Origin: Gammaproteobacteria bacterium
GTDB lineage: Bacteria; Pseudomonadota; Gammaproteobacteria; Burkholderiales; JAHFRG01
Length of the DNA stretch: 64,000 nucleotides
Assembly: GCA_041495205.1 (NCBI GenBank)
Contig: JBGQCF010000002.1
Location: 86,745-150,744, forward strand
Direction: 5' to 3'
This document shows, piece by piece, positions 1 through 64,000 of this stretch (its first letter is position 1; the number at the start of each line of letters is the position of its first letter). A program made the translations under genes and the position numbers. The notes under the pieces were generated by a model, which was not told the DNA's origin, made no database searches, and worked only from the letters and a program-made list of their open reading frames with translations.

Positions 1-1117
1 AGCCAACAATACATTGGACGACGACGGGAGCGGGTCAGCAGGGTCATCAGTAATAAGCAGGAATAACCGCTTTCTATTTTCCGGCGCGAGCGTTTTCCTG
101 GCAGGCAAAGCAACCGATAATCTCGGCGCTTTCATCCAATACACCTATGACAATGCCTCGACGGCAGATACCCCAGCTGTACATTTAAAGGGGCATTCTG
201 GTATGGATAATGCCGACATTCGCCTGGTCGGCAAATCTTACGGGGCCAGCGCACAAGAAGTGGAATATATTTATGGGCTGACCCTGAACAACAACCCGAC
301 GGTGCAGGACGTCTGGAACAGCACCCCCGCGTTCGGCTTTCCGTTTACAGCTTCCCCGGTTGCGCTTAGCCCCAGTGCGGCGACGCTGATCGACGGCGGG
401 CTCGGGCAACTTGTCGCGGGATACGGGGCATATGCCTACCTGAAAAAAACACTGTACGCAGAATTAACTTTCTACCAAACCGCAGACGGCGTATTCACGT
501 GGATGAGGGCAGGCCAGCACAGCGCCGATTTGGTGCGTCTGCGTGGCCTTAACCCCTACTACCGTGTCGCGCTGACCCATGATTGGGACGCGCATTCGTT
601 GATGGTGGGGGTATTTGGACTGCGCGCCCAGGTGTTTCCCGACAGCACTGATCCGACCACGGCGACTGACCGCTTCACTGATGACGGTGTGGATGCCCAA
701 TACCAGTACATCACCAATCCGCACACGTTTACCACGCAAGTGACCTATATTCACGAGAAACAGGCTTTTGATGCGAGCAACCCCGGGATCGTTGATATTT
801 TGAAGACGTGGCGCGCCAAGGCAACGTATTACTACCAGAGGAAATACGGCGCCACGTTCCAGTACTTCGATACATCCGGAACGGCTGACCCCGCACTCTA
901 TACCACCGGTGAAGCAGCCAAAAACAGCTTTAATGGTTTCCCCAACAGCAACGGGTTCATCTTTGAACTGGACTATTTGCCAATCCAGAACGTCAGGTTG
1001 ATGGCGCAGTACACAGCCTATAAGAAGTTTAACGGCGGGCGCGACAATTACGATGGCTTTGGCAGGAACGCGAGCGACAATAATACTTGGTTCATGAACG
1101 TTTGGGTTGCATTTTGA
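1..1117 (+). CDS. Cyc2-like outer-membrane cytochrome-porin, beta-barrel portion (5' end outside window)
   Basis: Frame is open to the left edge. Amphipathic beta strands and terminal Phe. Motifs GLTLNNNPTVQDVWNSTPA, DAQYQY and KFNG..NYDG.GRNASDNNT recognised from Cyc2-like proteins. The N-terminal CxxCH cannot be seen. Confidence 0.75.
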   Translation, partial: ANNTLDDDGSGSAGSSVISRNNRFLFSGASVFLAGKATDNLGAFIQYTYDNASTADTPAVHLKGHSGMDNADIRLVGKSYGASAQEVEYIYGLTLNNNPTVQDVWNSTPAFGFPFTASPVALSPSAATLIDGGLGQLVAGYGAYAYLKKTLYAELTFYQTADGVFTWMRAGQHSADLVRLRGLNPYYRVALTHDWDAHSLMVGVFGLRAQVFPDSTDPTTATDRFTDDGVDAQYQYITNPHTFTTQVTYIHEKQAFDASNPGIVDILKTWRAKATYYYQRKYGATFQYFDTSGTADPALYTTGEAAKNSFNGFPNSNGFIFELDYLPIQNVRLMAQYTAYKKFNGGRDNYDGFGRNASDNNTWFMNVWVAF

Positions 1118-1195
1118 CGGTGTGCGACGCTTGAAGATTGTTCACGCACACGAGCATAAAGCGAGTTGAAACGAGCTATATAAAGGACCCCCATA

Positions 1196-2401
1196 ATGAT
1201 CAGGAGCTTTGCAGTTTTTATCGCGGTGACGACGACTCTCTGCAGCGGATTGTCGTGGGGTGATGAACCTACCGGAGAGGTAAAGAAGGCTGCCGCCAAA
1301 GTTGCGATCGAGCTTTGTTCATCGTGCCACGGACCGGGCGGGCAGAGCGTATCGCCACAGTTTCCGCGGCTCAACGGCCAGCAACAACACTATCTTACGG
1401 CGCAACTGCTTGCGCTCAAGAGCAAGACCCGTGCGGATCCTGAAGCGCATGATTTTATGTGGGGCATGGTTAAAAACCTGGATGATTCCACAATTAGCGG
1501 CCTGGCTGAATATTATGCCAAGCAGCCTCCCATGCACGGCACAAAAAAAGGCCCCGCTGCGCTCATCGAAAAAGGAAAAGCGCTTTTCACAAACGGCGTT
1601 CCTTCCAAGAAAATACGGGCATGCGCAGACTGCCATGGAGAAAATGCCGGGGGTCAATACATATTCCCTCGTACGATCGAAGGTGCATCCATATTTCCTC
1701 GTTTGGCCGGGCAGCACGCCGAATATCTGGTGCGGCAGGTTACTGTGATTCAGGATAAGCTGCGCGATTCGCCGATTATGCACGGGATTGTTCAACAGCT
1801 TTCAGAGGATGAAAAGAAAGCGCTTGCAATATATTTGGAGTCTTTGGCTGACGAACCTACCGGAGAGGTAAAGAAAGCTGCCAAAGTTGCGATCGAGCTC
1901 TGTTCATCCTGCCACGGACCTGCCGGACAGAGTGTCGCGCCACAATTTCCGCGGCTCGCCGGCCAGCAACAGCTCTATCTGGCAGCGCAGTTGCGTGCGC
2001 TCAAGAGCAAGAGCCGGGCGGATCCCGAGGCGCATGATTTTATGTGGGGCATCGCCGGAACACTGGATGATTCCTTGATTAGCGGCCTCGCCGAGTATTA
2101 CGCGAAGCAGCCTCCCATGCACGGCACAAAAGGCCCCGCTGCACTCATCGAGGAAGGCGAGGCGCTTTTCAAAAATGGCATTCCTTCCAAGAAAATCCCG
2201 GCTTGCGCATCCTGCCATGGAGAAAATGCCCGAGGTGCCTCCCTATTCCCTCGTTTGGCCGGACAGCGCGCCGAATATCTGGTGCGGCAGATTAATGTGA
2301 TTCAGCAAAATCTGCGCACATCGCCAATTATGCATGGGATTGTGGAGCAGCTCTCGGAGAAAGAAATGAAAGCGCTTGCGACATACCTAGAATCCTTGTA
2401 G
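1196..2401 (+). CDS. Periplasmic tetraheme cytochrome c: two fused diheme c4 (Cyc1-like) units
   Basis: Signal peptide; four CxxCH (CSSCH, CADCH, CSSCH, CASCH); PRLAGQ motifs; RAD...MW and QPPM segments typical of Cyc1-type c4. Confidence 0.9.
   Translation: MIRSFAVFIAVTTTLCSGLSWGDEPTGEVKKAAAKVAIELCSSCHGPGGQSVSPQFPRLNGQQQHYLTAQLLALKSKTRADPEAHDFMWGMVKNLDDSTISGLAEYYAKQPPMHGTKKGPAALIEKGKALFTNGVPSKKIRACADCHGENAGGQYIFPRTIEGASIFPRLAGQHAEYLVRQVTVIQDKLRDSPIMHGIVQQLSEDEKKALAIYLESLADEPTGEVKKAAKVAIELCSSCHGPAGQSVAPQFPRLAGQQQLYLAAQLRALKSKSRADPEAHDFMWGIAGTLDDSLISGLAEYYAKQPPMHGTKGPAALIEEGEALFKNGIPSKKIPACASCHGENARGASLFPRLAGQRAEYLVRQINVIQQNLRTSPIMHGIVEQLSEKEMKALATYLESL
1262..2398 (+). repeat. Intragenic tandem duplication (units 1262-1846 and 1850-2398)
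   Basis: Both units run from DEPTGEVKKA to YLESL with obvious nucleotide similarity. Confidence 0.95.
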
Positions 2402-2440
2402 GCCAACCTTGCATTATTCAACAGAGTGGAGATTAAACAC

Positions 2441-2776
2441 ATGAAGCAGACCCCTATTAATATCCATCGTCGTGGTTTTCTAAAAATCGGTTCGCTTGCG
2501 GCAGCGTTTATCGCGGTAGGCACGCATGCCTTGAAATCCGCTGCACAAGGTGCGCAGGTAGATGAAAAGGATGTGACAGCACAGAGCTTGGGATACAAGC
2601 ATGACGCAACCAAGGCCGACAAAGCGAAATTTCCCAAGTATGCAGCAGGGCAGACATGCGCGAATTGTCAGCTGTTTCAAGGCAAGCCCGGCGAAGCGTG
2701 GGGCCCCTGTCCTATTTTTGCCGGCAAGGTTGTCAACGCCAAGGGCTGGTGTTCAGCTTACATCAAGAAAGCTTAA
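2441..2776 (+). CDS. High-potential iron-sulfur protein (HiPIP)
   Basis: Tat signal RRGFLK; A.SLGYKHDA; CANC...CPIF...GWC four-Cys pattern. Confidence 0.93.
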   Translation: MKQTPINIHRRGFLKIGSLAAAFIAVGTHALKSAAQGAQVDEKDVTAQSLGYKHDATKADKAKFPKYAAGQTCANCQLFQGKPGEAWGPCPIFAGKVVNAKGWCSAYIKKA

Positions 2777-2896
2777 TCCGTCGCTATTGGCGCTGACTGC
2801 ACTGCCTGAGTGATGCGGCCGGTTCACTCAAGTTTAAGAAATCGCACTCAAGGCGACGAAAGTCATGGCCCTTCATCTGGCTGCATGGCGCACCAC

Positions 2897-4255
2897 TCAA
2901 TCAAGCCGGTCCTGCTCAAGATAATCCGGAACACGGCAGTTCCAGCCTAACTCTTCCTCGATGCGGTGACGCAGGGCGTCCGCCGCCGCGGGTTCCCCAT
3001 GGGTTACGAATGTGCGCCGAGGCGGCGTCCTGAAGCCTCTCAGCCAAGCCATGATCTCGCTGGCATCGGCATGCGCCGAAAGATTGTTGATGGCAGCGAC
3101 CTCGGCGCGGATCGGCACGTACCCGCCGTGAATCTTCACCGACTCGGCCCCGGCAAGAATGGACGCGCCGCGCGTGCCGCCGGCCTGGAATCCGGAAAAG
3201 AGAATGGTGTTGCGGGGGTCGGGGGCGAAAGCTTTCAGGTGATGCACGACTCGGCCGCCTGTGGCCATGCCGCTTGCCGCGATGATAATCATGGGGCCGC
3301 GCTTGTTGTTGAGGCTCTTCGATTCTTTCGCACTGTTGACGATGTGGGCGGTCGTGCACATCGCATCACACTGTTCCGGCGTCAACCTGTGCTCGCCGAG
3401 GTGATTGTGAAATACCTGCGTCACATCGGCTGCCATCGGGCTGTTGAGAAATACCGGAAGGTCGGGAATAGTTTTCTCTGCCTTTAACAAGTGGATGTAA
3501 TAGAGAAGCGTCTGGGCACGGCCGACCGCAAATGCGGGAATGATGACGACTCCACCTCGTTTGGCGGTGCGGTTGATGATCTCCGCTAGTTTCAGGCGCG
3601 GGTCAGCCGGATCGTGCCGGCGATCACCATAAGTGGATTCGACCACCAGATAATCGGCTGTCTCGATCGTCTTGGGCGCGGGCATCACCATGTCGTTGGG
3701 ACGCCCGATGTCCCCGGAGAACAGGATTGACGTTTCCGGGCTGCGAATGGATACGAATGCAGAACCGAGAATATGCCCTGAAGGAAGGAATTGCACTTTG
3801 AGTTCCTTTTCCAGAACCCACTCGGCGTCGAAATCGAGCGGCGAGAAGAGCTTCAGACAATTTCCGGCATCCTCCTTTGTATAAAGCGGCAGTGCCGGCT
3901 TGTGCTTGGAGAATCCCTGCCGATTCGCATATTCGGCTTCTTCTTCCTGCAGATGACCGCTGTCGGGAAGCAGGATCTCACAGAGATCACGGGTCGCATG
4001 CGTGCAGTAGATCCGCCCCGTGAAACCGTTTTTAGCGAGCAGCGGGATGTAACCACTGTGATCGATGTGAGCATGGGTAAGGACTACAGCGTTGATGGTC
4101 TGGGGATCGACGGGCAACGGCTCCCAGTTTCTCAGGCGCAATTGTTTAAAGCCCTGGAACAGTCCGCAGTCAATAAGAATCTTTTTCGAGCCTGTGCTCA
4201 CCAGATACTTTGATCCTGTGACGGTGCCCGTTGCGCCCAGGAATTGGATTTTCAT
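2897..4255 (-). CDS. MBL-fold/beta-CASP RNA-processing metallo-hydrolase
   Basis: [48 protein letters not shown]. Confidence 0.93.
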   Translation of the reverse strand: MKIQFLGATGTVTGSKYLVSTGSKKILIDCGLFQGFKQLRLRNWEPLPVDPQTINAVVLTHAHIDHSGYIPLLAKNGFTGRIYCTHATRDLCEILLPDSGHLQEEEAEYANRQGFSKHKPALPLYTKEDAGNCLKLFSPLDFDAEWVLEKELKVQFLPSGHILGSAFVSIRSPETSILFSGDIGRPNDMVMPAPKTIETADYLVVESTYGDRRHDPADPRLKLAEIINRTAKRGGVVIIPAFAVGRAQTLLYYIHLLKAEKTIPDLPVFLNSPMAADVTQVFHNHLGEHRLTPEQCDAMCTTAHIVNSAKESKSLNNKRGPMIIIAASGMATGGRVVHHLKAFAPDPRNTILFSGFQAGGTRGASILAGAESVKIHGGYVPIRAEVAAINNLSAHADASEIMAWLRGFRTPPRRTFVTHGEPAAADALRHRIEEELGWNCRVPDYLEQDRLD

Positions 4256-4302
4256 GATTTTCCGCGATAGAGCTGCTTGAATGTTGTGTCGGTCGGCGAG
4301 GC

Positions 4303-6111
4303 TTATTGCGGGTTCGCTGCGATCAGCTTGAGATCATCTTCGACAAGCGTTTCCTTGCTCAATAGCAGTTCGGCTCCCTTCTCGAGGTTCTTCCGCCGTT
4401 TGCTGAGCAGCCCGACCGCCCGTTCGAAGGCGCTGCCCACAAGCGCCCGAATTGCACTGTCAATTTCCCGAGCTGTTTCTTCGCTGTAGCTTCGCTCCTG
4501 CGCGAGTGCCGGGCCTTCCAAAAATACCGAGCGCGGGGCTTCGTAGGTCACTTGCCCCAGCTTTTCGTCCATCCCGTAGCGCATGACCATGCTACGTGCG
4601 ATGTCCGTCGCTTTCGCCAGGTCATCGGCTGCGCCAGTCGAGAGTTTCCCTAACACGATGTGTTCCGCTGCCCGGCCGCCGAGCAGCACCGTCATCTTGT
4701 TCTCCAGTTCCTCGCGGGTCATGAGAAAACGGTCTTCGATCGGACGCTGAATGGTGTAGCCGAGCGCGCCGATGCCGCGCGGGATGATCGAAATCTTGTG
4801 CACCACATCAACGCCGGGCAGCGACATCGCCACCAGCGCATGCCCCATCTCATGGTAGGCAACCACTTTGCGCTCCAACGGGTTGAGAATCCGGTTTTTC
4901 TTTTCCAGCCCGGCGACGATACGCTCGACCGCCGCGGTAAAATCGGCGAGCGTCACGGCTTCCGCTACGCGACGTGTGGCAAGCAATGCCGCCTCGTTGA
5001 CGAGGTTGGCGATGTCGGCGCCGGTAAATCCCGGTGTGAGCGCGGCGATCTGCTCGACGTCAGTGTCCGGGGCAAGCTTTACCTTCTTTAGATGCACGTT
5101 CAGAATTTGTACCCGTCCTTTCTTGTCCGGCCGGTCCACCAGCACTTGCCGATCGAACCGGCCGGCACGCAATAGTGCTGTATCCAGGATTTCCGGCCGG
5201 TTGGTCGCGGCGAGCAGGATCAGGCCCTGGCTTGGGTCGAAGCCGTCCATTTCGGATAGCAACTGATTCAGCGTTTGCTCCTTCTCGTCGTGGCCAGCCA
5301 GGGGATACGCGGCGCGGGCGCGCCCCAGCGCGTCCAGCTCATCGATGAAAATTATGGCGGGTGCTTTCTTGCGCCCCTGTTCGAACAGGTCGCGCACACG
5401 TGCCGCGCCGACCCCAACGAACATTTCCACAAACTCCGAGCCGCTGATTGAGAAAAATGGCACGCCCGCTTCGCCGGCGACGGCGCGCGCAAGCAGCGTC
5501 TTTCCGGTTCCCGGCGGGCCGACGAGCAGCACACCTTTCGGGATGCGCCCGCCGAGCCGGCTGTAGCGCTGCGGGTCTTTGAGGAACCCGACGACTTCCC
5601 TCAACTCTTCCTTCGCCTCATCCACACCCGCAACATCTTCAAACGTTACCTTGGTATCCGTTTCCATGTAGACCTTGGCCTTGCTCTTGCCGATTGAGAG
5701 AAACCCACCCCCCATGCCGCCTTGCTCGGCCATTCTCTTGGCGAGGAACATCCACACCACAAGAAACACAAGTGCCGGCACAACCCAACCCAAGATGTCC
5801 CGAAAGAGCCTGCTCTCAACGACCCCGGTGTACTTTACGTCGTATTGCGAGAGATCACGCGCAAGCTCTGGATTGACCGGAGTCGTTACAAAGCGGCTAC
5901 GCCCGTCCGGGAGCGGTTCTTTGTACACCCCTTGGATAGTGTTGCTGCCAATCGTGATCTCTTTAATCTTGCCGGCTTTTAGATGATGCTGGAACTCGCT
6001 GTAGGAAATCGGCTCGACTTGCGTCATCGTCATCCATGCGTCTCGCAGCCACAAGACTCCAAGGATGGCAATGATCAAGTACCAAAGGTTGAATTGAGTC
6101 TGCTTTTCCAT
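4303..6111 (-). CDS. ftsH: ATP-dependent zinc metalloprotease FtsH (accessory paralog)
   Basis: Two TM helices, [27 protein letters not shown]; start placed at ATG 6111 with GAGGA RBS. Confidence 0.95.
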
Positions 6112-6155
6112 ATCGTCCTCCGACTTCGCGGTTCGGATCCCCGATCCATAAAATG

Positions 6156-6265
6156 GCGCAATTGTTTGAAGCCCTGGAACAGTCCGCAATCCACCAGCAC
6201 GCGTTTACCACCCGCTTCCACGAGATACTTTGAGCCGGTCACCGTGCCGGTCGCGCCAAGATGCG
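6156..6265 (-). pseudogene. N-terminal stub of a second beta-CASP hydrolase gene
   Basis: Translates [36 protein letters not shown], paralogous to 4136-4241; no start codon and no continuation. Confidence 0.85.
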
Positions 6266-6267
6266 TC

Positions 6268-7458
6268 TCAATGTACTAGTATGGTCCCGCTTATGATGAG
6301 ATGGCTGACTTCCTCGATGCGGTCTAGGCGGCGATCGGCGATGCGCTTGATTTCCGAGGCAAGAGATGCGGTGACGCCGTGTTTTGCCGCGACCTCGACG
6401 GCGAGCAACTGTGGACAGTCAATCGGCTCACCGATGGCCGACACGATCTGGACGTTCGCTTCTTCCACTTCCTCGAACTGCTCGCAGATGTCGCGCGCTA
6501 TGAGCATCGCCAGCACGTTATAAAGCTTGCCGACATGCGCGACCGGGTTCTTTCCGGCCGCGGCCTCGAGTGACATGGCGCGGCCGGGCGTGATAAGACC
6601 GCTCACGCGGTTGCCGCGGCCGACCTGGCCGTCGTCGCCCATCTCGGCGCTAAGGCCGGATACCGTGAGATAGACTCCGGATTCATCGGTCGCACCATCG
6701 TCGTCGAGGTTGTTGATTCTGAGCACCGCGGGAAGCTCCAGGCGCTCGAGAAGGTAATGCTGAACCGAGTGCTTGATCTCGAAATAGTCGCGGACACCTT
6801 GAACGTGACGGTCAACGAACGCAAGGGCGACCGTGAGGTTGAGCGAAGTCTTGATCCGATGGGCAATGATCTTGTAGTCGTCGCCGGCCGCGGGAAAGGC
6901 TTGTCTGAATTCCGGCGAGCGCAGCATCGCGGCGACAGCGAGCACGGTTTTTTCAGTGGTCGAATACGGGGCAAAGCCCGCGCCGAATGAGCTGTCGTTC
7001 GCCAACGGCACTTCGGACGTCTCGGCAAAGACACGTTTGAGATTGAGGCTGCCTTCGCGTATCTCGGTAACGATTTCGAAAATGCCGGAGTCGCATCGCA
7101 GGTTCCCCGAGAGACAGCGTCGGGCGGCATCCATCGCGATTTGCCGCACATCTATACGGGCGTCGGGACGCGTCGCCCTGCCACACAGGATCAGCTTGAC
7201 CCGTTGCACGATGGCGCCTCCGCCGAAGCGGGGAGCGCTTTCGCCCGCAACCAGCAGGCCCTTGTCGAGGTTATGGTGCAGAACCCGGCCGTAATGCTGC
7301 AGGTAGGCAAGGGAAAGCTCGCGCGAAGCTGCTTCGCAGGTTGCATCCATGATTGAGTCCGGATGCCCGACACCCTTGTGCTCGCAGATCTCGATGTCGC
7401 GCTTTCCGAGCGGTACCCCGGCCAGAGCGTCCACAATTATGTTTCTCCCCGAAGTCAT
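6268..7458 (-). CDS. Archaeal-type methionine adenosyltransferase (SAM synthetase)
   Basis: [57 protein letters not shown]. Confidence 0.9.
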
Positions 7459-7570
7459 CTGTTGTTCATCCGGCAACTGGTGGCGTAAGGCGTAACACTC
7501 CTCTTCAGATCATGGCGTTGAAATTCGGCGTACCACCTTACCCGCGCAGCGCGCGGTTGCCGTACGGCAG

Positions 7571-8227
7571 TCATCCGTGGTGCAACGGTCTGCGATCCCA
7601 GGAGGGAATGAATCCAGGCGTGTTCTCCATGTAGCGCCTATAGTCATCTCCGAACTCTGCAATGGCCTCCTTTTCTTCGCGGCGCGCCAGCCGGACGTAC
7701 ATGTAAACCAGCACCGGGAACATCGCGAGGGTCAGCAACGTCGGCCACTGAAACAGGAAACCGAACATGATGAGCACGAACGCGACATACTGCGGATGGC
7801 GGATACGTGCGTAGGGACCGGCGGTCGCGAGCGCGCGCTTGCGCTGCGCGGCGTAGAGCACCTGCCACGCCGAGGAGAGCAACCAGAAGCCGCCGCCGAT
7901 GAATACGAAGCTCAATAAATGAAACGGTCCAAAGTGCGGGTTGGCGCGCCAACCGAACAGCATCTCCAACAGATGGCCGGCATCGTGCGCGAGCCAATCC
8001 ACTCCAGGATAACGGCTCTGGAGCCAGCCCGAAAGCAGATAAATAGTGAGCGGATAGCCGTACATTTCGGTAAAGAGCGCGATGATGAATGCGGAGAAAG
8101 CGCCGAAAGAGCGCCAGTCGCGCGAGCTCTGCGGCTTGGCGAAGCTGAAGGCGAAGATGATGAACACGGCCGAATTGATGATCACCAGCATCCACAACCC
8201 GTAGGCCGGAGAGTCTGTTTGGTTCAT
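7571..8227 (-). CDS. Isoprenylcysteine carboxyl methyltransferase (Ste14/PEMT-like) membrane protein
   Basis: TM helices; GPYARIRHPQY and REE..FG..Y..Y...PGFIP motifs. Confidence 0.85.
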   Translation of the reverse strand: MNQTDSPAYGLWMLVIINSAVFIIFAFSFAKPQSSRDWRSFGAFSAFIIALFTEMYGYPLTIYLLSGWLQSRYPGVDWLAHDAGHLLEMLFGWRANPHFGPFHLLSFVFIGGGFWLLSSAWQVLYAAQRKRALATAGPYARIRHPQYVAFVLIMFGFLFQWPTLLTLAMFPVLVYMYVRLARREEKEAIAEFGDDYRRYMENTPGFIPSWDRRPLHHG

Positions 8228-8484
8228 TTGCGTTCTCCTTTTCGGTCGTTGTCGGAACGGGTGCCCTCGTGTTCATGTTTCTGATGGCCACTGTGTCTGT
8301 GATGAAATAAATGCATCAGTGGACAGGCGAGCAGGAAAAGGAAAGGCAGGTAATAGAGCAGCCCTGTGAGGTGTGCTCGATGCTCGGTGATAAGAAAGAA
8401 TCCCGCGATCAACAGAAAGCCGATAAATACAAATTTCCCTATCGAATTCGACGAATTGTGGTCTTGCCCAGGATCATGATTCAT
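8224..8484 (-). CDS. DUF2933-like small membrane protein
   Basis: EHRAHL...LLACPLMHLFHHRH motif; copper-island context. Confidence 0.8.
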   Translation of the reverse strand: MNHDPGQDHNSSNSIGKFVFIGFLLIAGFFLITEHRAHLTGLLYYLPFLFLLACPLMHLFHHRHSGHQKHEHEGTRSDNDRKGERK

Positions 8485-8509
8485 GTTGATGCTCCTTCCA
8501 ATATTCCAT

Positions 8510-9004
8510 TCAGCGGGGCGCCTTGAAGCTCGGATGAGTGAAATAAAAAGCTGCTTTAAGTTGGCGTGATTCTGTCGGTAGCCAGATTTCGACGTCTATC
8601 TTAAACGGGCCGCGTCCGATCATGGGGAAATAATTTCCGTAGGTCATGGAGTCGGCGATCCTCATGGGTTCCATCTTCTTCTTGACGCTGGCCAATCCGA
8701 TCTCGCCGACGCGAGCCTCCACGGCAGCGTCGCTCACGTGGTCGCCGCTCCCGTCATTGATGATGGACACCATGATGTGGTGAGTATCCCCGGCGGTTTT
8801 GGCCCCACCGTGCATGGTGGCTTCAGGGTGCGGTTGTGCATGCCCCTTCACGATTTCTGCTGGGACGATTCCGAGATAGATCGAGAAGCCGCCGACGACC
8901 TTGTGGTAATCGGTCTGCGCCGCAGCGGAAGTGGTTCCAAGCAGGACCCCCGAGGCCAGCGCGAGTCCGAAGATGCGAGCCAAGAACGTTCGGAACATAA
9001 TCAT
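8510..9004 (-). CDS. Periplasmic His/Met-containing metal-binding protein (P19/Tpd-like)
   Basis: Signal peptide; MHGG, HHIMV, MEPM...YGNYF motif; start uncertain. Confidence 0.55.
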   Translation of the reverse strand: MIMFRTFLARIFGLALASGVLLGTTSAAAQTDYHKVVGGFSIYLGIVPAEIVKGHAQPHPEATMHGGAKTAGDTHHIMVSIINDGSGDHVSDAAVEARVGEIGLASVKKKMEPMRIADSMTYGNYFPMIGRGPFKIDVEIWLPTESRQLKAAFYFTHPSFKAPR

Positions 9005-9006
9005 AG

Positions 9007-9738
9007 TCAGGCGTGGTCGCATGACGGACTCCCGTGTTTGCCGGCATGTGCCACGCTCTTGTTCCAGGTGAAATGCTCGTACACCCCGGTCCAATACAGG
9101 CCGAAGGCGAAACCGAATAGCAATTCCTCGAGTGGAATTGCGTAGATTAACACGCCGCTTAACACGGGTAAATTCCAGACTTGTTCAATATACCCCGGCG
9201 CAAACCACCTCAATCCCAGCATGAAGATTGTGTACAAGATGAGGAACAGCGCGCCGCCGACGAACGTCTTCCATTTCAGATCGGGCCGGCAGATCACCGC
9301 CGCGACTGCACCGACCACGAGGCATGCGATTGAAGGATAAATCGGGTTCCACGGCAGAAAATAAAGGGGCACGAACAGCACGTATGGTGCGGCGAGCGCG
9401 ATTGGATGGAAGCGGTGCTGGGACGCGCGGCGCTCCGCTTTGCTCATCGGCACAAGGTCTTGCCCCGTGACTGTGTTGTAGAAAACCGCCCCAATCCCGC
9501 CGATCGCGAAACAGAAGACGAAGCTTTCGATATCGAAACCGGTTCGCTGTGCCAGTTCGAAAAGGCTCGGCGGATTCCAGTAGGCGGGAACGAAGATGGG
9601 CTCGGTGATGCCGAAGAGCGCGGTGCCGAGACTTGCGCGCCATATCACGCTGCGGTGCTTTGGATTGAGCAGGTACAGCGCGAGCCACGGAAGCAGGAAC
9701 GCGCTCGACCAGATCAGCCACACATAGTGGTACTTCAA
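9007..9738 (-). CDS. Lycopene-cyclase-domain membrane protein
   Basis: Multiple TM helices; two repeats ending W...DIE and W...IPLEELLF. Confidence 0.65.
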   Translation of the reverse strand: MKYHYVWLIWSSAFLLPWLALYLLNPKHRSVIWRASLGTALFGITEPIFVPAYWNPPSLFELAQRTGFDIESFVFCFAIGGIGAVFYNTVTGQDLVPMSKAERRASQHRFHPIALAAPYVLFVPLYFLPWNPIYPSIACLVVGAVAAVICRPDLKWKTFVGGALFLILYTIFMLGLRWFAPGYIEQVWNLPVLSGVLIYAIPLEELLFGFAFGLYWTGVYEHFTWNKSVAHAGKHGSPSCDHA

Positions 9739-9844
9739 TGGCGACCCCTTTTAATGTTTACGCAACTTCGACTCGCCAGCTTGCCAATCGTCAATACGTT
9801 CGGATTATTCATGAGGACCTCGAGAATAGTTCGAATCCCGTGGG

Positions 9845-10327
9845 TCACTTTGCCAATACTACTTCTGTTTTCATTCCGGCCTCGAAGTGACCTGGGATAT
9901 GGCACGCAAACACCAGCTTACCCTGAACTGGTTTGTCGAATTTCCAAATCAGCACCTTGGTCTCGCCGGGCTCAAGCGTCACCATGTTCGGGTCATTGTG
10001 AACCATGTTTGGCATCTTTTTCATCATTGCAGCATGCGCTCGCTGATACGGTGCGTCCCCGATTGAGAACTCGTGGCGGGTCTGGCCGGTGTTCTTGATA
10101 ACAAATTTCACAACGTCACCCCGCTTGATGTCGGTGCGGTCAAACACGAACTTCATCTGATCGTTGGCCTCGACATTGATGGTCTTGGTAACTTCGGATT
10201 CCGTACCTGGGTCGCCAAAGGTTACCTTCATGCCGTCATGATGGTCATGGCCGGCATCGGCGAACGCAGGCCCGTATGCAAAAAGTGCGGATATAATTAC
10301 TATTGCACGAGTAAGCTTGGTCTTCAT
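9845..10327 (-). CDS. Periplasmic cupredoxin, CopI-like
   Basis: Signal peptide; His-rich N-terminus; HEFSIG; Met-rich loop; CHIPGHFEAGM type-1 Cu ligands. Confidence 0.85.
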   Translation of the reverse strand: MKTKLTRAIVIISALFAYGPAFADAGHDHHDGMKVTFGDPGTESEVTKTINVEANDQMKFVFDRTDIKRGDVVKFVIKNTGQTRHEFSIGDAPYQRAHAAMMKKMPNMVHNDPNMVTLEPGETKVLIWKFDKPVQGKLVFACHIPGHFEAGMKTEVVLAK

Positions 10328-10389
10328 ATCAATTCTCTTAATACGTTGCATGAGACTCGTTAGCTACAGAGAATTCGTGTTGTCTGACG

Positions 10390-10497
10390 AGCTTCACGCG
10401 CTTGAGTAGTACCGAGTTGACGATCACCGACAGCGACGACAGCGCCATGGCCGCGGCGGCGATGATCGGGTTAAGAAACCCCTGCGCGGCCACGATG
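10390..10497 (-). pseudogene. C-terminal stub of a second CopA ATPase gene
   Basis: [31 protein letters not shown] is nearly identical to the end of CopA at ~11022-11129. Confidence 0.85.
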
Positions 10498-10510
10498 GCC
10501 GTCCATACAC

Positions 10511-10621
10511 TCAGCCCCAGAACATCAACACCCCGGCGGCAAGCCCGATGGCGAACAGCGGGCACAGCCACAGCCAGTTACCGAGTGCCGCCTCCCAGTT
10601 GGCAATCACCTCGTCCGTCAC
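10511..10621 (-). CDS. Possible 36-aa single-TM peptide
   Basis: GTG start 1 nt after the upstream stop; MTDEVIANWEAALGNWLWLCPLFAIGLAAGVLMFWG. Confidence 0.35.
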   Translation of the reverse strand: MTDEVIANWEAALGNWLWLCPLFAIGLAAGVLMFWG

Positions 10622-10622
10622 C

Positions 10623-10877
10623 TCACCGCAGTCTTTTGCTCCAGAATCCCCACGTGATTCCATAGAGCGCGCCGAGCACAAAACCGGCGGCGGTGAACAG
10701 CACGAATCCTGTCAGGAAAGCGAGGGGACTGCCGGAGATCGGCCATGGACTGGCCGACGCAAGCCCGGCGAGCAGCCCGAAGGGCGGAAACAGCGCATCG
10801 AAAATGGCGCACAGGATATACGCCACACCCAGAGTCGTAGCCAGCGAAAACGCATGCACTTTCCAGAAGTCGTTCAT
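10623..10877 (-). CDS. DUF5676-like small membrane protein
   Basis: AAGGAGG RBS; two TM helices; Y.LCA motif; similar to 13432-13716. Confidence 0.65.
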   Translation of the reverse strand: MNDFWKVHAFSLATTLGVAYILCAIFDALFPPFGLLAGLASASPWPISGSPLAFLTGFVLFTAAGFVLGALYGITWGFWSKRLR

Positions 10878-11009
10878 AACACACCTCCTTAAATATTATT
10901 GGTTCCATAAGCGGCACGGCTACTTGCCTGGCCACCTGATGCTCCAGCATCTGTTCCATCATCTCCATTCGTTTTTCGGGTATGGGTCTTTTTGCATGTG
11001 TGACAAGCC

Positions 11010-13391
11010 TTAGCGGTTAGAGAGCTTCACGCGCTTTAGCAGCGCGGAATTGACGATCACCGAAAGCGAGCTCAACGCCATGGCAGCTGCAGCAATGACA
11101 GGATTGAGGAAACCCAATGCCGCGATGGGAACGCCGACAGAGTTATAGATGAAAGCCCAGAACAGGTTTTGCTTGATGGTGCGCATTGTTGCGCGGGAAA
11201 GATTGATGCCTGAGACAACGTCACGCACATCGTTCTTTACGAGGATGATGCCGCCGGTCTCCTTGGCTACATCGGAGCCCGAGCCGATGGCGATGCCGAT
11301 ATCCGCGGTGGCCAGCGCCGGCGCGTCGTTGACGCCATCGCCAACCATCGCCACCACCTTCTTCTTCGCCTGAAGATCCTTGATGATCCGGGCCTTGTCG
11401 GAAGGCAAAACCTCGGCAATAACAGTATCGATTCCTAGCTCGCGACCGATCGTGTTGGCGGTGCGAGAGTTGTCGCCGGTAAGCATGATCACCTCAATGC
11501 CGCTTGCTTTCAGCGATGCAACTGCCTCTTTCGCTTCCGGCTTGAGAGTGTCGGCGACAGCGATGATTGCGGCAAGCTTGCCGCCACAGCCGACCAGCAT
11601 CGCGGTCTTGCCTTCCGCTTCTAGCCGCACCATTTCCGTCTCGGCGGCTGTGACATCCACATTCTGGCGCTTGAGATGACGCCGGTTTCCGAGCAGCACT
11701 TGGCGGCCCTCGATCTCGCCAACTACGCCATGTCCCGGCACCGAATCAAAATTCGCAACGGCAGTAAGTTCAATCCCCGTATTCTTGGCTGCACGGACAA
11801 TCGCTTCGCCGAGTGGGTGTTCCGAACCGCTTTCAAGACTCGCGGCGAGCCGAAGCACATCGTTCTTGCCGAACGGAGGGAAGGCGACAATGTCTGTCAC
11901 GTCCGGTTCTCCGCGTGTTAGGGTGCCGGTCTTGTCGAAAACGACCGCGGTCAGCTTCTGGGCGCGCTCGAGAATTTCGCCACCCCGGATGAGGATGCCT
12001 CCCTCGGCGCCCCTGCCGACGCCCACCATCAACGCCGCCGGGGTGGCGATTCCCAATGCGCAGGGGCAGGCAATGATGAGGACGGCGATGAAGGCGAGCA
12101 GCCCCTGCGGGAAATTCCCCGCAAGCCACCACCCGGCAAACGCGAGCACCGCGGTGCCGACCACCGCCGGAACGAAATAAGTGGTGACTCGATCCGCAAG
12201 GCGCTGGATGGGAGCGCTGCTGGCCTGAGCTTCTTCCACCAGCTTGATGATCTGGGCGAGGGCGGTTTCCGCGCCGACCTTGGTGGCCTGAAAGCGGAAC
12301 ATTCCGGTCCGATTCAGCGTCCCGCCGATCACGGCGGAGCCAGGACGCTTCTCGACCGGCATCGATTCCCCGGTGAGCATGGATTCGTCTACAGCAGACG
12401 CGCCCTCCAAGACGACGCCGTCAGTGGGGATCTTCTCGCCCGGCCGGACGATCACTGTTTCCTCGACCATCACGCTCTCGGCCGGCACTTCCATTTCCTG
12501 GCCGTCCCGGATCACGCGAGCGGTCGCCGGCTTGAGGTCAAGGAGCTTGCGCACCGCTGCGGAGGAGTGCTTCTTAATGATCTCTTCCATGTATTTGCCG
12601 AGCAACACGAACGCGATAATCACCGCCGAGACTTCAAAGTAAACATCGCGCTCCTCGACTTTCACCGGGAGCATGTCCGGGAAAAACAGCACCGCCACGC
12701 TGTAGAAGTATGCAACCGAAGTGCCGAGCGCAATGAGGAAGTCCATGTTGATGGACCGCGTGCGGACCGCGTTCCAGGCGCCGACGTAGAAACTCCATCC
12801 GCCGATGAATTGAACCGGCGTGACCAGCAGGAACAGCCATATTCCCCAAGTAAACCACGGCAACTGCGGAATTGGTGCCCAAGTAAGAATCGTCGCCCCC
12901 GTGGCAAGCGCGAGGAACGCTCCCGCGCGCATGATCGCGAGCGCCAGCACGCCGGTGAGCGCGATGGTCACCCGCGTGCGCATGGACTTCAGCTCGGCCT
13001 CGGGCGATTCGAAGGTGCGTTGGCAACCGACGCTGCAGAAGTAATAGGTTCGGCCGCCACGCTCCGAGCGCAGTGACGTCGCCTTGTCGACCATCATTCC
13101 GCAGATCGGATCCTTTGCCATTTCCTTTGCGGATTTGCGGATAGCGCTCTGCATCGGTGTGTCGTGCTCGGCGTGGGCGATCGACCGCCCGTGAGCCGGG
13201 GCAAGCGTGAGTGTCGCCGCATGCGTCTTCGGATTTCCTTGATCCGCTCTGCCCGCGAATTTACCGGGGTCTGCCTTGAATGCGTTCAGGCAATGCGCGG
13301 AGCAAAAGAAATACGTCTGCCCCTGGTACGCGTGACTCCCTCCCGAGCGGGCGGGATCAACTTCCATCCCGCACACGGGATCAATTGCCAT
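11010..13391 (-). CDS. copA: Cu(I)-translocating P1B-1 ATPase with two N-terminal YHS domains
   Basis: DPVCGM/YFFCS and DPICGM/YYFCS; TGES, CPC, DKTGT, SEHP, GDGVND, YN, MALSS. Confidence 0.93.
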
Positions 13392-13431
13392 TGCTTTACC
13401 TCTTCTCTTTCCTTGTTCCTTCACCCGAACT

Positions 13432-13716
13432 TCAGCTTGGACCGCTGTCGCCGTGGAACAGGTTGTGCAGCCAAGCGAACAGCGCACCGACCGCGAAGCC
13501 CCAAATCACGAAGACCACCAACGGATAGATGAACATCGGGAAGGTGAAAGGCTCGGGCATTACGAGCTTGCGGAAATCAAGCCCGTGAAACAGGGCGTTT
13601 AGGAAATCAATTCCCCGTTCTGGCCACAGCGCGTACAGTGCTGCGCAAACTGTATAGCTAATGGCAAGCGTCAACGCCAGTGTAGCCCCTGTTTTCCAGG
13701 GATGCATCGTTGTCAT
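13432..13716 (-). CDS. DUF5676-like membrane protein
   Basis: AAGGAGG RBS; YTVCA...[11 protein letters not shown]; two TM helices. Confidence 0.7.
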
Positions 13717-13816
13717 GATTCCCTCCTTAAATCTTTATAGAACAACACAGCATGACTCCATGCTGAAGGAGACATCACACAACCGATTAAGTTTAAGCTT
13801 TTACGCACTTAGTTTG

Positions 13817-13830
13817 TTGATTTAGATCAA
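13817..13830. promoter_or_regulatory. FNR-family box, positioned for the leftward copA operon
   Basis: TTGATTTAGATCAA is a perfect TTGAT-N4-ATCAA; minus-strand TAAACT at 13795-13790 fits class II spacing. Confidence 0.8.
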
Positions 13831-13880
13831 GGAGGCCGCATGCCGGTTGTTTCATCGCCTGAGTGGCTGCTGCACCAAGT

Positions 13881-13894
13881 TTGATCTGGATCAA
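13881..13894. promoter_or_regulatory. FNR-family box for hemN
   Basis: TTGATCTGGATCAA is perfect consensus; TATTAT at 13919-13924. Confidence 0.85.
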
Positions 13895-13940
13895 TCTGCC
13901 GCTTGCCGCTTGGGGTCATATTATGCACAATTTGGTGAAG

Positions 13941-15356
13941 ATGATGCCGACGGTAGAAATGAACAATTTCGTACCCGACCCCCTGGGTGTGGATGCGGGT
14001 CTTCTGCGGCGGCTGGAGCGCAGCGGCCCCCGTTACACTTCCTATCCAACTGCGGACCGTTTCGTTGAAGCGTTCGGGCCCGATGCTTACCGGACCTGGA
14101 CGGCAAAGCGCAACATCGGCGGCATCATCCGTCCTCTTTCGCTGTATGTGCACATCCCATTTTGTGACAGCCCCTGCTTCTATTGTGCATGCAATAAGAT
14201 AATCACCAGGGATGAGAGCATTGTGGAAAACTACTTGCGCTATCTAGAGCAGGAAATCGCCGTGCAGGGCGAGTTGTTCCGCAGCGACCCGGATGTGGTT
14301 CAATTGCACTGGGGCGGCGGCACGCCTACTTTTCTTAAACATGATGAGTTGCGCCAGCTGATGGCAGTAATCCGCAGCCATTTCCGCTTGGCTGCGGAAG
14401 GTGAATATTCGGTGGAAATCGATCCGCGCACTGCCGACGGGGAAACGATGGCAGTGCTCGCTGAGCTTGGATTCAACCGCGCCAGCTTCGGCGTGCAGGA
14501 CTTCGACCCGGTTGTGCAAAAGGCGGTGAACCGGGTACAGACGAGGGAAGAGACTGTGTGCGTAATCCGTGCGGCGCGCCACGAAGGATTCAAGTCCGTA
14601 AACATCGATCTGATTTACGGTCTGCCACACCAAAATGTTGTGAGCTTTAACGAAACGCTTGACTGTGTGATCGCGATGGACCCTGACCGGGTTTCAATAT
14701 ACAGCTACGCGCATCTCCCCAACCGGTTCAAGGCGCAACGCAGAATCAATGAAGCGAACTTGCCAGACGCGGGAACAAAATTGCAGCTCCTGGGGTTGGC
14801 CATCAAACGCATGACCGATGCGGGATACATTTACATCGGCATGGATCATTTTGCCAAGCTGGATGACGAACTGACGCAGGCCCAGCGCCAAGGCCGTTTG
14901 CATCGCAACTTCCAGGGATATTCGACTTACGCCGATTGCGATCTAGTGGCCCTGGGTGTTTCCGCCATCGGCAAGATCGGCCCCACTTACAGCCAGAACT
15001 TCCGGACGCTGGAGGAATATTATGACTGCCTCAATCGCGGGCAATTGCCTATCATGCGTGGCATTGAGCTGACGGCTGACGATCTGGTGCGGCGCGCTGT
15101 GATCCAGGCTCTCATGTGCCATTTCGAGCTTTCCAAGGAAGCTATAGAAAAGGCCCACGTGGTGGAATTTGACAATTACTTTGCACCGGAACTGTTAGAA
15201 CTCGAGGGTTTTGAGCGCCAGGGATTGCTTACCCTGGAGGACTGCTGGATTAACGTGACGCCGCGTGGCCGGTTCGCCATCCGCGACATCTGCATGGTGT
15301 TCGACAAATACCTGCGCACCGACCTGGAACGCCGCCGCTATTCCAAGCTGATATAA
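13941..15356 (+). CDS. hemN: Oxygen-independent coproporphyrinogen III oxidase
   Basis: GPRYTSYPTA, YVHIPFCDSPCFYCAC radical-SAM motif, GGGTP, RNFQGY; start moved downstream of the FNR promoter. Confidence 0.95.
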   Translation: MMPTVEMNNFVPDPLGVDAGLLRRLERSGPRYTSYPTADRFVEAFGPDAYRTWTAKRNIGGIIRPLSLYVHIPFCDSPCFYCACNKIITRDESIVENYLRYLEQEIAVQGELFRSDPDVVQLHWGGGTPTFLKHDELRQLMAVIRSHFRLAAEGEYSVEIDPRTADGETMAVLAELGFNRASFGVQDFDPVVQKAVNRVQTREETVCVIRAARHEGFKSVNIDLIYGLPHQNVVSFNETLDCVIAMDPDRVSIYSYAHLPNRFKAQRRINEANLPDAGTKLQLLGLAIKRMTDAGYIYIGMDHFAKLDDELTQAQRQGRLHRNFQGYSTYADCDLVALGVSAIGKIGPTYSQNFRTLEEYYDCLNRGQLPIMRGIELTADDLVRRAVIQALMCHFELSKEAIEKAHVVEFDNYFAPELLELEGFERQGLLTLEDCWINVTPRGRFAIRDICMVFDKYLRTDLERRRYSKLI

Positions 15357-15396
15357 TCGCGGCGCCGGATATTCGCAGCGATTTACAGTTGCCGAT

Positions 15397-15552
15397 TTAT
15401 AGCCTCTTAGTCACATGCATCAGTTTCGGATCGTCGGTGCTTGTGGAAATATCGAAGCCCAGCGCTTTTACCAGCTGCAGCATTGCAATATTCTGTTTAA
15501 GCACCCACCCATCAATGACTTTGATCCCTTTGTGGCGAATGCATTCAGCCAT
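15397..15552 (-). pseudogene. C-terminal fragment of a GNAT (Pat-like) acetyltransferase
   Basis: MAECIRHKGIKVIDGWVLKQNIAMLQLVKALGFDI matches the GNAT tail G.VL..N..ML.L...LGF; in-frame stop just upstream. Confidence 0.6.
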
Positions 15553-15553
15553 G

Positions 15554-15567
15554 TTGATATAGGTCAA
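15554..15567. promoter_or_regulatory. FNR-like box upstream of mgtA
   Basis: TTGATATAGGTCAA, one mismatch from consensus. Confidence 0.65.
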
Positions 15568-15623
15568 ATATTTTTATTCGGATAAATAGTGACAGCTAAT
15601 ATGTCTGAAAGAGGGCGCAACAA

Positions 15624-18227
15624 GTGACCGGTAAAAGAAACAGGCACCGATTTTCAGCAATGCGCGCACGGCGAAGCCGCGGGCAGGAAACATTGGCCGC
15701 AGAAGAGGGCTCATGGTGGCGGGAGCCGTTAAGCGAATGCCAAGCCGATCTCGGCGCGGGCTGTGATGGCCTTTCAAGCAAGGAAGCCCGCCACCGGCTG
15801 CGTATTTTCGGTCCCAACACCTTCCAGGACAGCCCCAAGCGGTCACTGCTTGTTCAGTTCCTGACTCGTTTCAAGAATCCGCTGGTTATTGTTCTGTTGG
15901 TGGCAAGCACCATATCCTTGCTGACCCAGGAAATCGCCAGTTTCGCCATTATCAATATTATAGTCATCCTCAGCGTCACTCTGGATTTCATTCAGGAATA
16001 CCGCGCGGAACGGGCTGCCGAACACCTGCGTGAAATGGTAGCGGTGCATGCGACGGTCATGCGCGATGGATATACGCGCGCCGTTGCCGTGAAGAACCTT
16101 GTTCCGGGAGACCTCGTCCTGTTGGCGGCAGGCAATCTGGTTCCGGCAGATGGACGGGTTATCGAGGCACGTGACTTGTTTGTGAACCAGTCCATTCTTA
16201 CCGGCGAACCGTATCCTGTCGAAAAACAGCCGGGTGAAATCTCTTCCGGTGATGCGGATTTGCAGAACGCGCGAAACGCGCTTTTCATGGGTACGGCGGT
16301 TACCAGCGGTACGGCGAAGATGCTGGTATGCAGAACCGGGAACAATACCGCCATCGGACAAATTGCCGAGTATGTTGGGCGTCAGAAAGCCCCGACCGCT
16401 TTCGAACTGGGAACGCGGCGGTTTGGCCTGATGATTATGCGTTTGACATTCTTCCTGGTTTTGTTTGTGCTGCTGGTCAATGCCCTGTTTCACAGGCCAT
16501 TGCTGGAATCCTTTTTGTTCGCGGTCGCGCTCGCGGTCGGCCTTACTCCGGAGCTATTACCGATGGTAGTGACGGTCACTCTTTCCCGCGGCGCGCTGCG
16601 CATGGCGGGCAAGAAGGTGATTGTGAAACGCCTGGCTTCGATACAAAACCTCGGCAGCATGGATATTTTGTGCACCGACAAAACCGGTACGCTTACGGAA
16701 GCGCGCATCCGGCTCGCACAGCACCTCGATGCCGAGGGCCATGACAGCGGGAAGGTGCTGCAGCTTGCCTACCTGAACAGCCACTTCACAAGCGGGTTAG
16801 GGAATCCGCTCGATGCAGCCATTCTTGAGCATCAGCAAATTGATGTTACTGCTTGGAAGAAGATTGACGAAATTCCGTTTGACTTTGAGCGCCGCCGCGT
16901 GTCGGTTCTGCTCGACGACGGTGGCAGCAGAATACTGGTGGCCAAGGGTGCTCCGGAAGATATTTTACGGTCATCGACCCGCTACGAGGATAGCGGCGGA
17001 AGCGCCCGTGAGCTTAATCCCGCTGCGCTTGAGTCACTGCAAACGCAATATGAGGCGCTTGGCGAAGAGGGCTTAAAGGTGCTCGGCGTGGCGTGGCGCG
17101 AAATTGCCCGTGATCGCGCTGTTGCCTCACTGGCCGATGAAAAGAATCTGGTTTTCGCCGGCTTTGTGGCGTTTTACGATCCACCCAAAAGAAGTGCGGC
17201 TGCCGCGCTTGCGGCTCTGGCGGGAAGCCATGTAGTACTCAAAATTGTTACCGGCGACACCGAGCAGGTTGCGAAGCACTTATGTACGCAGCTTGGAATC
17301 ACGGTAACGGGAGTGCTGAAGGGCGTCCAGATAGCCGCAATGGACGATGGCGCCCTGCAGGCCGGAGTGGAGTCCGTGAATCTTTTTTGCCGGGTGACGC
17401 CCGGACAGAAAAGCCGGATTATTCAAGCCTTGCGGGCGCGGGGTCATGTGGTGGGCTATCTTGGCGACGGCATCAACGACGCTCCGCCGCTGCATTCGGC
17501 CGATGTCGGATTGTCGGTTGACTCCGCCGTGGATGTTGCAAAAGATGCGGCGGACATGATTCTTCTTAAGCATGATCTGAATGTGCTGCACGATGGTGTC
17601 ATGGAAGGCCGCCGGACATTCGCCAACATCATGAAATACATCATGATGGGCACGAGCTCGAATTTCGGCAACATGTTCAGCATGGCGGGGGCAAGTTTAT
17701 TCCTACCGTTCCTGCCGATGCTGCCGACCCAGATACTGCTCAACAATATTCTTTACGATATCTCGGAGGTGGCGATTCCGTTGGACAGCGTTGATGCCGA
17801 GGCAATCGAAAAGCCGCGACATTGGGATACCAATTTCATCAGGAACTTCATGGTGGTGGTAGGCGTTGTCAGCTCCATTTTTGACTTTCTCACATTTTAC
17901 GTGCTGCTGGAGATCATGCACGCAGACATGGCTTTGTTCCAGACAGGGTGGTTTGTCGAATCACTGGCGACGCAGGTCCTGGTCATCTTCGTGATCCGCA
18001 CGCGCGGCAGCCCCTTCGCCAGCCATCCACACCCGCTGCTTGCAACAACTTCAATTGCCGTGGTGGTGCTGGCTGCGTTGCTGCCTTTTATCTCAATCGG
18101 CGCGTATTTTGGCTTTGTCCAGCTTCCTGTGCAGTTCTTTTTAATCCTGGGAGGCATGGTGGTTGCCTACCTGCTGCTGGTACAACGGGTCAAACGGTTC
18201 TTTTACCTGCGCTTGGCTCCGGGTTAA
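15624..18227 (+). CDS. mgtA: Magnesium-translocating P-type ATPase
   Basis: AVGLTPELLP, DILCTDKTGTLT, EIPFDFERRR, GDGINDAP, SSNFGNMFS, FQTGWFVESL. Confidence 0.93.
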   Translation: MTGKRNRHRFSAMRARRSRGQETLAAEEGSWWREPLSECQADLGAGCDGLSSKEARHRLRIFGPNTFQDSPKRSLLVQFLTRFKNPLVIVLLVASTISLLTQEIASFAIINIIVILSVTLDFIQEYRAERAAEHLREMVAVHATVMRDGYTRAVAVKNLVPGDLVLLAAGNLVPADGRVIEARDLFVNQSILTGEPYPVEKQPGEISSGDADLQNARNALFMGTAVTSGTAKMLVCRTGNNTAIGQIAEYVGRQKAPTAFELGTRRFGLMIMRLTFFLVLFVLLVNALFHRPLLESFLFAVALAVGLTPELLPMVVTVTLSRGALRMAGKKVIVKRLASIQNLGSMDILCTDKTGTLTEARIRLAQHLDAEGHDSGKVLQLAYLNSHFTSGLGNPLDAAILEHQQIDVTAWKKIDEIPFDFERRRVSVLLDDGGSRILVAKGAPEDILRSSTRYEDSGGSARELNPAALESLQTQYEALGEEGLKVLGVAWREIARDRAVASLADEKNLVFAGFVAFYDPPKRSAAAALAALAGSHVVLKIVTGDTEQVAKHLCTQLGITVTGVLKGVQIAAMDDGALQAGVESVNLFCRVTPGQKSRIIQALRARGHVVGYLGDGINDAPPLHSADVGLSVDSAVDVAKDAADMILLKHDLNVLHDGVMEGRRTFANIMKYIMMGTSSNFGNMFSMAGASLFLPFLPMLPTQILLNNILYDISEVAIPLDSVDAEAIEKPRHWDTNFIRNFMVVVGVVSSIFDFLTFYVLLEIMHADMALFQTGWFVESLATQVLVIFVIRTRGSPFASHPHPLLATTSIAVVVLAALLPFISIGAYFGFVQLPVQFFLILGGMVVAYLLLVQRVKRFFYLRLAPG

Positions 18228-18239
18228 TAGAATATCAGT

Positions 18240-18920
18240 TTGATCAATACCTCCTTTTCCCTGTACACGGGCTCATCGTTTACTCTCAATAGCGACATTC
18301 ACGTTCAACAACCCGGCTTAGGCACGGATGCCACGTTCCATAACGTAAGTTGGGAGACGAAGCCTTTCAAAATGCCGCCCTACTATGGCGTTCGGCTAAA
18401 CTACTTTTTCGAGAGTTCGCCTCACTGGGGCGTGGGCCTGGATTTCACCCACGATAAAATATATGCGCAAACGGACCGAGTTGTTCAGGTTTCGGGCACT
18501 TTCAACGGAGTGCCGGTCAATCAATCCGCCCCGTTGGGGCAGTTCGTGCAAAAGTTCAATATCACGCACGGCGTGAATATCGTCGCGCTCAACGTCTTAT
18601 ACCGGTGGACGGAGAATTTCGCTAGTGAAGCTTTCCCGAACGGGCGCTTGCAGCCCTACATTGGCGGCGGTCCGACTTACTACATCCTGCACCCGGAAAA
18701 CACCATCAACAACAAGAATAACAACGAAGGCTACCAAGGTTCGGGTTTCGGCTATCAGGTACTGGGCGGCGTGCATTTCTGGCTTACACGGCATGTCGGC
18801 TTGTTTGCAGAGACCAAGTTCAACAGCGGTCATGCAAAGGTGGACACTGCAGACCAGGGAAAAGCGGAGACGTCCCTGGACACGTTTCAGGTACTGGGAG
18901 GCGTGAGCTTGGGATTCTGA
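18240..18920 (+). CDS. LpxQ (lipid A oxidase)-like outer-membrane beta-barrel, lacking a signal peptide
   Basis: SLYTG, W..KPFKMPPYYGVR, LDFTHDK, THGVN, terminal F; in-frame stops immediately upstream. Confidence 0.65.
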   Translation: MINTSFSLYTGSSFTLNSDIHVQQPGLGTDATFHNVSWETKPFKMPPYYGVRLNYFFESSPHWGVGLDFTHDKIYAQTDRVVQVSGTFNGVPVNQSAPLGQFVQKFNITHGVNIVALNVLYRWTENFASEAFPNGRLQPYIGGGPTYYILHPENTINNKNNNEGYQGSGFGYQVLGGVHFWLTRHVGLFAETKFNSGHAKVDTADQGKAETSLDTFQVLGGVSLGF

Positions 18921-18995
18921 ACCGGTGTTAAAGCTTGTGTTGCAGTGCTTGATTGAAGCAAATTGACACGTTGATAGAAGCGGGCGGCTGCCGGG

Positions 18996-19625
18996 TTAAA
19001 ATCTCTTTCGTATACCTATCATAAAACCACCCGGGAGGATATTCAGGATAATCGGCTGTTCCCGGGAATGGGCATAGTACCCGGCCAAGGTGCCCAACGC
19101 GAATCCGACTAAGACATCAGTTTGCCAGTGCGCCTGAGACTTCATCCGCGCAACCGCGTCATAAAGCGGAAGCAACTCGAGCGCGTAGACAGCCGGATAG
19201 TCATCGTGGTATTCGAGAACAAAAGGCGTAATGATTGCGGTCACCGCAGTCACTTCTCCACTGGGAAAGCTGTAGTGTGACCCGCCTTGAAACCAGGCAT
19301 TGGGATCGTTTCCTTGAATCGGGCGGGAGCGGGTGAATATATGTTTCATCGCTTCGGATGACACTGCACCGATTGCCGATGAGTCGATCGATTGCCAGAA
19401 GGTTCTGCCGAGCCGGGTTTCGCCCCCTTCCCAGACGGCACCGACTACCTCTGTCCCGACCAGAGTGTAAATCAATGCATTTTGAATGTTGCGGTTCCAG
19501 ATCCCGCTGTTATCGGAGTTGAGGCGGTGATCGATCCCCAGAAAACCGCCCCCTGCCCAAGCATGCGCGCTCCAGATCGCGGCCGCGCAAACGAGCACTA
19601 CTCGTACTGTACGCGAAACCATCAT
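18996..19625 (-). CDS. PAP2-family phosphatase
   Basis: Signal peptide; K.....RSRP, SFPSG(E), AR.....HWQTDV. Confidence 0.85.
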   Translation of the reverse strand: MMVSRTVRVVLVCAAAIWSAHAWAGGGFLGIDHRLNSDNSGIWNRNIQNALIYTLVGTEVVGAVWEGGETRLGRTFWQSIDSSAIGAVSSEAMKHIFTRSRPIQGNDPNAWFQGGSHYSFPSGEVTAVTAIITPFVLEYHDDYPAVYALELLPLYDAVARMKSQAHWQTDVLVGFALGTLAGYYAHSREQPIILNILPGGFMIGIRKRF

Positions 19626-20027
19626 CGAGCTAAGTTATCAACAGGTTGTCAAAAAATCCAGCCAGAACTTGGACGGTTATCATCTCGGGTTGCAGCGAAG
19701 CGAACATGAGCATGACCCACCTGCATTAATTATACCAGTGTTAAATTGTACCAAAGTCAGTTTCGGTTTGCTTGGCCGGCTGCTGCTTTGATTCTCTGAC
19801 TAGGCTTCAGGCAGGGGGAATGCGGCTTGCTTTTTCTTACAACCGGGCTGCAAGGGCAGCAAGGGCATGCGTCAGAACGGGAGAATTGTAAAAGGTCCGG
19901 ATTATAAGCTATATTAACAAGGCATAAACTATCGTGTGCATTGAGGAGCAGTTCCTTAGAATGCCTAACGCCAGGTTCTCAAACAACCTGCACAAATCCG
20001 GCAATATCAATCAATCGAGGAGGCAAC

Positions 20028-21402
20028 ATGAAAGACAAAGACAATCAGGTGACTGGCGAAACGCCGCCGCAACGGAGCGTAACCCGCCGCCGCTTTATCA
20101 AGACCGCCGGTGCGGTCGGGCTGGCCGCGAGCGTCGGCCCGTTCATTAGCGTGCGGCCGGCGCGCGCCGCCAAAAAGACCTTAAAGATAGTGCAGTGGAA
20201 TCACTTCGTTCCCGGTTACGACAAGTGGTTCGACAACACCTACACCAAGGAGTGGGGCGCGAAAAACGACACCGAAGTGATCGTTGATCACGTCGGGATA
20301 CCGGCGCTCAGTCCCCGGGCCGCGGCTGAAGTAGGGGCGCAGAAAGGCCACGATTTGTTCATGTTTCTGTCCCCCCCCGCCCGCTTATGAAGAGCAGGTG
20401 ATAGACCATAAGGAAATTTATCAGGAATGCGAGCGCAAGCACGGCAAGCCGGTGCCGCTCGGCATTCGCAGCACCTACAATCCCAAGACCAAGAAGTATT
20501 TCGCCTTCTCCGACAGCTACGTGCCTGATCCCGTGAACTGGCGCAAGGACTTGTTCGACGCAGTCGGCGCCTCTGCGCCCAGCACCTGGGACGATGTGCG
20601 CGTCACCGGACGCAAGATCAAGGAGAAGTTCAACATTCCCGTCGGCATCGGTCTTTCGGCCGAGCTCGACACGGCGATGGCGATGCGCGCCGTGCTCTAT
20701 GCTTACGGCGGCTCGATTCAGGACGAGAGCGCAAATGTGGTGTTGAACTCGAAAAACACGCTGGAGGCGGTCAAGTTTGTCAAAGCCTTGTATCAGGAAA
20801 CCATGACGCCGGAAGTGCTGGCCTGGGATCCGTCATCGAATAACCGCGCCATGCTGGCCGGCAAAATTTCGGTCGCGCTCAACGCCATTTCGATTACGCG
20901 CGAAGGCGAGAACAAAAGCATACCGGGCACCGACGACATCTGGCTGGCTAAGGCGCTGCAAGGCCCGGTGCGCCGCATCGGCATGGAACACGTGATGGAC
21001 TGCTACGTCATCTGGAAATTCGCCGATAACATCGAGGGCGCGAAGAAATTTCTTATTGACTACATTGACAACTTCCGTGAGGGCTTCCTTGCCAGCGAGT
21101 TTTACAACTTCCCGTGCTTCTCCAGCACCGTACCCGACATCAACAAGCTGCTTACCAATGACACCAAGGCGAAGCCGAGCGATAAATACAAAGTGCTCGC
21201 CGACGTGCTCGATTGGGCGACCAACGTCGGCTACCCCGGCTATGCCAATGCGGCTGAGGACGAGATTTTCAACACTTGGGTGATCAACACCATGTTTGCC
21301 AAGGCGGCGACTGACACCGAGACGCCTGAAAACGCCATCAAGCAGGCGGAAGAGCAGTGCAAGCGCATCTTCGACAAGTGGCGCGAAAAAAAGCTGGTTT
21401 GA
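20028..21402 (+). pseudogene. Tat-exported sugar ABC substrate-binding protein split by an extra base in a C8 run
   Basis: GAGGAGG RBS; RRRFIK Tat motif; removing one C from 20371-20378 joins both ORFs (..FLSPPPAYEEQVIDH..). Confidence 0.85.
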
Positions 21403-21428
21403 TCCGCTCATTCCATCGCAACGCACGT

Positions 21429-21460
21429 ACGCATCCGCCGCGCCCAAGCAGCGGATGCGT
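21429..21460 (+). other. Intercistronic hairpin after the binding-protein gene
   Basis: ACGCATCCGC...GCGGATGCGT 10-bp inverted repeat. Confidence 0.55.
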
Positions 21461-21487
21461 TAATGTGTCGGATAAAAAATAAACAAC

Positions 21488-22513
21488 ATGGCCACAGTCG
21501 AAGCACGCTCCATTACCAAAACTTTTGACGGCAGCAACGCCGTAGACGGCATCAACCTGCTGGTGAAGGAAGGCGAATTCCTGGTTTTGCTCGGACCTTC
21601 CGGCTCAGGCAAAAGCACCTTGCTGCGCATGATTGCCGGCCTGGAAATTCCGACCGCCGGCGATATTCTCATCGGCGACAGGATTGTCACCCTGCTTCCG
21701 CCCAAGGCGCGCAACATTGCCATGGTGTTCCAGAGCTACGCGCTTTATCCCCATCTCTCGGTGTTCAAGAACATTGCGTTCCCGCTCGAAAACATGGGGC
21801 TGGCAAAAGAGGAGACCCGCAAAAAAGTTGAACAGGCGGCCTTGATGTTTGGCATCCAGCGTTTGTTGCAACGCAAGCCGCGTCAGCTCTCCGGCGGTGA
21901 GCGCCAGCGCGTGGCGCTGGCGCGCGCGGTGGTGCGCGAGCCGGTGGCGTTCCTGCTCGACGAACCGCTTTCCAATTTGGATGCGCAACTGCGGACTTCC
22001 GCGCGCGACGAGCTGCAGCAATTCCAGCGCCGCCTCGCCACCACCACCGTTTACGTCACCCACGACCAGATCGAAGCGATGGGGCTGGGCGACCGCATCG
22101 CGGTGCTCAATCACGGCAAGCTGCATCAGCTCGGCATGCCGCTTGAAGTTTACGACGACCCGGCTGATACCTTCGTCGCCACCTTCATCGGCTCGCCGCC
22201 AATGAACCTCATCGAGCAGGACCATACCATAACCGGCTTCCGTCCAGAGCATTTCCTGCCCAGAGAAGTGTATGGGGCAAACGGTGGCGCTACTGTATTT
22301 CCGTTCCGTGTGACGCGTGTTGAACATCTGGGTTCGGACAGGCTGGTGTATGGCGTTCTGGAATCACCATTACCTTCCGCGAAAGTAATTTCCCGGCTGC
22401 CGTCCACGGTGGCGCTTCCGATCGAGAAAGGCAGGCGTTACGAATTTGTGGTACGCGCCCACGATCTAAAGAATTTTGACCCCAAGAGCGGCCTGAAGAT
22501 ATCAGGCGGGTAG
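21488..22513 (+). CDS. Sugar ABC transporter ATP-binding protein (MalK-like)
   Basis: GPSGSGKS, FQSYALYPH, LSGGERQR, DEPLSNLD. Confidence 0.95.
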   Translation: MATVEARSITKTFDGSNAVDGINLLVKEGEFLVLLGPSGSGKSTLLRMIAGLEIPTAGDILIGDRIVTLLPPKARNIAMVFQSYALYPHLSVFKNIAFPLENMGLAKEETRKKVEQAALMFGIQRLLQRKPRQLSGGERQRVALARAVVREPVAFLLDEPLSNLDAQLRTSARDELQQFQRRLATTTVYVTHDQIEAMGLGDRIAVLNHGKLHQLGMPLEVYDDPADTFVATFIGSPPMNLIEQDHTITGFRPEHFLPREVYGANGGATVFPFRVTRVEHLGSDRLVYGVLESPLPSAKVISRLPSTVALPIEKGRRYEFVVRAHDLKNFDPKSGLKISGG

Positions 22514-22521
22514 AAGAAACT

Positions 22522-23433
22522 ATGAGCCAAAGCGCGGTTTTGCAAAGCGGCAAACTGGAACAGGACGCGTGGCTCGGGCGCTTGATGCTCGCTCCCGCAG
22601 TCATCTACATCGCCGCGCTGGTGGGTTTTCCGTTTCTGCTCGCCATTTTTTACAGCCTGAGCGACGCTACGGTGGGAAGTCAAACGCTGCATTTCGTGGG
22701 TTTCAGGAATTTCCAGCGTATCCTCGAAAACCGTACCTTTTGGACTTCGCTGCGCAATGCCCTGGTGTTCACCTTCGTCTCGCAACTGCTGGTGGTGATC
22801 CTCGGCAAGATACTGGCGATGGCCTTGTACAAGGATTTCCGCGGCAAATGGCTGGTGCGCTTTCTGATTCTGCTGCCGTGGGTCGCGCCGATTTCGCTCG
22901 GCAGCATCGGCTGGCTGTGGATTTTCGATCCCGTGTACAGCATTATCAATTGGACGGGGCAGGCGATCGGCCTTTTCGGCCCCACTACCTGGCCGATCTG
23001 GCTCGGCCAGCCGAATCTGGCGATGGCCTCGGTTATCATGGTGGACGTATGGCGCCTGCTGCCGCTGGCCACGATTATCATCCTCGCCGGCTTATGCTCG
23101 ATTCCGCAGGATATCCACGATGCGGCGGAGGTGGACGGCGCGGGTTTCTGGCGGCATCTCACTTACATCAACATCCCGCTGCTGATGCCGATCATGCTGG
23201 TCGCGCTCCTGTTCGGCGTCGTGTTTACCTTTACCGACATGATTGTGATTTTCGTGCTGACCCGCGGCGGGCCGTATGACACGACGCAAGTGATTGCCAG
23301 CCTCGCCTATTTCACCGGCATCCAGGGCGGCGACCTCGCCGAGGGCGCGGCGATTTCGCTGTTCCTGTTCCCGCTCCTGGTCGCGGCCGCCATATTTTTG
23401 CTGACGCTCGCCAAGCGCACCGAGGTTACCTAA
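22522..23433 (+). CDS. Carbohydrate ABC permease
   Basis: FVGFRNF, DAAEVDGA loop, TRGGP. Confidence 0.92.
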   Translation: MSQSAVLQSGKLEQDAWLGRLMLAPAVIYIAALVGFPFLLAIFYSLSDATVGSQTLHFVGFRNFQRILENRTFWTSLRNALVFTFVSQLLVVILGKILAMALYKDFRGKWLVRFLILLPWVAPISLGSIGWLWIFDPVYSIINWTGQAIGLFGPTTWPIWLGQPNLAMASVIMVDVWRLLPLATIIILAGLCSIPQDIHDAAEVDGAGFWRHLTYINIPLLMPIMLVALLFGVVFTFTDMIVIFVLTRGGPYDTTQVIASLAYFTGIQGGDLAEGAAISLFLFPLLVAAAIFLLTLAKRTEVT

Positions 23434-24275
23434 TGCAACAGCTCAAAAACATCGGCGCGCGGGTAGGCCATTTCGGAATCATCGCCGCGTTTACCGCGTT
23501 CACCGCGTTTCCGTTTTACTGGATGTTGATCACCACCTTCAAGCAAACCAATGATCTCATCAACGTCAAGAACAATCCCTTTTTCTACAACAGTCCGCCC
23601 ACCCTGGAGCATTTGCGGGTGCTGTTCGTGGATACCCAATACGGCCTGTGGATTTTCAATACGCTGGTGGTGGGTGTGGCGGTTGTCATTATCACTTTGC
23701 TGCTTGCGGTTCCCGCGGGCTACAGCCTGGCAAGGCTCTCGGGCCGCTGGGGCCAGCAACTCGCAATCGGCATTTTTCTGACTTACCTGGTTCCGCCCAC
23801 GATATTGTTCATTCCGTTTTCGCGGATTGTCGCCGGTTTAGGCTTGCAGGATTCGCTGTGGTCGCTGGTGTTGGTCTATCCCAGCTTCACCGTGCCGTTT
23901 TGCACCTGGCTGATGATGGGTTTCTTTAAGACCGTGCCCAAGGACATCGAGGAGGCGGCGATGATAGACGGTCTCAGCCGTTTCGGCGCTTTTCTCAAGG
24001 TGGTGGTGCCGATTTCCTCGGCGGGAATTCTCACCGTCGTCATTTTCACGCTGACTCTGGTGATGCAGGAATTCGTGTACGCGCTTACCTTCATCACGTC
24101 ATCCTCGCAGCTCACGGTCAGCATCGGCGTGCCGACCTTCCTGGTGCGCGGCGACGTGTATTTCTGGGGCTCGCTCATGGGCGCATGCCTGATTGTGAGC
24201 ATCCCCATCGCCATACTGTATAATTTCTTCGTCGACCGCTTTGTGGCGGGTTTTACCGTGGGAGCCGTAAAATAG
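23433..24275 (+). CDS. Carbohydrate ABC permease
   Basis: AGYSLAR, EEAAMIDG loop, WG.LM. Confidence 0.92.
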   Translation: MQQLKNIGARVGHFGIIAAFTAFTAFPFYWMLITTFKQTNDLINVKNNPFFYNSPPTLEHLRVLFVDTQYGLWIFNTLVVGVAVVIITLLLAVPAGYSLARLSGRWGQQLAIGIFLTYLVPPTILFIPFSRIVAGLGLQDSLWSLVLVYPSFTVPFCTWLMMGFFKTVPKDIEEAAMIDGLSRFGAFLKVVVPISSAGILTVVIFTLTLVMQEFVYALTFITSSSQLTVSIGVPTFLVRGDVYFWGSLMGACLIVSIPIAILYNFFVDRFVAGFTVGAVK

Positions 24276-25270
24276 TGGCAAGCGCAAAACGTTTCGCCTT
24301 CCTGATTTGCCTGGCGCTGCTTTTCCCGGGCAGCAGCCGTGCTGTGCCGCTGAATCCGGAAATCGAAACCTTCATTCGCGAAATGGCGGAAAAACATCAT
24401 TTCAATCCGGGCGAACTGCGCCTGATCTTCAGCGAGGTAAAACCGCAGCCGGAGGTGTTGAGGGCCATTTCCGCGCCCGCCACCGCGGTGCCATGGAATG
24501 AGTACCGCGCATTATTCATTAATCCGACGCGCATCGCCGACGGCGTCAAATTCTGGGACGACAACGCCGAGGCACTTTCGCGAGCGCGTCAGCAATACGG
24601 CATACCCGAAGAAATTATCGTTGCAACTATCGGCGTAGAGACGCGTTACGGCAGGAACACCGGCTCGTACCGCGTGCTGGATACGCTTACCACGCTGGCG
24701 TTCGATTACACGCAGCGCGCCGCTTTCTTCAAGCGGGAGCTTGAACAATTCCTGCTGCTGGCGCGCGAAGCGCGAATTGACCCATTAAGCATCAAAGGTT
24801 CTTATGCGGGGGCGATGGGAATGCCGCAATTCATTCCCAGCGTCTACCGGCGTTACGCGGTGGATTTTGATGGCGACGGCAAATCCAATCTATGGAAAAG
24901 CCCCGCCGACGCCATCGGCAGCATCGCCAATTACTACAAGGTTTACGGCTGGAAGCCCGATGAGCCGGTCGCGGTGGGCGTGAAGGTGAGCGGCGATGAA
25001 TTCATGCCCTTGCTGTCGCAAGACGTCAAGCCACACACGCAAGTGGCCGAATTGCAAAAAATCGGTGTCATTCCCGAGCAGGAACTTCCCGGGGAAAATC
25101 TTGCTAGCTTGTTTGCCTTAGGGGAGGGTGATGAAGCGCAGTACTGGCTTGCGCTCAGCAATTTTTACGTGATTACCCGCTACAATCGCAGCGTGTACTA
25201 CGCCATGTCGGTGTATGAATTGAGCCGCGAGATCCGCGAGACGCGAGAGACTCGAACCGCAGCGAAATAG
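24275..25270 (+). CDS. mltB: Lytic murein transglycosylase B
   Basis: IGVETRYG, GSYAGAMGMPQFIPS, DFDGDG, ITRYNRS. Confidence 0.93.
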   Translation: MASAKRFAFLICLALLFPGSSRAVPLNPEIETFIREMAEKHHFNPGELRLIFSEVKPQPEVLRAISAPATAVPWNEYRALFINPTRIADGVKFWDDNAEALSRARQQYGIPEEIIVATIGVETRYGRNTGSYRVLDTLTTLAFDYTQRAAFFKRELEQFLLLAREARIDPLSIKGSYAGAMGMPQFIPSVYRRYAVDFDGDGKSNLWKSPADAIGSIANYYKVYGWKPDEPVAVGVKVSGDEFMPLLSQDVKPHTQVAELQKIGVIPEQELPGENLASLFALGEGDEAQYWLALSNFYVITRYNRSVYYAMSVYELSREIRETRETRTAAK

Positions 25271-26080
25271 TCAATCTGAATGCTTGCGGGCGAGCAGGTG
25301 TATCAGCGGCTCGTAAGCGGTGTCGCGGGAGAAGCGCAGGCAGGCGATGACGGTGGCGAGCAGGGTGAATCCCAGCAGCACTGCGATATCAACCGGCACG
25401 CTGAAGTCCGCGTTGAACGAGGTTGCGCTGATTCCCAATACCGCGTGCTTGAGCAAATCCACGCCGTAGGTGTAAGGATTAACAGTCGCGACAAAACGCA
25501 GCACGCTCGGCAAGTGCTGCACCGGGTAGAGTGAGCCGGAGAGAAAGAACACCGGGAAAATCACCAGGTTCATCATCACTGCGAAATTATCGAGTGTGCG
25601 GGTCCAGGCGGCAATTAGCATGCCCATGCTGGCGCAGGCGAGAGAAGTGGCGAAGATGCCCGCAATCAGCAACGGCAGGACCACGCCGTTTTTCAGATAG
25701 CCGAGCACCGAAAGCAGCACCAGTACCAGAAGCGCCTGGATCGCTGCGGCAAGCGCAGCGCTTAAAGTCTTGGCAATCACAATCCAGTAATGTTCGAACG
25801 GCGCAATCACCAGCATGCGCATCACTCCCGATTCCTTGTCGTACACCGTGGAGAGCGCGGCAAGCATGGCGCCGAACAGCATGGACATGCCGAGCACCCC
25901 CGGCACCAAAAAGTACTGGTAGCTCAAATTGCCGGAGCGGCCGAGCATGGCATCAAAACCCGCGCCAATCACCAGCAGCCAAATCATCGGCCGCACCATC
26001 GCCGAGAGCAGTCGCGAGCGCTGCCGGAAGAGCTTCAGCACTTCGCGTTCAATCACGGCGTATACCGGGCGCAAGATCAT
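25271..26080 (-). CDS. ABC-2 exporter permease (PQQ-catabolism associated)
   Basis: Y..FLVPG, VYDKESG.MR, FFLSGSLYP, NPYTYGV. Confidence 0.85.
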   Translation of the reverse strand: MILRPVYAVIEREVLKLFRQRSRLLSAMVRPMIWLLVIGAGFDAMLGRSGNLSYQYFLVPGVLGMSMLFGAMLAALSTVYDKESGVMRMLVIAPFEHYWIVIAKTLSAALAAAIQALLVLVLLSVLGYLKNGVVLPLLIAGIFATSLACASMGMLIAAWTRTLDNFAVMMNLVIFPVFFLSGSLYPVQHLPSVLRFVATVNPYTYGVDLLKHAVLGISATSFNADFSVPVDIAVLLGFTLLATVIACLRFSRDTAYEPLIHLLARKHSD

Positions 26081-26123
26081 ATAAATAGCCTCACGGACTC
26101 AGGATACTGACAAGATAGAACCA

Positions 26124-26275
26124 CTCCCTCTCCCTTGACGGGAGAGGGCGGGGGTGAGGGTGACGCATCGGTTGTGTTCTTTACTAACATTGATCGAAAT
26201 TCGTAATTATCCCCCTCATTCCTTCGACAAGCTCAGGACTGGCTCTGTCGTTCTCCCGCCAGGGGAGATGGAACC
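26124..26275. repeat. Inverted pair of REP-like palindromes with a nested CTTCGACAAGCTCAGG unit
   Basis: CCCTCTCCC-N-GGGAGAGGG-N-GGGGTGAGGG at 26124-26160; degenerate inverse copy at ~26211-26275. Confidence 0.7.
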
Positions 26276-26277
26276 TG

Positions 26278-27240
26278 CTAAGAGGCATCACTTTTCCTAG
26301 CTTGCCAGAGCTCGGTTTCGTTGACCCATAAGAACACGTCGTTCAGATTTGGGCGGCGCCAGCGCATTCCGGTCACTTGGTCGCCCAGTTCGGCTTGCAG
26401 CATCACCAGCGCGGAGATGTCCTTGCCGGTGAAACGGAAGCAGGCCTTGTCGCCATCCATGAAACAGGGCCCAAGCCGAGGAGACAAACTTGCAATCAGT
26501 GCGCTTAAGTTTTCGCCCTCGATTTCGATGATGTATGCCCCCAGGCTGTCAATCAACTCAAGCGGCGGCCCGATTTTGACGATGCGTCCCTGTTTGATGA
26601 ACGCCACCTTGTCGCAGTCCACTGCTTCTTCCAGGTAGTGGGTGGTAAGAAACACCGTCACGTTGAGTTCCGTGCGCAGGCATTCGATGAAGCGCCAGAT
26701 GTTGCGGCGGTTGGGGACGTCCAGTCCGATGGTGGGCTCGTCCAGGAACAGGATCTGCGGGCGGTGGATCACGCCGCGCGCGATATCAAGAGCGCGGCGC
26801 TGGCCTCCGGAAAGCTCACCCACCGGCTGATCGCGTTTTTCCTCCAGGCCGAAGAGCGCAAGCAGCTCGTTGGAGCGCTCGTTGATTTGAGCGACAGAAA
26901 GGTTGTACAGCAGTCCGGCGAAACGCAGGTTTTCCGCAACTGACAAGGTGCGGTCCAGGGCGGATTCCTGGAACACCACGCCGATTGCGGCGCGCACCTG
27001 GAGGCCCTCGCGCCTGACATCATGCCCAGCCACCTGCGCGGTTCCCTGGCTGGGGCGGATCAGCGTGGAGAGCATGTGAATGGTGCTGGTTTTGCCTGAG
27101 CCGTTAGGGCCCAGCAGGCCGAAGAACTGGCCGGTGGGGATATCGAGGTTCAATCCATCCACGGCCAGCGTGTTGCCGTAACGCTTGGTCAGCCCCTCCG
27201 TCTGGATAGCGAGCGATGCGACAACGATGTCACGCCTCAT
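26278..27240 (-). CDS. ABC exporter ATP-binding protein
   Basis: GPNGSGKT, LSGGQRR, DEPTIGLD; ATGA overlap with the pqqE stop. Confidence 0.92.
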   Translation of the reverse strand: MRRDIVVASLAIQTEGLTKRYGNTLAVDGLNLDIPTGQFFGLLGPNGSGKTSTIHMLSTLIRPSQGTAQVAGHDVRREGLQVRAAIGVVFQESALDRTLSVAENLRFAGLLYNLSVAQINERSNELLALFGLEEKRDQPVGELSGGQRRALDIARGVIHRPQILFLDEPTIGLDVPNRRNIWRFIECLRTELNVTVFLTTHYLEEAVDCDKVAFIKQGRIVKIGPPLELIDSLGAYIIEIEGENLSALIASLSPRLGPCFMDGDKACFRFTGKDISALVMLQAELGDQVTGMRWRRPNLNDVFLWVNETELWQARKSDAS

Positions 27241-28406
27241 GGCCGCACAGCGGCGCTCTCGCTCAAGGCGCGCGAGTTTTTGTCGTCGCGGAACAGGATG
27301 GGACGCGTAGTGGCCGGTTTGATCCGGGCCTGCTGTGCTTTGGCGATGGCCTCGATGATGACATGGTGTTGAGGCGAGAGATCGCACACCGGGTCGGCGT
27401 TACGCGCGTCCCCCGTGAGCAGGTAAGCCTGGCAGCGGCAGCCGCCGAAGTCCTTGGTTTTTTCCGGACAGCTGCGGCACGGCTCTTTCATCCATTCATC
27501 GCCGCGGTAGGTATTGAATGCCGGCGAGTCATACCAGATCCATTTCATGTTTGCTTCGCGCGCATTGGGGAAGGTAAGTCCAGGCAGCATGCGCGCTTCA
27601 TGGCACGGCAGCACCGTGCCGTCGGCGGTAACGGTGATGAACACCGAGCCCCAGCCATTCATGCAAGCCTTGGGCCGGGTTTCGTAATAGTCGGGCACCA
27701 CGAAGTAAATCTTCATCTTGTCGCCGACCCGCTCGCGGAATTTGTTGGTGACCTCCTCGGCGCGCTGCAGCTGCTCGCGCGAGGGCAGAAGATGGTCGCG
27801 ATTAAGCAGGGCCCAGCCGTAATACTGGGTATTGGCGAGTTCAACATACTCGGCCTCCATGGATTCGGCCATTTCCAGGATCTGCTGGACGTGATCGATG
27901 TTAAGCCGGTGCAGCACGACATTGAGCACCATCGGATATTCGTACTGCTTGATGAGCTTCGCCATCTTCGACTTGAGTTCGAAGGTGCGGGTGCTCGACA
28001 GGAAGTCGTTGAGCTCGCGGGTGGAGTCCTGGAACGAAAGCTGGATATGGTCGAGGCCGCCTTCCTTGAAAGCCGCAATGCGTTTTTCGTTCAGCCCGAC
28101 ACCGGAGGTAATCAGATTGGAGTAATAGCCCAGTTTGTGCGCTTCCGCGACCATGATTTCGAGGTCGTCCCGCACCAGCGGCTCGCCGCCGGAGAAACCG
28201 AGCTGGGTGGCGCCCAGTTCGCGGCCTTCACGCAGCACGCGCAGCCATTCATCAGTGGACAATTCCTGCCCATAGCGTGTGTAGTCCACCGGGTTATAGC
28301 AGAACACACAATGCAGAGGGCACTTGTAAGTGATTTCGGCGAGCAGCCACAGGGGGTTGCCGACGGGTTTAGCTTGCTTGCTTGGGGCGGATCCAGCCGC
28401 GTTCAT
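27237..28406 (-). CDS. pqqE: PqqA peptide cyclase, radical SAM/SPASM
   Basis: PLWLLAEITYKCPLHCVFCYNP, KACMNGWG, DFGGCRCQA. Confidence 0.96.
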   Translation of the reverse strand: MNAAGSAPSKQAKPVGNPLWLLAEITYKCPLHCVFCYNPVDYTRYGQELSTDEWLRVLREGRELGATQLGFSGGEPLVRDDLEIMVAEAHKLGYYSNLITSGVGLNEKRIAAFKEGGLDHIQLSFQDSTRELNDFLSSTRTFELKSKMAKLIKQYEYPMVLNVVLHRLNIDHVQQILEMAESMEAEYVELANTQYYGWALLNRDHLLPSREQLQRAEEVTNKFRERVGDKMKIYFVVPDYYETRPKACMNGWGSVFITVTADGTVLPCHEARMLPGLTFPNAREANMKWIWYDSPAFNTYRGDEWMKEPCRSCPEKTKDFGGCRCQAYLLTGDARNADPVCDLSPQHHVIIEAIAKAQQARIKPATTRPILFRDDKNSRALSESAAVRP

Positions 28407-28665
28407 AAGCTACCTCTAAAAAATTCAATGCATCCTGCCGCAGGTTGGCGCCGGGAAACGCCTGCTCCAGGTTTTTGACAACGTCAGCGATGGGGAGTTT
28501 GCCGTCGATGCGTTTCAGTATCTCGCCCGCGCTCTGCGAGAGCTTGACCATGCCCTCCGGGTAAAGCAGCACGTAGGCCTGCTGCACCTGCTCCCATTGC
28601 AGGCGGAATTGCCGCTGCAGTTGCACCACGTCCTGGAGAGTCAGCTTCGTGCGCTCGGCCATCAT
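28369..28665 (-). CDS. pqqD: PqqA chaperone
   Basis: [19 protein letters not shown]; lies between pqqC and pqqE. Confidence 0.95.
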
Positions 28666-29375
28666 TTGATTTCCGTCTTGCAATAGGTGATTTGCATCGC
28701 GTCCAGCATGGACCACAGCACGTCCAGCTTGAATTGCAGGATTTCCAGGGCGCGTTCCTGCTGTTGGCGGGTCTTGAAGTATTCCAGGGTGAAAGCCAGG
28801 CCATGCGCCACATCGCGGCGCGCCTGCGTCAGCCGGTTGCGGAAATACTGGTAGCCTTCCTGGTCGATCCAGGGGTAATGCTGCGGCCAGTTATCGAGCC
28901 GGTTCTTGTGGATTTCCGGGGCGAACAGTTCAGTGAGCGAGGAGCAAATCGCCTCCTGCCACGGGCGGGTGCGCGCAAAGTTGACATACGCGTCTACAGC
29001 GAAGCGCACGCCCGGCAAAACGTGTTTTAGCGAAGTGATTTCTTCGCGCTTCAATCCCACCGCTTCGCCGAGCCGGATCCACGCCTCGATGCCGCCTTCA
29101 TCGCCCTTGGTGCCGTCGTGGTCGATGATGCGCTGAATCCATTCGCGGCGCACGTCGCGGTCGGGGCAGTTCGAGAGAATCGCCGCGTCTTTGATCGGGA
29201 TGCTGATCTGGTAATAGAAGCGGTTGTACACCCAGCCCTGGATTTGCTCGCGATTCAACTTGCCGGTGTTCATCGCCACCTGGAACGGGTGGTGTATATG
29301 GTAACGATCGCCTTTGGCGCGCAATTGCCTCTCGAATTCCTCTTTACTCCACGGTAATTTTTCCGTTGCGCCCAT
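28662..29375 (-). CDS. pqqC: PQQ synthase
   Basis: [36 protein letters not shown]. Confidence 0.96.
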
Positions 29376-29388
29376 CTTAAATCTCCTG

Positions 29389-29474
29389 GTAAGGAGTAAG
29401 GGGTAAGGGGTGAGGCGTGAAAACCTGCTGTACGATTCGTATTAATTCCTTACTCCTCACTCTTCACTCCTCAC
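29389..29474. repeat. Two inverted arrays of heptamer tandem repeats
   Basis: GTAAGGA GTAAGGG GTAAGGG GTGAGGC facing TCCTTAC TCCTCAC TCTTCAC TCCTCAC. Confidence 0.8.
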
Positions 29475-30385
29475 AGAATTATTTCCATCCCATCATACGC
29501 CACTTCAATGCCATTGGCGGTGAGTTCGGCGCGTTCGCGCGACTCTTCGTTGAGGATGGGATTGGTGTTGTTGATGTGGATCAAAATCTTGCGTGGTTTG
29601 GTGAGGGGCTTCAGCACGCTGATCATGCCGCCTTCGCCGCTTTGCGGCAAATGCCCCATGTCGCGCGCGCTCTGCTTGAAGATGCCGAACCGGATCAGTT
29701 CGTCATCGGTCCAGCAGGTGCCGTCCACCAGAAGGCAGTCGGCATTTTTCAAAAAGGGTTCGAGATGCGGTTCGAGTTTACCGAGGCCCGGAGCGTAAAA
29801 CAGCGTTTTGCCGCTGCGCGTGTCTTCGATGCGCACGCCGATATTGTCACCCTCGTGCGGATTATTGCGGTGCGGGGAATAGGGGGGCGCCTTGCTTTTG
29901 AGCGGCACCGCGGTAAAGAGCAAGTGCTGCGCGCCGATCACGTTGAAGCTGTTGCCGTTGTGAGTGGGCAGTTTGTGCCAATTGACTGTGCAATAGTGCC
30001 CGAGAACATTGAATAATGGATTCCCTGTGGTGAGATCTTCATGCGCCATCTCGGTGCAGTAGATTTCCAGGGGTTTCCCTTCGCGCAGCATCAACAAGCC
30101 GGTGGTATGGTCAATCTGGCTGTCGATCAAAATAATCGCCTTGATCGCGGTGTCGCGGATGGCGCGCGCCGGCTGCAAGGCGGGAAAAGCTTTAATTTGA
30201 GCGAGAACGTCCGGCGAAGCGTTGAACAGTATCCAGTCCAGGTTGTTTTCGCTGATCGCGATGGAGGACTGGGTGCGCGGCCTGGCTTTGATCTTGCCCT
30301 TGCGCACGCCGTCGCAATTAGGGCAGTTGCAGTTCCATTGTGGAAACCCGCCGCCGGCAGCGGCGCCAAGCACGCGAATTTTCAT
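29471..30385 (-). CDS. pqqB: PQQ biosynthesis protein B
   Basis: [35 protein letters not shown]. Confidence 0.96.
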
Positions 30386-30479
30386 GTTTTATGGCGAGGT
30401 TGATAGGAAAGGATTTTAATCGCAGGATATTCGATTTGAACTCACATATTGTAAATTCTAGCAGGTGAAAGTCAAACGG

Positions 30480-30512
30480 GGAAACCGGAAGCCCGTTTCC
30501 GGAGCCTCCGGG
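30480..30512 (-). terminator. Hairpin between pqqA and pqqB
   Basis: Minus strand CCGGAGGCTC-loop-GGGCTTCCGG followed by TTT. Confidence 0.55.
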
Positions 30513-30523
30513 ACGGACTTGAA

Positions 30524-30598
30524 TTACCGATTGGCAATATACATCGTGACTTCGAAGCCAAAACGCAAATCGCTAAACTCAGGTTTGCTCCACTGCAT
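30524..30598 (-). CDS. pqqA: PQQ precursor peptide, copy 1 (absent from ORF track)
   Basis: MQWSKPEFSDLRFGFEVTMYIANR with ExxxY; AGGAGA RBS. Confidence 0.97.
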   Translation of the reverse strand: MQWSKPEFSDLRFGFEVTMYIANR

Positions 30599-30747
30599 GT
30601 CAATCTCCTAAAGTTTTTTGGACTCAGGCCAGGACGGCATCGCCTGGCGAAATCTTAAGCCTTGGCGTAAATGCTTCCAGCCCGAGATTCCGCGTTTATT
30701 GTGGTCTACCGCCGTTTGTTTCGCATCGGAAAAATCACCAATCGCGG

Positions 30748-30767
30748 CTCATGATTTTCATGAGTTT
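30748..30767. promoter_or_regulatory. Candidate operator between pqqA1 and tonB
   Basis: Inverted repeat CTCATGA-N3-TCATGAG; 17 bp identical to 35808-35824. Confidence 0.65.
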
Positions 30768-30843
30768 ATAAGAGGTGAATTGCCTAAGTGCGCGGTTTGC
30801 ACTAACCTTGCATTATCCTTCAGCTTTTGCCCGTGGCCGTCCT

Positions 30844-31548
30844 GTGATTAGCGCGTATTTCCAAGTCGAATGGTACCGGCAGCCGCGCATTGTCGCGGCC
30901 TTGGTGTTTTCCATGCTGCTTCACGGCATGCTGGTGGCGCTGGCACCGGGGTGGCGCATACACAATTTTCAACCCCAGGTCGTGCTGAGCGTCGAGTTGC
31001 CCGCGATTGCCGTCCCGGAAACCGCCCCAGTGGTCCCGCAACCCAAGCCACAGCCACGAGAAAAGCCCTTGCCGCGGCCGGTTGCAGTCGAACGTACGCC
31101 AAGCGAATTCGCGGTGCCCAAGACGCCGGAAAACCCCAAGGAATTGCCGCAACCGGCGGAGCCGGTGCAGGAAACATCGGTCGAAAACAAGTCTGCCGCT
31201 CTTGAGCCTGCGAAGCCCGCGCTTAGCGAAAAAGCCAATCCGGTTGCAGAAACCGTGTGGCTGGAGGGTTACGGCAGAACGCTTTCCACGCTGATTTCCC
31301 GTTATCAACGCTACCCGCATGTAGCGTTGCTGCGCGGTTGGCAAGGCACGACGCAATTGCAGCTTGTACTTTCCGGAAGCGGCAAGATGCTGAACGCCGC
31401 CGTGTTGCGCTCAAGTGGTTTTGAAGTACTCGACAACCAGGCACTGGAGATGGTGCAGCGGGCCGCCCCATTCCCGCAGCCGCCGGAAGCGCTGCGGGGG
31501 CGTAACGTGACAGTGATGGTACCGATAGTCTTCAAGCTCAACGACTGA
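30844..31548 (+). CDS. TonB-family energy transducer
   Basis: SMLLH TM anchor, Pro-rich linker, YP..A..RG.QG, SSG..LD..A; start uncertain. Confidence 0.88.
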   Translation: MISAYFQVEWYRQPRIVAALVFSMLLHGMLVALAPGWRIHNFQPQVVLSVELPAIAVPETAPVVPQPKPQPREKPLPRPVAVERTPSEFAVPKTPENPKELPQPAEPVQETSVENKSAALEPAKPALSEKANPVAETVWLEGYGRTLSTLISRYQRYPHVALLRGWQGTTQLQLVLSGSGKMLNAAVLRSSGFEVLDNQALEMVQRAAPFPQPPEALRGRNVTVMVPIVFKLND

Positions 31549-31557
31549 GCGTAAAAG

Positions 31558-32487
31558 ATAATCCGCCCGATAATCTATTCCTTGCTTCTTAGTCTCGGCC
31601 TGTTCCCGGCCGCGCACGCGCGCGAACTGACATCGCAGCAGGTCGCCCCTGACGTCTATGCTATTATCGGCAAGCGGCAAGCGCTGGTCCGGGCGAACCG
31701 CGGAGACATCAGCAACAGCGGCTTTATCGTCGGCACAACCGGCGTAATCGTAATTGATCCCGGCCCAAATTACACGCACGCCGAACTCTTATTATCTGCG
31801 ATACGTAAAGTTACGCCCAAACCGGTCGTGCTGGTGATTGACACCCATCCGCATCCCGAGAATGTCCTGGGCAACGATGCTTTTGCGCGGCGCGGCGTAA
31901 ACATCCTCGCGCACAGCCAGACCCTGCAGGCGATGCGCAGCCGCTGCGAGAAGTGCTATGAAAACATGCTCACGGTGTTAGGCGAAAAAATCATGGCCGG
32001 CACCGAAATCGCATTACCCAATATGACTGTGGATGAGAGCAGCGACATGACTGTTGCGGGGCGCGAACTGAGCCTGCTCTACTACGGCTGGGGGCATACC
32101 GAAGGGGATCTCGCGGTGCTCGACCGCGCAAGCGGAGTGTTATTCGGCGGCGGGCTGGTCTCATTGGACAGCATACCGGTGTTGCAACAGGCAAAGACCA
32201 AAGGCTGGATCAACGCGATAAAGCAATTGCAACGGCAGCCCATCAAGAAACTGGTGCCGGGCAATGGTCCGGTTTCCAAACCCGAGCGCTTGCAGGAAAC
32301 GCTGGACTACTTGCAAAGCCTGCTCGACCTGGTGGAGAGGCAATATAACGCCGGCATGAGCGTTTTGGACCTGTTGAAGCAAGTCGAACTGCCGGCCTAT
32401 AGGAAGTGGGCGCTCTATTCCGAACAGCATCCGTTGAACGTGCAGCATGTGTACAGCGAACTGGAAAGAGAAGATTTGGAGAAATGA
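31558..32487 (+). CDS. Periplasmic SoxH-like MBL-fold hydrolase (quinoprotein-associated)
   Basis: NRGDISNSGFIVG, IDPG, THPHPENVLGN, GHTEGD; signal peptide appears to start at ATA 31558 (first canonical start TTG 31582). Confidence 0.8.
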   Translation: MIRPIIYSLLLSLGLFPAAHARELTSQQVAPDVYAIIGKRQALVRANRGDISNSGFIVGTTGVIVIDPGPNYTHAELLLSAIRKVTPKPVVLVIDTHPHPENVLGNDAFARRGVNILAHSQTLQAMRSRCEKCYENMLTVLGEKIMAGTEIALPNMTVDESSDMTVAGRELSLLYYGWGHTEGDLAVLDRASGVLFGGGLVSLDSIPVLQQAKTKGWINAIKQLQRQPIKKLVPGNGPVSKPERLQETLDYLQSLLDLVERQYNAGMSVLDLLKQVELPAYRKWALYSEQHPLNVQHVYSELEREDLEK

Positions 32488-33449
32488 GCGATTCCCTCTA
32501 TCCGGAAATCGAGCCTTATGCGCATGGCTTCCTTGAGGTAACAGGCGGACACCGTATTTATTACGAAGAATGCGGTAATCCTGCCGGCATGCCGGTGCTG
32601 TTCTTGCACGGCGGCCCGGGCAGCAGCTGCAATCCGGGGCACCGGCGCTTCTTCGACCCGCGGCATTACCGCATCATTTTGTTTGATCAACGCGGCTGTG
32701 GGCGCAGCCTGCCGTTTGCGGAGCTCAGCGAGAACACCACGGCTTTATTAATTGCGGACATCGAACGGCTGCGCACCACGCTCAGGATTGAGCGCTGGCT
32801 GCTGTTCGGCGGCTCCTGGGGCTCGACGCTCGCGCTCGCATACGCCGAGGCGCACCCGCACGCGGTGAGTGGTTTGATCCTGCGTGGGATTTTCCTGGGA
32901 AGCAAACAAGAACTCGACTGGTATTGTTATGGCCTGAAAAGCTTTGCGCCGGAAGCCTGGGCGCGTTTTTCCGGATTCGTACCCGAGGCGCGGCGCGATG
33001 ACTTGCTCGATTATTATTACCACGCCATACATCAATCGGATGCGCGCCTGGCGCTGGCAGCGGCGCGCGCCTGGAATGCCTACGAGAGCGAGTTGATGAT
33101 GTTGGGCGAACTGCAGCAGGAGGCAAAGCCTGAGCTTGCGGACGAGGCGGTGTTGGGAAGGGCACGGGTGCAGACGCATTATCTTTACAACCGCTGCTTT
33201 CTTGCCGAGAACCAGTTATTGCAAGGCTTGGCCCGGATACGCCAGCTTCCCGCGTGCATTTTACACGGCCGTTTGGACATGGTCTGCGCGGTGGCCACCG
33301 CGTATACTTTGCATGGCGCCTGGCCGGAAGCCCAGTTCACGGTGGTGGAGAACGCCGGTCATTCGGCTTCCACTCCGGCGCTCGCCGCAGCGCTGGTGGC
33401 GGCGACCGAGCGTTTCAAATCATTATTGCCGGGGGACCGCCCGCGATGA
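32484..33449 (+). CDS. pip: Proline iminopeptidase
   Basis: LYPEIEPY, HGGPG, DQRGCGRS, GGSWGSTL, LRGIFL, AGHS. Confidence 0.93.
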   Translation: MSDSLYPEIEPYAHGFLEVTGGHRIYYEECGNPAGMPVLFLHGGPGSSCNPGHRRFFDPRHYRIILFDQRGCGRSLPFAELSENTTALLIADIERLRTTLRIERWLLFGGSWGSTLALAYAEAHPHAVSGLILRGIFLGSKQELDWYCYGLKSFAPEAWARFSGFVPEARRDDLLDYYYHAIHQSDARLALAAARAWNAYESELMMLGELQQEAKPELADEAVLGRARVQTHYLYNRCFLAENQLLQGLARIRQLPACILHGRLDMVCAVATAYTLHGAWPEAQFTVVENAGHSASTPALAAALVAATERFKSLLPGDRPR

Positions 33450-35170
33450 GTTTAAGGTTTCGCATCAATCTCCTTATTACGGTGCTGATGCTGCTGTTCA
33501 TGGTGGGTATGGGCGTCATCATCGTGGACGACACCCGCAAATCAATCAAGGAAGAAATGGAGGGAACCAACCGCGTCACGGTGCAACTGCTGACTACAGT
33601 GCTCTACAGCAGCCAGTTTATTCCGGGAACCACCACGCAGCGGCAAGTGGTGCTCGATTTCCTGAAAAGCCTGGGGCGAGTGCGCGCCAGCGATATCAAG
33701 CTCCACGATGGTCTCGGCACACTGATCTATGAGTCGCCGCCCTCACAATACAAGGCAGGGCGCTCGGCACCGGAATGGTTTTCCCGTCTGGTTTCTCCAA
33801 GAGCCGAGGTGGTGACACTCAGAATTCAAGGGGGCATGCTGGTGATTACCCCCGATGCCTCGCGCTCCATACTCGACGCCTGGGATGACTTGCAATATCT
33901 GATATGGCTCGCCCTGGGATTTTTTATCGCGGTCAATGTTCTGGTGTTCTGGTTTATCGGGCGCTCGCTGCGCCCGCTTAACCAGATTCTCGATGGGTTG
34001 TCGCAAATGCAGCAGGGCAATTTTGATGTGCGCCTGCCGCAGTTTCCACTGCCTGAACTGTCCTCGATCAGCCACACTTTCAACCGCATGGCCGGGGCGC
34101 TGCAAGACAGCATGGTGGAGAACCGGCGTCTTGCCTTGATCGTCAAGCAATCCGGTGACGCCATCATGATTCACGATCTTCAGGGCAATATCTCGTTCTG
34201 GAACCCCGCGGCGGAACGCCTGTTTGGCTACACTGCGGAGGAAATCGCGGGACGTTCAGCGACTCTGCTTGCGCCTCCCGGCAGGGAAGACGAAATCAAG
34301 GAAAATCTGGAAATCGTCATGCGCCGCGGTCTGGTCGAAAATGTCGAGACGCAAAGGCTCGCCAAAGACGGCAGGCTGATAGATGTGTCCCTTTCCGCCG
34401 CGCCGCTGATTGATCCGCACAACGAATATGTGATCGGGGAGATTTGCAGCATGCGCGATATCACCGAGAGAAAGCGCGCCCAGCAAACCGCGCGCGAGCT
34501 TGAGGAAAACCGCCAGTTGACGCAGCTCATCCAGGGCCACGTCGAGGAAGAACGGCGCAGTCTGGCGCGCGAGTTGCACGACGAACTGGGGCAGTATGTC
34601 ACCGCGATTAAAACCATAGGCGCTTCGATTGCCAACCGTACCAGCGTGCCTGAAGTGCGGACCAGTGCGCAAACCATCGTTAGTGTCGCCGCGCGCATTT
34701 ACGATGCGATGCACAGCATCATCAGCCGGCTGCGTCCGAGCGCGCTGGATAATCTCGGGCTGACTGAAACGCTGCAGGACAGCATTGCCGCCTGGCAATC
34801 ACGGCACCCCGAACTGAAATTCAAACTCGATTTTTCGGGCAGGCTGGATGATCTCGGCGAAACCATTAATATTACGGTTTACCGCGTCGTGCAGGAGTGT
34901 TTGACCAACGTTGTTCGCCATGCCCAGGCCTCCAACGTGGAGATTGGGGTAAAGCGTGAGCCTGCAGCGGCGGGGACATGCGAAATGCTGCGACTTGCGG
35001 TGTGCGACGACGGCAAAGGCACGCCGGAAGAAGTGACGCCGGAGGGCCATTTTGGATTGCTCGGCATGCGCGAACGGGTGCAGGCTTTAAACGGCAGCTT
35101 TAGCATTGACAGCGCCGCAGACCATGGTTTTTGCGTAAACGTGACTTTGCCGCTTGAAGGAAAGAAGTGA
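33446..35170 (+). CDS. Sensor histidine kinase (HAMP-PAS-HisKA_3), MxcQ/MoxY-like
   Basis: Two TM helices, PAS, EERRSLARELHDELGQ, LRPSALD, DDGKG, GLLGMRER. Confidence 0.9.
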   Translation: MSLRFRINLLITVLMLLFMVGMGVIIVDDTRKSIKEEMEGTNRVTVQLLTTVLYSSQFIPGTTTQRQVVLDFLKSLGRVRASDIKLHDGLGTLIYESPPSQYKAGRSAPEWFSRLVSPRAEVVTLRIQGGMLVITPDASRSILDAWDDLQYLIWLALGFFIAVNVLVFWFIGRSLRPLNQILDGLSQMQQGNFDVRLPQFPLPELSSISHTFNRMAGALQDSMVENRRLALIVKQSGDAIMIHDLQGNISFWNPAAERLFGYTAEEIAGRSATLLAPPGREDEIKENLEIVMRRGLVENVETQRLAKDGRLIDVSLSAAPLIDPHNEYVIGEICSMRDITERKRAQQTARELEENRQLTQLIQGHVEEERRSLARELHDELGQYVTAIKTIGASIANRTSVPEVRTSAQTIVSVAARIYDAMHSIISRLRPSALDNLGLTETLQDSIAAWQSRHPELKFKLDFSGRLDDLGETINITVYRVVQECLTNVVRHAQASNVEIGVKREPAAAGTCEMLRLAVCDDGKGTPEEVTPEGHFGLLGMRERVQALNGSFSIDSAADHGFCVNVTLPLEGKK

Positions 35171-35817
35171 TGACCGCCTCCACGATACAAGTCATGCTGG
35201 TTGATGACCATGCAGTGGTGCGCATGGGATTCCGCCTGCTGCTTGAGGGCGCCCCTGACATGAAAGTGGTGGCGGAAGCTGTAAGCGGAGAGGAGGCCTG
35301 CCGCATCTATCAGGAAAAGCATCCCGATGTGGTGGTCATGGACATTTCCATGCCCGGGATCGGTGGTCTGGAAGCGGTCAACCGTATCATCGCCAAGGAT
35401 CCCGCAGCACACATTCTGGTATTGTCAGCGCACGAAGACACCATGCACCCGAGGCGCGTGTTGAAAGCAGGGGCGCTCGGTTATCTCAGCAAGCGCAGCG
35501 CCGCGGAAGAGTTGATACAGGCGATACGCCAGGTGGCGCAGGGCAAGACGTTTATTGAGCCTGGTATTGCCCAGCAACTTGCCATGCAGCAACTTACTGG
35601 AAACAAAAACCCTGTAGATGTGCTAAGTGCCCGGGAATTCGAAGTTTTCCTGCTGCTGGCTCAAGGCAAGACGGTGGCGGACATCGCTGCAATGCTGCAT
35701 TTGAGCCCGCGCACCGTGGGTACCCATTTATACAATATAAAACACAAACTTAACGCATCAAACTCGGCGGAAATCGCGCTCATAGCAATGCGCGCCGGCT
35801 TGATCCAAAACTCATGA
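35167..35817 (+). CDS. NarL/LuxR-family response regulator
   Basis: DDHAVVR, MDISMPG, LSAREFEV HTH. Confidence 0.93.
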   Translation: MMTASTIQVMLVDDHAVVRMGFRLLLEGAPDMKVVAEAVSGEEACRIYQEKHPDVVVMDISMPGIGGLEAVNRIIAKDPAAHILVLSAHEDTMHPRRVLKAGALGYLSKRSAAEELIQAIRQVAQGKTFIEPGIAQQLAMQQLTGNKNPVDVLSAREFEVFLLLAQGKTVADIAAMLHLSPRTVGTHLYNIKHKLNASNSAEIALIAMRAGLIQNS

Positions 35818-35824
35818 AAATCAT
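35808..35824 (+). promoter_or_regulatory. Candidate operator upstream of pqqA2
   Basis: AAACTCATGAAAATCAT, identical to the reverse complement of 30751-30767. Confidence 0.6.
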
Positions 35825-35929
35825 TAGGGCTGATTCAGGCTTTTCTGCCTTCCCCCGAGCCGGCATGTCAGTGACAATGGCGCTGTAAGTTTAGTCGTTA
35901 GTAACAACTTTTTCTAACTGGAGATAACC

Positions 35930-36004
35930 ATGGCCTGGAGCAAACCCGAGTTTACCGATATGCGTTTCGGTTTCGAAGTCACGATGTACATTCTGAACCG
36001 CTAA
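35930..36004 (+). CDS. pqqA: PQQ precursor peptide, copy 2 (absent from ORF track)
   Basis: MAWSKPEFTDMRFGFEVTMYILNR; GGAGA RBS. Confidence 0.97.
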   Translation: MAWSKPEFTDMRFGFEVTMYILNR

Positions 36005-36022
36005 TACGCGATCAAGCTTAAC

Positions 36023-36053
36023 AAAAAGGGCTGCTGAATAGCAGCCCTTTTTT
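36023..36053 (+). terminator. Intrinsic terminator after pqqA2
   Basis: AAAAAGGGCTGCT-GAAT-AGCAGCCCTTTTTT. Confidence 0.9.
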
Positions 36054-36236
36054 ATTTCCAGCCCCCGCTGCCACGTTATAAACCAGCCACGTGGCAAAAA
36101 ACAACGCCTGAGATAACGGCTGAAATCAACCGATGTGGTTGATTTCAAGCACCAGCCAAATAGCGCACAATTTATACGGCTTATGCCCGATTAGCGCCGG
36201 CAGATAAGGTGCATCGAGCCCTATACCGCGCCAGTC

Positions 36237-36264
36237 AAAAAAAAGCCGGGACTTAAGTCCCGGC
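36237..36264 (-). terminator. Intrinsic terminator
   Basis: Minus strand GCCGGGAC-TTAA-GTCCCGGC-T8. Confidence 0.9.
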
Positions 36265-36321
36265 GCAGAGAGGAAGTGGAGAACTACCATGAGCGTCAAA
36301 AAGCTTTAACAAGCACGCAGG
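36237..36321 (-). ncRNA. Putative sigma54-dependent small RNA (~85 nt)
   Basis: Bounded by a perfect -24/-12 promoter and a strong intrinsic terminator; CU-rich core TTCTCCACTTCCTCTCT. Confidence 0.7.
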
Positions 36322-36330
36322 CTAATAATG

Positions 36331-36347
36331 AGCAAGTCCCGTGCCAG
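36331..36347 (-). promoter_or_regulatory. Sigma54 promoter
   Basis: CTGGCACGGGACTTGCT matches TGGCACG-N4-TTGCW exactly. Confidence 0.88.
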
Positions 36348-36385
36348 AAGTAGCAAGCAAGTATTATGAGTTAGATGAAGGACAA

Positions 36386-37816
36386 TCAGCTGGTGCCCTT
36401 GAGGGCGTATTTTTCCATGCGGTAGCGCAGGGTCATGCGGCTTACTCCCAGCCTGCGTGCCGCTTCCGAAACGTTGCCGCCGGTGTCAAGCAGTGCGCGC
36501 TCGATAAGCACGCGTTCCGCAGCTTCCAAAGTGAGCCCTTGCAGCGGCAGTTCCCCGGTTGCCGGCACGGGCGCTTGCGACAAGCCAAGATCCGGAACAT
36601 TAATTGCCCCGCCCCGGCTCAACAGCACCGCGCGTTCCACCAGGTGTTTGAGCTCGCGCACGTTGCCCGGCCAGGGGTAGGCGCGCAAGGCATTTAAGGC
36701 GTCATCGCTGAACGAGGGATCAGGCAGCCCATAACGGCGGCTCATCTGCAGCGCGAAATGCCGCGCCAGCAATACCACGTCCTCTGCGCGCTCGCGCAAC
36801 GACGGCATGTTGAGCGTCACCACGTTGAGCCGGTAATAAAGATCGGCGCGAAACTGGCCTTGCGCAATCATTTCCGGCAGTTGCCGGTTGGTGCCGGCGA
36901 TTATGCGCGCGGCAAACGGCCGCTCCACTACCGAACCGATGCGCCGCGTCTTGCGCCGCTCAATCACATTAAGCAGCTTGGCCTGCAGTTCCAGCGGCAA
37001 CTCGCCGATCTCGTCCAGAAACAGCGTGCCGTCCTCCGCCGCCTCGATGAGGCCGGCGCGCGCGCCGTGGGCACTGGTGAACGCGCCTTTTTCATGGCCG
37101 AACAATTCAGCTTCGATCAGATCGCGCGGCAGCGAAGCGCAATCCACTTGCACGAAGGGCTGCGTTGAGCGCGGGCTTAACAGGTGCAACAAGCGCGCCG
37201 CCACGTCCTTGCCGCTGCCGGTTTCGCCGAGAATGAGCACCGTCGGGGCAGGCTCCGCGCCTTCTCCCGCAAGCTCGGCAAGGAGCCGGATTTGCTCGCG
37301 CACCCGCTGCATTGCCGGGCTGTCCCCCAGCAATTGCGCGCCTTCCACCGCATGGCTGTCGCGCTCGCGTGAATAATCGAGCTGATAGCGCAGCCGGGAC
37401 GTTTGCAATACTTTATTCACTGCGAGCAACAGCTCGTCGAGGTCAACCGGTTTTTTCAGATAATCCGCTGCGCCGAGTTTCATGGCGTGCACGGCATCGC
37501 TGATTTCGCCGTACGCGGTAAGCACGATCACCGGCGGCTGCCGGCTCTCCCCGGCGGAACGCAGCTCGGTGAGCAAATCCAGCCCGTTGCCGTCCGGTAG
37601 CCGCAAATCCAGCAGCACCAATTCCGGCGCGGCGTTGCGCGCCAGTTCGCGGCCTTCAGCAAGTGTGGCGGCCAGCAGGCATTCATGCCCGGCTTTTTCC
37701 AGGCGTTTTTTAACCGCGCGTCCGAACAGGCTTTCGTCTTCGATGACGAGAACCCGTGGCATGCCATGAAATTCCTTGGCCGGAGTTTGTGCCGTCATTA
37801 CTTTTTCTGTCATCAA
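36386..37816 (-). CDS. Sigma54-dependent response regulator (REC-AAA+-Fis HTH)
   Basis: DLRLPD, GETGSGKD, ELFGHEKGAFTSA, FLDEIGE, WPGNVREL, AARRLGVSR. Confidence 0.94.
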   Translation of the reverse strand: MMTEKVMTAQTPAKEFHGMPRVLVIEDESLFGRAVKKRLEKAGHECLLAATLAEGRELARNAAPELVLLDLRLPDGNGLDLLTELRSAGESRQPPVIVLTAYGEISDAVHAMKLGAADYLKKPVDLDELLLAVNKVLQTSRLRYQLDYSRERDSHAVEGAQLLGDSPAMQRVREQIRLLAELAGEGAEPAPTVLILGETGSGKDVAARLLHLLSPRSTQPFVQVDCASLPRDLIEAELFGHEKGAFTSAHGARAGLIEAAEDGTLFLDEIGELPLELQAKLLNVIERRKTRRIGSVVERPFAARIIAGTNRQLPEMIAQGQFRADLYYRLNVVTLNMPSLRERAEDVVLLARHFALQMSRRYGLPDPSFSDDALNALRAYPWPGNVRELKHLVERAVLLSRGGAINVPDLGLSQAPVPATGELPLQGLTLEAAERVLIERALLDTGGNVSEAARRLGVSRMTLRYRMEKYALKGTS

Positions 37817-39270
37817 TCTTCCTGTATTTGTTTCGGCAGTATGAGTCTCACTTCAGTGCCGTGCGGGTTGGACGATTGAAACTCGATTTTCCCGCCGTGC
37901 GCATCGCACACTTTCATTGCAAACGGGATTCCCAGCCCTGTACCAAAGCTTTTAGTTGAAGGACCGGGGCTCAAGTCGCCGGCTGCGGGCGTAAACGGCA
38001 TGCCTGAACCTTGATCGGCGATCATCAGCCGGACATCTTGTGCGGTTTCATTCATGCGAATTTCAAGCTTCCCTTGGCGCGGCGAAGCGTCCATTGCGTT
38101 GGCAAGCAGGCCGTGCAGCGCCTGCTCCACGAGTTGCACATCAAGGGCGATTTCAATCTGGCCATCCCATCCCTGGCGCACGACTTGTATCTCTTTTTCC
38201 GCGAGCCTGGGTTTGAGCAGTTCCAGCACATTGTCCACGAGCTGCGGCAGCTTGCAAAGCGAACGTTGCGCCTTGAGAGGATGCAGGTAGGAGAGCAGCG
38301 AATGCGTCCAGCGCTCCAGCCTGTCCGCGGTGCTGATTATTCCGGACAAGCCTTCGCGCAGTTCTGCCGACAATTCGGAGTTGTTGATGATCTGTGCTGT
38401 GGCGCGAATGCTCGCCAGGGGATTGCGGATATTGTGCGCCATCACCGGCACCAGGGCGCCGAGCGTGGCCTGTTTTTCGGCGCGCAACAGCGATTCGCGG
38501 CTTGTTGCGAGATCATCCGCCATTTGGTTTACCGTTTGGGCAAGAGTGACCAGTTCCGCCGCGCCCTTTTCCGGAACCTTGTGCGAAAGATCGCCGTGGC
38601 TGATCAAGGAAGCTGCTTCCTGCAATGCCGACAGAGGGCGGACGATGGCGCGCTGCATGAAGATCCGCGACAACAGCAGCAACACCACGGCAAGTAAAAT
38701 CGGCAGCAACAGCAGCAAAGGCGCAAGCTGGGTGAGGGTGGCGAGGTGGTTTTGCAATTCCGCTTGCTGCAATTGCAGCAGTTGCTCCAGCGCGTTGAAT
38801 GCTTCTTCGTAGCGGCCGAAGCCCGCCATTTCCAGGTCGGTGTCGAAAATCTTGCGCTTTTGCTTGAGCGGCATGCCGGCGCGCGCGCGAGTAATATCCG
38901 CGGCCTGCGCCTTGATGATGTTGTAAGCTTCGCGCAGGCGGTTAATGGCTTCGTGCTCCTCGTTGTACGCGGCGACGCTGTCGAGATTTTCAAGATGCAG
39001 CTCGATGCGCTTCTGGTATTCCTGGTACTGCCTGGCCGCGTCGGGATCGTTTAAAAAAACCGCGTCGAATACTTCCTTGACCTGGCGGTAGAGATTTCCG
39101 CGCATCTCCTGGATTTCCCCCACCATGGAATTGATGCGCAGCGATTCCTCCGATGATTGGTGCCACAGGTAAAGCCCGGCGCCGCCGAGCGCGCCGCTGG
39201 CCAGCACCAGCAGCAGATAACCGAGCGCGTAGAAAAGCATCAGGTGCTTAAGCGATCTGGCTTGAGCCAT
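37813..39270 (-). CDS. Sensor histidine kinase (HAMP-HisKA)
   Basis: Two TM helices, AHNIRNPL, DQGSG, STK..GTGLG. Confidence 0.92.
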   Translation of the reverse strand: MAQARSLKHLMLFYALGYLLLVLASGALGGAGLYLWHQSSEESLRINSMVGEIQEMRGNLYRQVKEVFDAVFLNDPDAARQYQEYQKRIELHLENLDSVAAYNEEHEAINRLREAYNIIKAQAADITRARAGMPLKQKRKIFDTDLEMAGFGRYEEAFNALEQLLQLQQAELQNHLATLTQLAPLLLLLPILLAVVLLLLSRIFMQRAIVRPLSALQEAASLISHGDLSHKVPEKGAAELVTLAQTVNQMADDLATSRESLLRAEKQATLGALVPVMAHNIRNPLASIRATAQIINNSELSAELREGLSGIISTADRLERWTHSLLSYLHPLKAQRSLCKLPQLVDNVLELLKPRLAEKEIQVVRQGWDGQIEIALDVQLVEQALHGLLANAMDASPRQGKLEIRMNETAQDVRLMIADQGSGMPFTPAAGDLSPGPSTKSFGTGLGIPFAMKVCDAHGGKIEFQSSNPHGTEVRLILPKQIQED

Positions 39271-39375
39271 CGAAATTCCGGAGGCAGGAACAAACCCTTA
39301 GCTTACTTGAGTATTGAATTAGCGGGAAACACTTAACCCCGCACCTTCTTCCCGCTGAACCGTGCTTCGCTGCAT

Positions 39376-39415
39376 TCCCTCTCCCCGCGTGCGGGAAGAG
39401 GGTAGGGGTGAGGGG
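39376..39415. repeat. REP-like palindrome
   Basis: TCCCTCTCCCCGCGTGCGGGAAGAGGGTAGGGGTGAGGGG; same family as 26124 and 41617. Confidence 0.8.
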
Positions 39416-39561
39416 CAATGGGACAGTTACATCTAAATAATGTCACGCTATCGAATCTTATCCCGTTACTTTAGCCCCTTAAACACGCGCATTGGATATT
39501 TTTTTGCAACGCGCACAAGGCCTTGGGAGGGTCACACCAAGCTGCGCCTATGCTGCGGTGA

Positions 39562-39578
39562 TTGGCATGACAGTTGCT
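39562..39578 (+). promoter_or_regulatory. Sigma54 promoter facing the porin gene
   Basis: TTGGCATGACAGTTGCT, with GG and GC correctly spaced. Confidence 0.72.
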
Positions 39579-39774
39579 AAGAAACAATGCGCTAAACCAA
39601 AGTGATATAAGCAGTATTGGGTTGAGTGTATCTTTTTTACAACACCCGCCTGAATATGTCGCTTTTATACTTGACACCCTGATTGCAACTGGGGCAGGAT
39701 GCTTACGCTAGATGTAAGTTTCAATATCAGGTTTACTGCACGGTGTGATCAATTTTTTTCAGGAGGAAAAAAAC

Positions 39775-41019
39775 ATGGTAAAGCACAAGAAACTGGGCAT
39801 GGCAGTAGTGGCCGCCTGCGCGCTGTTTGGCGCTTCCGCAGCCAACGCCTTCGGCCCTATCAAAGCCGGTGACTGGGATCTATCTATCGGTGGCGAAGTC
39901 AACGGCTTTTTGACTTACTCTCATTGCGACAACAATAACAGGACAGTTAATGGCGGTCTGGCATGTACGAGTACCAACCAGAAAAGTGTTTCGTCGATAG
40001 AAAGCGGCCTGCTGCCTTCGTTCCTGGTATTCACAGCCAAGACCACCCAGGAAGGCTTTGATATCGGCGCGACGATTGGTTTCTACCCCGGCATTAATAT
40101 TGCCAATTCGGTGGGAGCCAACCCCTCAGCCTTGGGCACTTCGACTATCAATATGCGGCAGAACTTCCTGTTTTTTGGCGACAAGGAAATGGGCACCATC
40201 AAGGTTGGCCGCGATCTGGGTCTTTTGGGCTCTGACGCGATATTGAGCGACTTCACCTTGCTGGGTTTGGGTAGTCCCGCTGGTCCGGTTTCGCCGGGCA
40301 ATACCACCTTGGGGCGCATCGGGGTGGGATATATCTATGCCGACTGGATACCGCAAATCTCCTATACTTCGACCAGTAGTATGGTTGGCGTTGGCGGCTT
40401 GCAGGGCAGCATTGGTATCTACCAGCCTCTTAACGCAGCAAATTTCGGTGGCAATTTTAACACTGGCACCCGTACTGCCCATCAAATGCCTGGTGTTCAG
40501 GGCAAGCTCACTTATGATTATGACGTGGGCGGAGTAACTGGACGCGCCTGGGCCGGGTTCTTCTACCAGAAAGCCGATTCTGCTGTTGTTAACGTCTCAG
40601 GTGCTACCGCCTACGCGGGTGATGTTGGCATCAAGGCTGCCGTAGCCGGCTGGGAACCTGTGCTCTATTATTATCAAGGCAGAGGCGTGGGCACTACTGG
40701 CTTACTGTTAGATGGTATCACTGTTGCGGGCAACAAGCGCAATTCCAACGGCGGTTATGCCCAGCTGGCTTACCGCATGGGCAAGTGGAAGCCCGGAATC
40801 AGCTATGGCTTCAGCCGCCTGGCTTTGGCTGTAGACGAATCCCCCGCAACCAATCCAAGCTTGGTTAACTTCAACCGCTCTGCGATAGCTCAGCTGCAGT
40901 ACAGCCTGACCAAGTCGCTGACTCTGGTGGGCGAATACGTCATGACTCGGGCAACCCCCCAAAGAGGTCTGGGTAACGTGGATGGTACGCTTGCTCTTGG
41001 CGCTATTCTGTTCTTCTAA
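39775..41019 (+). CDS. Outer-membrane porin
   Basis: AGGAGG RBS, signal peptide, beta strands, GTIKVGRD, terminal F. Confidence 0.88.
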   Translation: MVKHKKLGMAVVAACALFGASAANAFGPIKAGDWDLSIGGEVNGFLTYSHCDNNNRTVNGGLACTSTNQKSVSSIESGLLPSFLVFTAKTTQEGFDIGATIGFYPGINIANSVGANPSALGTSTINMRQNFLFFGDKEMGTIKVGRDLGLLGSDAILSDFTLLGLGSPAGPVSPGNTTLGRIGVGYIYADWIPQISYTSTSSMVGVGGLQGSIGIYQPLNAANFGGNFNTGTRTAHQMPGVQGKLTYDYDVGGVTGRAWAGFFYQKADSAVVNVSGATAYAGDVGIKAAVAGWEPVLYYYQGRGVGTTGLLLDGITVAGNKRNSNGGYAQLAYRMGKWKPGISYGFSRLALAVDESPATNPSLVNFNRSAIAQLQYSLTKSLTLVGEYVMTRATPQRGLGNVDGTLALGAILFF

Positions 41020-41041
41020 CAACAGCTGAACAGCTAAACTT

Positions 41042-41074
41042 AAAGCGGCGCCCACAAGGCGCCGCTTTTGTTTT
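41042..41074 (+). terminator. Intrinsic terminator after the porin
   Basis: AAAGCGGCGCC-CACAA-GGCGCCGCTTTTGTTTT. Confidence 0.88.
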
Positions 41075-41225
41075 GCGCTCCGGAACTTTTCCCGAGGCAA
41101 TTGTCGTATGATTGGCGCGGCTGGTGTCTTCAGGCCGCGTCCGTTTTAACAAGGAACAATCCAATGCAGATATCCCAGATCACATTCGCAGCGGGTGCCT
41201 GCGCGCTCGCGGTCTAGCGTGATTA

Positions 41226-41253
41226 CTCCCTCTCCCCGTGCGGAGTAGAGGGG
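41226..41253. repeat. Degenerate REP-like palindrome
   Basis: CTCCCTCTCCCCGTGCGGAGTAGAGGGG. Confidence 0.6.
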
Positions 41254-41273
41254 AGGAAGAGAAACTCTCAAAT

Positions 41274-41608
41274 TCGCCGGGGGCAGCCCGGCGGCTGGTT
41301 ACTTTTTCTTGTGTCGCCAAGAAAAAGTAACCAAAAAGAAGGCGACCCCGGTTCGCTGCCCCTTCGGGGTACCCTGTGCTGCTCGTCCAAGCGGGCGGCT
41401 GCGCAACTCGCGCTCCGCGCTCAAACAGTGCTCGCCGGCGTCCCGGACTCGGACTCGCGCAGCGTGGAGCGGGAAGGGGCGCAAGCTGCCGCAGGAGACA
41501 CCGTGAAATGGGACGCTATTGCTGCCGCTCCCAAACCTAAGAGCTTCGCTCACCGTGTCGCGGCAGCCTCCCGCCAGGGCGGCGCTGCTCGGCAGCTCAC
41601 AGGGGATT
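41274..41608. repeat. Long structured non-coding element
   Basis: Hairpins GCCGGG..CCCGGC, GGTTACTTTTTCTTG..CAAGAAAAAGTAACC and CCCCTTCGGGG; long-range CCCTGTG/CACAGGG pairing. Confidence 0.65.
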
Positions 41609-41616
41609 CAAAAAAA

Positions 41617-41654
41617 CTCCTCTCCCCGCACGCGGGGAGAGGGTTGGGGTGAGG
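41617..41654. repeat. REP-like palindrome
   Basis: CCTCTCCCCGCACGCGGGGAGAGGGTTGGGGTGAGG. Confidence 0.8.
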
Positions 41655-41690
41655 TAGAGCATGAAGTACTTTTTAACGAGGTTACGCGAT

Positions 41691-42716
41691 ATGAAGAAAA
41701 TGATTTTTCTTGCTTTGTTTGCCGCTGCTCCAGTTTTCTCCGCGCCTGTTGCCTATGTCTCGAATCAAAACGGCGGCGTTACCGTGATTGAGCTCGATAC
41801 CCTCGCGCCTGTGGCGACGATTGATATTCAGGCGAAAGAGCCGCGAGGCATCGGCATTACCCGCGACGGAAAATTCCTGCTTACCGCCAACAAAGACAGC
41901 GGCAACATATCGGTGATAGACACGGCGACTCTGGAGGTCGTGAAGCATATACCGATCGGCAAAAACCCCGAGTTCATCCGCGTGTATGGCAATCGCGCCT
42001 ATGTGAGCTATGAGCCCAGCGCCGGGGAAGGCAAACCGGAGGAGGAACAGGGCGACAAGTCAGGGAAGGAGGAAAAGAAAAAGCCTGCTGGAATTGCTGT
42101 TCTCGATCTTGACGACTGGCATGTCATCGAAACCATGATCAGCGGGCCTGAAACCGAGGGTATCGAGTTTGCGCCTGACGGGAAATTAATGCTGGTGACC
42201 AACGAGGGGGACGATACGGTTACCGTCTACAATATTTCGAACGGGAAGCTGGTCAAGACGATTAATACGACAAAATATGGCAAGCGCCCGCGGGGCATCA
42301 AGGTATCTCCAGACGGGAAAATGTACGCCGTCACTTTGGAATTCTCGAACAAACTCCTCCTTCTCAACCGCCGGTTGCGCGTGATAAAGTCAGTGCCGAC
42401 AGGCGATGCTCCGTACGGGCTTGCTTTCGACCGCGAGGGCAAGCGGCTTTTTGTGGCCGCCGCCCGCTCCAAGCAACTGCAGGTATTCAACACGAAAAAT
42501 TTTTCGCTCATCAAGAGCATTCCGGTGGGAGCCCGCTGCTGGCACTTCAGCTTTACTCCCGATGACGCCCGAATTCTGGTCGCGTGCGGTAAATCGAATG
42601 ATGTATATGTTATCGACGCGAATACCTACGAGCCGGTGAAGACCATTTCCGGACTGAATACACCTTGGGGTGTCGTGACGAATCCGAAAGCAATCGGAAG
42701 CCTGGACAGGCCCTGA
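41691..42716 (+). CDS. YVTN beta-propeller protein (PQQ-catabolism associated)
   Basis: Signal peptide; repeats AYVSN, PRGI, ETEGIEF, LVTNE, PWGV. Confidence 0.88.
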   Translation: MKKMIFLALFAAAPVFSAPVAYVSNQNGGVTVIELDTLAPVATIDIQAKEPRGIGITRDGKFLLTANKDSGNISVIDTATLEVVKHIPIGKNPEFIRVYGNRAYVSYEPSAGEGKPEEEQGDKSGKEEKKKPAGIAVLDLDDWHVIETMISGPETEGIEFAPDGKLMLVTNEGDDTVTVYNISNGKLVKTINTTKYGKRPRGIKVSPDGKMYAVTLEFSNKLLLLNRRLRVIKSVPTGDAPYGLAFDREGKRLFVAAARSKQLQVFNTKNFSLIKSIPVGARCWHFSFTPDDARILVACGKSNDVYVIDANTYEPVKTISGLNTPWGVVTNPKAIGSLDRP

Positions 42717-42805
42717 CCCGAAATGTCCGGCTGTGGTGATACGTTAGGAGTTTTCCGGTTCAGGTTCTCTGATGTTAAAATAACCTTTTTTGTCTGGGAT
42801 TGATT

Positions 42806-43042
42806 ATGTTGGAAATCAAACTGGCTACTGAACTTGAGTCCGCACTGGAACGCGAAGCACGGCGTTCGCGCAAGTCCAAGACGACATTGGTGCGTGAAGC
42901 CGTGGCCCAGTTTCTTCAAGAGGCGGATGATTATCAGGCCGTACTGGCTTTCCGCAAGCGGCGTGGCCGAACCCATACTCTTGCTGAAGTGAAGCGCCGC
43001 CGTGGACGGTTAGATTTACGACGGCGGCAGAGAAGCAATTAG
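42806..43042 (+). CDS. RHH/CopG-type antitoxin with altered C-terminus
   Basis: LE..LE..AR....SK..LVREAV..FLQ..DDY; HTLAEVK. Confidence 0.75.
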   Translation: MLEIKLATELESALEREARRSRKSKTTLVREAVAQFLQEADDYQAVLAFRKRRGRTHTLAEVKRRRGRLDLRRRQRSN

Positions 43043-43256
43043 TCAAGCTGGACCCGCCTGTTCGGCGCAGAATATTCCATTTCCTGGAAATCATCGCCCA
43101 AGATAATCCACGACTTAAAGGTAAGCCATGCGCGGCGACAATCACGCCTGGCGTTATCGCATCGGCGATTATCGCGTCATCTGTGACCTGGTCGACCGAG
43201 AGCGAGTCGTATACATCATTCGCGTTGGTCACAGAAGTGACGTGTACCGTGGATAA
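43003..43256 (+). pseudogene. RelE/StbE-family toxin pseudogene
   Basis: WTVRFTTAAEKQLVKLD...NPR..GK, frameshift near 43127, then WRYRIGDYRVIC...VGHRSDVY; no start codon. Confidence 0.85.
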
Positions 43257-43264
43257 AGTGACAG

Positions 43265-43807
43265 ATGAATACTAATCAATTCAGATATCCGCCCTCCGCC
43301 ATAGCCCTGCATTGGCTGCTCGTCGCGCTGGTGTTTGTGCTTTACGGCCTCGGCTGGTACATGGTTGAGCTTCCCAAAGGCACCCCGCCGGTAAGCTATT
43401 TTTATAATTTGCATAAATCCATCGGTCTGGTTGCTGCGGTTCCCATCATCTGGCTTATTTGCTGGCGCGTATCCCACCTGGTGCCGCCGCTGCCTGCCGG
43501 CATGCCGCGATGGCAGGTCAGGGCGAGCAAAACCAACCATTTATTGTTTTATGTCTGCCTGGTGGTCATGACGCTGAGCGGCTTCATCGAATCGAATTTC
43601 ACCAAGTATGGAATAAAGTTTTTTGGCTATCAGTTGCCGGTATTGGGATGGGAAGACAAGACCATCTATTACCTTTTTAACCGCATCCACGTCTATACTT
43701 CTTATCTTTTCACGGCCTTGATCGCGGTGCACATCGCCGCAGCTCTGCAGCATCTGTTGCTGAAAAAGGACGGCGTGTTCCAGCGCATGTTGCCGTCAAA
43801 GCGCTGA
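43265..43807 (+). CDS. Cytochrome b561
   Basis: IALHW, HKSIG, NHLLFY, HIAAALQH..KDG...RM. Confidence 0.92.
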   Translation: MNTNQFRYPPSAIALHWLLVALVFVLYGLGWYMVELPKGTPPVSYFYNLHKSIGLVAAVPIIWLICWRVSHLVPPLPAGMPRWQVRASKTNHLLFYVCLVVMTLSGFIESNFTKYGIKFFGYQLPVLGWEDKTIYYLFNRIHVYTSYLFTALIAVHIAAALQHLLLKKDGVFQRMLPSKR

Positions 43808-43809
43808 AA

Positions 43810-44760
43810 TTGGAGAATGGTCTTACTCGTGTAATGTTACTGTCCAATAGAAGCTCGGCTCTTCTCTTCTTATGCTTGCTATGCGGTTGCTCGCTGCTGC
43901 AGCCTGCCCCTGAAAAACCAATCCCTCCTGAAACCGTCGCTCCTGAGACGCCGAAACCGGCGCCTCCGCCGAAAATCGCGCTGGCTCTGGGCGGCGGCGC
44001 AGTGCGCGGCTTTGCTCATGTCGGTGTGATCAAGACCCTGGAAGCGCAAGGCATCGTCGCCGACATCGTGGTCGGCACCAGCGCCGGCAGCTTCGTCGGA
44101 GCGTTGTATGCGGGCGGATACAGCGGGTTTGAATTGCAGAAAATTGCCATGAAGCTCGATGAAAGCAGTGTCGGCGACTGGATTTTTCCCGACCGCGGAT
44201 TCATCAAAGGCGAGTCGCTGCAAAACTTTGTCAATAATGCGCTTAACAACCGTCCCATCGAAAAGCTCAACAAAACTCTCGCGGTGGTGGCGACCGATTT
44301 GCGCACGGGAGAACCGATTGTATTCCGCACCGGCAACACCGGAATTGCGGTGCGCGCTTCCAGCAGCATTCCCGGAGTGTTTCAGCCGGTCAACATCAAC
44401 GGACGGGAATATGTGGATGGCGGCTTGGTTAGCCCGGTTCCGGTAAAAGTGGCAAAGAGCCTGGGCGCGGATATCGTGATTGCCGTGGATGTCGCAAGCA
44501 AGCCCAAGTCAACCAACGTGGAGGACACGATAGGTATCCTGCTGCAGACATACAACATTATGAGCGAGTCGATCAGCGCCTATGAGCTGGTGGAAGCTGA
44601 CGTCGTGATCCGGCCCAATTTGGAGAAGATCGGCGCGGCTGATTTTGCCAACAAATACTTGGCCATCCTCGAGGGTGAGAAAGCGGCGCTGGCGGCGATT
44701 CCCGCCATTCGCGAGAAAATCCTGCAAGCCCAAACGCGGGCGCAAGCGGCCCAACGTTGA
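43810..44760 (+). CDS. Patatin-like phospholipase, probable lipoprotein
   Basis: LCGC lipobox, GGGAVRG, GTSAG, DGG. Confidence 0.92.
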   Translation: MENGLTRVMLLSNRSSALLFLCLLCGCSLLQPAPEKPIPPETVAPETPKPAPPPKIALALGGGAVRGFAHVGVIKTLEAQGIVADIVVGTSAGSFVGALYAGGYSGFELQKIAMKLDESSVGDWIFPDRGFIKGESLQNFVNNALNNRPIEKLNKTLAVVATDLRTGEPIVFRTGNTGIAVRASSSIPGVFQPVNINGREYVDGGLVSPVPVKVAKSLGADIVIAVDVASKPKSTNVEDTIGILLQTYNIMSESISAYELVEADVVIRPNLEKIGAADFANKYLAILEGEKAALAAIPAIREKILQAQTRAQAAQR

Positions 44761-45662
44761 ATTCGGACCAAATGCCAGTAGTTATGATACGTACCATGCC
44801 CAAACTGCTGCTGCTCTTCTTGGCGATTTTCCTGTTTGGCGCGGCCTGCGCGCTTCGGGCTGAAGAGCTTGAGCTTGAAGTCATCACGCTCAAATACCGC
44901 ACTGCGCAGGATGTGCTGCCGATCGTGCAGCCGTTCGTCAATCAGCGCGGCGGCACGGTAAGCGGCATGCAAAATCAGCTCATCGTGCGCACCACCCGCG
45001 CGAACCTTGCCGAAGTCAGGCAAATTCTCGCCGGTATCGATACACTTCCGCGCCGGCTGATAGTGACTGTGAAGCAGGATACAGGTCTGTCAGCAATCCA
45101 GCACTCAGCTGAATTGTCGGGCAATGCCACAATAGGCAAGGTGCAGCTTAACGTTCCGCCCACCGGCCGCGATGGCCGCGGGCTGGTCGTTGAAAGACAA
45201 CAGGGCGGGACTAGTGTGCGCGCCCAAGCGCAAAGCAATGAGTCCCGTGGTAACGAGAATACTGTGCAGGAATTGCAGGTTCTGGAAGGCAGTCAAGCAT
45301 TCATCCGCGTCGGGCAATCGGTTCCGGTGCCACAGCAAACGGTCGTCACGAACTCGCAAGGCACGCAACGGATGGAAACCGTGCAATTCCGCGATATCAA
45401 TTCCGGTTTTTATGTTAAGCCGCGCGTTTCCGGCGACCTGGTGACTCTCGAAGTCAGCCCGCAGCGCGAAACCGCCGGTGCCGGCGGGAGCGTCAACACC
45501 CAGAGGGTTTCCAGCGTGGTTTCCGGAAGATTGGGCGAATGGATTGAGCTGGGCGGAATTGTTCAGAACCGCATGCAGCAAAATTCAGAGATTGCTTCGC
45601 GCGATTCGGAGCGCAATGTCGACCAGCGCAATATCTATATCAAAGTCGAAGAGATCCGCTGA
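44757..45662 (+). CDS. Short secretin-like protein (NolW-type N domain)
   Basis: EVITLKYRTA..VLP, NQLIVR, G..AFI.VGQSVP, GFYVKPRV.GD.V. Confidence 0.7.
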   Translation: MNSDQMPVVMIRTMPKLLLLFLAIFLFGAACALRAEELELEVITLKYRTAQDVLPIVQPFVNQRGGTVSGMQNQLIVRTTRANLAEVRQILAGIDTLPRRLIVTVKQDTGLSAIQHSAELSGNATIGKVQLNVPPTGRDGRGLVVERQQGGTSVRAQAQSNESRGNENTVQELQVLEGSQAFIRVGQSVPVPQQTVVTNSQGTQRMETVQFRDINSGFYVKPRVSGDLVTLEVSPQRETAGAGGSVNTQRVSSVVSGRLGEWIELGGIVQNRMQQNSEIASRDSERNVDQRNIYIKVEEIR

Positions 45663-45756
45663 CGCTTTCTTTTGCCGCCGTGTCTCCGTTCTTGCGCGGC
45701 AGGTAATCAACCCGCGTGGCTCGTATTGCGAAGCCTTGCGGCAAATTGCCGGGAGG

Positions 45757-46050
45757 TTACTTCCTCTTGTAGCCGTAATACCAGCGGTTGGTGGTCTTTC
45801 CAATATTGCGAACCGTGTGACTGGCTCCGGCGGGAATCAGAACTTCTTCGCCGGTTTTGGGGCAAAATGTTTTTCCGAGAAAAGACAGCTCGATTTCACC
45901 TTCGGCCACCATCAACAGCTCATCGACACCGTGCAGGTAATCTTCCCACACTTGCCCCGGCGGATCGATCCAAATGCCGAAACTGAAACCACGGCGCTCC
46001 CAATCCGTTTTTACTTTGGTCTCGTCAATGTTTTTAGAACTGGAGAGCAT
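45757..46050 (-). CDS. Cupin-domain protein
   Basis: H..DELL.V.EG, GEEVLIPAG..H.V.N. Confidence 0.8.
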   Translation of the reverse strand: MLSSSKNIDETKVKTDWERRGFSFGIWIDPPGQVWEDYLHGVDELLMVAEGEIELSFLGKTFCPKTGEEVLIPAGASHTVRNIGKTTNRWYYGYKRK

Positions 46051-46120
46051 ATCCGGTTTGGTCGTTGCGCCGCGTAAAAGCCGATTTGGCAGTGAATGTT
46101 ATAACGTCAGAGTGCTGGTG

Positions 46121-47038
46121 CTAATCAGCAACGGGCGCCCGCTCACCCGGATGGGTGGCAAAACTGATGTTGTTCTTGCCTTTATGCTTCACGGAGTACA
46201 TTGATCTGTCAACCATGTTAAGCATTTCGTTCACAGAGGACGGCGCGTCCGTGAAAGTCAACACGCCGATGCTGAATGTCACGGGCCAATTATTCTTTTG
46301 CATCTCCTCTAAAAGCTTACGATGCATTTTGGAAATGACCGCTTGAGCCAGACTCAATCCGACCTCAGGCAAGAGGACGGCAAACTCGTCACCGCCGATT
46401 CGGGCAACTATATCTGTTTTCCGCAGATGCCGTTGCATGCAATCAGCAACCGCGTAGAGAACCTTGTCGCCCGCGATATGGCCAAACGAGTCATTAACAC
46501 GTTTGAAGTCGTCGATGTCAATATAAACAACCGTGAAGGGATATTTGTATCTGAATGAACGGTCGATTTCCCGCTGTGCTAAAGCGTGGAAGTAACGGGT
46601 ATTCAGAGTGCCCGTAATGTAGTCCATGCGGGCAAAGGTTTTTTCACGTTCCAGGGTTTTCACCAGTTCCACGGAGAATACCGTGAGCGCAAAGAAGCCC
46701 AATCGTATTGCGCTGTTCCAAAGGTAAATGAGCTGGTGCGAGTAGACTGCGCCGGACACAATATCGGCAATTAGCCATACGAGGGCGCTGGCGACGGCAA
46801 ACATCATCCCGAGTTTGGGGGTTGTGAACCAGGTAACCAGTGCAATAGGAATCAAATAGAACAGCGAGAAAGAAACCTCATATCCTGTCAAGTAGTCAAT
46901 AGCGCCTACTACACAGAGAAGCGTAAACCCTACCATTACCCAGAATGGCTTGCCCTGCTTTTCAATAGCCGCGATCATTTTCAGCGCTATGGTTTTCATC
47001 TTGGCTTGCAATTGCGATAAACGGGGTAAGGTTAGCAT
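46121..47038 (-). CDS. Membrane-bound diguanylate cyclase
   Basis: N-terminal TM bundle; DIDDFK.VND.FGH..GD; R.GGDEF. Confidence 0.92.
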   Translation of the reverse strand: MLTLPRLSQLQAKMKTIALKMIAAIEKQGKPFWVMVGFTLLCVVGAIDYLTGYEVSFSLFYLIPIALVTWFTTPKLGMMFAVASALVWLIADIVSGAVYSHQLIYLWNSAIRLGFFALTVFSVELVKTLEREKTFARMDYITGTLNTRYFHALAQREIDRSFRYKYPFTVVYIDIDDFKRVNDSFGHIAGDKVLYAVADCMQRHLRKTDIVARIGGDEFAVLLPEVGLSLAQAVISKMHRKLLEEMQKNNWPVTFSIGVLTFTDAPSSVNEMLNMVDRSMYSVKHKGKNNISFATHPGERAPVAD

Positions 47039-47052
47039 GATGAACTAGCAGG

Positions 47053-47196
47053 TCAGTTGGGTGCGGCCGGTTTGATAGAGCAGCAAGTCAGGCCGTCGTG
47101 AACATAATCCTCCCGGATTTGTCCGGGCGGATCTATCCAAATGCCGAAACTGAATCCGCGGCGCCCCCAATCCGTTTTTACTTTGCGCTCGTCCAT
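47053..47196 (-). pseudogene. Truncated duplicate of the cupin 5' end
   Basis: MDERKVKTDWGRRGFSFGIWIDPPGQIREDY versus IDETKVKTDWERRGFSFGIWIDPPGQVWEDY. Confidence 0.85.
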
Positions 47197-47254
47197 GATT
47201 AATAAAAAGAGGCTCTGGTTCCTGTTTATATGACCATTCAGTTGCCAACGCGGT

Positions 47255-47488
47255 TCAGGATGGCTCTTGGCGGCGGTGGGCCCGCACCCGCATGATCCCA
47301 ACGCCCAAACAGATCACGCTAGGCCAGAATGTCAGAGCGGCCAGCAGTCCTGGACCAATCGGATTAGGATCGGGGTCGGGCCACAGCCCGAGCTTGGCCA
47401 GCACGATGATGCCGAGAAGCGGACCCGAGCCGAAGATAAGCAGCCCAAGACCAACCAGCACAAGTTTTGAGTGTAGATAATCACGCAT
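47255..47488 (-). CDS. Small two-TM hypothetical protein
   Basis: Two hydrophobic helices around DP.PNPIGPG. Confidence 0.65.
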   Translation of the reverse strand: MRDYLHSKLVLVGLGLLIFGSGPLLGIIVLAKLGLWPDPDPNPIGPGLLAALTFWPSVICLGVGIMRVRAHRRQEPS

Positions 47489-47670
47489 ACAAAGCTATTA
47501 TCTCTCGAATTGCGAGGCAGCCAAAGACGTATTTTCAGGAAACAAAGACTTGTCCACTGAAATATTCGACTCCGGCTCCCAATGATTCTCAGGAACCAAA
47601 CCTGACGTGCCATCCGCAAAAAGAATGTTAACTGGCCAATTTTCCGTCTGCTTTACAACTGAGGCGGGGC

Positions 47671-48414
47671 TTAATGCGAAGTGCCATGCTTGAGGCTTCT
47701 TATCAAGCCGGGCAGAAACAGGCCGCGCGAGAGTAGCTTCCACGCCACCATGCGCACGATGCGCGCGATGTCACGCGCGGCGCGAAAATGGCTGGGGCGC
47801 GCATTTCGCGGGTAAACCGCGGCAATCGGCACCGCCACGATTTTCACTCCCATGCGTCCCGCCTCGATGAGGATTTCGCTTTCGAACACGAAGCTCGCGG
47901 CTTGGTCGTGCGTTACTTTCACCTCGCGTAGAAGCTTCCCGGAATAAACACGGAAACCGCACTGGCTGTCGGCAATGGGACAGCCTGCCGCCCAGGAAAC
48001 CCAGAAACTGGCGAAGCGGTTGGCATAATAACGCGCGGCCGGGATGTTCTCCCTTTGATGCAGGCGCGAACCAATGATGATGTCGCTGGGATTACGCTTG
48101 AACTCGGCGACGAGCCGCGCGATGTCGTGCGGGCTATGCTGGCCGTCGCCATCGAGCGTCACCACCGCGTCGGCGCCCGCATCCAGCGCGCTTTGCATGC
48201 CGCGCCACTGGCTCGCCGCTTTGCCCAGATTCGCGTCGTGGGTGAGCAGCGTGATAGGCAAATCGGCGAGCGCTGCCGCCGTTCCGTCTAGCGAGCCGTC
48301 ATCCACGATGATCACGTGAGGCGTATGTTGCAGCGCGCCCATAGCGATTTCGCGTATGGTCGCGGCCTCATTGTAAGCCGTAATCACCACGGCAATCCGT
48401 AATTCTCCGTTCAC
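47671..48414 (-). CDS. Glycosyltransferase family 2
   Basis: AYNEA, VDDGS.DGT, N.GK, DGDGQH, DSQCGFR. Confidence 0.92.
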   Translation of the reverse strand: MNGELRIAVVITAYNEAATIREIAMGALQHTPHVIIVDDGSLDGTAAALADLPITLLTHDANLGKAASQWRGMQSALDAGADAVVTLDGDGQHSPHDIARLVAEFKRNPSDIIIGSRLHQRENIPAARYYANRFASFWVSWAAGCPIADSQCGFRVYSGKLLREVKVTHDQAASFVFESEILIEAGRMGVKIVAVPIAAVYPRNARPSHFRAARDIARIVRMVAWKLLSRGLFLPGLIRSLKHGTSH

Positions 48415-48450
48415 GTCCTCGCTCCGCTCTCGCCGATGGCCAACGTTTTT

Positions 48451-48876
48451 TTAAGGGAACACCACCGTGGCGCGCCCGCGCACGAGCTCGCGCTCTTCCG
48501 ATACGAGCGCAAACTGGTAAAGGGCGTGCTTGTGCTGCGCAATCAGCTTTTCGGCGCGCACCGTGAGCGCCCCGGGAATATCGTCCAGCCTTTGCACCGA
48601 CACCACCACATCGTGCACCGCGGCGAGCAAACCCACCCGGCCGGTGCGCCGCAAGAGATTTCCGTGCAGCGCCATCGCCTGCGCCGCGTACTCGACCGCA
48701 CACAGCGCGCCAAGCTTTCCGTCCTCGCGCAGGGGATGGCGCGCATCGCGGTGGCTCGTCACCCTGCAAACGATTCGCGTCGCGTCCCACTCCAGCACCT
48801 GCTCGAGCAAGCACATGTCCCCCTGGTGTGGCACGCGCCGCGCAATCTCTTCCCTGCCCAAAAGCCCGTCGTTCAT
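48451..48876 (-). CDS. Hotdog-fold dehydratase (ApeP-like)
   Basis: VPHQGDMCLL, EYAAQAMALHG. Confidence 0.82.
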   Translation of the reverse strand: MNDGLLGREEIARRVPHQGDMCLLEQVLEWDATRIVCRVTSHRDARHPLREDGKLGALCAVEYAAQAMALHGNLLRRTGRVGLLAAVHDVVVSVQRLDDIPGALTVRAEKLIAQHKHALYQFALVSEERELVRGRATVVFP

Positions 48877-49655
48877 GCGCTGCACTTTACCACCACACGC
48901 ATATCATGGAGGTAATCGAGGCGCACGGTTCCGCTGCGCTTTTGAGCGAGCAGCGCCAGGAGCGGAAGTGCGCGCGCCGCAGGATTGCTGGCCCAGGCAT
49001 TCACGTCCGGCAAAATGGGCTGCGGACCGTCTTTCTGCAACGCGATTTCCCATTCCGCGAGGGTGTGCGCATCACGCCGCGGGGCCAGCACGAAAGCCGC
49101 TGCGAAACCGCACTCCACCTTGCGCACAGCGTGCAGCGGCTCGGGAAAAGGCAAATCAAAAGCCACCAGGAGCACCGTCTCATCCTCCACCACGATCTGG
49201 CTCACCGCGTCGAGCAGGCCCGCGGCAAACGAAACATCATAGGCGCACAAACTGTTCGACGGAAGCCTCGAGCCGGTGGCGATGCTCCAATATCCCGCTG
49301 CGGCATTGTGCACCGAATTGTGGAAACGCGTGGGCGAGACGTCGCGCTCGGGCGTGGCGAGCGCTTCGCAAATATGGTGCAAGGTCTGGCCGTCGCCGTC
49401 GCTCGATGCGAACACGGTGGCGACCTTGTCGAGAGGGAGTCTGCTTTGCCGCATCGCCTCCTGCGCCACCGTCACCGCGAGGCGCACGGTCTCGGAGCTG
49501 CGGCGGCGCTCGGTCGCGGGGAGCAAATCCGGCGCAAGCCGCGGCAACGGCTCATTGAGGCACGGAGCTTCGCCGGCCAGGACGGCGCGGCTATTTTCCC
49601 AGCCGCAAAGCCCCGGCCCGATCACACCCACGCCCTGGAGGTAAACGCTCTTCAT
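48873..49655 (-). CDS. Ketosynthase chain-length factor
   Basis: ERRR, VSPTRFHNSVHNAAAGYWSI. Confidence 0.88.
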   Translation of the reverse strand: MKSVYLQGVGVIGPGLCGWENSRAVLAGEAPCLNEPLPRLAPDLLPATERRRSSETVRLAVTVAQEAMRQSRLPLDKVATVFASSDGDGQTLHHICEALATPERDVSPTRFHNSVHNAAAGYWSIATGSRLPSNSLCAYDVSFAAGLLDAVSQIVVEDETVLLVAFDLPFPEPLHAVRKVECGFAAAFVLAPRRDAHTLAEWEIALQKDGPQPILPDVNAWASNPAARALPLLALLAQKRSGTVRLDYLHDMRVVVKCSA

Positions 49656-50839
49656 GCGGCCAGACCCAAAACCAGGCTGCAATTATTGCCTCCGAAACCA
49701 AACGAGTTCGTCAGCACGCGCTCGATCGGGCGCTCCTGGTTCGCGCTGATGATGTGACTTTGCAATTGCGCATCCGGCGTTTCCAGATTGAGCGTTCCCG
49801 GAATGAACTCGTGCTTCAAACACAGCAGGCAGATGATGGTCTCGGTAATGCCGGCTGTCCCGAGGCTGTGACCAGTCCAGCCCTTGGTCGAACTGCACGG
49901 CGCCGCCGCGCCGAACAGGCGGTAGACCGCCTGGTCCTCCATGCTGTCGTTGGCGGGGGTCGCGGTGCCGTGCAGGTTAATGTAATCGATGTCGGAAGGT
50001 TTAAGCCCCGCGCAGGCCAGCGCTTTGCTCATCGAAAGCCACGCTCCTTCGCCCTGCGGGTGCGGGCTCGACATATGGTACGCATCGCTGCTCTCCCCGT
50101 AGCCCAGCAGGGCGCAATCCGATTTCGCCCGATCGGGTTTTTCAAGCAGCGCAAAGCCCGCGGCCTCGCCTATCGAAATACCGTCGCGCGCCGCGTCACA
50201 CGGCTTGCACGGACGCTCCGACAAGAGCTCGAGCGCGGCGAAACCGTGCAGCGTGGTGAGGCACAGGCTGTCCACACCGCCCACCACCGCAGCGTCGCAC
50301 CATCCCGCTTCGATAAAGCGGTGCGCGCTGGCAAAGGCCTTGGCGCTCGAGGAGCAGGCGGTGGAAATCGTGAGCGAGGCGCCTTCAAGTTCGAGGTAGC
50401 GCGCGACGAAGTCCGCCACTGAAAACAGATTGTGCGTGCAGGCATAATTCAGATTTTTTGGGAGCGCACCGTCGCCCGGCTGTCTGCGCTGGTAAGCGAG
50501 CTCGGTTTCGCGTATTCCGGACGTGCTGGTGCCGATCAGTACGGCGATGCGCGCCGCTCCGTATTTGTTGCGCGCCCGTCTGACGGCTTCCTCGAATCCG
50601 TCCTGGCGCAAGCCCAATTGCGCGAGCCGGTTGTTGCGGCAGTCGTAGCGCGCAAGCTCCCCGATGACCGGCTGGTTTTCCAGCCCTTCGACGCGCCCAA
50701 TCCAGGTGTTGATTTCGGCGCGCTCGAAATCGTTGAGACGCAGTCCCGAGCGCGCCTCCGCCAGCGCTTCAAAGGTGGCAGCAGCACCCAGGCCAAGCGG
50801 GTTGGCCGCGGCGAAATGCGTGATAAGTAAGGGCTGCAA
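49652..50839 (-). CDS. Beta-ketoacyl-ACP synthase (aryl polyene type)
   Basis: CRNNRLA, GTSTSG, STACSSSAK, HGTAT, GHSLG, NSFGFGG. Confidence 0.93.
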   Translation of the reverse strand: MQPLLITHFAAANPLGLGAAATFEALAEARSGLRLNDFERAEINTWIGRVEGLENQPVIGELARYDCRNNRLAQLGLRQDGFEEAVRRARNKYGAARIAVLIGTSTSGIRETELAYQRRQPGDGALPKNLNYACTHNLFSVADFVARYLELEGASLTISTACSSSAKAFASAHRFIEAGWCDAAVVGGVDSLCLTTLHGFAALELLSERPCKPCDAARDGISIGEAAGFALLEKPDRAKSDCALLGYGESSDAYHMSSPHPQGEGAWLSMSKALACAGLKPSDIDYINLHGTATPANDSMEDQAVYRLFGAAAPCSSTKGWTGHSLGTAGITETIICLLCLKHEFIPGTLNLETPDAQLQSHIISANQERPIERVLTNSFGFGGNNCSLVLGLAA

Positions 50840-50892
50840 TGGCGGGCTGCTCTTCCGTGAAGGTACAAAAGATTATAGCAAAGCGCGGGGTG

Positions 50893-53217
50893 CTAAGCGC
50901 CTGCGCTCTCGGCGGTATTTACCGCGAGCGCGGCGGAGGCGAACAGCGAAAGCAGCACGCCCAGGCTCACCGTGAGGCCGATCGCGTGCAGCACCGGCGT
51001 TTGCGAAAAAGCGAGCGTGCCGAATGCGCTCAGACTGGTGAGACTGCAGACCAAAAGCGCGAGGTGCGTGCGCCGCCGCTCCAGTTCATCGGTCCATGCA
51101 CGGTTGAAAAACAGCGCATAATTGACCCCGATCCCGAGCACCAGCAAAAGCGACACCAGATGAAACAAACTGAGGCGATCGCCAATCAGCAGGAGCAGGG
51201 CCGCGGTGATGACGAGCGCCGCCAGCACCGGCCTCATAACGCGCCATACGAGCGACATCCGCCTCAAACCCCAGGCCAGCACCAGCGCAATCGCCAGTAT
51301 GCCGAGCGCGGTGAGCTTGAGCGACTGATTGCGGTAGCCATTCACCATGCGGCTCGATTCGTTCTTTAGATCAAGGAGCAGGACATCCGGTTCACTCAAG
51401 GGCGCAAACTCACTCGCGAGCCGCGTTTCGTCCTCCACTCCGCGCAAGGGAATCAGCGCCAGCCATTCGCCACCGCTCGGCACGAGCAACGATTGCACTT
51501 TGAGCGCGAGCGCAGTCCCGCGCAACTCCTCCGCGCCGATGAGCCCACCGTCTCGCGTCCGCTCCACGTCGCGCAAAAAAGGCACGAACAACCCGGCGCG
51601 GAATGGCAATCCGGAAAGTGCCCGGGCGAGATTATTTTCCAGCTCCGCCACATTCGGCAGCGCAGCGCGTCGCGCGACCTGGGTTTTTTTGCTGGGTAGA
51701 TACTGGGCGGCGAGCTCGAAGCCGGCGATGGTTTGGGTGGCCGCGAGGGCGCGTAATTTTTCCGCCACCTGCTCGCTTTTTTCCAGCGCCTGCTCGCGCT
51801 CCTTGCCGATCACGACCACCAGATGGCGCACATCCGGCGCGCCCAGCTCGGCACGTAGCTCTTTGTCGAGCAGCTTCGACGATTCGGATATCGGACTGAG
51901 ATTGCCGAGGTCGTCGTCCCACAGCGTGGCGTGGCGCGCAGCGAGAAGGGCAAGCGCTGCGCACAGCGCCAGCGCGGTTCCCCAAACCAGCGCGCGCGAG
52001 GTGCGCAGCGCATCGAGCCACGCGGCGGGCACCGCCTGGCGCGGCGCGAAATCCGCCGGCGCGAGCGTGGGCAGGACCCAGCGCGTGACCAGGCCCGCGA
52101 CCAGCACACCGGTCATGGACAACAGGCCGAGCTGCGACAATCCGGTGAAGCTCGAGAGCAACATGGTGAGTCCCCCGAACACCGTGGTGAGCACGGCGAG
52201 CCGCAAGGTCGGCCACAGCCGCTTCACGGTGTCGGTCACTTTTTCACCGGGTGCGACATGTGTGAAAAGATAACTCGGGTAATCGACTGCCTCGCCTATC
52301 AGCGTCGCGGCGAACCCCAGCGTGATGCCGTGCACCGCACCGAAGCCGAGCCCAACCAGCGCCACGCCGGCCAGGAGCCCGCTCGCCACGGGCAGCATGC
52401 CGAGCGTCACGACGGTAAACGAGCGGTATACGAAAAACAAAATTGCCAGCACCAGAGCCATGGCCACCAGCGACAGGCGCCACGAATCGCGCTCGATGAT
52501 GGCGCGCGATTCGGCGGCAAACACACCCGGCCCGGTGACAAGCAGGCGCAGGCCGGGCGGCGGCTTGGTTTCTTCATAGGTCTTGCGTAAAGCGGACAGC
52601 GCTTCATTCTGCGCCGTCACATCGAAGCCCGCGGCGCGGGTTTGTGCAACCAGCAATGCTTTCCCGCCGTCGGCGGAAAACCACACGCCATGGCGGGAAT
52701 GAGGCGCGGCATCGAGGAAAGAAGCGGAGAGTATGCGCGGCAATTCGCCGCTCGGGTCGGCGCCCAGGTTGGATTTGATCAGTGTACCGACCGGCGAAGC
52801 GAGAAGCTGCAAATCGGCTTCCAGCGCCTGACGCAGCCGTGCCGCGCTGAAATGCCCTGGAACCACCGCCGGGCTGAGCAGATAACGGTAGCGCAATACG
52901 ATTTCGCGCTCCGTCGAGGAGAATGCGGCGTCGCCGTTGTTCACATAGCTGAAAAATCCGCTCGCGCGCAGCTTGTCGGCAAGCGCGCGGCTGGTCTGCG
53001 CCAGGGCCGGTGTGTCCTGGCCTTCGATCGCTACCAGCACCAGCCGTGCAGCGACCCCGCTGCGCAACTGCTCTACCAGCAACTGCTGGCTGCGCGTCGC
53101 GGCGGGAGGCAGAAACGCGGTAAGATCGGCGGTGACCGGCGTGTTGAACGCGATTGTGGCGCACGCAGCAAGCCCGACAAGCCACAGTGCAAGCACGACA
53201 CGGGCCGAGGCGCTCAC
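50893..53217 (-). CDS. MMPL/RND-family exporter
   Basis: Multi-TM architecture; GEAVDY and GIGVNY repeats. Confidence 0.88.
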   Translation of the reverse strand: MSASARVVLALWLVGLAACATIAFNTPVTADLTAFLPPAATRSQQLLVEQLRSGVAARLVLVAIEGQDTPALAQTSRALADKLRASGFFSYVNNGDAAFSSTEREIVLRYRYLLSPAVVPGHFSAARLRQALEADLQLLASPVGTLIKSNLGADPSGELPRILSASFLDAAPHSRHGVWFSADGGKALLVAQTRAAGFDVTAQNEALSALRKTYEETKPPPGLRLLVTGPGVFAAESRAIIERDSWRLSLVAMALVLAILFFVYRSFTVVTLGMLPVASGLLAGVALVGLGFGAVHGITLGFAATLIGEAVDYPSYLFTHVAPGEKVTDTVKRLWPTLRLAVLTTVFGGLTMLLSSFTGLSQLGLLSMTGVLVAGLVTRWVLPTLAPADFAPRQAVPAAWLDALRTSRALVWGTALALCAALALLAARHATLWDDDLGNLSPISESSKLLDKELRAELGAPDVRHLVVVIGKEREQALEKSEQVAEKLRALAATQTIAGFELAAQYLPSKKTQVARRAALPNVAELENNLARALSGLPFRAGLFVPFLRDVERTRDGGLIGAEELRGTALALKVQSLLVPSGGEWLALIPLRGVEDETRLASEFAPLSEPDVLLLDLKNESSRMVNGYRNQSLKLTALGILAIALVLAWGLRRMSLVWRVMRPVLAALVITAALLLLIGDRLSLFHLVSLLLVLGIGVNYALFFNRAWTDELERRRTHLALLVCSLTSLSAFGTLAFSQTPVLHAIGLTVSLGVLLSLFASAALAVNTAESAGA

Positions 53218-53786
53218 TGGTTTTCCGTTATGCTCATAACGGAGCGGTCGCCCCCTGCTTCCACAATCTCGACGCGCCGCACGTGCTGCTCCTCGCCTTC
53301 GATGGCGATGCGCTCGACATAACCCGCCATGCCGGCCTCCAGCGGCTCGAGCACGAGCAGCCAGTTCTCCCGGCCACCCGTGAAGCGCGTGCGGTAGAAA
53401 CGCTGCAAGGCGGGCAAATCGCCGGCAAGCGTGGCGCGCATGCTCTCGACGAAAGCCCAGATTACAGGGTGGTTTTGCAGCGTGAGCGAGTGCCTCTCGT
53501 TTTTTTTCTCAACCAGAAGCGTGTCGCCGTCCACCGCAACGCGTTCTGCATAGGGCTCGAGCACCCGTTTTTCCAGATGCCTGGGGCGGATGTAGGAAAG
53601 CGTTCCCGAAAGTTCGAGCGGCATGGTCAGCACGGCCAGGTATTTTTTTTCGTTGAAACTCGCTTGCGACGACTCGACCTGCGCCATACGCGCCATGAGT
53701 TGCGGCAAATCCCACAACACCGGTTCGTCCGCCCGTGCAGCGAGCGCGAAGAACAGTGCGACGGCCAATCCCATCCACCACTTCAT
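53214..53786 (-). CDS. LolA-like periplasmic carrier
   Basis: Signal peptide; F.EKK.L..L..PL..SG.L.Y..P..LEK. Confidence 0.82.
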   Translation of the reverse strand: MKWWMGLAVALFFALAARADEPVLWDLPQLMARMAQVESSQASFNEKKYLAVLTMPLELSGTLSYIRPRHLEKRVLEPYAERVAVDGDTLLVEKKNERHSLTLQNHPVIWAFVESMRATLAGDLPALQRFYRTRFTGGRENWLLVLEPLEAGMAGYVERIAIEGEEQHVRRVEIVEAGGDRSVMSITENQ

Positions 53787-54682
53787 TGCCCGGCCCCACC
53801 CCAAAAGTCGTAGAAGTTGAACCAATTGTAAGGCGCAAGCCGGCAGTAATGTTCGAGCCGCGAGACGTAACGCTCGACCCATTCACGCATGTGCTCCGTC
53901 TGCCGTGGGGAATCTGCGATGATGTGCTCGGCGAAAGGCTCGAAATGAATTTCATAGCGATTGCCGCCGCGGTACAGCGCGAAGAACAGCACCACCGGCG
54001 CCTGTAGCAGCGCCGCAAGGATGAAAGGCCCGGCGGGAAACGGAGCGTCCGCACCTAGAAAGCTGCACACCACGGCCTTGTCGGAATGAAACATGCGATC
54101 GCCCAGTATCCCCACGATTTCCCCGCGCGCCAGACATTCCTTCACCTTGAGCAGGGTGTGCGGCCGGCCCAGGGGGATGACGCGCTCCGCGATTTCCGGA
54201 TACGGGCGGTTGAGCGCGCGGTTGATTTTGTTCGCGTGCTCTTCGTTCATCAGCACGTTGATCGGAAACTTTTTCTCGATCCTCCCTTGCGCAAGCAGCA
54301 TTTCATAGCTGCCGAGATGCGAGCCGAGCAATAGGCAGCCCGCGCCGCGGTTCAGTGCCGAGTCGAGCGCGTCCGCGCCGTGCATGCTCACTTCGAAGTA
54401 GCTGTGCCTCCCGGACAAGAGGTAAATGCGGTCATGAATCGTTGAGGAAAAAGTGTGGTAATGGCGGAAAATGTTACGCAGCCCCGCTTTACGCTGCAGT
54501 ACGCGGGCAAGATAGGCGCGCGAGGCGCGCCGCGCATGTACCGAAAAAACGATGAAATACCAGCAAATCGGATAAAGAAAGACACGTCCCGCACCACGCC
54601 CGAGCTTAAGCGTCAGCCATATCAGCCATTGCATGGCGCGCAGGCTACCGCGCTCGCGCTGCGCAAGCCACGTTTCGCTCAC
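53783..54682 (-). CDS. LpxL-like acyltransferase
   Basis: W....ERGS, SHLGSYE, LGDR, PYNWFNFYDFW. Confidence 0.88.
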   Translation of the reverse strand: MSETWLAQRERGSLRAMQWLIWLTLKLGRGAGRVFLYPICWYFIVFSVHARRASRAYLARVLQRKAGLRNIFRHYHTFSSTIHDRIYLLSGRHSYFEVSMHGADALDSALNRGAGCLLLGSHLGSYEMLLAQGRIEKKFPINVLMNEEHANKINRALNRPYPEIAERVIPLGRPHTLLKVKECLARGEIVGILGDRMFHSDKAVVCSFLGADAPFPAGPFILAALLQAPVVLFFALYRGGNRYEIHFEPFAEHIIADSPRQTEHMREWVERYVSRLEHYCRLAPYNWFNFYDFWGGAGQ

Positions 54683-54993
54683 GCCTGTTCCCCCGCGATT
54701 TCATGGCGCAGGCTGCCGCTGGCAATCAAGGTCGCGCCGCGCAGCAATCTGAAATTAAGGGTACCCGTTCCGGCGCTTTCGAGCCTGATGAGGAATTTTT
54801 CGCCCGGACGTAGAACAGCGTGGAACTTGGCCACCGGCACCGCGGTGATGCGCAGGTTTTGCCCGCGCGCCTTTTCCGCGGCGCTGAGCACCCGGCTCAG
54901 CAAAAGCGACGCCGGCACCACGGGATTTCCCGGAAAATGACCCGCCAGCGCCGGATGCTCCGAAGCAACCTCATCCTCGTATTCAAAACGCAT
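54679..54993 (-). CDS. FabA/Z-like dehydratase (ApeI-like)
   Basis: HPALAGHFPGNPVVP, AKF...RPG. Confidence 0.82.
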   Translation of the reverse strand: MRFEYEDEVASEHPALAGHFPGNPVVPASLLLSRVLSAAEKARGQNLRITAVPVAKFHAVLRPGEKFLIRLESAGTGTLNFRLLRGATLIASGSLRHEIAGEQA

Positions 54994-56335
54994 CGGTATC
55001 ACTCCCGGTGTGGTCACGTGCAAGCTCTGAGGCCAAGCACCGCAGATTTTCCAGCGGCAGTTTCCCCGCCGCGTTGCGCGGCAGGGCTTTGACCAAATAC
55101 AGCGGCCGCGGCAAAAACGCGGGGTCGATGTGCTTGCGCAGCTCTGCCAAAATCGCCTCGGGTGAAAGCGCGGGCGCCACCACAAAAGCGGTGAGCCGCG
55201 CAGCCGCTGTGTCCATCGCTTCGGGCAGGTAGAAAACGCCGTCCATTATGCCGCTGATCTGTCCCAACTCCGCGTTCAAAGCTGCAAGCGAAGCGCGCTT
55301 GCCGGCGATTTTCACGACATCGCTCATGCGGCCGTGCAGCTCGAACTCCTGCGCGCTGTGCACGCTGATTTGGTCGGCCAGCTGCGTCGGTTGCGGGACG
55401 TGGCCGCCTTCGACCCAGGCCTCGTCCCCTTTTTTGCTCACGCGCACGCCTTCGAGCGTACGCCAGGTCGCGCTGCGCGAAACGCGGCGTAGCGCGATGA
55501 TGCCCGCTTCGGTGCAGCCGTAAACGTCGTGCACGGTGGTGGCATACAAGCTTTCCACTGCGCGCGCGAGCTGCGCCGACAAAGGCATAGTGGCGGAAAG
55601 CACGCCGCGAAGCACGGGCAGCTTGAGCCCGCTTTCGACGCAGGCGCGCAAATGCAAAGGAGTGGTCATCAGCCAGCGCGGAGGAGGAATTTGCGCCAGC
55701 GCCGCTTCGATGTCGGCTGGTAGCAGGGGGCGCGCAGAGTGGGTTGCGCTTCCCCATTGCAGCGGCAACAGGACGGTGGTTTCCAGACCGTACGAATGCT
55801 GCGGCGGCACGGTTCCCAATACGCTCGCGCCCGGGCTGAAATCGAGCTGCCGGCCCAGGCTTTGCGCCACGCCCACCAGCGACGCCCAGTTTTTGGGGTG
55901 CGCAGCGGGCGCGCCCGTGCTGCCCGAGGTAAAAACGATGACCGCGGTTTGCTCCGCGGGAATCAGCGGCGGCGGTAACGCTGCGGCCGCGCCGTGTGTT
56001 TCCGGAAAGAAAAAAACGGGAAGTCCCTCGGGAAGGTCGTGATGATCGGCCAGGCAATACGCGTCGGGATACTCGCTGCACAACCGGCGCAACACCTCGG
56101 GCGCGCGGTTGGGCGGCAGCAGGCTCACTTGCCCGGTCTGCAACGCTGCGGCGAATCCCAGCAGGAAATGATAGCGGTCTTCGCACAGATTGAGCACGTG
56201 GCGCTGATGCGGTAGGCGCACCGCGAGCGCCTGTGCTGCGCCGAGAAAGCGCGCCGCGCTTATGCGTTTGCCGCGGTGGAACGCGACCACGCTATCCGGA
56301 CACCATCGTTCCAGCAGTGGATATGCCTGCGTCAT
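54983..56335 (-). CDS. Aryl-acid AMP ligase (XanA2-like)
   Basis: NLCEDRY, FTSGSTGAP, YGCTEAG, KIAGKRASL, LPRNAAGKL. Confidence 0.88.
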   Translation of the reverse strand: MTQAYPLLERWCPDSVVAFHRGKRISAARFLGAAQALAVRLPHQRHVLNLCEDRYHFLLGFAAALQTGQVSLLPPNRAPEVLRRLCSEYPDAYCLADHHDLPEGLPVFFFPETHGAAAALPPPLIPAEQTAVIVFTSGSTGAPAAHPKNWASLVGVAQSLGRQLDFSPGASVLGTVPPQHSYGLETTVLLPLQWGSATHSARPLLPADIEAALAQIPPPRWLMTTPLHLRACVESGLKLPVLRGVLSATMPLSAQLARAVESLYATTVHDVYGCTEAGIIALRRVSRSATWRTLEGVRVSKKGDEAWVEGGHVPQPTQLADQISVHSAQEFELHGRMSDVVKIAGKRASLAALNAELGQISGIMDGVFYLPEAMDTAAARLTAFVVAPALSPEAILAELRKHIDPAFLPRPLYLVKALPRNAAGKLPLENLRCLASELARDHTGSDTDAF

Positions 56336-56338
56336 GGT

Positions 56339-56992
56339 TCAATTCCGGGGCTTCTGCTCTTGTGCGTCCGCGAAAATGCGGCCAATGACCTGTAGCGGCG
56401 AAGCATGAGGGTAGTGCCGGTAGCGCAAGCGCCGGTAGGCGAATTCACCAAAAAACAGCAATCCGACGAGAACATAAATCAGCAGATTGGTGAAGAGCGA
56501 CCACAAGGCCAAAGGAGCGAAAACGGCAAGGTAGAGACATGCGAGCGCCATCAGCGCGAAAAACACCGCCCACATCCAGGTGAGCCGTCTGGTGTAGACG
56601 GCAAGCTCCAGGGGCAATTCGCCGCGCTCAAGCCGCGCGATGCGACTGATGAACGGCTCGGCACCCGTGCGCAGCGTGCGGCCGAAAAGGAAGCACAACA
56701 GCAGGTTGATAAGGACCGGCAGCGTGTAAAGTAACCATTCGGGCCGCAAGATATAAAGCAACACCAGCAGCGGCAAGCTTGCCAACGGCGGCCATTTCGC
56801 CTTACCGGGAAGGCAGATGGCGATAAATGCGACAAGTAAAATCTGCAACACGGCGGCGAGGTCCAAGCGGCCCTGCATTACCACATAGTGCGCAAGCAAA
56901 GGATACACGCACAGTACGCCTGCCCACAGCAGCACACGCACCGGTTGGTTAAGAGGCGCGTAAGACTGGCTATCAGGTGCGGTTTTGCTCAA
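56339..56992 (-). CDS. Aryl polyene cluster membrane protein
   Basis: FGRTL, YTRRLT..W..FF, WSLFTN, GEF.YR. Confidence 0.8.
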   Translation of the reverse strand: MSKTAPDSQSYAPLNQPVRVLLWAGVLCVYPLLAHYVVMQGRLDLAAVLQILLVAFIAICLPGKAKWPPLASLPLLVLLYILRPEWLLYTLPVLINLLLCFLFGRTLRTGAEPFISRIARLERGELPLELAVYTRRLTWMWAVFFALMALACLYLAVFAPLALWSLFTNLLIYVLVGLLFFGEFAYRRLRYRHYPHASPLQVIGRIFADAQEQKPRN

Positions 56993-57239
56993 TGTGGGCG
57001 GTCAGCGCGCGCAGCGAGGAAAAAATGCGCTTGTTGTCGGCGTCGTCGGAGCGCAACTGGAAACCGTACTTTTTGGAGACTGTGAGGGCGATTTCCAGCA
57101 TATCTATGGAATCGAGCCCCAAACCCCGCCCGCCGAAAAGCGGCGCATCCGGATCTATCTGGTCCGGGCCGATTTCCAGATTCAGCGCCTCCACGATAAG
57201 CTGCGCCACTTCCTTCTCCAAGTCCTGTATTTTTTCCAT
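56973..57239 (-). CDS. Acyl carrier protein (XanC-like)
   Basis: GLGLDSIDMLE phosphopantetheine site. Confidence 0.93.
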   Translation of the reverse strand: MEKIQDLEKEVAQLIVEALNLEIGPDQIDPDAPLFGGRGLGLDSIDMLEIALTVSKKYGFQLRSDDADNKRIFSSLRALTAHIEQNRT

Positions 57240-57581
57240 TCTCCCCGGTTCCCGCACCCGCCCATTGCTGCGGCGGATTGCCCTTAAAATGCGACTTAAT
57301 CATCTTAACTGCGGGTGCGCACTAATTATATATAACAGTCTAAATTTTCCGCTTCTACCGCTATTTTGGAAACCGCGAACAGCCAAGCGTAAAACGGCCT
57401 AAAACACGTAGGGTATGGGCAAAACATACTGCCGGCTGGACCCCGGTATTCAAGCAAGATAAGCGCTCCTGCCCAGCAATGGCAGCGCTCTGACTGACGG
57501 GCAAGCAAGGGCAAAAACCGCCGATGCGCACCTAAGTAAACAACCCGCTCCCTGAGCAACCAGCCAAGGGTGAGGCGGGAA

Positions 57582-57971
57582 TTAAAATGTGCTTAACTGC
57601 GCGCGGATATCTCTGTCAAGATTCTGTATCCAGCCGTTATAGTTTTTATGGATCCTCTGGCCGTTATACTCCAAGTTTACGCTGTCCTTGTAGGTAATGT
57701 TGTAGGTCTGCGTGTCATAAGTAACATCCACCACAGCAGTGTGGCCACGCACGCTAAGCGTGCCCACGATATTGCCTGGCTTCACTGTTTTCATTTGCCA
57801 GCCTAATGTCACACCCGCGCGGGTGATAGCCTTGCCCACTTCATCCAAGGACGCTTTTTGACCACTACCCGTTTGCACCGGTGCATTGGAGACATTTAAT
57901 ACCGGTGCTACGCATGCCGCCACTAACAGGATACTTGCGGCAATAATCAGTCCTAATTTGATGTTTTTCAT
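57582..57971 (-). CDS. Lipoprotein
   Basis: LVAAC lipobox; GWQM...PG, Y.DS.NL.Y...IH.NYNGWI.NL. Confidence 0.82.
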   Translation of the reverse strand: MKNIKLGLIIAASILLVAACVAPVLNVSNAPVQTGSGQKASLDEVGKAITRAGVTLGWQMKTVKPGNIVGTLSVRGHTAVVDVTYDTQTYNITYKDSVNLEYNGQRIHKNYNGWIQNLDRDIRAQLSTF

Positions 57972-58426
57972 GATTTTCCTCTTTAGCTTGTTAACCCAAG
58001 CACGGGACAAAAGTTTTATGTGCGGCTTTCTCATAAATTGCAGAGCGCATCCGCCACGCTTAATGAATTATATGGCGAACCGGTGCGGTGTCAACGATGA
58101 CGGTACTCTGCTTGTGTCAGCCACAAATTAGCAAGCAGTTTACGCGTGATACTTCACCGAACGCGTGGGATTGAAATCATCGCGAGCGCTCGGCCTGTCG
58201 TCAAAGGCCAGCAAAAAACAGATTTTTGCTGCGAGCGGTGGCGGGCCCGGGCCAGGCTTTGGTATCCCGCGAGGCAGTCAGCCAAAAACCAGGGCATAAG
58301 GCGCCGCAACATAATCGCCTGGAGCATAAAGATTCTGCGTCATCATGTTCGGGTATAATTAAGGTATCTACCCTGCTCTTGAAAAAGTTTCCTCCGAAAC
58401 GGCCGTTGCACGGTTTGAGCTCGCAC

Positions 58427-59740
58427 ATGCCGGTTGACACCGCAACAGCCGGGCCGCGCCGCGACTGCGATGTACTGGTCATCGGCGGCGGACCGGCCGG
58501 ATCCACCGCAGCCTCGCTGCTCGCGCAGCAGGGCTGGCGCGTGGTATTGTTGGAAAAGGACCGCCACCCGCGCTTTCACATCGGCGAATCGCTGCTGCCC
58601 TGCAATCTTCCGCTGTTCGAGCGGCTCGGCGTCAAGGACGAGATCGAGCGCATTGCGGTCATCAAGTACGGCGCGCAGTTCGTATCTAACGAGCACCGTA
58701 AGAGCGAAACCTTTTATTTCACCGAAGCCGTGGACAAGTCCCTGCCCTATTCGTACGAGGTGCGCCGCTCGGAATTCGACCATATCCTGCTTAAGAATTG
58801 CGCCGCCAGAGGCGCCGAAGTGCTCGAAGAAACCAAGGTGAGCCATGTCGAATTTGGCGCAGGGCGCAATCCCGTGGTCAGCGCGGTCGACGCGCGCGGT
58901 GAAACCCGTATCTGGGAATCGCTTTTTGTCATTGACGCTTCAGGACGGGATACGTTCCTTGCAGGTTTGCTCGGCATCAAGGAGCGCAATCCGCGCCACA
59001 ACAGCGCCGCTCTCTACGCCCATTTTTCAGGCGCGGAACGCCTGCCGGGCCGGGACGCGGGCAACATCAGCGTGTTCTGGTTCGAGCACGGCTGGTTCTG
59101 GATGATTCCGCTCAAGGACGGCGCGATGAGCGTCGGTGCCGTCTGCTGGCCGTACTACCTCAAGTCGCGCAACACCGATGTGCAGGCCTTTTTCATGGAC
59201 ACCATCGCGCTGTGCCCGGGCGTGCAGGCGCGCCTGCGGAACGCCAAGATGATTTTGCCGGTCACCGCCACCGGCAATTATTCGTACCGGGCGAAACGCA
59301 CGGCCGGGGAAAAATTCATCATGGTGGGCGATGCGTTCGCATTTATCGATCCGATGTTCTCCTCCGGAGTGATGCTCGCGATGAACAGCGCTTTCCTCGG
59401 CGCCGAGGTTGTGCATGACTGCCTCACGAACAGTTGTCTCTCGCGTCGGCGGCTGCGCCAGTACGACCGTACCGTGCGCCACGGGCTGAAAATGTTTTCC
59501 TGGTTCATTTACCGCGTGACGCGTCCCGCGATGCGCTATATGTTCATGAACCCGTCAAATTTTTTCCGAGCCAAGGAAGGCCTGATTTCGCTGCTCGCCG
59601 GCGACGTGTTCGGTCGCACGCCGATTTTCTGGAAAATTTTCATGTTCAAGTTCATTTATTACGCGACCAGCCTTAAGATGTGGAAGGAAAGCCTGGCTGC
59701 GTACAAAGCGCACAAGCAACGTATTAAACCCGCAACCTGA
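58427..59740 (+). CDS. Flavin-dependent halogenase (XanB1-like)
   Basis: GGGPAG, HIGESLLP, IKYGA Lys, WFWMIP, GDAFAFIDPMFSSG. Confidence 0.85.
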   Translation: MPVDTATAGPRRDCDVLVIGGGPAGSTAASLLAQQGWRVVLLEKDRHPRFHIGESLLPCNLPLFERLGVKDEIERIAVIKYGAQFVSNEHRKSETFYFTEAVDKSLPYSYEVRRSEFDHILLKNCAARGAEVLEETKVSHVEFGAGRNPVVSAVDARGETRIWESLFVIDASGRDTFLAGLLGIKERNPRHNSAALYAHFSGAERLPGRDAGNISVFWFEHGWFWMIPLKDGAMSVGAVCWPYYLKSRNTDVQAFFMDTIALCPGVQARLRNAKMILPVTATGNYSYRAKRTAGEKFIMVGDAFAFIDPMFSSGVMLAMNSAFLGAEVVHDCLTNSCLSRRRLRQYDRTVRHGLKMFSWFIYRVTRPAMRYMFMNPSNFFRAKEGLISLLAGDVFGRTPIFWKIFMFKFIYYATSLKMWKESLAAYKAHKQRIKPAT

Positions 59741-59747
59741 ACATCGC

Positions 59748-60785
59748 ATGACACCCGTTGAAAAAACCTCGAGACGTACCCGGCCCGCGCCTTCCGCTCC
59801 TTTGAGCGTCGCCTATGTGCCGCAGGCCACGTTGTCGGATTACCTGGGCGCGTGCGGTCACCCTCTGGGCGTCATTGCTTTCGGCAACGCAGACGTGGAC
59901 ACCGACTGTGCCTGTCCACGGATATCGCTTAACCTGCCGGTGCTGGGTGAGGCATACTGGGCGGAAGTATGGACCAGCCCCACGCCGGTTCGTACCGGCA
60001 GGGAGCAAGGCATCCGCTACGCAGCCAACGACAAAGTATTGTTTGGCGCGATCGAAATCGCGGAATCGGATCAGATCTGGCTCGATCGTGACACCTACCG
60101 CGCGGTGTGCCGCATGCTGAGCTTCATCAAAAACCAGGGCTACCCCCACCTGCTCCGAATCTGGAATTACCTGCCCGACATCAACGCGCGCGACAACGAA
60201 ATCGAGCGTTATCATCTTTTCTGCCTCGGACGCCATCAGGCTTTTTTCGAGCACGGTTGTGCCGCGTCGCACGATTTTCCAGCTGCGAGCGCGCTCGGCA
60301 GCGCGGGCGGTAGTCTGTGGATTTATTTTCTCGCTTCCAGGGAGTCCGCAGTTCAACAGGAGAACCCGCGGCAGGTGAGCGCCTACCATTACCCGCGGCA
60401 ACACGGCCCGCGCAGCCCTTCCTTCGCGCGCGCGACGCTCGCGCGCTGGGAGTCCGAAATCCATCTTTACATTTCCGGCACCGCGAGCATCGTCGGCCAT
60501 CTCTCGCTGCACGCGGGCGACGTGCGAGAGCAACTGGGCGAGACGCTCGCCAACATCCGCGCGCTGATAGCTCATACCGCGCGCGAGGAAAACGTCGCGC
60601 TAGCCGACACCCACCTCGCGCTGCTCAAGGTTTACGCGCGGCGGAGCAAGGATTTCGAGACTGTGCGGGAAATGGTGGAAGAGTCTGTCGCGCGCGACGT
60701 GCCCGTGCTTTATTTGCAGGCGGATATCTGTCGCCGCGAGTTGTTGCTGGAAATCGAAGGGGTGTGCATCGCTCCCGCTGCTTGA
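59748..60785 (+). CDS. Chorismatase, XanB2/FkbO-Hyg5 family
   Basis: RIWNY, ERY..F..GR, ENPRQVSAY.YP...GPRSPSFARA, ISGTASIVGH, ADICR.ELL.EIE. Confidence 0.9.
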   Translation: MTPVEKTSRRTRPAPSAPLSVAYVPQATLSDYLGACGHPLGVIAFGNADVDTDCACPRISLNLPVLGEAYWAEVWTSPTPVRTGREQGIRYAANDKVLFGAIEIAESDQIWLDRDTYRAVCRMLSFIKNQGYPHLLRIWNYLPDINARDNEIERYHLFCLGRHQAFFEHGCAASHDFPAASALGSAGGSLWIYFLASRESAVQQENPRQVSAYHYPRQHGPRSPSFARATLARWESEIHLYISGTASIVGHLSLHAGDVREQLGETLANIRALIAHTAREENVALADTHLALLKVYARRSKDFETVREMVEESVARDVPVLYLQADICRRELLLEIEGVCIAPAA

Positions 60786-60975
60786 CTCGGCGAGGAGCGC
60801 GCTCATGGGCTGCAATGCACCACAGATTTATCTCTTCTCGCAGTGTTTGCCCGTTTCTTTTAACAATCCCAATTGAACTGCGCTTTGATTTTGCTGTAGC
60901 ATGACACCATGTGTTACAAATCGCCGTATTTAAAAGTGGTTTTTAGGTCGTCTAATTCTTGTTAGACCACCGAGT

Positions 60976-61180
60976 ATGGCGTTCTTCGAGTACACGTCGC
61001 CCCGTCAGCTCTGGGAAAAAGCGGCTCGTGAGTTGGTCGAGCTCAATCGCGAACTGAATGCCGATACCGTTTTCAATTTTTTCTCACGGCGCGCCACATC
61101 CGCGATTACGTTGAGAAAACGAATTCGGTGCCAAAACACGAGCTTGACACATTCATGTCCGACCAGGACCTCAAAGACTA
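60976..61180 (+). pseudogene. Frameshifted, truncated hypothetical gene
   Basis: MAFFEY...VFNFF continues as LTARHIRDYV... in another frame across a T run, then stops early. Confidence 0.4.
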
Positions 61181-61257
61181 AGGCGTATCCTGATTAAACC
61201 GTCCGTACAACCAGGGACAGCTCAGTCTGACTCTAATACTCATTCACCCCCCTCTGG

Positions 61258-62310
61258 CTACTTGTAGGCAACGCCAGCGCTTGCCGGGCCTGTGAGCGGG
61301 ATGACCTCGGTTTTACGGAAGCCAACGCTGTGGCACCACCCGAAGAAATCGGCGGCGGTGAAGTCGAAAGCGTCCCCGAACTCAATCAGCATGTTGAGTG
61401 ACATCATGAGCCCGAATGCATTCTCGCGCCTCGCGTCGTCGATGAGGTTTTCTATCACGACGAAAGCCCCTCCCGGCGGCAAGGCATCGTAGACGGCCCG
61501 GATGAGCTGCATTTTCTTTTCCAGGTTCCAGTCGTGCAGTATCATTCCCATCGTAATCACATCAGCCTGAGGCAGCGGTTCCGCAAAGATGTCTACGGAC
61601 TTCGCCGAGACTCGATCCGACAACCACGCTTCGGCAATCTTGCGCTCTGCGATGGGCGTAACCGCCGGAAGATCCACTGTCGTGCAGCGAAGATGAGGGT
61701 GTTGCTTCGCTACGATCATTGATAGCTGGCCCGTGGCTCCGCCAACATCGCAAAGCGTGTGATAGCGGGAGAAATCGAATTTCTGCGCAAAAGCATGAAA
61801 GTTGTCGGCGGAAATGCCGCTCATCGCGTTCATGAAATGCTCAAGCCGCTTGGGATCGCTGTAAAGCTCTTTGAACATGGGCTCTCCGGTGTGTTTGATT
61901 TCATTCTGGGGCTTGCCTGTCCTGAGACCTTCCGTGAGGTCGCCCCAAAACCGGTAAAGGCGGGCGTTGGCCATATCAAGAAAGCCACCCATGTACTCAG
62001 GGCTGTTGCGGTCGAGGAATAGCCGCGTCTCCTCTGTATTACGATACAGCGCTTGCGGACCGTCGCCCTCGCGGTCCAGAAAACGGAGCGCAACCAATGC
62101 GTCTAAAAAATCGGGAACTGCCCTGCGGTGCAGACCAAGAGCATCCCGCAGCTCGCTGGCGTTCATAGACTTCGAGTCCAGTTTGGTAAAGAGTCCAAGC
62201 TCCACTGCCGACAGCAGCGTCTTGGCCGGCCAGAAACCCATGCCAACGTCCATGATGCGGGCCGAAGACAGCGTTTTCTTCGCGGATTTCATGTGCAGAG
62301 TTCCTTTCAT
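61258..62310 (-). CDS. SAM-dependent O-methyltransferase with dimerisation domain
   Basis: AVELGLF, DVGGATG, DLP, ILHDW, PGG. Confidence 0.9.
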   Translation of the reverse strand: MKGTLHMKSAKKTLSSARIMDVGMGFWPAKTLLSAVELGLFTKLDSKSMNASELRDALGLHRRAVPDFLDALVALRFLDREGDGPQALYRNTEETRLFLDRNSPEYMGGFLDMANARLYRFWGDLTEGLRTGKPQNEIKHTGEPMFKELYSDPKRLEHFMNAMSGISADNFHAFAQKFDFSRYHTLCDVGGATGQLSMIVAKQHPHLRCTTVDLPAVTPIAERKIAEAWLSDRVSAKSVDIFAEPLPQADVITMGMILHDWNLEKKMQLIRAVYDALPPGGAFVVIENLIDDARRENAFGLMMSLNMLIEFGDAFDFTAADFFGWCHSVGFRKTEVIPLTGPASAGVAYK

Positions 62311-62349
62311 TGGCGGTGCTTCAACAGGTGGGACGCGACGCGGCAGCCG

Positions 62350-63108
62350 TCAGTCCTTGCACTCCGCTCGTGCGATTTCTTTCTCCGATGCACATCTAAG
62401 CTTCTTCGCCGCACGCAGCTCGCTCCGGTGGCTGCGGCGGTCTTCGAGCGCAAAGCGCTTTTTCTTCGAAGCGGAGCCGAAGATTTGGGTCCACTTGTCG
62501 TTCTTGAAGATGATCTGGTAGCCGCCGGAAAGAATCTGGAACGGTTTCTTGACCTTCTTGAGACGATCGAACTGCACGGAACCCGGCTTGTGGAACGCTT
62601 CGAAATAGGCGGGGTATACAAAGTCGCTCATCGGAATGCCGTTGACCGGGAAGCTGAGCGCCTCGACCGGATCCGCGCTCTCATACGCGTAAATGATCTT
62701 CGGATCAGGGCCCGTGCTCATCAGGTTGATGGCCGGGTCCACCAGCATCTCCACCAGCTCGTGAGATGCCGACACGCTCACCAGATCGTTATTCTCGAGA
62801 GTTGTCTTGACGAAGACCTTGGACTGGGGCAGCCCATCAGGCGTGAGATCATGATAGGCGAGGGCGCCCGGCTGATCGGCGTCGTCAAGGAAGACCATCG
62901 CCCAGGCGTCTTTCACGAACCCTTTGGACTTGACCAGCTTCGCGGGCGTGCCCCACACCGGCGCCACGTGCTTATCCACGAACACCTGCATGGCTGCGAT
63001 CAGGGCGTCGAAGTTGACGCCGAGGGGAATCGTCGCCTTGTTGAAGCACGCGATTTTGGGAACCCCTCCCTGGTTGAACGCGCCAAATGTCGGTCGCGTG
63101 GTCTTCAT
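62350..63108 (-). CDS. Hypothetical protein with zincin-like HExxE motif
   Basis: AAGGAGG RBS; ALAYH, SHELVEMLVDP, E.ADPVE, SDFVYPAYF. Confidence 0.7.
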   Translation of the reverse strand: MKTTRPTFGAFNQGGVPKIACFNKATIPLGVNFDALIAAMQVFVDKHVAPVWGTPAKLVKSKGFVKDAWAMVFLDDADQPGALAYHDLTPDGLPQSKVFVKTTLENNDLVSVSASHELVEMLVDPAINLMSTGPDPKIIYAYESADPVEALSFPVNGIPMSDFVYPAYFEAFHKPGSVQFDRLKKVKKPFQILSGGYQIIFKNDKWTQIFGSASKKKRFALEDRRSHRSELRAAKKLRCASEKEIARAECKD

Positions 63109-63215
63109 GTGTCCTCCTTCGTACAGGCAAGCGAACTGACGAGCATGGTCTAACTATACGAATTAACCGGACTGCGCCGAAAACACAGGTCCCGTCTGAA
63201 TGACAGGTGAGGCTA

Positions 63216-63464
63216 CTAGAGGCGCTTAATCAAACGCACGGTGAGGATAAGGAGGATCGCCCCAATGGTCGCAACGATGCTGCTTCCGATCGGGCCGCCG
63301 CCAGCCGACGCACCCAGCGAACGAAACAGAATGCCTCCAACCAGCGCGCCGAGCACGCCAACCACAATGTCCCCAATGGCACCAAAACCCCGGCCTTTGA
63401 CCAGCAGCCCCGCCAACCATCCTGCCACCAAACCAATCAAGATGAACCAGACGAATTCCATCAT
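63216..63464 (-). CDS. GlsB/YeaQ/YmgE family membrane protein
   Basis: IGLVAGWLA...G.G..GDIVVG..GA..GG. Confidence 0.9.
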   Translation of the reverse strand: MMEFVWFILIGLVAGWLAGLLVKGRGFGAIGDIVVGVLGALVGGILFRSLGASAGGGPIGSSIVATIGAILLILTVRLIKRL

Positions 63465-63575
63465 GCTTTCCTTAACGGCCAGGTTAAAACAATCCCTCTC
63501 TGGCGCCTAATACTCTATCGTAAGGCGCAAACTCAGCAGCGGCCGCCCAATGAAGCGATGGGTTAGGCATGGGTT

Positions 63576-64000
63576 TTATGACAGCAGAGAACTCACCTTG
63601 TACACGGCGTCTTGCTCGCGCGCGTGCTCAGTCACTCTCAGGCCGAATTCCTGTCCCGCTCTGACTTCAAACACGGGTTGGTGCTCGATTTGCATGGACT
63701 CGACCCGCTGGCGGAAGTCGCTGGTGTGGCCGATGACATGAATGGTGTCGCCGACGCGCAGGCTGCCCGATTCCATCTGCACCACCGCGACGGAAAGATG
63801 GCTGTAGTAGTGGGTCACGGTCCCCACACGCGCCTCGCCTGCCAAGGGGGCAGGCGCCTTTGCGGGGACGGCCGCTCCGGCTGTCCGCGGGGGCGTGCGT
63901 ACTGGCCGCGCCATTGGGACCCGCCGGGCCGCCGGCTTCTTCTTTGGCGCTACGCGCCGCACCGCCGGCTTTTTGCGTGCGGCTTTTTTCCTGACCGGTG
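63576..64000 (-). CDS. Stand-alone EF-Tu domain-II-like protein with Lys/Arg/Ala/Pro-rich N-terminus (5' end outside window)
   Basis: VGTVTHYY, LRVGDTIH, VESMQIEH, AGQEFG; frame open to the right edge. Confidence 0.75.
   Translation of the reverse strand, partial: PVRKKAARKKPAVRRVAPKKKPAARRVPMARPVRTPPRTAGAAVPAKAPAPLAGEARVGTVTHYYSHLSVAVVQMESGSLRVGDTIHVIGHTSDFRQRVESMQIEHQPVFEVRAGQEFGLRVTEHAREQDAVYKVSSLLS

Follow-up and report, generated by a model that had tools for sequence, protein, structure and literature searches.

The window analysed here, a stretch of 64,000 nucleotides, corresponds to G000:C2:86745-150744 in the contig coordinates of the source genome G000, whose host is known from sediment metagenomes. 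Its left end carries three open reading frames on the + strand, all in the same orientation, at positions 2-1117 (5' end open), 1196-2401 and 2426-2776. The gaps between them measure 78 nt (ORF1/ORF2) and 24-39 nt (ORF2/ORF3), and a scan of positions 9300-13000 of L002, the window extended upstream, found no terminator-like site on the + strand. These positions and gaps bear out the initial annotation, which had described three co-oriented, closely spaced genes. The products that it had named, i.e., an outer-membrane barrel, a four-haem cytochrome c4 and a HiPIP, also proved right in all three cases, through Pfam for ORF2 and ORF3 and through fold and homology for ORF1. The trio is thus an operon-like three-gene unit. 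Downstream of the HiPIP gene lies a convergent gene for a beta-CASP hydrolase.

The first gene enters the window with its last 371 codons and stop (positions 1-1117, + strand), and was typed as cyc2 from the reading frame, an AF2 model, a Foldseek search and an alignment with a rus operon. Its start lies about 250 nt before the window, at position 9750 of L002, or 9723 for the longest frame. When the upstream contig DNA is added, the protein comprises 464 residues if read from the first ATG and 455 if read from the one behind AAGGGGGG; the database gene call P0002 (455 residues) shares its start ATG with the latter version. The initial annotation had looked to this upstream sequence for a signal peptide and a single CxxCH, and both are present there, so that the refuting outcome which it had named, a complete ORF1 lacking an N-terminal CxxCH, did not occur. 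Read by eye, the signal peptide is a hydrophobic leader that ends in GGNAYA, before VPAF. The NAYA of the leader end is followed by VPAFARQTGQECIACH, which bears the sole CxxCH of the protein. That is, the haem site CIACH (C50-H54 in the 464-residue frame) lies where the mature protein begins, in the part upstream of the window. Among 38 relatives of 33-58% identity, the residues Q45, C50, C53, H54, G64, F67 and K68 of this N-terminal motif are invariant.

An AF2 model of this protein, based on an alignment of 38 sequences (pLDDT 86.7, pTM 0.84), predicts 16 long strands of 9-16 residues each. With the model as query, Foldseek matched at least 260 chains of porins at E <= 0.001, 16-strand porins among them. 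The highest TMq among the matches listed, 0.50, is that of OprP (2o4v), a protein named as a structural relative of Cyc2 by Keffer et al. (PMC8406198). All of the structural features that define Cyc2 in passages of Keffer et al. 2021 (PMC8406198) were found in the barrel protein. No Pfam or NCBIfam family matches it, as a fragment or at full length, and a sequence search of the PDB gave no match at E <= 1. In a protein atlas it falls in unnamed clusters; as a lead, the closest of them for which a common Pfam family is recorded shows Porin_O_P in 20% of the member sequences.

The closest relative defined by its context is the first gene of L232, a canonical rus operon in an Acidiferrobacterales genome. 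The two proteins are 30% identical over residues 15-464, i.e., over the full length (E 1e-52). The order of genes in L232 is cyc2, dihaem c4, a 196-residue ORF, CoxB, CoxA, a 212-residue ORF, haem o synthase, rusticyanin (TIGR03095, 200 bits, cut-off 146.7) and CtaG, the same as that printed for Acidiferrobacter in PMC10654088. According to passages of He et al. 2017 (PMC5566968), similarity between Cyc2 proteins of different clusters is limited to the N-terminus. The source genome also has a second Cyc2-like gene, whose match to P0001 is confined to the first ~150 residues. Judged by its sequence and modelled fold, ORF1 is a Cyc2-family protein, predicted to combine a monohaem c-type cytochrome and an outer-membrane porin of 16 strands in a single chain, from the branch that includes the Cyc2 of the rus operon. 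It would belong to Cyc2 Cluster 2, because it matches the rus operon and because the taxa placed near the Cyc2 of A. ferrooxidans in excerpts of PMC10654088 overlap with the relatives found here.

The second gene is preceded by a spacer (positions 1118-1195, + strand) in which AAAGGA stands 9 nt before the ATG. It encodes 401 residues, with CxxCH at residues 41, 143, 236 and 337, and matches the Pfam family Cytochrom_C in four stretches (E 4.7e-35). The signal peptide, read from the translation, spans residues 1-22 (1196-1261, + strand) and ends in LSWG; the cleavage site is placed before DEPTG because the leader is hydrophobic and the same DEPTG opens the second half of the protein. Unit A follows (residues 23-217; 1262-1846, + strand), with CSSCH at nt 1316-1330, CADCH at nt 1622-1636 and, past the latter haem site, an insert of 10 residues. 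Unit B (residues 218-401 and stop; 1847-2401, + strand), with CSSCH at nt 1901-1915 and CASCH at nt 2204-2218, continues in frame from unit A, without a further signal peptide. Between the halves, identity amounts to 78% at the protein level and 79% at the DNA level. Each of them retains two CxxCH followed by FMWG and PIMHG, i.e., two class I cytochrome c domains. With 401 residues and four haem sites, ORF2 exceeds a single dihaem unit of ~200 residues.

Both halves have as their closest solved structure 1h1o, a cytochrome c4 of A. ferrooxidans (E 4.2e-39) that we take to be the product of cyc1; 8uf3 (5.3e-29) and 1etp (1e-27) are weaker matches. The identity of the halves to the Cyc1 of the L232 rus operon is 40% and 36%. 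ORF2 is therefore a fusion of two Cyc1-like dihaem units, and not a Cyc1. A tree unites the first half of the window protein, the first half of the protein at L003 and the first of the genes at L005 in a paralogue-A clade with support of 100/99. ORF2 arose by tandem duplication of a c4 gene, followed by in-frame fusion and loss of the second signal peptide.

Because the halves are so alike in DNA, and because sister species carry two separate c4 genes in place of the fusion, the 401-residue reading frame could be an artefact of assembly, in which two tandem dihaem genes were collapsed or joined. This is extremely improbable, since ungapped contigs from sequencing runs other than those flagged as the source extend across the junction (L002 11847), so that the fusion is real. 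One contig from run X8 spans it over 1460 nt with three differing letters and no gap, and another from run X9 spans it over 306 nt. Moreover, the fused form recurs in four protein clusters at 90% identity (401-403 residues, 81-100% identity), and the protein encoded at L003, in another species, is likewise fused and 81% identical. Run X8 also contained a joint that skips 1170 nt (L002 11087 to 12258); with just 25 letters on its shorter side, it was set aside as an artefact of a repeat or of another organism.

The third gene (positions 2441-2776, + strand) encodes 111 residues from the ATG at 2441; with the GTG at 2426 as its start it would have 116. The ATG is the likelier start, as it is preceded by GGAG and gives the same MKQT beginning as in relatives. 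ORF3 matches the Pfam family HIPIP (PF01355) with 102.7 bits (cut-off 22). Its best solved relatives are 1hlq (9e-22) and 1hpi, whose cluster cysteines align with C78, C81, C95 and C109 in the 116-residue numbering. The leader contains the twin-arginine motif HRRGFLK (RRGFLK at nt 2468-2485), despite which the Pfam TAT_signal match, at 15.3 bits, stays below the cut-off of 22.7.

The synteny survey that the initial annotation had proposed covered 117 distinct loci with a Cyc2 relative, 109 of them with at least 900 bp downstream. At 84 of these 109, a dihaem c4 gene lies within 600 bp downstream of cyc2 on the same strand. A cyc2 gene followed by a c4 gene is a widespread pair, found across many lineages; a HiPIP gene joins it almost only in the source genus. 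Among the ten species genomes surveyed in this genus, including the unpublished G119, five encode Cyc2 and six a HiPIP, and two genomes of 98% completeness have no Cyc2. In all five carriers of Cyc2 the HiPIP gene lies on the same contig, ~1.5-1.7 kb past cyc2, or ~0.9 kb in G118, where a single dihaem gene stands between the two. The c4 genes are fused in G000 and G112 and split in G116 and G117. In G113, the HiPIP gene and a c4 gene lie beside the 3' remnant of a c4 gene, and cyc2 is gone. Thus, the unit is accessory within the genus, being present in half of the species. If the module functions as inferred, these sister species, with fused, split or single c4, or with cyc2 and most of a c4 deleted, amount to a natural experiment, and the series shows which parts travel together. 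Rusticyanin (TIGR03095) was found above the cut-off in none of the ten genomes, the sole weak match being one of 22.7 bits in G000. A small cupredoxin (PF00127, 26.1 bits) is encoded 7 kb from the unit, which leaves room for a rusticyanin-like carrier besides the HiPIP.

All ten genomes of the genus encode RuBisCO. The source genome has one haem-copper oxidase, of the caa3 type, whose subunit II has a C-terminal CAVCH domain, as well as one bc1 cytochrome b and one bd oxidase; its sole COX1 matches lie on contigs C38 and C17, outside the cyc2 cluster. The host is thus an autotroph that possesses both the oxidase and the bc1 complex required for lithotrophy. Neither SoxB nor [NiFe] hydrogenase was found in any of the ten genomes, DsrA gave weak sub-threshold matches alone in the same ten, and NirK was absent from the one genome searched for it. 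A PQQ alcohol dehydrogenase scores above the cut-off in eight of the ten, the source genome included, and this enzyme and a nitrite oxidoreductase (NXR) are likely further energy sources of the genus. An RNA run, X24, has a 0.05 share of words and leaves 9 of 30 bins without cover. Its contigs, which are 90-95% alike, come from relatives, with DNA carry-over possible, and demonstrate no transcription of the source organism's genes.

The three genes probably, though with considerable room for doubt, form a unit through which Fe(II), or a different source at the cell surface, delivers electrons to periplasmic carriers. We infer the donor, the sequence in which the carriers act and all transfers of electrons as follows. 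The haem of Cyc2 would accept single electrons from Fe(II) or another cell-surface donor and pass them to two high-potential periplasmic carriers, the HiPIP and the tetrahaem cytochrome. These would in turn feed the single caa3-type oxidase, for energy, and the bc1 complex in the uphill direction, for the reducing power of the RuBisCO pathway. By analogy with the schemes for A. ferrooxidans and Ferrovum, the HiPIP would take the place of rusticyanin, and the tetrahaem cytochrome that of Cyc1. If the module does work in this way, an uncultured sediment lineage, namely a whole GTDB-level family of ten species, all with RuBisCO, joins the candidate neutrophilic iron oxidisers. Our literature search returned no relevant report tying Casimicrobiaceae or Usitatibacter to Cyc2.

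Fe(II) oxidation or electron uptake is a reasonable and plausible reading of these sequences and analogies, but it is held back by the presence of the same Cyc2 branch in many heterotrophs and methylotrophs. The motif AVP[SA]FARQT occurs in at least 599 stretches of species genomes, 589 of them confirmed, and the isolates that carry it include Paraburkholderia, Ralstonia, Crenobacter, Novimethylophilus, Paludibacterium, Pseudoduganella and Telluria; the branch is not confined to iron oxidisers, being common in bacteria for which iron oxidation is not known. No classical iron oxidiser appeared in the best 80 loci of a search from a 12-sequence Cyc2 alignment, nor any known iron oxidiser among 16 loci matching the second Cyc2 paralogue. 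The Cyc2 of this branch might not conserve energy as an Fe(II) oxidase at neutral pH and might serve, together with c4, in another redox task of the outer membrane, such as iron detoxification, uptake-linked redox chemistry, transfer of electrons to and from humics or minerals, or redox sensing. The occurrence of the pair in cultivated heterotrophs and methylotrophs would fit such a task, as would its dispensability within the genus, where half of the genomes, two of 98% completeness among them, do without it. Further functions are also left open in passages of He et al. 2017 (PMC5566968) and Keffer et al. 2021 (PMC8406198), and both Keffer et al. (PMC8406198) and Hoover et al. (PMC10734462) caution in the text available that, beyond Cluster 1 and the characterised acidophile proteins, assigning a function requires support from the context. 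However, all three Cyc2-family proteins tested biochemically, as listed in part of PMC8406198, oxidise Fe(II), the closest context-defined relative belongs to a rusticyanin operon, and the host is an autotroph equipped for lithotrophy. On these grounds, we regard another task as rather improbable. The pair occurs in easily grown bacteria, Paraburkholderia kururiensis and Novimethylophilus kurashikiensis being cultivated carriers of it, which makes iron oxidation by Cyc2 outside Cluster 1 and the acidophiles genetically testable; such tests have so far been impractical in classical iron oxidisers.

The other question is whether the two carriers serve Cyc2 at all. A cluster for a periplasmic NXR (L002 860-7102) lies divergently 2.6 kb upstream of the unit. 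Its catalytic gene encodes a molybdoenzyme with a Tat signal whose best solved relative, over the full length, is the A subunit of the Kuenenia nitrite oxidoreductase (7b04_B, E 2.1e-269), and the cluster also encodes beta, haem-b gamma and chaperone proteins. The tetrahaem cytochrome and the HiPIP might accordingly be general high-potential periplasmic carriers for other donors, e.g., NXR or the widely distributed PQQ alcohol dehydrogenase, with Cyc2 as at most one input among several, or unrelated. ORF3 is indeed the sole HiPIP of the source genome, and the persistence of a HiPIP and a c4 in G113, which lost cyc2, implies that the carriers are not dedicated to Cyc2. Nevertheless, we consider it unlikely that general carriage is what the unit is for. 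Among 65 loci of close NXR relatives, with flanks of up to 10 kb on either side, there is no match to cyc2 or HiPIP and one distant match to c4. NXR is found in two of the ten genomes of the genus, compared with a HiPIP adjoining Cyc2 in every one of the five carriers, and in the only other NXR-bearing species the NXR and cyc2 clusters are on separate contigs. In addition, c4 follows cyc2 at most of the loci surveyed, in many lineages. The neighbours of NXR loci, the contig separation and the co-occurrence in the genus thus lend no support to a pairing of the carriers with NXR.

In a bolder and very unlikely version of the Cyc2-linked reading, the Cyc2-(c4)2-HiPIP set would be a plug-in that opens a periplasmic pool of high-potential carriers to the outside. 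Combined with NXR, it might form an Fe(II)-to-nitrate chain, or else let the oxidation of iron and of nitrite share one path to caa3, with the tetrahaem cytochrome as a longer wire. The link to NXR would be limited to the two NXR-bearing species, including the source; the Fe(II)-to-nitrate chain would be all-periplasmic; and the wire would span from the outer-membrane haem to the inner-membrane complexes.

Among known systems, the path of A. ferrooxidans runs from Cyc2 through rusticyanin and Cyc1 to aa3. The rus operon of Acidithiobacillus and Acidiferrobacter (cyc2-cyc1-cup-coxBACD-...-rus) resembles the window unit in that the Cyc2 porin comes first and a Cyc1-type c4 directly next, with 30% identity for Cyc2 over the full length and 36-40% for the c4 halves against Cyc1. 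It differs in having rusticyanin, which the genus of the window lacks in all ten genomes, and cup and cox genes, whereas the aa3 genes of the source lie on contigs C38 and C17; the window unit, in turn, has Cyc1 doubled and fused, and a HiPIP as the third gene. Unlike the acidophiles that carry the rus operon, the window host comes from sediment metagenomes and shows no sign of acidophily. PioABC of Rhodopseudomonas palustris is likewise an outer-membrane iron-oxidising module whose last gene encodes a periplasmic HiPIP, PioC, as described in part of PMC10654088. Its outer-membrane part, however, is a decahaem cytochrome with a separate 26-strand porin rather than a fused monohaem porin, and its electrons go to the photosynthetic reaction centre.

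In Mariprofundus ferrooxydans, Cyc2PV-1 is described in excerpts of PMC8406198 and PMC7029218 as having the same architecture, i.e., a signal peptide, one CXXCH and a 16-strand porin, and hand-over to a periplasmic dihaem Cyc1PV-1 is proposed there, as it is here for the window unit. By these descriptions, Cyc2PV-1 belongs to Cluster 1, i.e., to another cluster than that proposed for the window protein, and involves no HiPIP. The initial annotation had presented the combination of Cyc2, c4 and HiPIP as a hybrid wire. Such a hybrid is not new, as schemes of this sort are already published for Ferrovum and for a Bradyrhizobium. [quoted passage not shown] This betaproteobacterium thus has the same three kinds of protein, with a HiPIP proposed for the role of rusticyanin, but it is a moderate acidophile whose carriers have very high potentials (571 mV for HiPIP-41, from the same part of PMC10879576). 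The Bradyrhizobium, a neutrophile, has cyc2, a HiPIP gene and homologues of Cyc1/CycA1 in one cluster, as in the window (He et al. 2017, PMC5566968, citing Percak-Dennett 2017, in excerpt); compared by this description, it is an alphaproteobacterium with separate cytochromes. The c4 proteins of Ferrovum, too, are described as separate dihaems, and the fused tetrahaem cytochrome appears to be the sole new part of the module.

Three co-oriented genes called as ORFs stand at the start of the window on the plus strand: ORF1 (positions 2-1117, its 5′ end outside the window), a cyc2-type gene for a barrel protein; ORF2 (1196-2401), for a tetrahaem c4 cytochrome; and ORF3 (2426-2776), for a HiPIP. 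A spacer of 78 nt, with AAAGGA ahead of the ORF2 ATG, separates the first two genes. The ORF2-ORF3 spacer is 39 nt, with GGAG ahead of an ATG at 2441; from this start, common to its relatives, the HiPIP begins MKQT. A consensus scan of the plus strand gave no terminator-like sites between the three genes, and the gene 3′ of the HiPIP is convergent. That gene (2897-4255, minus strand) encodes an MBL/beta-CASP/RMMBL hydrolase, 85-94% identical to its sister-species copies. Its top-scoring NCBIfam model, type VII CRISPR Cas14, reaches 390.7 bits, well under the cut-off of 800; the predicted product is an ordinary beta-CASP ribonuclease-like protein, not Cas14.

The window corresponds to G000:C2:86745-150744, and the 5′ end of ORF1 was recovered from the 10 kb directly before it (L002). 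The full-length protein has 464 residues from the first ATG, or 455 from the ATG behind AAGGGGGG; an identical database protein (P0002) also has 455. A hydrophobic leader ending in GGNAYA is followed by VPAFARQTGQECIACH, whose CxxCH has its first cysteine at residue 12 of the predicted mature chain. The initial annotation had read this gene as a Cyc2-like porin, a reading it made depend on an N-terminal CxxCH in the completed frame; the motif is there, once in the whole protein, just after the predicted leader. No Pfam or NCBIfam model matches the barrel protein, and no solved structure is related to it by sequence. The family comprises 3823 proteins at E <= 0.001 among 7999 candidates scored, and an exhaustive search gave 2834 clusters at 50% identity, 397 of them with E <= 1e-30. 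Across 38 members (33-58% identity), the N-terminal residues Q45, C50, C53, H54, L60, G64, F67 and K68 are invariant. AlphaFold2, supplied with the alignment of 38 members, returned 16 long strands and, at the N-terminus, a short helical part (pLDDT 86.7, pTM 0.84). Foldseek matched this model to 16-strand general and specific porins, with OprP (2o4v) having the top query TM-score, 0.50, among the matches listed. Cyc2 as defined by Keffer et al. 2021 (PMC8406198), that is, a signal peptide, a single CXXCH, a 16-strand porin and an OprO/OprP-like fold, fits the barrel protein exactly in all four features.

The branch of Cyc2 was assessed from a rus-operon anchor. The search covered 103 genomes, from the order to which an Acidiferrobacterales MAG belongs; 53 have a match, and four Acidiferrobacterales loci (L232, L233, L235 and L236) share the order cyc2, dihaem c4, gap, coxB, coxA. 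In L232, cyc2 is followed by the dihaem c4, a 196-aa ORF, CoxB, CoxA, a 212-aa ORF, haem o synthase, rusticyanin (200 bits with TIGR03095; cut-off 146.7) and CtaG, the gene order of the Acidiferrobacter rus operon as printed in PMC10654088. The window Cyc2 aligns with that of L232 over residues 15-464 (30% identity, E 1e-52). According to He et al. 2017 (PMC5566968), Cyc2 proteins of different groups have significant similarity solely at the N-terminus. Taken together, these two observations suggest that the window Cyc2 belongs to the Acidithiobacillus-type branch (Cluster 2), a placement drawn from rus-operon context and not from a reference tree. The same placement is suggested by taxonomy: the best 80 loci with window-type Cyc2 include Paraburkholderia, Ralstonia, Crenobacter, Paludibacterium, Methylophilaceae and Methylocapsa, and PMC10654088 gives A. 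ferrooxidans Cyc2 the network neighbours Burkholderiales, Chromobacteriaceae, Nitrosomonadales, Hyphomicrobiales and Rhodanobacteraceae.

The same genome also has a divergent second Cyc2-like gene (G000:C37, L046 1477-3006), whose 509-aa product carries a signal peptide and AVPSYSRRYGVECSRCH. Its similarity to the window Cyc2 is limited to the first ~150 residues (E 2e-10), its relatives (51-69% identity) come from Burkholderiales, Nitrospirota, Acidobacteriota and Anaeromyxobacter oryzae genomes, and its 1.5-kb flanks hold no c4 match.

ORF2 has CxxCH motifs at residues 41, 143, 236 and 337. Protein identity between its halves is 78%, DNA identity 79%, and the second half opens with DEPTGEVKK, identical to the stretch after the signal peptide of the first. 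Each half is, judged by sequence, a dihaem c4. Their top solved relative is 1h1o (E 4.2e-39; other c4 structures, 1e-27 to 5e-29), which we take to be the A. ferrooxidans c4, product of cyc1, and against the c4 of rus operon L232 they reach 40% and 36% identity. Among species of the genus, the c4 is fused in G000 and G112 (L003), encoded by two separate genes in G116 (L005) and G117, and by a single gene in G118 (L004), with a more distant c4 3′ of the HiPIP. A 10-residue insert that follows the second haem site of the first half also occurs in L003, again in the first half, and in L005, in the first of its two separate dihaem genes. These insert-bearing units form one clade in a maximum-likelihood tree (support 100/99); the second units of this 12-row tree branch around that clade as a grade, with two long branches of uncertain place. 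Since fused and separate genes share both the insert and the first-unit clade, tandem duplication came first and fusion later. The fusion would have removed the stop, spacer and second signal peptide between the units.

An assembly error might also have joined two such genes. This is ruled out by contigs from sequencing runs X8 (1460 nt) and X9 (306 nt), neither flagged as source, which cross the junction at L002 11847 without a gap. A further contig, 272 nt long and from the soil RNA library X24, crosses it too (L002 11796-12064), differing by 17 letters and an insertion of 3 nt; this fits a relative's 403-aa fused gene, and gives a weak hint that some fused form is transcribed, DNA carry-over being another possible source. 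In a large protein collection, the window-type fused form makes up just four 90%-identity clusters (401-403 aa, 81-100% identity), beside other, unrelated multi-c4 fusions (368-627 aa, 37-42% identity). The multi-c4 cytochromes of metagenomes (P0275-P0285, P0289, P0294, P0300) have 368-437 or 538-627 aa and 37-42% identity over >90% of the query. Thus, c4 units have fused more than once.

ORF3 matches PF01355 at 102.7 bits and retains the four cluster cysteines; its top solved relatives are 1hlq and 1hpi. The leader has HRRGFLK, with a Pfam TAT_signal profile score below cut-off. It is the single HiPIP gene in the genome, which is 98.9% complete. We surveyed cyc2 neighbourhoods in 117 distinct loci, pooled from two Cyc2-relative searches after L049 and L056 were dropped as same-contig duplicates. 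A same-strand dihaem c4 gene lies within 600 bp of cyc2 in 84 of the 109 loci that reach at least 900 bp past it. A HiPIP occurs anywhere in the fetched flanks of only 6 of the 117: three sister species (downstream), L038 and L041 (upstream) and L108 (other strand). These frequencies argue that cyc2 and c4 form an old and widespread pair, with the HiPIP a local addition.

The GTDB-level family of G000 consists of 10 species genomes in one genus, including the unpublished G119. RuBisCO is present in all ten and window-type Cyc2 in five (five of the seven high-quality ones). HiPIP is found in six, and in all five Cyc2 carriers it is on the same contig, just 3′ of the c4 gene(s). In the sixth, G113, locus L249 (G113:C35:66453-69650) holds globin, usp, a ~270-nt 3′ c4 fragment, HiPIP, a more distant c4 and beta-CASP, with no cyc2; it looks like a deletion scar, from which cyc2 and most of c4 would have been lost. 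Universal stress protein and single-domain globin genes (L002 7605-8084, 9061-9519) directly precede cyc2 in every Cyc2-bearing species, that of G000 and the four others (L003, L004, L005 and L244), and also stand at the G113 locus.

SoxB, DsrA above cut-off and [NiFe] hydrogenase are each absent from all ten genomes. An alcohol/methanol-type PQQ alcohol dehydrogenase scores above cut-off in eight, in agreement with pqqC and pqqB in the window (28665-30385). RuBisCO and this dehydrogenase, in genomes lacking those three enzymes, suggest autotrophic methylotrophy as the core lifestyle of the genus, with Cyc2 and NXR (two of ten) as accessory modules. G000 encodes a single haem-copper oxidase, with a CAVCH cytochrome domain at the end of its subunit II, one bc1 cytochrome b and one bd oxidase, and no NirK.

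Sequence matches identify a complete, periplasmic NXR-type cluster on the minus strand at L002 860-7102 (G000:C2, 2.6-9 kb before the window). It is divergent from the operon and 2.6 kb before cyc2, with the usp gene, a 184-aa membrane protein and the globin between. A 1168-aa molybdoenzyme (alpha) with a Tat leader is accompanied by beta, haem-b gamma and chaperone genes, with an MFS transporter gene beyond. Among solved structures, alpha is closest over its full length to the A subunit of Kuenenia nitrite oxidoreductase (E 2.1e-269). Close relatives (69-89% identity) number at least 568 stretches in very diverse genomes, among them Magnetococcales, Thioalkalivibrio, Thiomargarita, Hyphomicrobium and Methylomirabilota. 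Neither cyc2 nor HiPIP lies near them in the 65 loci compared, and the one further species of the genus with an NXR has its NXR and Cyc2 clusters on separate contigs. We read the NXR-cyc2 adjacency as not conserved; it may matter in the G000 organism.

The identities of the genes, the fold, the history of the fusion, synteny and co-occurrence are documented here; the path of electrons is conditional. Fe(II), or another surface donor, would reduce the Cyc2 haem; Cyc2 would hand the electron to the HiPIP and/or the tetrahaem; and these carriers would feed a caa3-type oxidase and, uphill, bc1, the quinone pool and NADH for CO2 fixation. We give this route, with its donor and every transfer as suppositions, a slightly better than even chance. 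The putative carrier order, HiPIP then c4, is borrowed from the A. ferrooxidans chain Cyc2, rusticyanin, Cyc1, aa3 (PMC13741234, PMC10654088) and from a scheme proposed for Ferrovum, in which HiPIP-41 would reduce its c4 cytochromes at their C-terminal haems (PMC10879576). Doubt arises because the window-type Cyc2 branch is widespread in bacteria not known as iron oxidisers, because the HiPIP and c4 survive without cyc2 in G113, and because other likely energy sources are present. It also arises because PMC8406198 and PMC10734462 advise caution on Cyc2 outside Cluster 1, the latter concerning a Nitrotoga Cluster 2 homologue.

The initial annotation had proposed a hybrid in which HiPIP replaces rusticyanin behind Cyc2. 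Rusticyanin above cut-off is found in none of the ten genus genomes, in line with such a replacement; the idea itself is not new, for PMC10879576 already has it for Ferrovum, and a Bradyrhizobium cyc2-HiPIP-Cyc1/CycA1 cluster is on record via He et al. 2017 (PMC5566968). The literature searched on cyc2, HiPIP and tetraheme/c4 cytochromes makes no mention of a fused double Cyc1, and supplements could list such genes. The concept is ordinary, with a tidy evolutionary series across sister species, at a locus that had been rightly spotted. The cyc2-c4 pair of the window-type branch in cultivable bacteria offers a practical lead.

Further into the window, a small cupredoxin gene (9848-10351, minus strand) adjoins a YHS-domain P-type ATPase gene (11013-13487). 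The protein scores 26.1 bits with PF00127 (cut-off 21.2) and just 22.7 bits with the rusticyanin model, and is possibly an extra periplasmic carrier or a copper-handling protein.

Follow-up and report, generated by a model that had tools for sequence, protein, structure and literature searches.

A conserved locus directly downstream of a two-component operon in a Burkholderiales genus very probably encodes a genuine sigma-54-promoted non-coding RNA. As a whole, with moderate confidence, we read it as a sigma-54-dependent and probably Hfq-type base-pairing small RNA (sRNA) that is driven by the adjacent kinase/activator pair. The gene is undescribed and its RNA fits none of the described families, while the type of circuit is already known.

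In the circuit that we propose, the membrane kinase would phosphorylate the adjacent response regulator, and the phosphorylated regulator would activate the sigma-54 promoter of the sRNA. Transcription of the divergent porin-like gene is probably under the control of this pair as well, which would make the sRNA the non-coding branch of the two-component system. The RNA of about 85 nt would end at a terminator that also closes the kinase/regulator operon; its hairpin and U8 tail are of the type bound by Hfq, on which we infer it to depend. Its unpaired core would pair in trans with the Shine-Dalgarno (SD) and start-codon regions of mRNAs, thereby blocking translation.

Below, "the window" is the whole 64-kb stretch of DNA that was analyzed. 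Every feature of the sRNA locus lies on its minus strand. The features of the region are as follows.

39775..41019, plus strand: gene for a porin-like outer-membrane protein of 414 aa, transcribed divergently from the kinase gene (from named relatives)
39563..39577, plus strand: sigma-54-like promoter TGGCATGACAGTTGC, some 200 nt ahead of the porin-like gene (consensus scan)
37813..39270, minus strand: sensor histidine kinase, 485 aa, with HAMP, HisKA and HATPase_c domains, first gene of the operon (Pfam)
36386..37816, minus strand: NtrC-family enhancer-binding response regulator, 476 aa (Pfam)
36346..36332, minus strand: sigma-54 -24/-12 promoter TGGCACGGGACTTGC, the sole zero-mismatch TGGCAC-N5-TTGC in the window
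36321..36237, minus strand: predicted sRNA, about 85 nt, its start placed by promoter geometry and not mapped
36293..36318, minus strand: variable 5' stem-loop of the sRNA (minimum free energy (MFE) fold)
36266..36293, minus strand: conserved CU-rich core CUCAUGGUAGUUCUCCACUUCCUCUCUG, mostly unpaired, the presumed seed (alignment and folds)
36264..36245, minus strand: hairpin of the intrinsic terminator, GCCGGGAC-TTAA-GTCCCGGC, followed by a T8 run that ends at 36237 (terminator scan)
35930..36004, plus strand: second, orphan copy of pqqA (pqqA2), 24 aa, convergent with the sRNA (translation, tblastn)
30527..30598, minus strand: first copy of pqqA, preceding pqqB (tblastn)

Promoter, terminator and transcript unit

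An initial annotation of this DNA had reported a perfect -24/-12 promoter some 40 bp past the stop codon of the regulator, and it lies 39 nt after the TGA (36388..36386). Its geometry is canonical, with the GG and GC elements 10 nt apart and at the proper distance ahead of a short non-coding unit. When one mismatch was allowed, TGGCAC-N5-TTGC gave 11 matches in the window against a mean of 7.7 in shuffled sequence, and therefore only the perfect site carries weight. Across the 2.24-Mb genome, the slightly relaxed pattern TGGCA[CT]-N5-TTGC occurs at 24 sites, only two of which are followed by a hairpin and T-run within about 100 nt: the present promoter and a site at C23:24679. Since crude gene calls placed no downstream minus-strand gene between 30775 and 36386, the promoter serves only the short unit.

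We placed the predicted start of the RNA some 12 nt beyond the final C of TTGC, which is the usual sigma-54 spacing. The unit of about 85 nt that follows closes, as had been annotated, with an 8-bp GC hairpin and T8 (36264..36237); seven of the eight stem pairs are G-C. In a scan of the minus strand, this was the only terminator-like site found after the kinase/regulator operon. Folding of the 86-nt sequence gave -25.7 kcal/mol, with a z-score of -3.05 relative to shuffled sequences.

Conservation and the adjacent regulator

The GTDB family of the source genome consists of ten genomes, all of one genus. The regulator is present in all ten, and a DNA search recovered the sRNA module in eight of them, each time downstream of a regulator orthologue that is 82-97% identical over its full length. 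A ninth carrier, the unpublished genome G007, has a match of 63.4 bits to our covariance model of the sRNA (R1) downstream of its regulator, with GGCAC-N5-TTGC located 10 nt upstream of the match. The remaining genome (G002) has a regulator that is 97% identical, and its contig ends 84 nt past the stop codon, a stretch that contains no promoter. The order of the genes, with the porin-like gene divergent from the kinase-regulator-sRNA series and pqqA2 convergent with it, is the same in the eight genomes examined. Kinase orthologues are 80-90% identical in seven other genomes and porin-like orthologues 55-58% identical in seven, whereas G004 retains only a 32-residue N-terminal fragment of the porin-like gene (78% identical) at a contig end. 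Beyond pqqA2 lie genes for a LuxR-type regulator and a MoxY-like kinase.

Conservation downstream of orthologous regulators, which the initial annotation had proposed as a check, extends to the promoter itself: TGGCA[CT]-N5-TTGC is kept with exact spacing in all eight published genomes and, as GGCAC-N5-TTGC, in G007. In the alignment, mean pairwise identity is 90% in the promoter, 86% in the core and 93% in the terminator, compared with 41% in the 60 nt upstream, 47% in the first 38 or so transcribed nucleotides and 39% in the 80 nt downstream. About 280 nt have been inserted in G005 between the regulator stop codon and the promoter, leaving the promoter-to-terminator unit intact, and in G007 the gap between regulator and promoter is about 410 nt, with the sRNA about 430 nt after the stop codon. 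Because the promoter stays with the sRNA despite these gaps, the two behave as a unit of their own. Taken together, the comparative data across the genus give the locus the appearance of a real gene.

Transcription from a sigma-54 promoter strictly requires an enhancer-binding ATPase, and a promoter of this type therefore implies that the sRNA requires such an enhancer-binding protein (EBP). The product of the adjacent regulator gene, which overlaps the kinase gene by 4 nt, has receiver, Sigma54_activat (205 bits), AAA lid and HTH_8 domains. In alignment its Walker A motif reads GETGSGK and its sigma-54 contact loop GAFTSA, a near-canonical variant of GAFTGA. No NCBIfam equivalog was reached for it (AtoC gave 376 bits against a cut-off of 714), and the best NCBIfam models for the kinase were AtoS/ZraS-like, all far under their equivalog cut-offs. 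The genome also carries rpoN (477 bits).

We consider it somewhat favored that the adjacent regulator drives the sRNA, a view suggested by its synteny with the sRNA in all nine carrier genomes and by documented cases of the same gene order that are controlled by the neighboring regulator, as given in the consulted parts of PMC9731577 and PMC4641369. The main competing explanation accepts the sigma-54 sRNA and assigns its activation to another EBP, for example a nitrogen or envelope regulator, so that the position next to the present regulator would be historical and not functional. This has a modest probability. The genome encodes six full EBPs, that is, five besides the adjacent regulator; the promoter is well separated from the regulator gene in G005 and G007; and a second conserved sigma-54 sRNA candidate in the same genome (C23:24679-24779) adjoins no EBP. 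Furthermore, a search for activator sites gave none that could be assigned to the neighboring regulator: no motif common to the sRNA and porin promoter regions was found, and since most genomes have coding sequence ahead of the sRNA promoter, conservation there is uninformative. A 9-mer returned by the motif search of the promoter regions lies within coding sequence and varies at wobble positions, and was taken as a chance match.

Of eight orthologous intergenic regions, six keep the sigma-54-like promoter ahead of the porin-like gene, and those of G006 and G004 have a degenerate version, which gives a hint that this gene may be co-regulated with the sRNA. The encoded protein matched no Pfam or NCBIfam family; JGI lists its relatives as "predicted porin", and a few of them carry PF13609.

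A further possibility is that the conserved block represents chiefly the 3' untranslated region and terminator of the kinase/regulator operon, serving stability or the processed release of an RNA, with the -24/-12 motif of minor importance. Since there is no terminator-like site between the regulator stop codon and the sRNA terminator, operon read-through probably ends at the sRNA terminator too. RNA-library contigs fit this arrangement. Parts of the region occur in 24 sequencing runs, six of which are RNA libraries with small shares, and four of these libraries were examined as assembled contigs. Contigs from runs X20 and X22 cover the 3' end of the regulator gene and extend past its stop codon, to 36354 and 36342, respectively. 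Even so, we assign a low probability to an operon tail as the main identity of the block, considering that the -24/-12 element is far better conserved than the spacer preceding it and that the promoter keeps its exact spacing in nine genomes and moves with the RNA upon insertions.

From run X21, a contig of 248 nt (depth 2.9), belonging to a G003-like strain, covers 36238..36319. It stops about 10 nt beyond 36319, beside the -12 box, and its other end lies about 145 nt past the terminator, at 36093. Contigs from RNA libraries show neither strand nor ends and may include DNA carry-over, and we therefore take this contig as a weak hint of a transcript. In X19, X20 and X22 no contig spans 36237..36321, an absence that is uninformative for assembled contigs. 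The pqqA2 gene was covered at a depth of 26-48 in two runs.

The conserved core and its possible targets

The most conserved transcribed parts of the RNA are its terminator and its core, and its 5' end is variable. In MFE folds of nine homologues the core is largely unpaired, and seven of the nine are predicted to form a 5' hairpin, with energies of -6.6 to -12.7 kcal/mol. Terminator stem pairs are kept in 93.8% of alignment cells. In the consensus 5' helix, three of four pairs change on both sides, and its covariation score of 0.274 compares with 0.131 in shuffles (none of 500 reaching the real value) and with values no higher than 0.068 in slid controls. Drawn from eight related sequences, the covariation supports the helix but does not prove it.

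The core was described in the initial annotation as anti-Shine-Dalgarno and anti-AUG in character, and the sequence quoted there, CATGGTAGTTCTCCACTTCCTCTCTG, is located at 36291..36266. Its complement reads GGAGAACUACCAUG, that is, an SD sequence, a spacer and AUG, followed by AGAGAGGAAG, and this points to occlusion of ribosome-binding sites. The features expected of an Hfq-type sRNA are present, namely a terminator with a U8 tail, an hfq gene in the genome (97.3 bits, over the cut-off) and a conserved single-stranded seed. On balance, we think it probable that the sRNA base-pairs at ribosome-binding sites.

For candidate targets, 1906 genes were crudely called and 1890 start regions were scored against the 30-nt core. 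The top 20 duplex energies ranged from -33.7 to -28.6 kcal/mol, equal to the mean obtained with 30 shuffled cores; the best energy was matched or beaten by 14 of these 30, and the best contiguous helix was reached by 53 of 200 shuffled cores. Partial complementarity of the core to the pqqA2 start and to the ribosome-binding site of the porin-like gene, as had been annotated, does exist, but it does not rise above this background. The pqqA2 start region gave -17.2 kcal/mol (rank 761 of 1890) and the porin-like start region -14.1 kcal/mol (rank 1212 of 1890). In other genomes, the pairing with pqqA2 amounts to -17 to -20 kcal/mol and is confined to the SD and AUG context; it appears "conserved" because a strong SD and AUG context is constrained anyway. 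With such ranks, and with shuffled cores performing equally well, the suggested circuit from the two-component system to pqqA2 or porin translation fails to gain support, and we regard these two targets as possible but not supported.

The longest helix, of 14 bp, was found at the start of a molybdopterin oxidoreductase gene (C24:30267). This candidate was rejected, as the pairing is kept only in G003 and disrupted in G008, G001 and G009. The query used here recovered no copy of the gene from G005, G006, G002 and G007, and in G004 the match begins at residue 97 at a contig end, where the start region is unreadable. Other pairings, which run across the indel site of the core, look like mis-called starts inside coding sequence and were dropped. 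A k-mer-seeded duplex scan of the whole genome returned mostly long imperfect duplexes within coding regions and was uninformative. Among the 1890 start regions, no target site was both conserved and above background.

That no target stands out could also be explained if the sRNA did not act on mRNA starts and instead titrated a protein, or worked in cis as an antisense RNA or roadblock against the convergent pqqA2. The latter is syntenic in eight of eight genomes, and the X21 contig passes the terminator in its direction. We nevertheless hold these alternatives to be very improbable. With regard to titration, the 85-nt sequence contains no repeated GGA or A-rich motifs. With regard to an action in cis, a strong terminator precedes pqqA2, and so does another hairpin followed by a T-run (about 36020..36052) that was read by eye and is absent from the terminator scan. 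Against both stands the observation that the most conserved part includes the unpaired anti-SD/anti-AUG stretch, as in base-pairing sRNAs.

A tiny peptide translated from the ATG in the core is barely conceivable: this lone ATG has no Shine-Dalgarno sequence ahead of it, in agreement with the annotated lack of a complete ORF led by a ribosome-binding site, its 57-aa frame (36126..36299, minus strand) crosses the terminator into sequence that is only 39% identical, and a 1-nt indel between genomes (CTCC-ACTT versus CTCCAACTT) lies inside this only ATG-led frame, which excludes a conserved peptide and marks the core as non-coding.

Relation to known RNAs and circuits

The family search that had been recommended with the initial annotation gave no Rfam 15 match at gathering scores in the window. 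The best sub-threshold scores were those of suhB/mmgR (RF00519; 22.6 bits against a gathering score of 41) and Burkholderia ncS16 (RF02866; 21.6 bits against 48). Like the present RNA, both are short sRNAs in which an unpaired CU-rich stretch precedes the terminator. Membership in either family was rejected, since the scores lie under the gathering scores and the alignments consist mostly of the terminator and low-complexity CU sequence.

Judged from our searches, the sRNA is narrowly distributed. The covariance model R1 detected a single copy in the source genome (100.7 bits) and, in 151 genomes sampled across the order, four strong matches, which were all four of the included genus genomes, and three weak ones of 27-29 bits. 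It gave no match in 30 loci of regulator homologues from Methylophilaceae and 25 other lineages, and no promoter-plus-terminator unit was found downstream of these homologues, of which those from Methylophilaceae are 55-59% identical to the regulator. A pattern scan of metagenomes yielded 49 stretches, three of which contain both promoter and terminator; two equal G008 and G001, and the third is a new G003-like variant. In a search of the literature on RpoN- or sigma-54-dependent sRNAs, we found no paper on this lineage or RNA.

Six distinct look-alike sRNA candidates occur in other Burkholderiales metagenome-assembled genomes (loci L111 (= L096), L112, L113, L115, L119 and L123). They resemble the present sRNA in having a hairpin (GCGUG..CACGC), UCAUGAUAGUUCUCCA as the core and a terminator with CCGGG, but they have an extended -10 element (TGnTATACT) in place of a -24/-12 promoter and lack the CUUCCUCUCU part. 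Four of the six directly follow a gene whose product ends in ...YRKLQR. The one such gene that was checked encodes an EBP of another type, which has no receiver domain and is 41% identical to the present regulator over the AAA+ and HTH domains only. The two look-alikes that lay within the R1 search account for weak matches of 28-29 bits (L111, and L123, which is L097); the third weak match (L098, 27 bits) lies outside this set and has no such core. Rfam gave no match for L096, L097 or the unrelated L098. The 16-mer of the look-alike core also arises by chance, in unrelated genomes, as the reverse complement of gene starts. The resemblance between the look-alikes and the present sRNA may stem either from shared ancestry followed by an exchange of promoters or from convergence towards an "ideal anti-start-site" sequence.

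A broader and rather unlikely scenario, which we put forward as speculation, is that the genus possesses a small sigma-54 "riboregulon" comprising two or more conserved sRNAs with GCUCAU...UCUCC anti-ribosome-site cores, the present one being tied to an envelope-sensing kinase/activator and a porin, and the other being the candidate at C23:24679-24779. The core of the present sRNA would be an old module that is also found after unrelated EBP genes, under a sigma-70-type promoter in another Burkholderiales family, its promoters and regulators having been swapped, and it would control the synthesis of the PQQ precursor or of outer-membrane protein in a methylotroph.

The lineage, known only from metagenome-assembled genomes, is an uncultured, methylotroph-like Burkholderiales genus with methanol and PQQ genes, including two pqqA copies and a MoxY-like kinase, and an undescribed sRNA gene is hereby added to it. 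Together with the C23 candidate, the sRNA suggests that sigma-54 in this genus may drive non-coding regulators in addition to protein genes. An orphan two-component system thereby gains a testable output, consisting of the sRNA and the porin-like gene.

In GlrK/GlrR-GlmY, LuxO-Qrr and CbrAB-CrcZ, a phosphorylated NtrC-family regulator and a sigma-54 promoter drive an sRNA. In Rfam, the present sRNA matched none of GlmY, Qrr and CrcZ. Moreover, GlmY and CrcZ work by titrating proteins, while the present sRNA has the looks of a short anti-SD base-pairer. NrsZ of Pseudomonas aeruginosa is longer than the present sRNA, repeated and processed. It is an RpoN/NtrC-dependent sRNA located downstream of ntrBC, and the consulted part of PMC9731577 describes the order seen here, namely a kinase, an NtrC-family activator and an sRNA with its own sigma-54 promoter. 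The two RNAs have no sequence or structure match, NrsZ not being among the Rfam matches even at E-values up to 10, and the present kinase is a membrane HAMP sensor and not NtrB. In Desulfovibrio vulgaris, the response-regulator EBP genes DVU0653 and DVU0679 are directly followed by ncRNAs; as in the present case, a two-component EBP has an ncRNA immediately downstream, which is there a listed target (PMC4641369, consulted part). That organism belongs to another phylum, and the activator sites that were not found here were defined there experimentally or comparatively (PMC4641369).

The suggestion that the circuit logic might be undescribed is thus superseded, as the same gene order is in print in the consulted parts of PMC9731577 (NrsZ) and PMC4641369 (DVU0653, DVU0679). 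No principle is changed by the present sRNA, the circuit type having been published for Pseudomonas and Desulfovibrio; what it would add is the extension of the layout of an activator gene followed by its sRNA to Betaproteobacteria-type Burkholderiales.

Two further small RNA candidates

A second sigma-54-dependent sRNA candidate lies outside the window, and a look-alike of the studied sRNA occurs in MAGs of other Burkholderiales:

G000:C23:24679-24779 (contig C23 of the window's genome; L108:3680-3780), + strand: second sigma-54 sRNA candidate
L111, L112, L113, L115, L119 and L123 (loci in other Burkholderiales MAGs; L111 and L123 are the weak covariance-model matches L096 and L097, respectively): look-alike sRNA candidate

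The C23 candidate stands immediately 3' of an apparent tRNA gene, read by eye, with no adjoining EBP gene. Its sigma-54 promoter (TGGCACCTTTTTTGC) is followed by a hairpin, then by the invariant sequence UCAUUCUCCUUUAU, and last by a T8-tailed terminator. It was found by DNA search in nine of the ten genus genomes, and promoter, core and terminator are unchanged in the eight aligned (the G008 locus was left out of the alignment). It shares GCUCAU...UCUCC with the studied sRNA of the window, and its matches to Rfam were all below threshold.

The look-alike has a hairpin of the form GCGUG..CACGC, followed by the sequence UCAUGAUAGUUCUCCA and a terminator with CCGGG; its promoter has an extended -10 in place of -24/-12, and it gave no match in an Rfam search. 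In four of the six loci, a gene ending in ...YRKLQR lies directly 5' of it; the one checked among these four encodes an EBP without a receiver domain.

The pqqA copies and the porin-like gene upstream region

Window 30527..30598, - strand: first pqqA, 5' of pqqB
Window 35930..36004, + strand: second, orphan pqqA, adjoining a MoxY-like kinase and a LuxR-type regulator
Within window 39578..39774, + strand: conserved block TGTATCTTTTTTACAACA
Within window 39578..39774, + strand: conserved block TGTCGC-TTTTATA-CTTGACA, containing a -35-like TTGACA

The two pqqA peptides are 83% identical, and the second copy has high-depth coverage in two metatranscriptome assemblies. The ~190 nt from the sigma-54-like promoter to the porin-like ATG (window 39578..39774, + strand) hold several blocks conserved genus-wide, and ACAGTTAC-N6-AATGTCACG stands upstream of that promoter. 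These sequences point to an additional promoter, to sites for a regulator, or to both.

Regulator locus variation and palindromic insertions

In genome G002 (locus L194, G002:C34:1-130), the regulator is 97% identical to that of the window, and the 84 nt following its stop are unlike those of G000 (the window's genome) and G003 and lack the sRNA promoter. The contig stops at that point, so this divergence may reflect inserted or rearranged DNA, or a break in the assembly.

G+C-rich palindromic units of the type CCCTCCCC...GGGGAGGG are inserted in intergenic regions, as in L106 (the G005 locus) and at window 39340..39415; G000, G003 and G005 carry similar units between the kinase gene and the porin-like gene. 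One such unit accounts for the ~280-nt gap that separates the sRNA promoter from the EBP stop codon in L106. In appearance, these units resemble REP elements.
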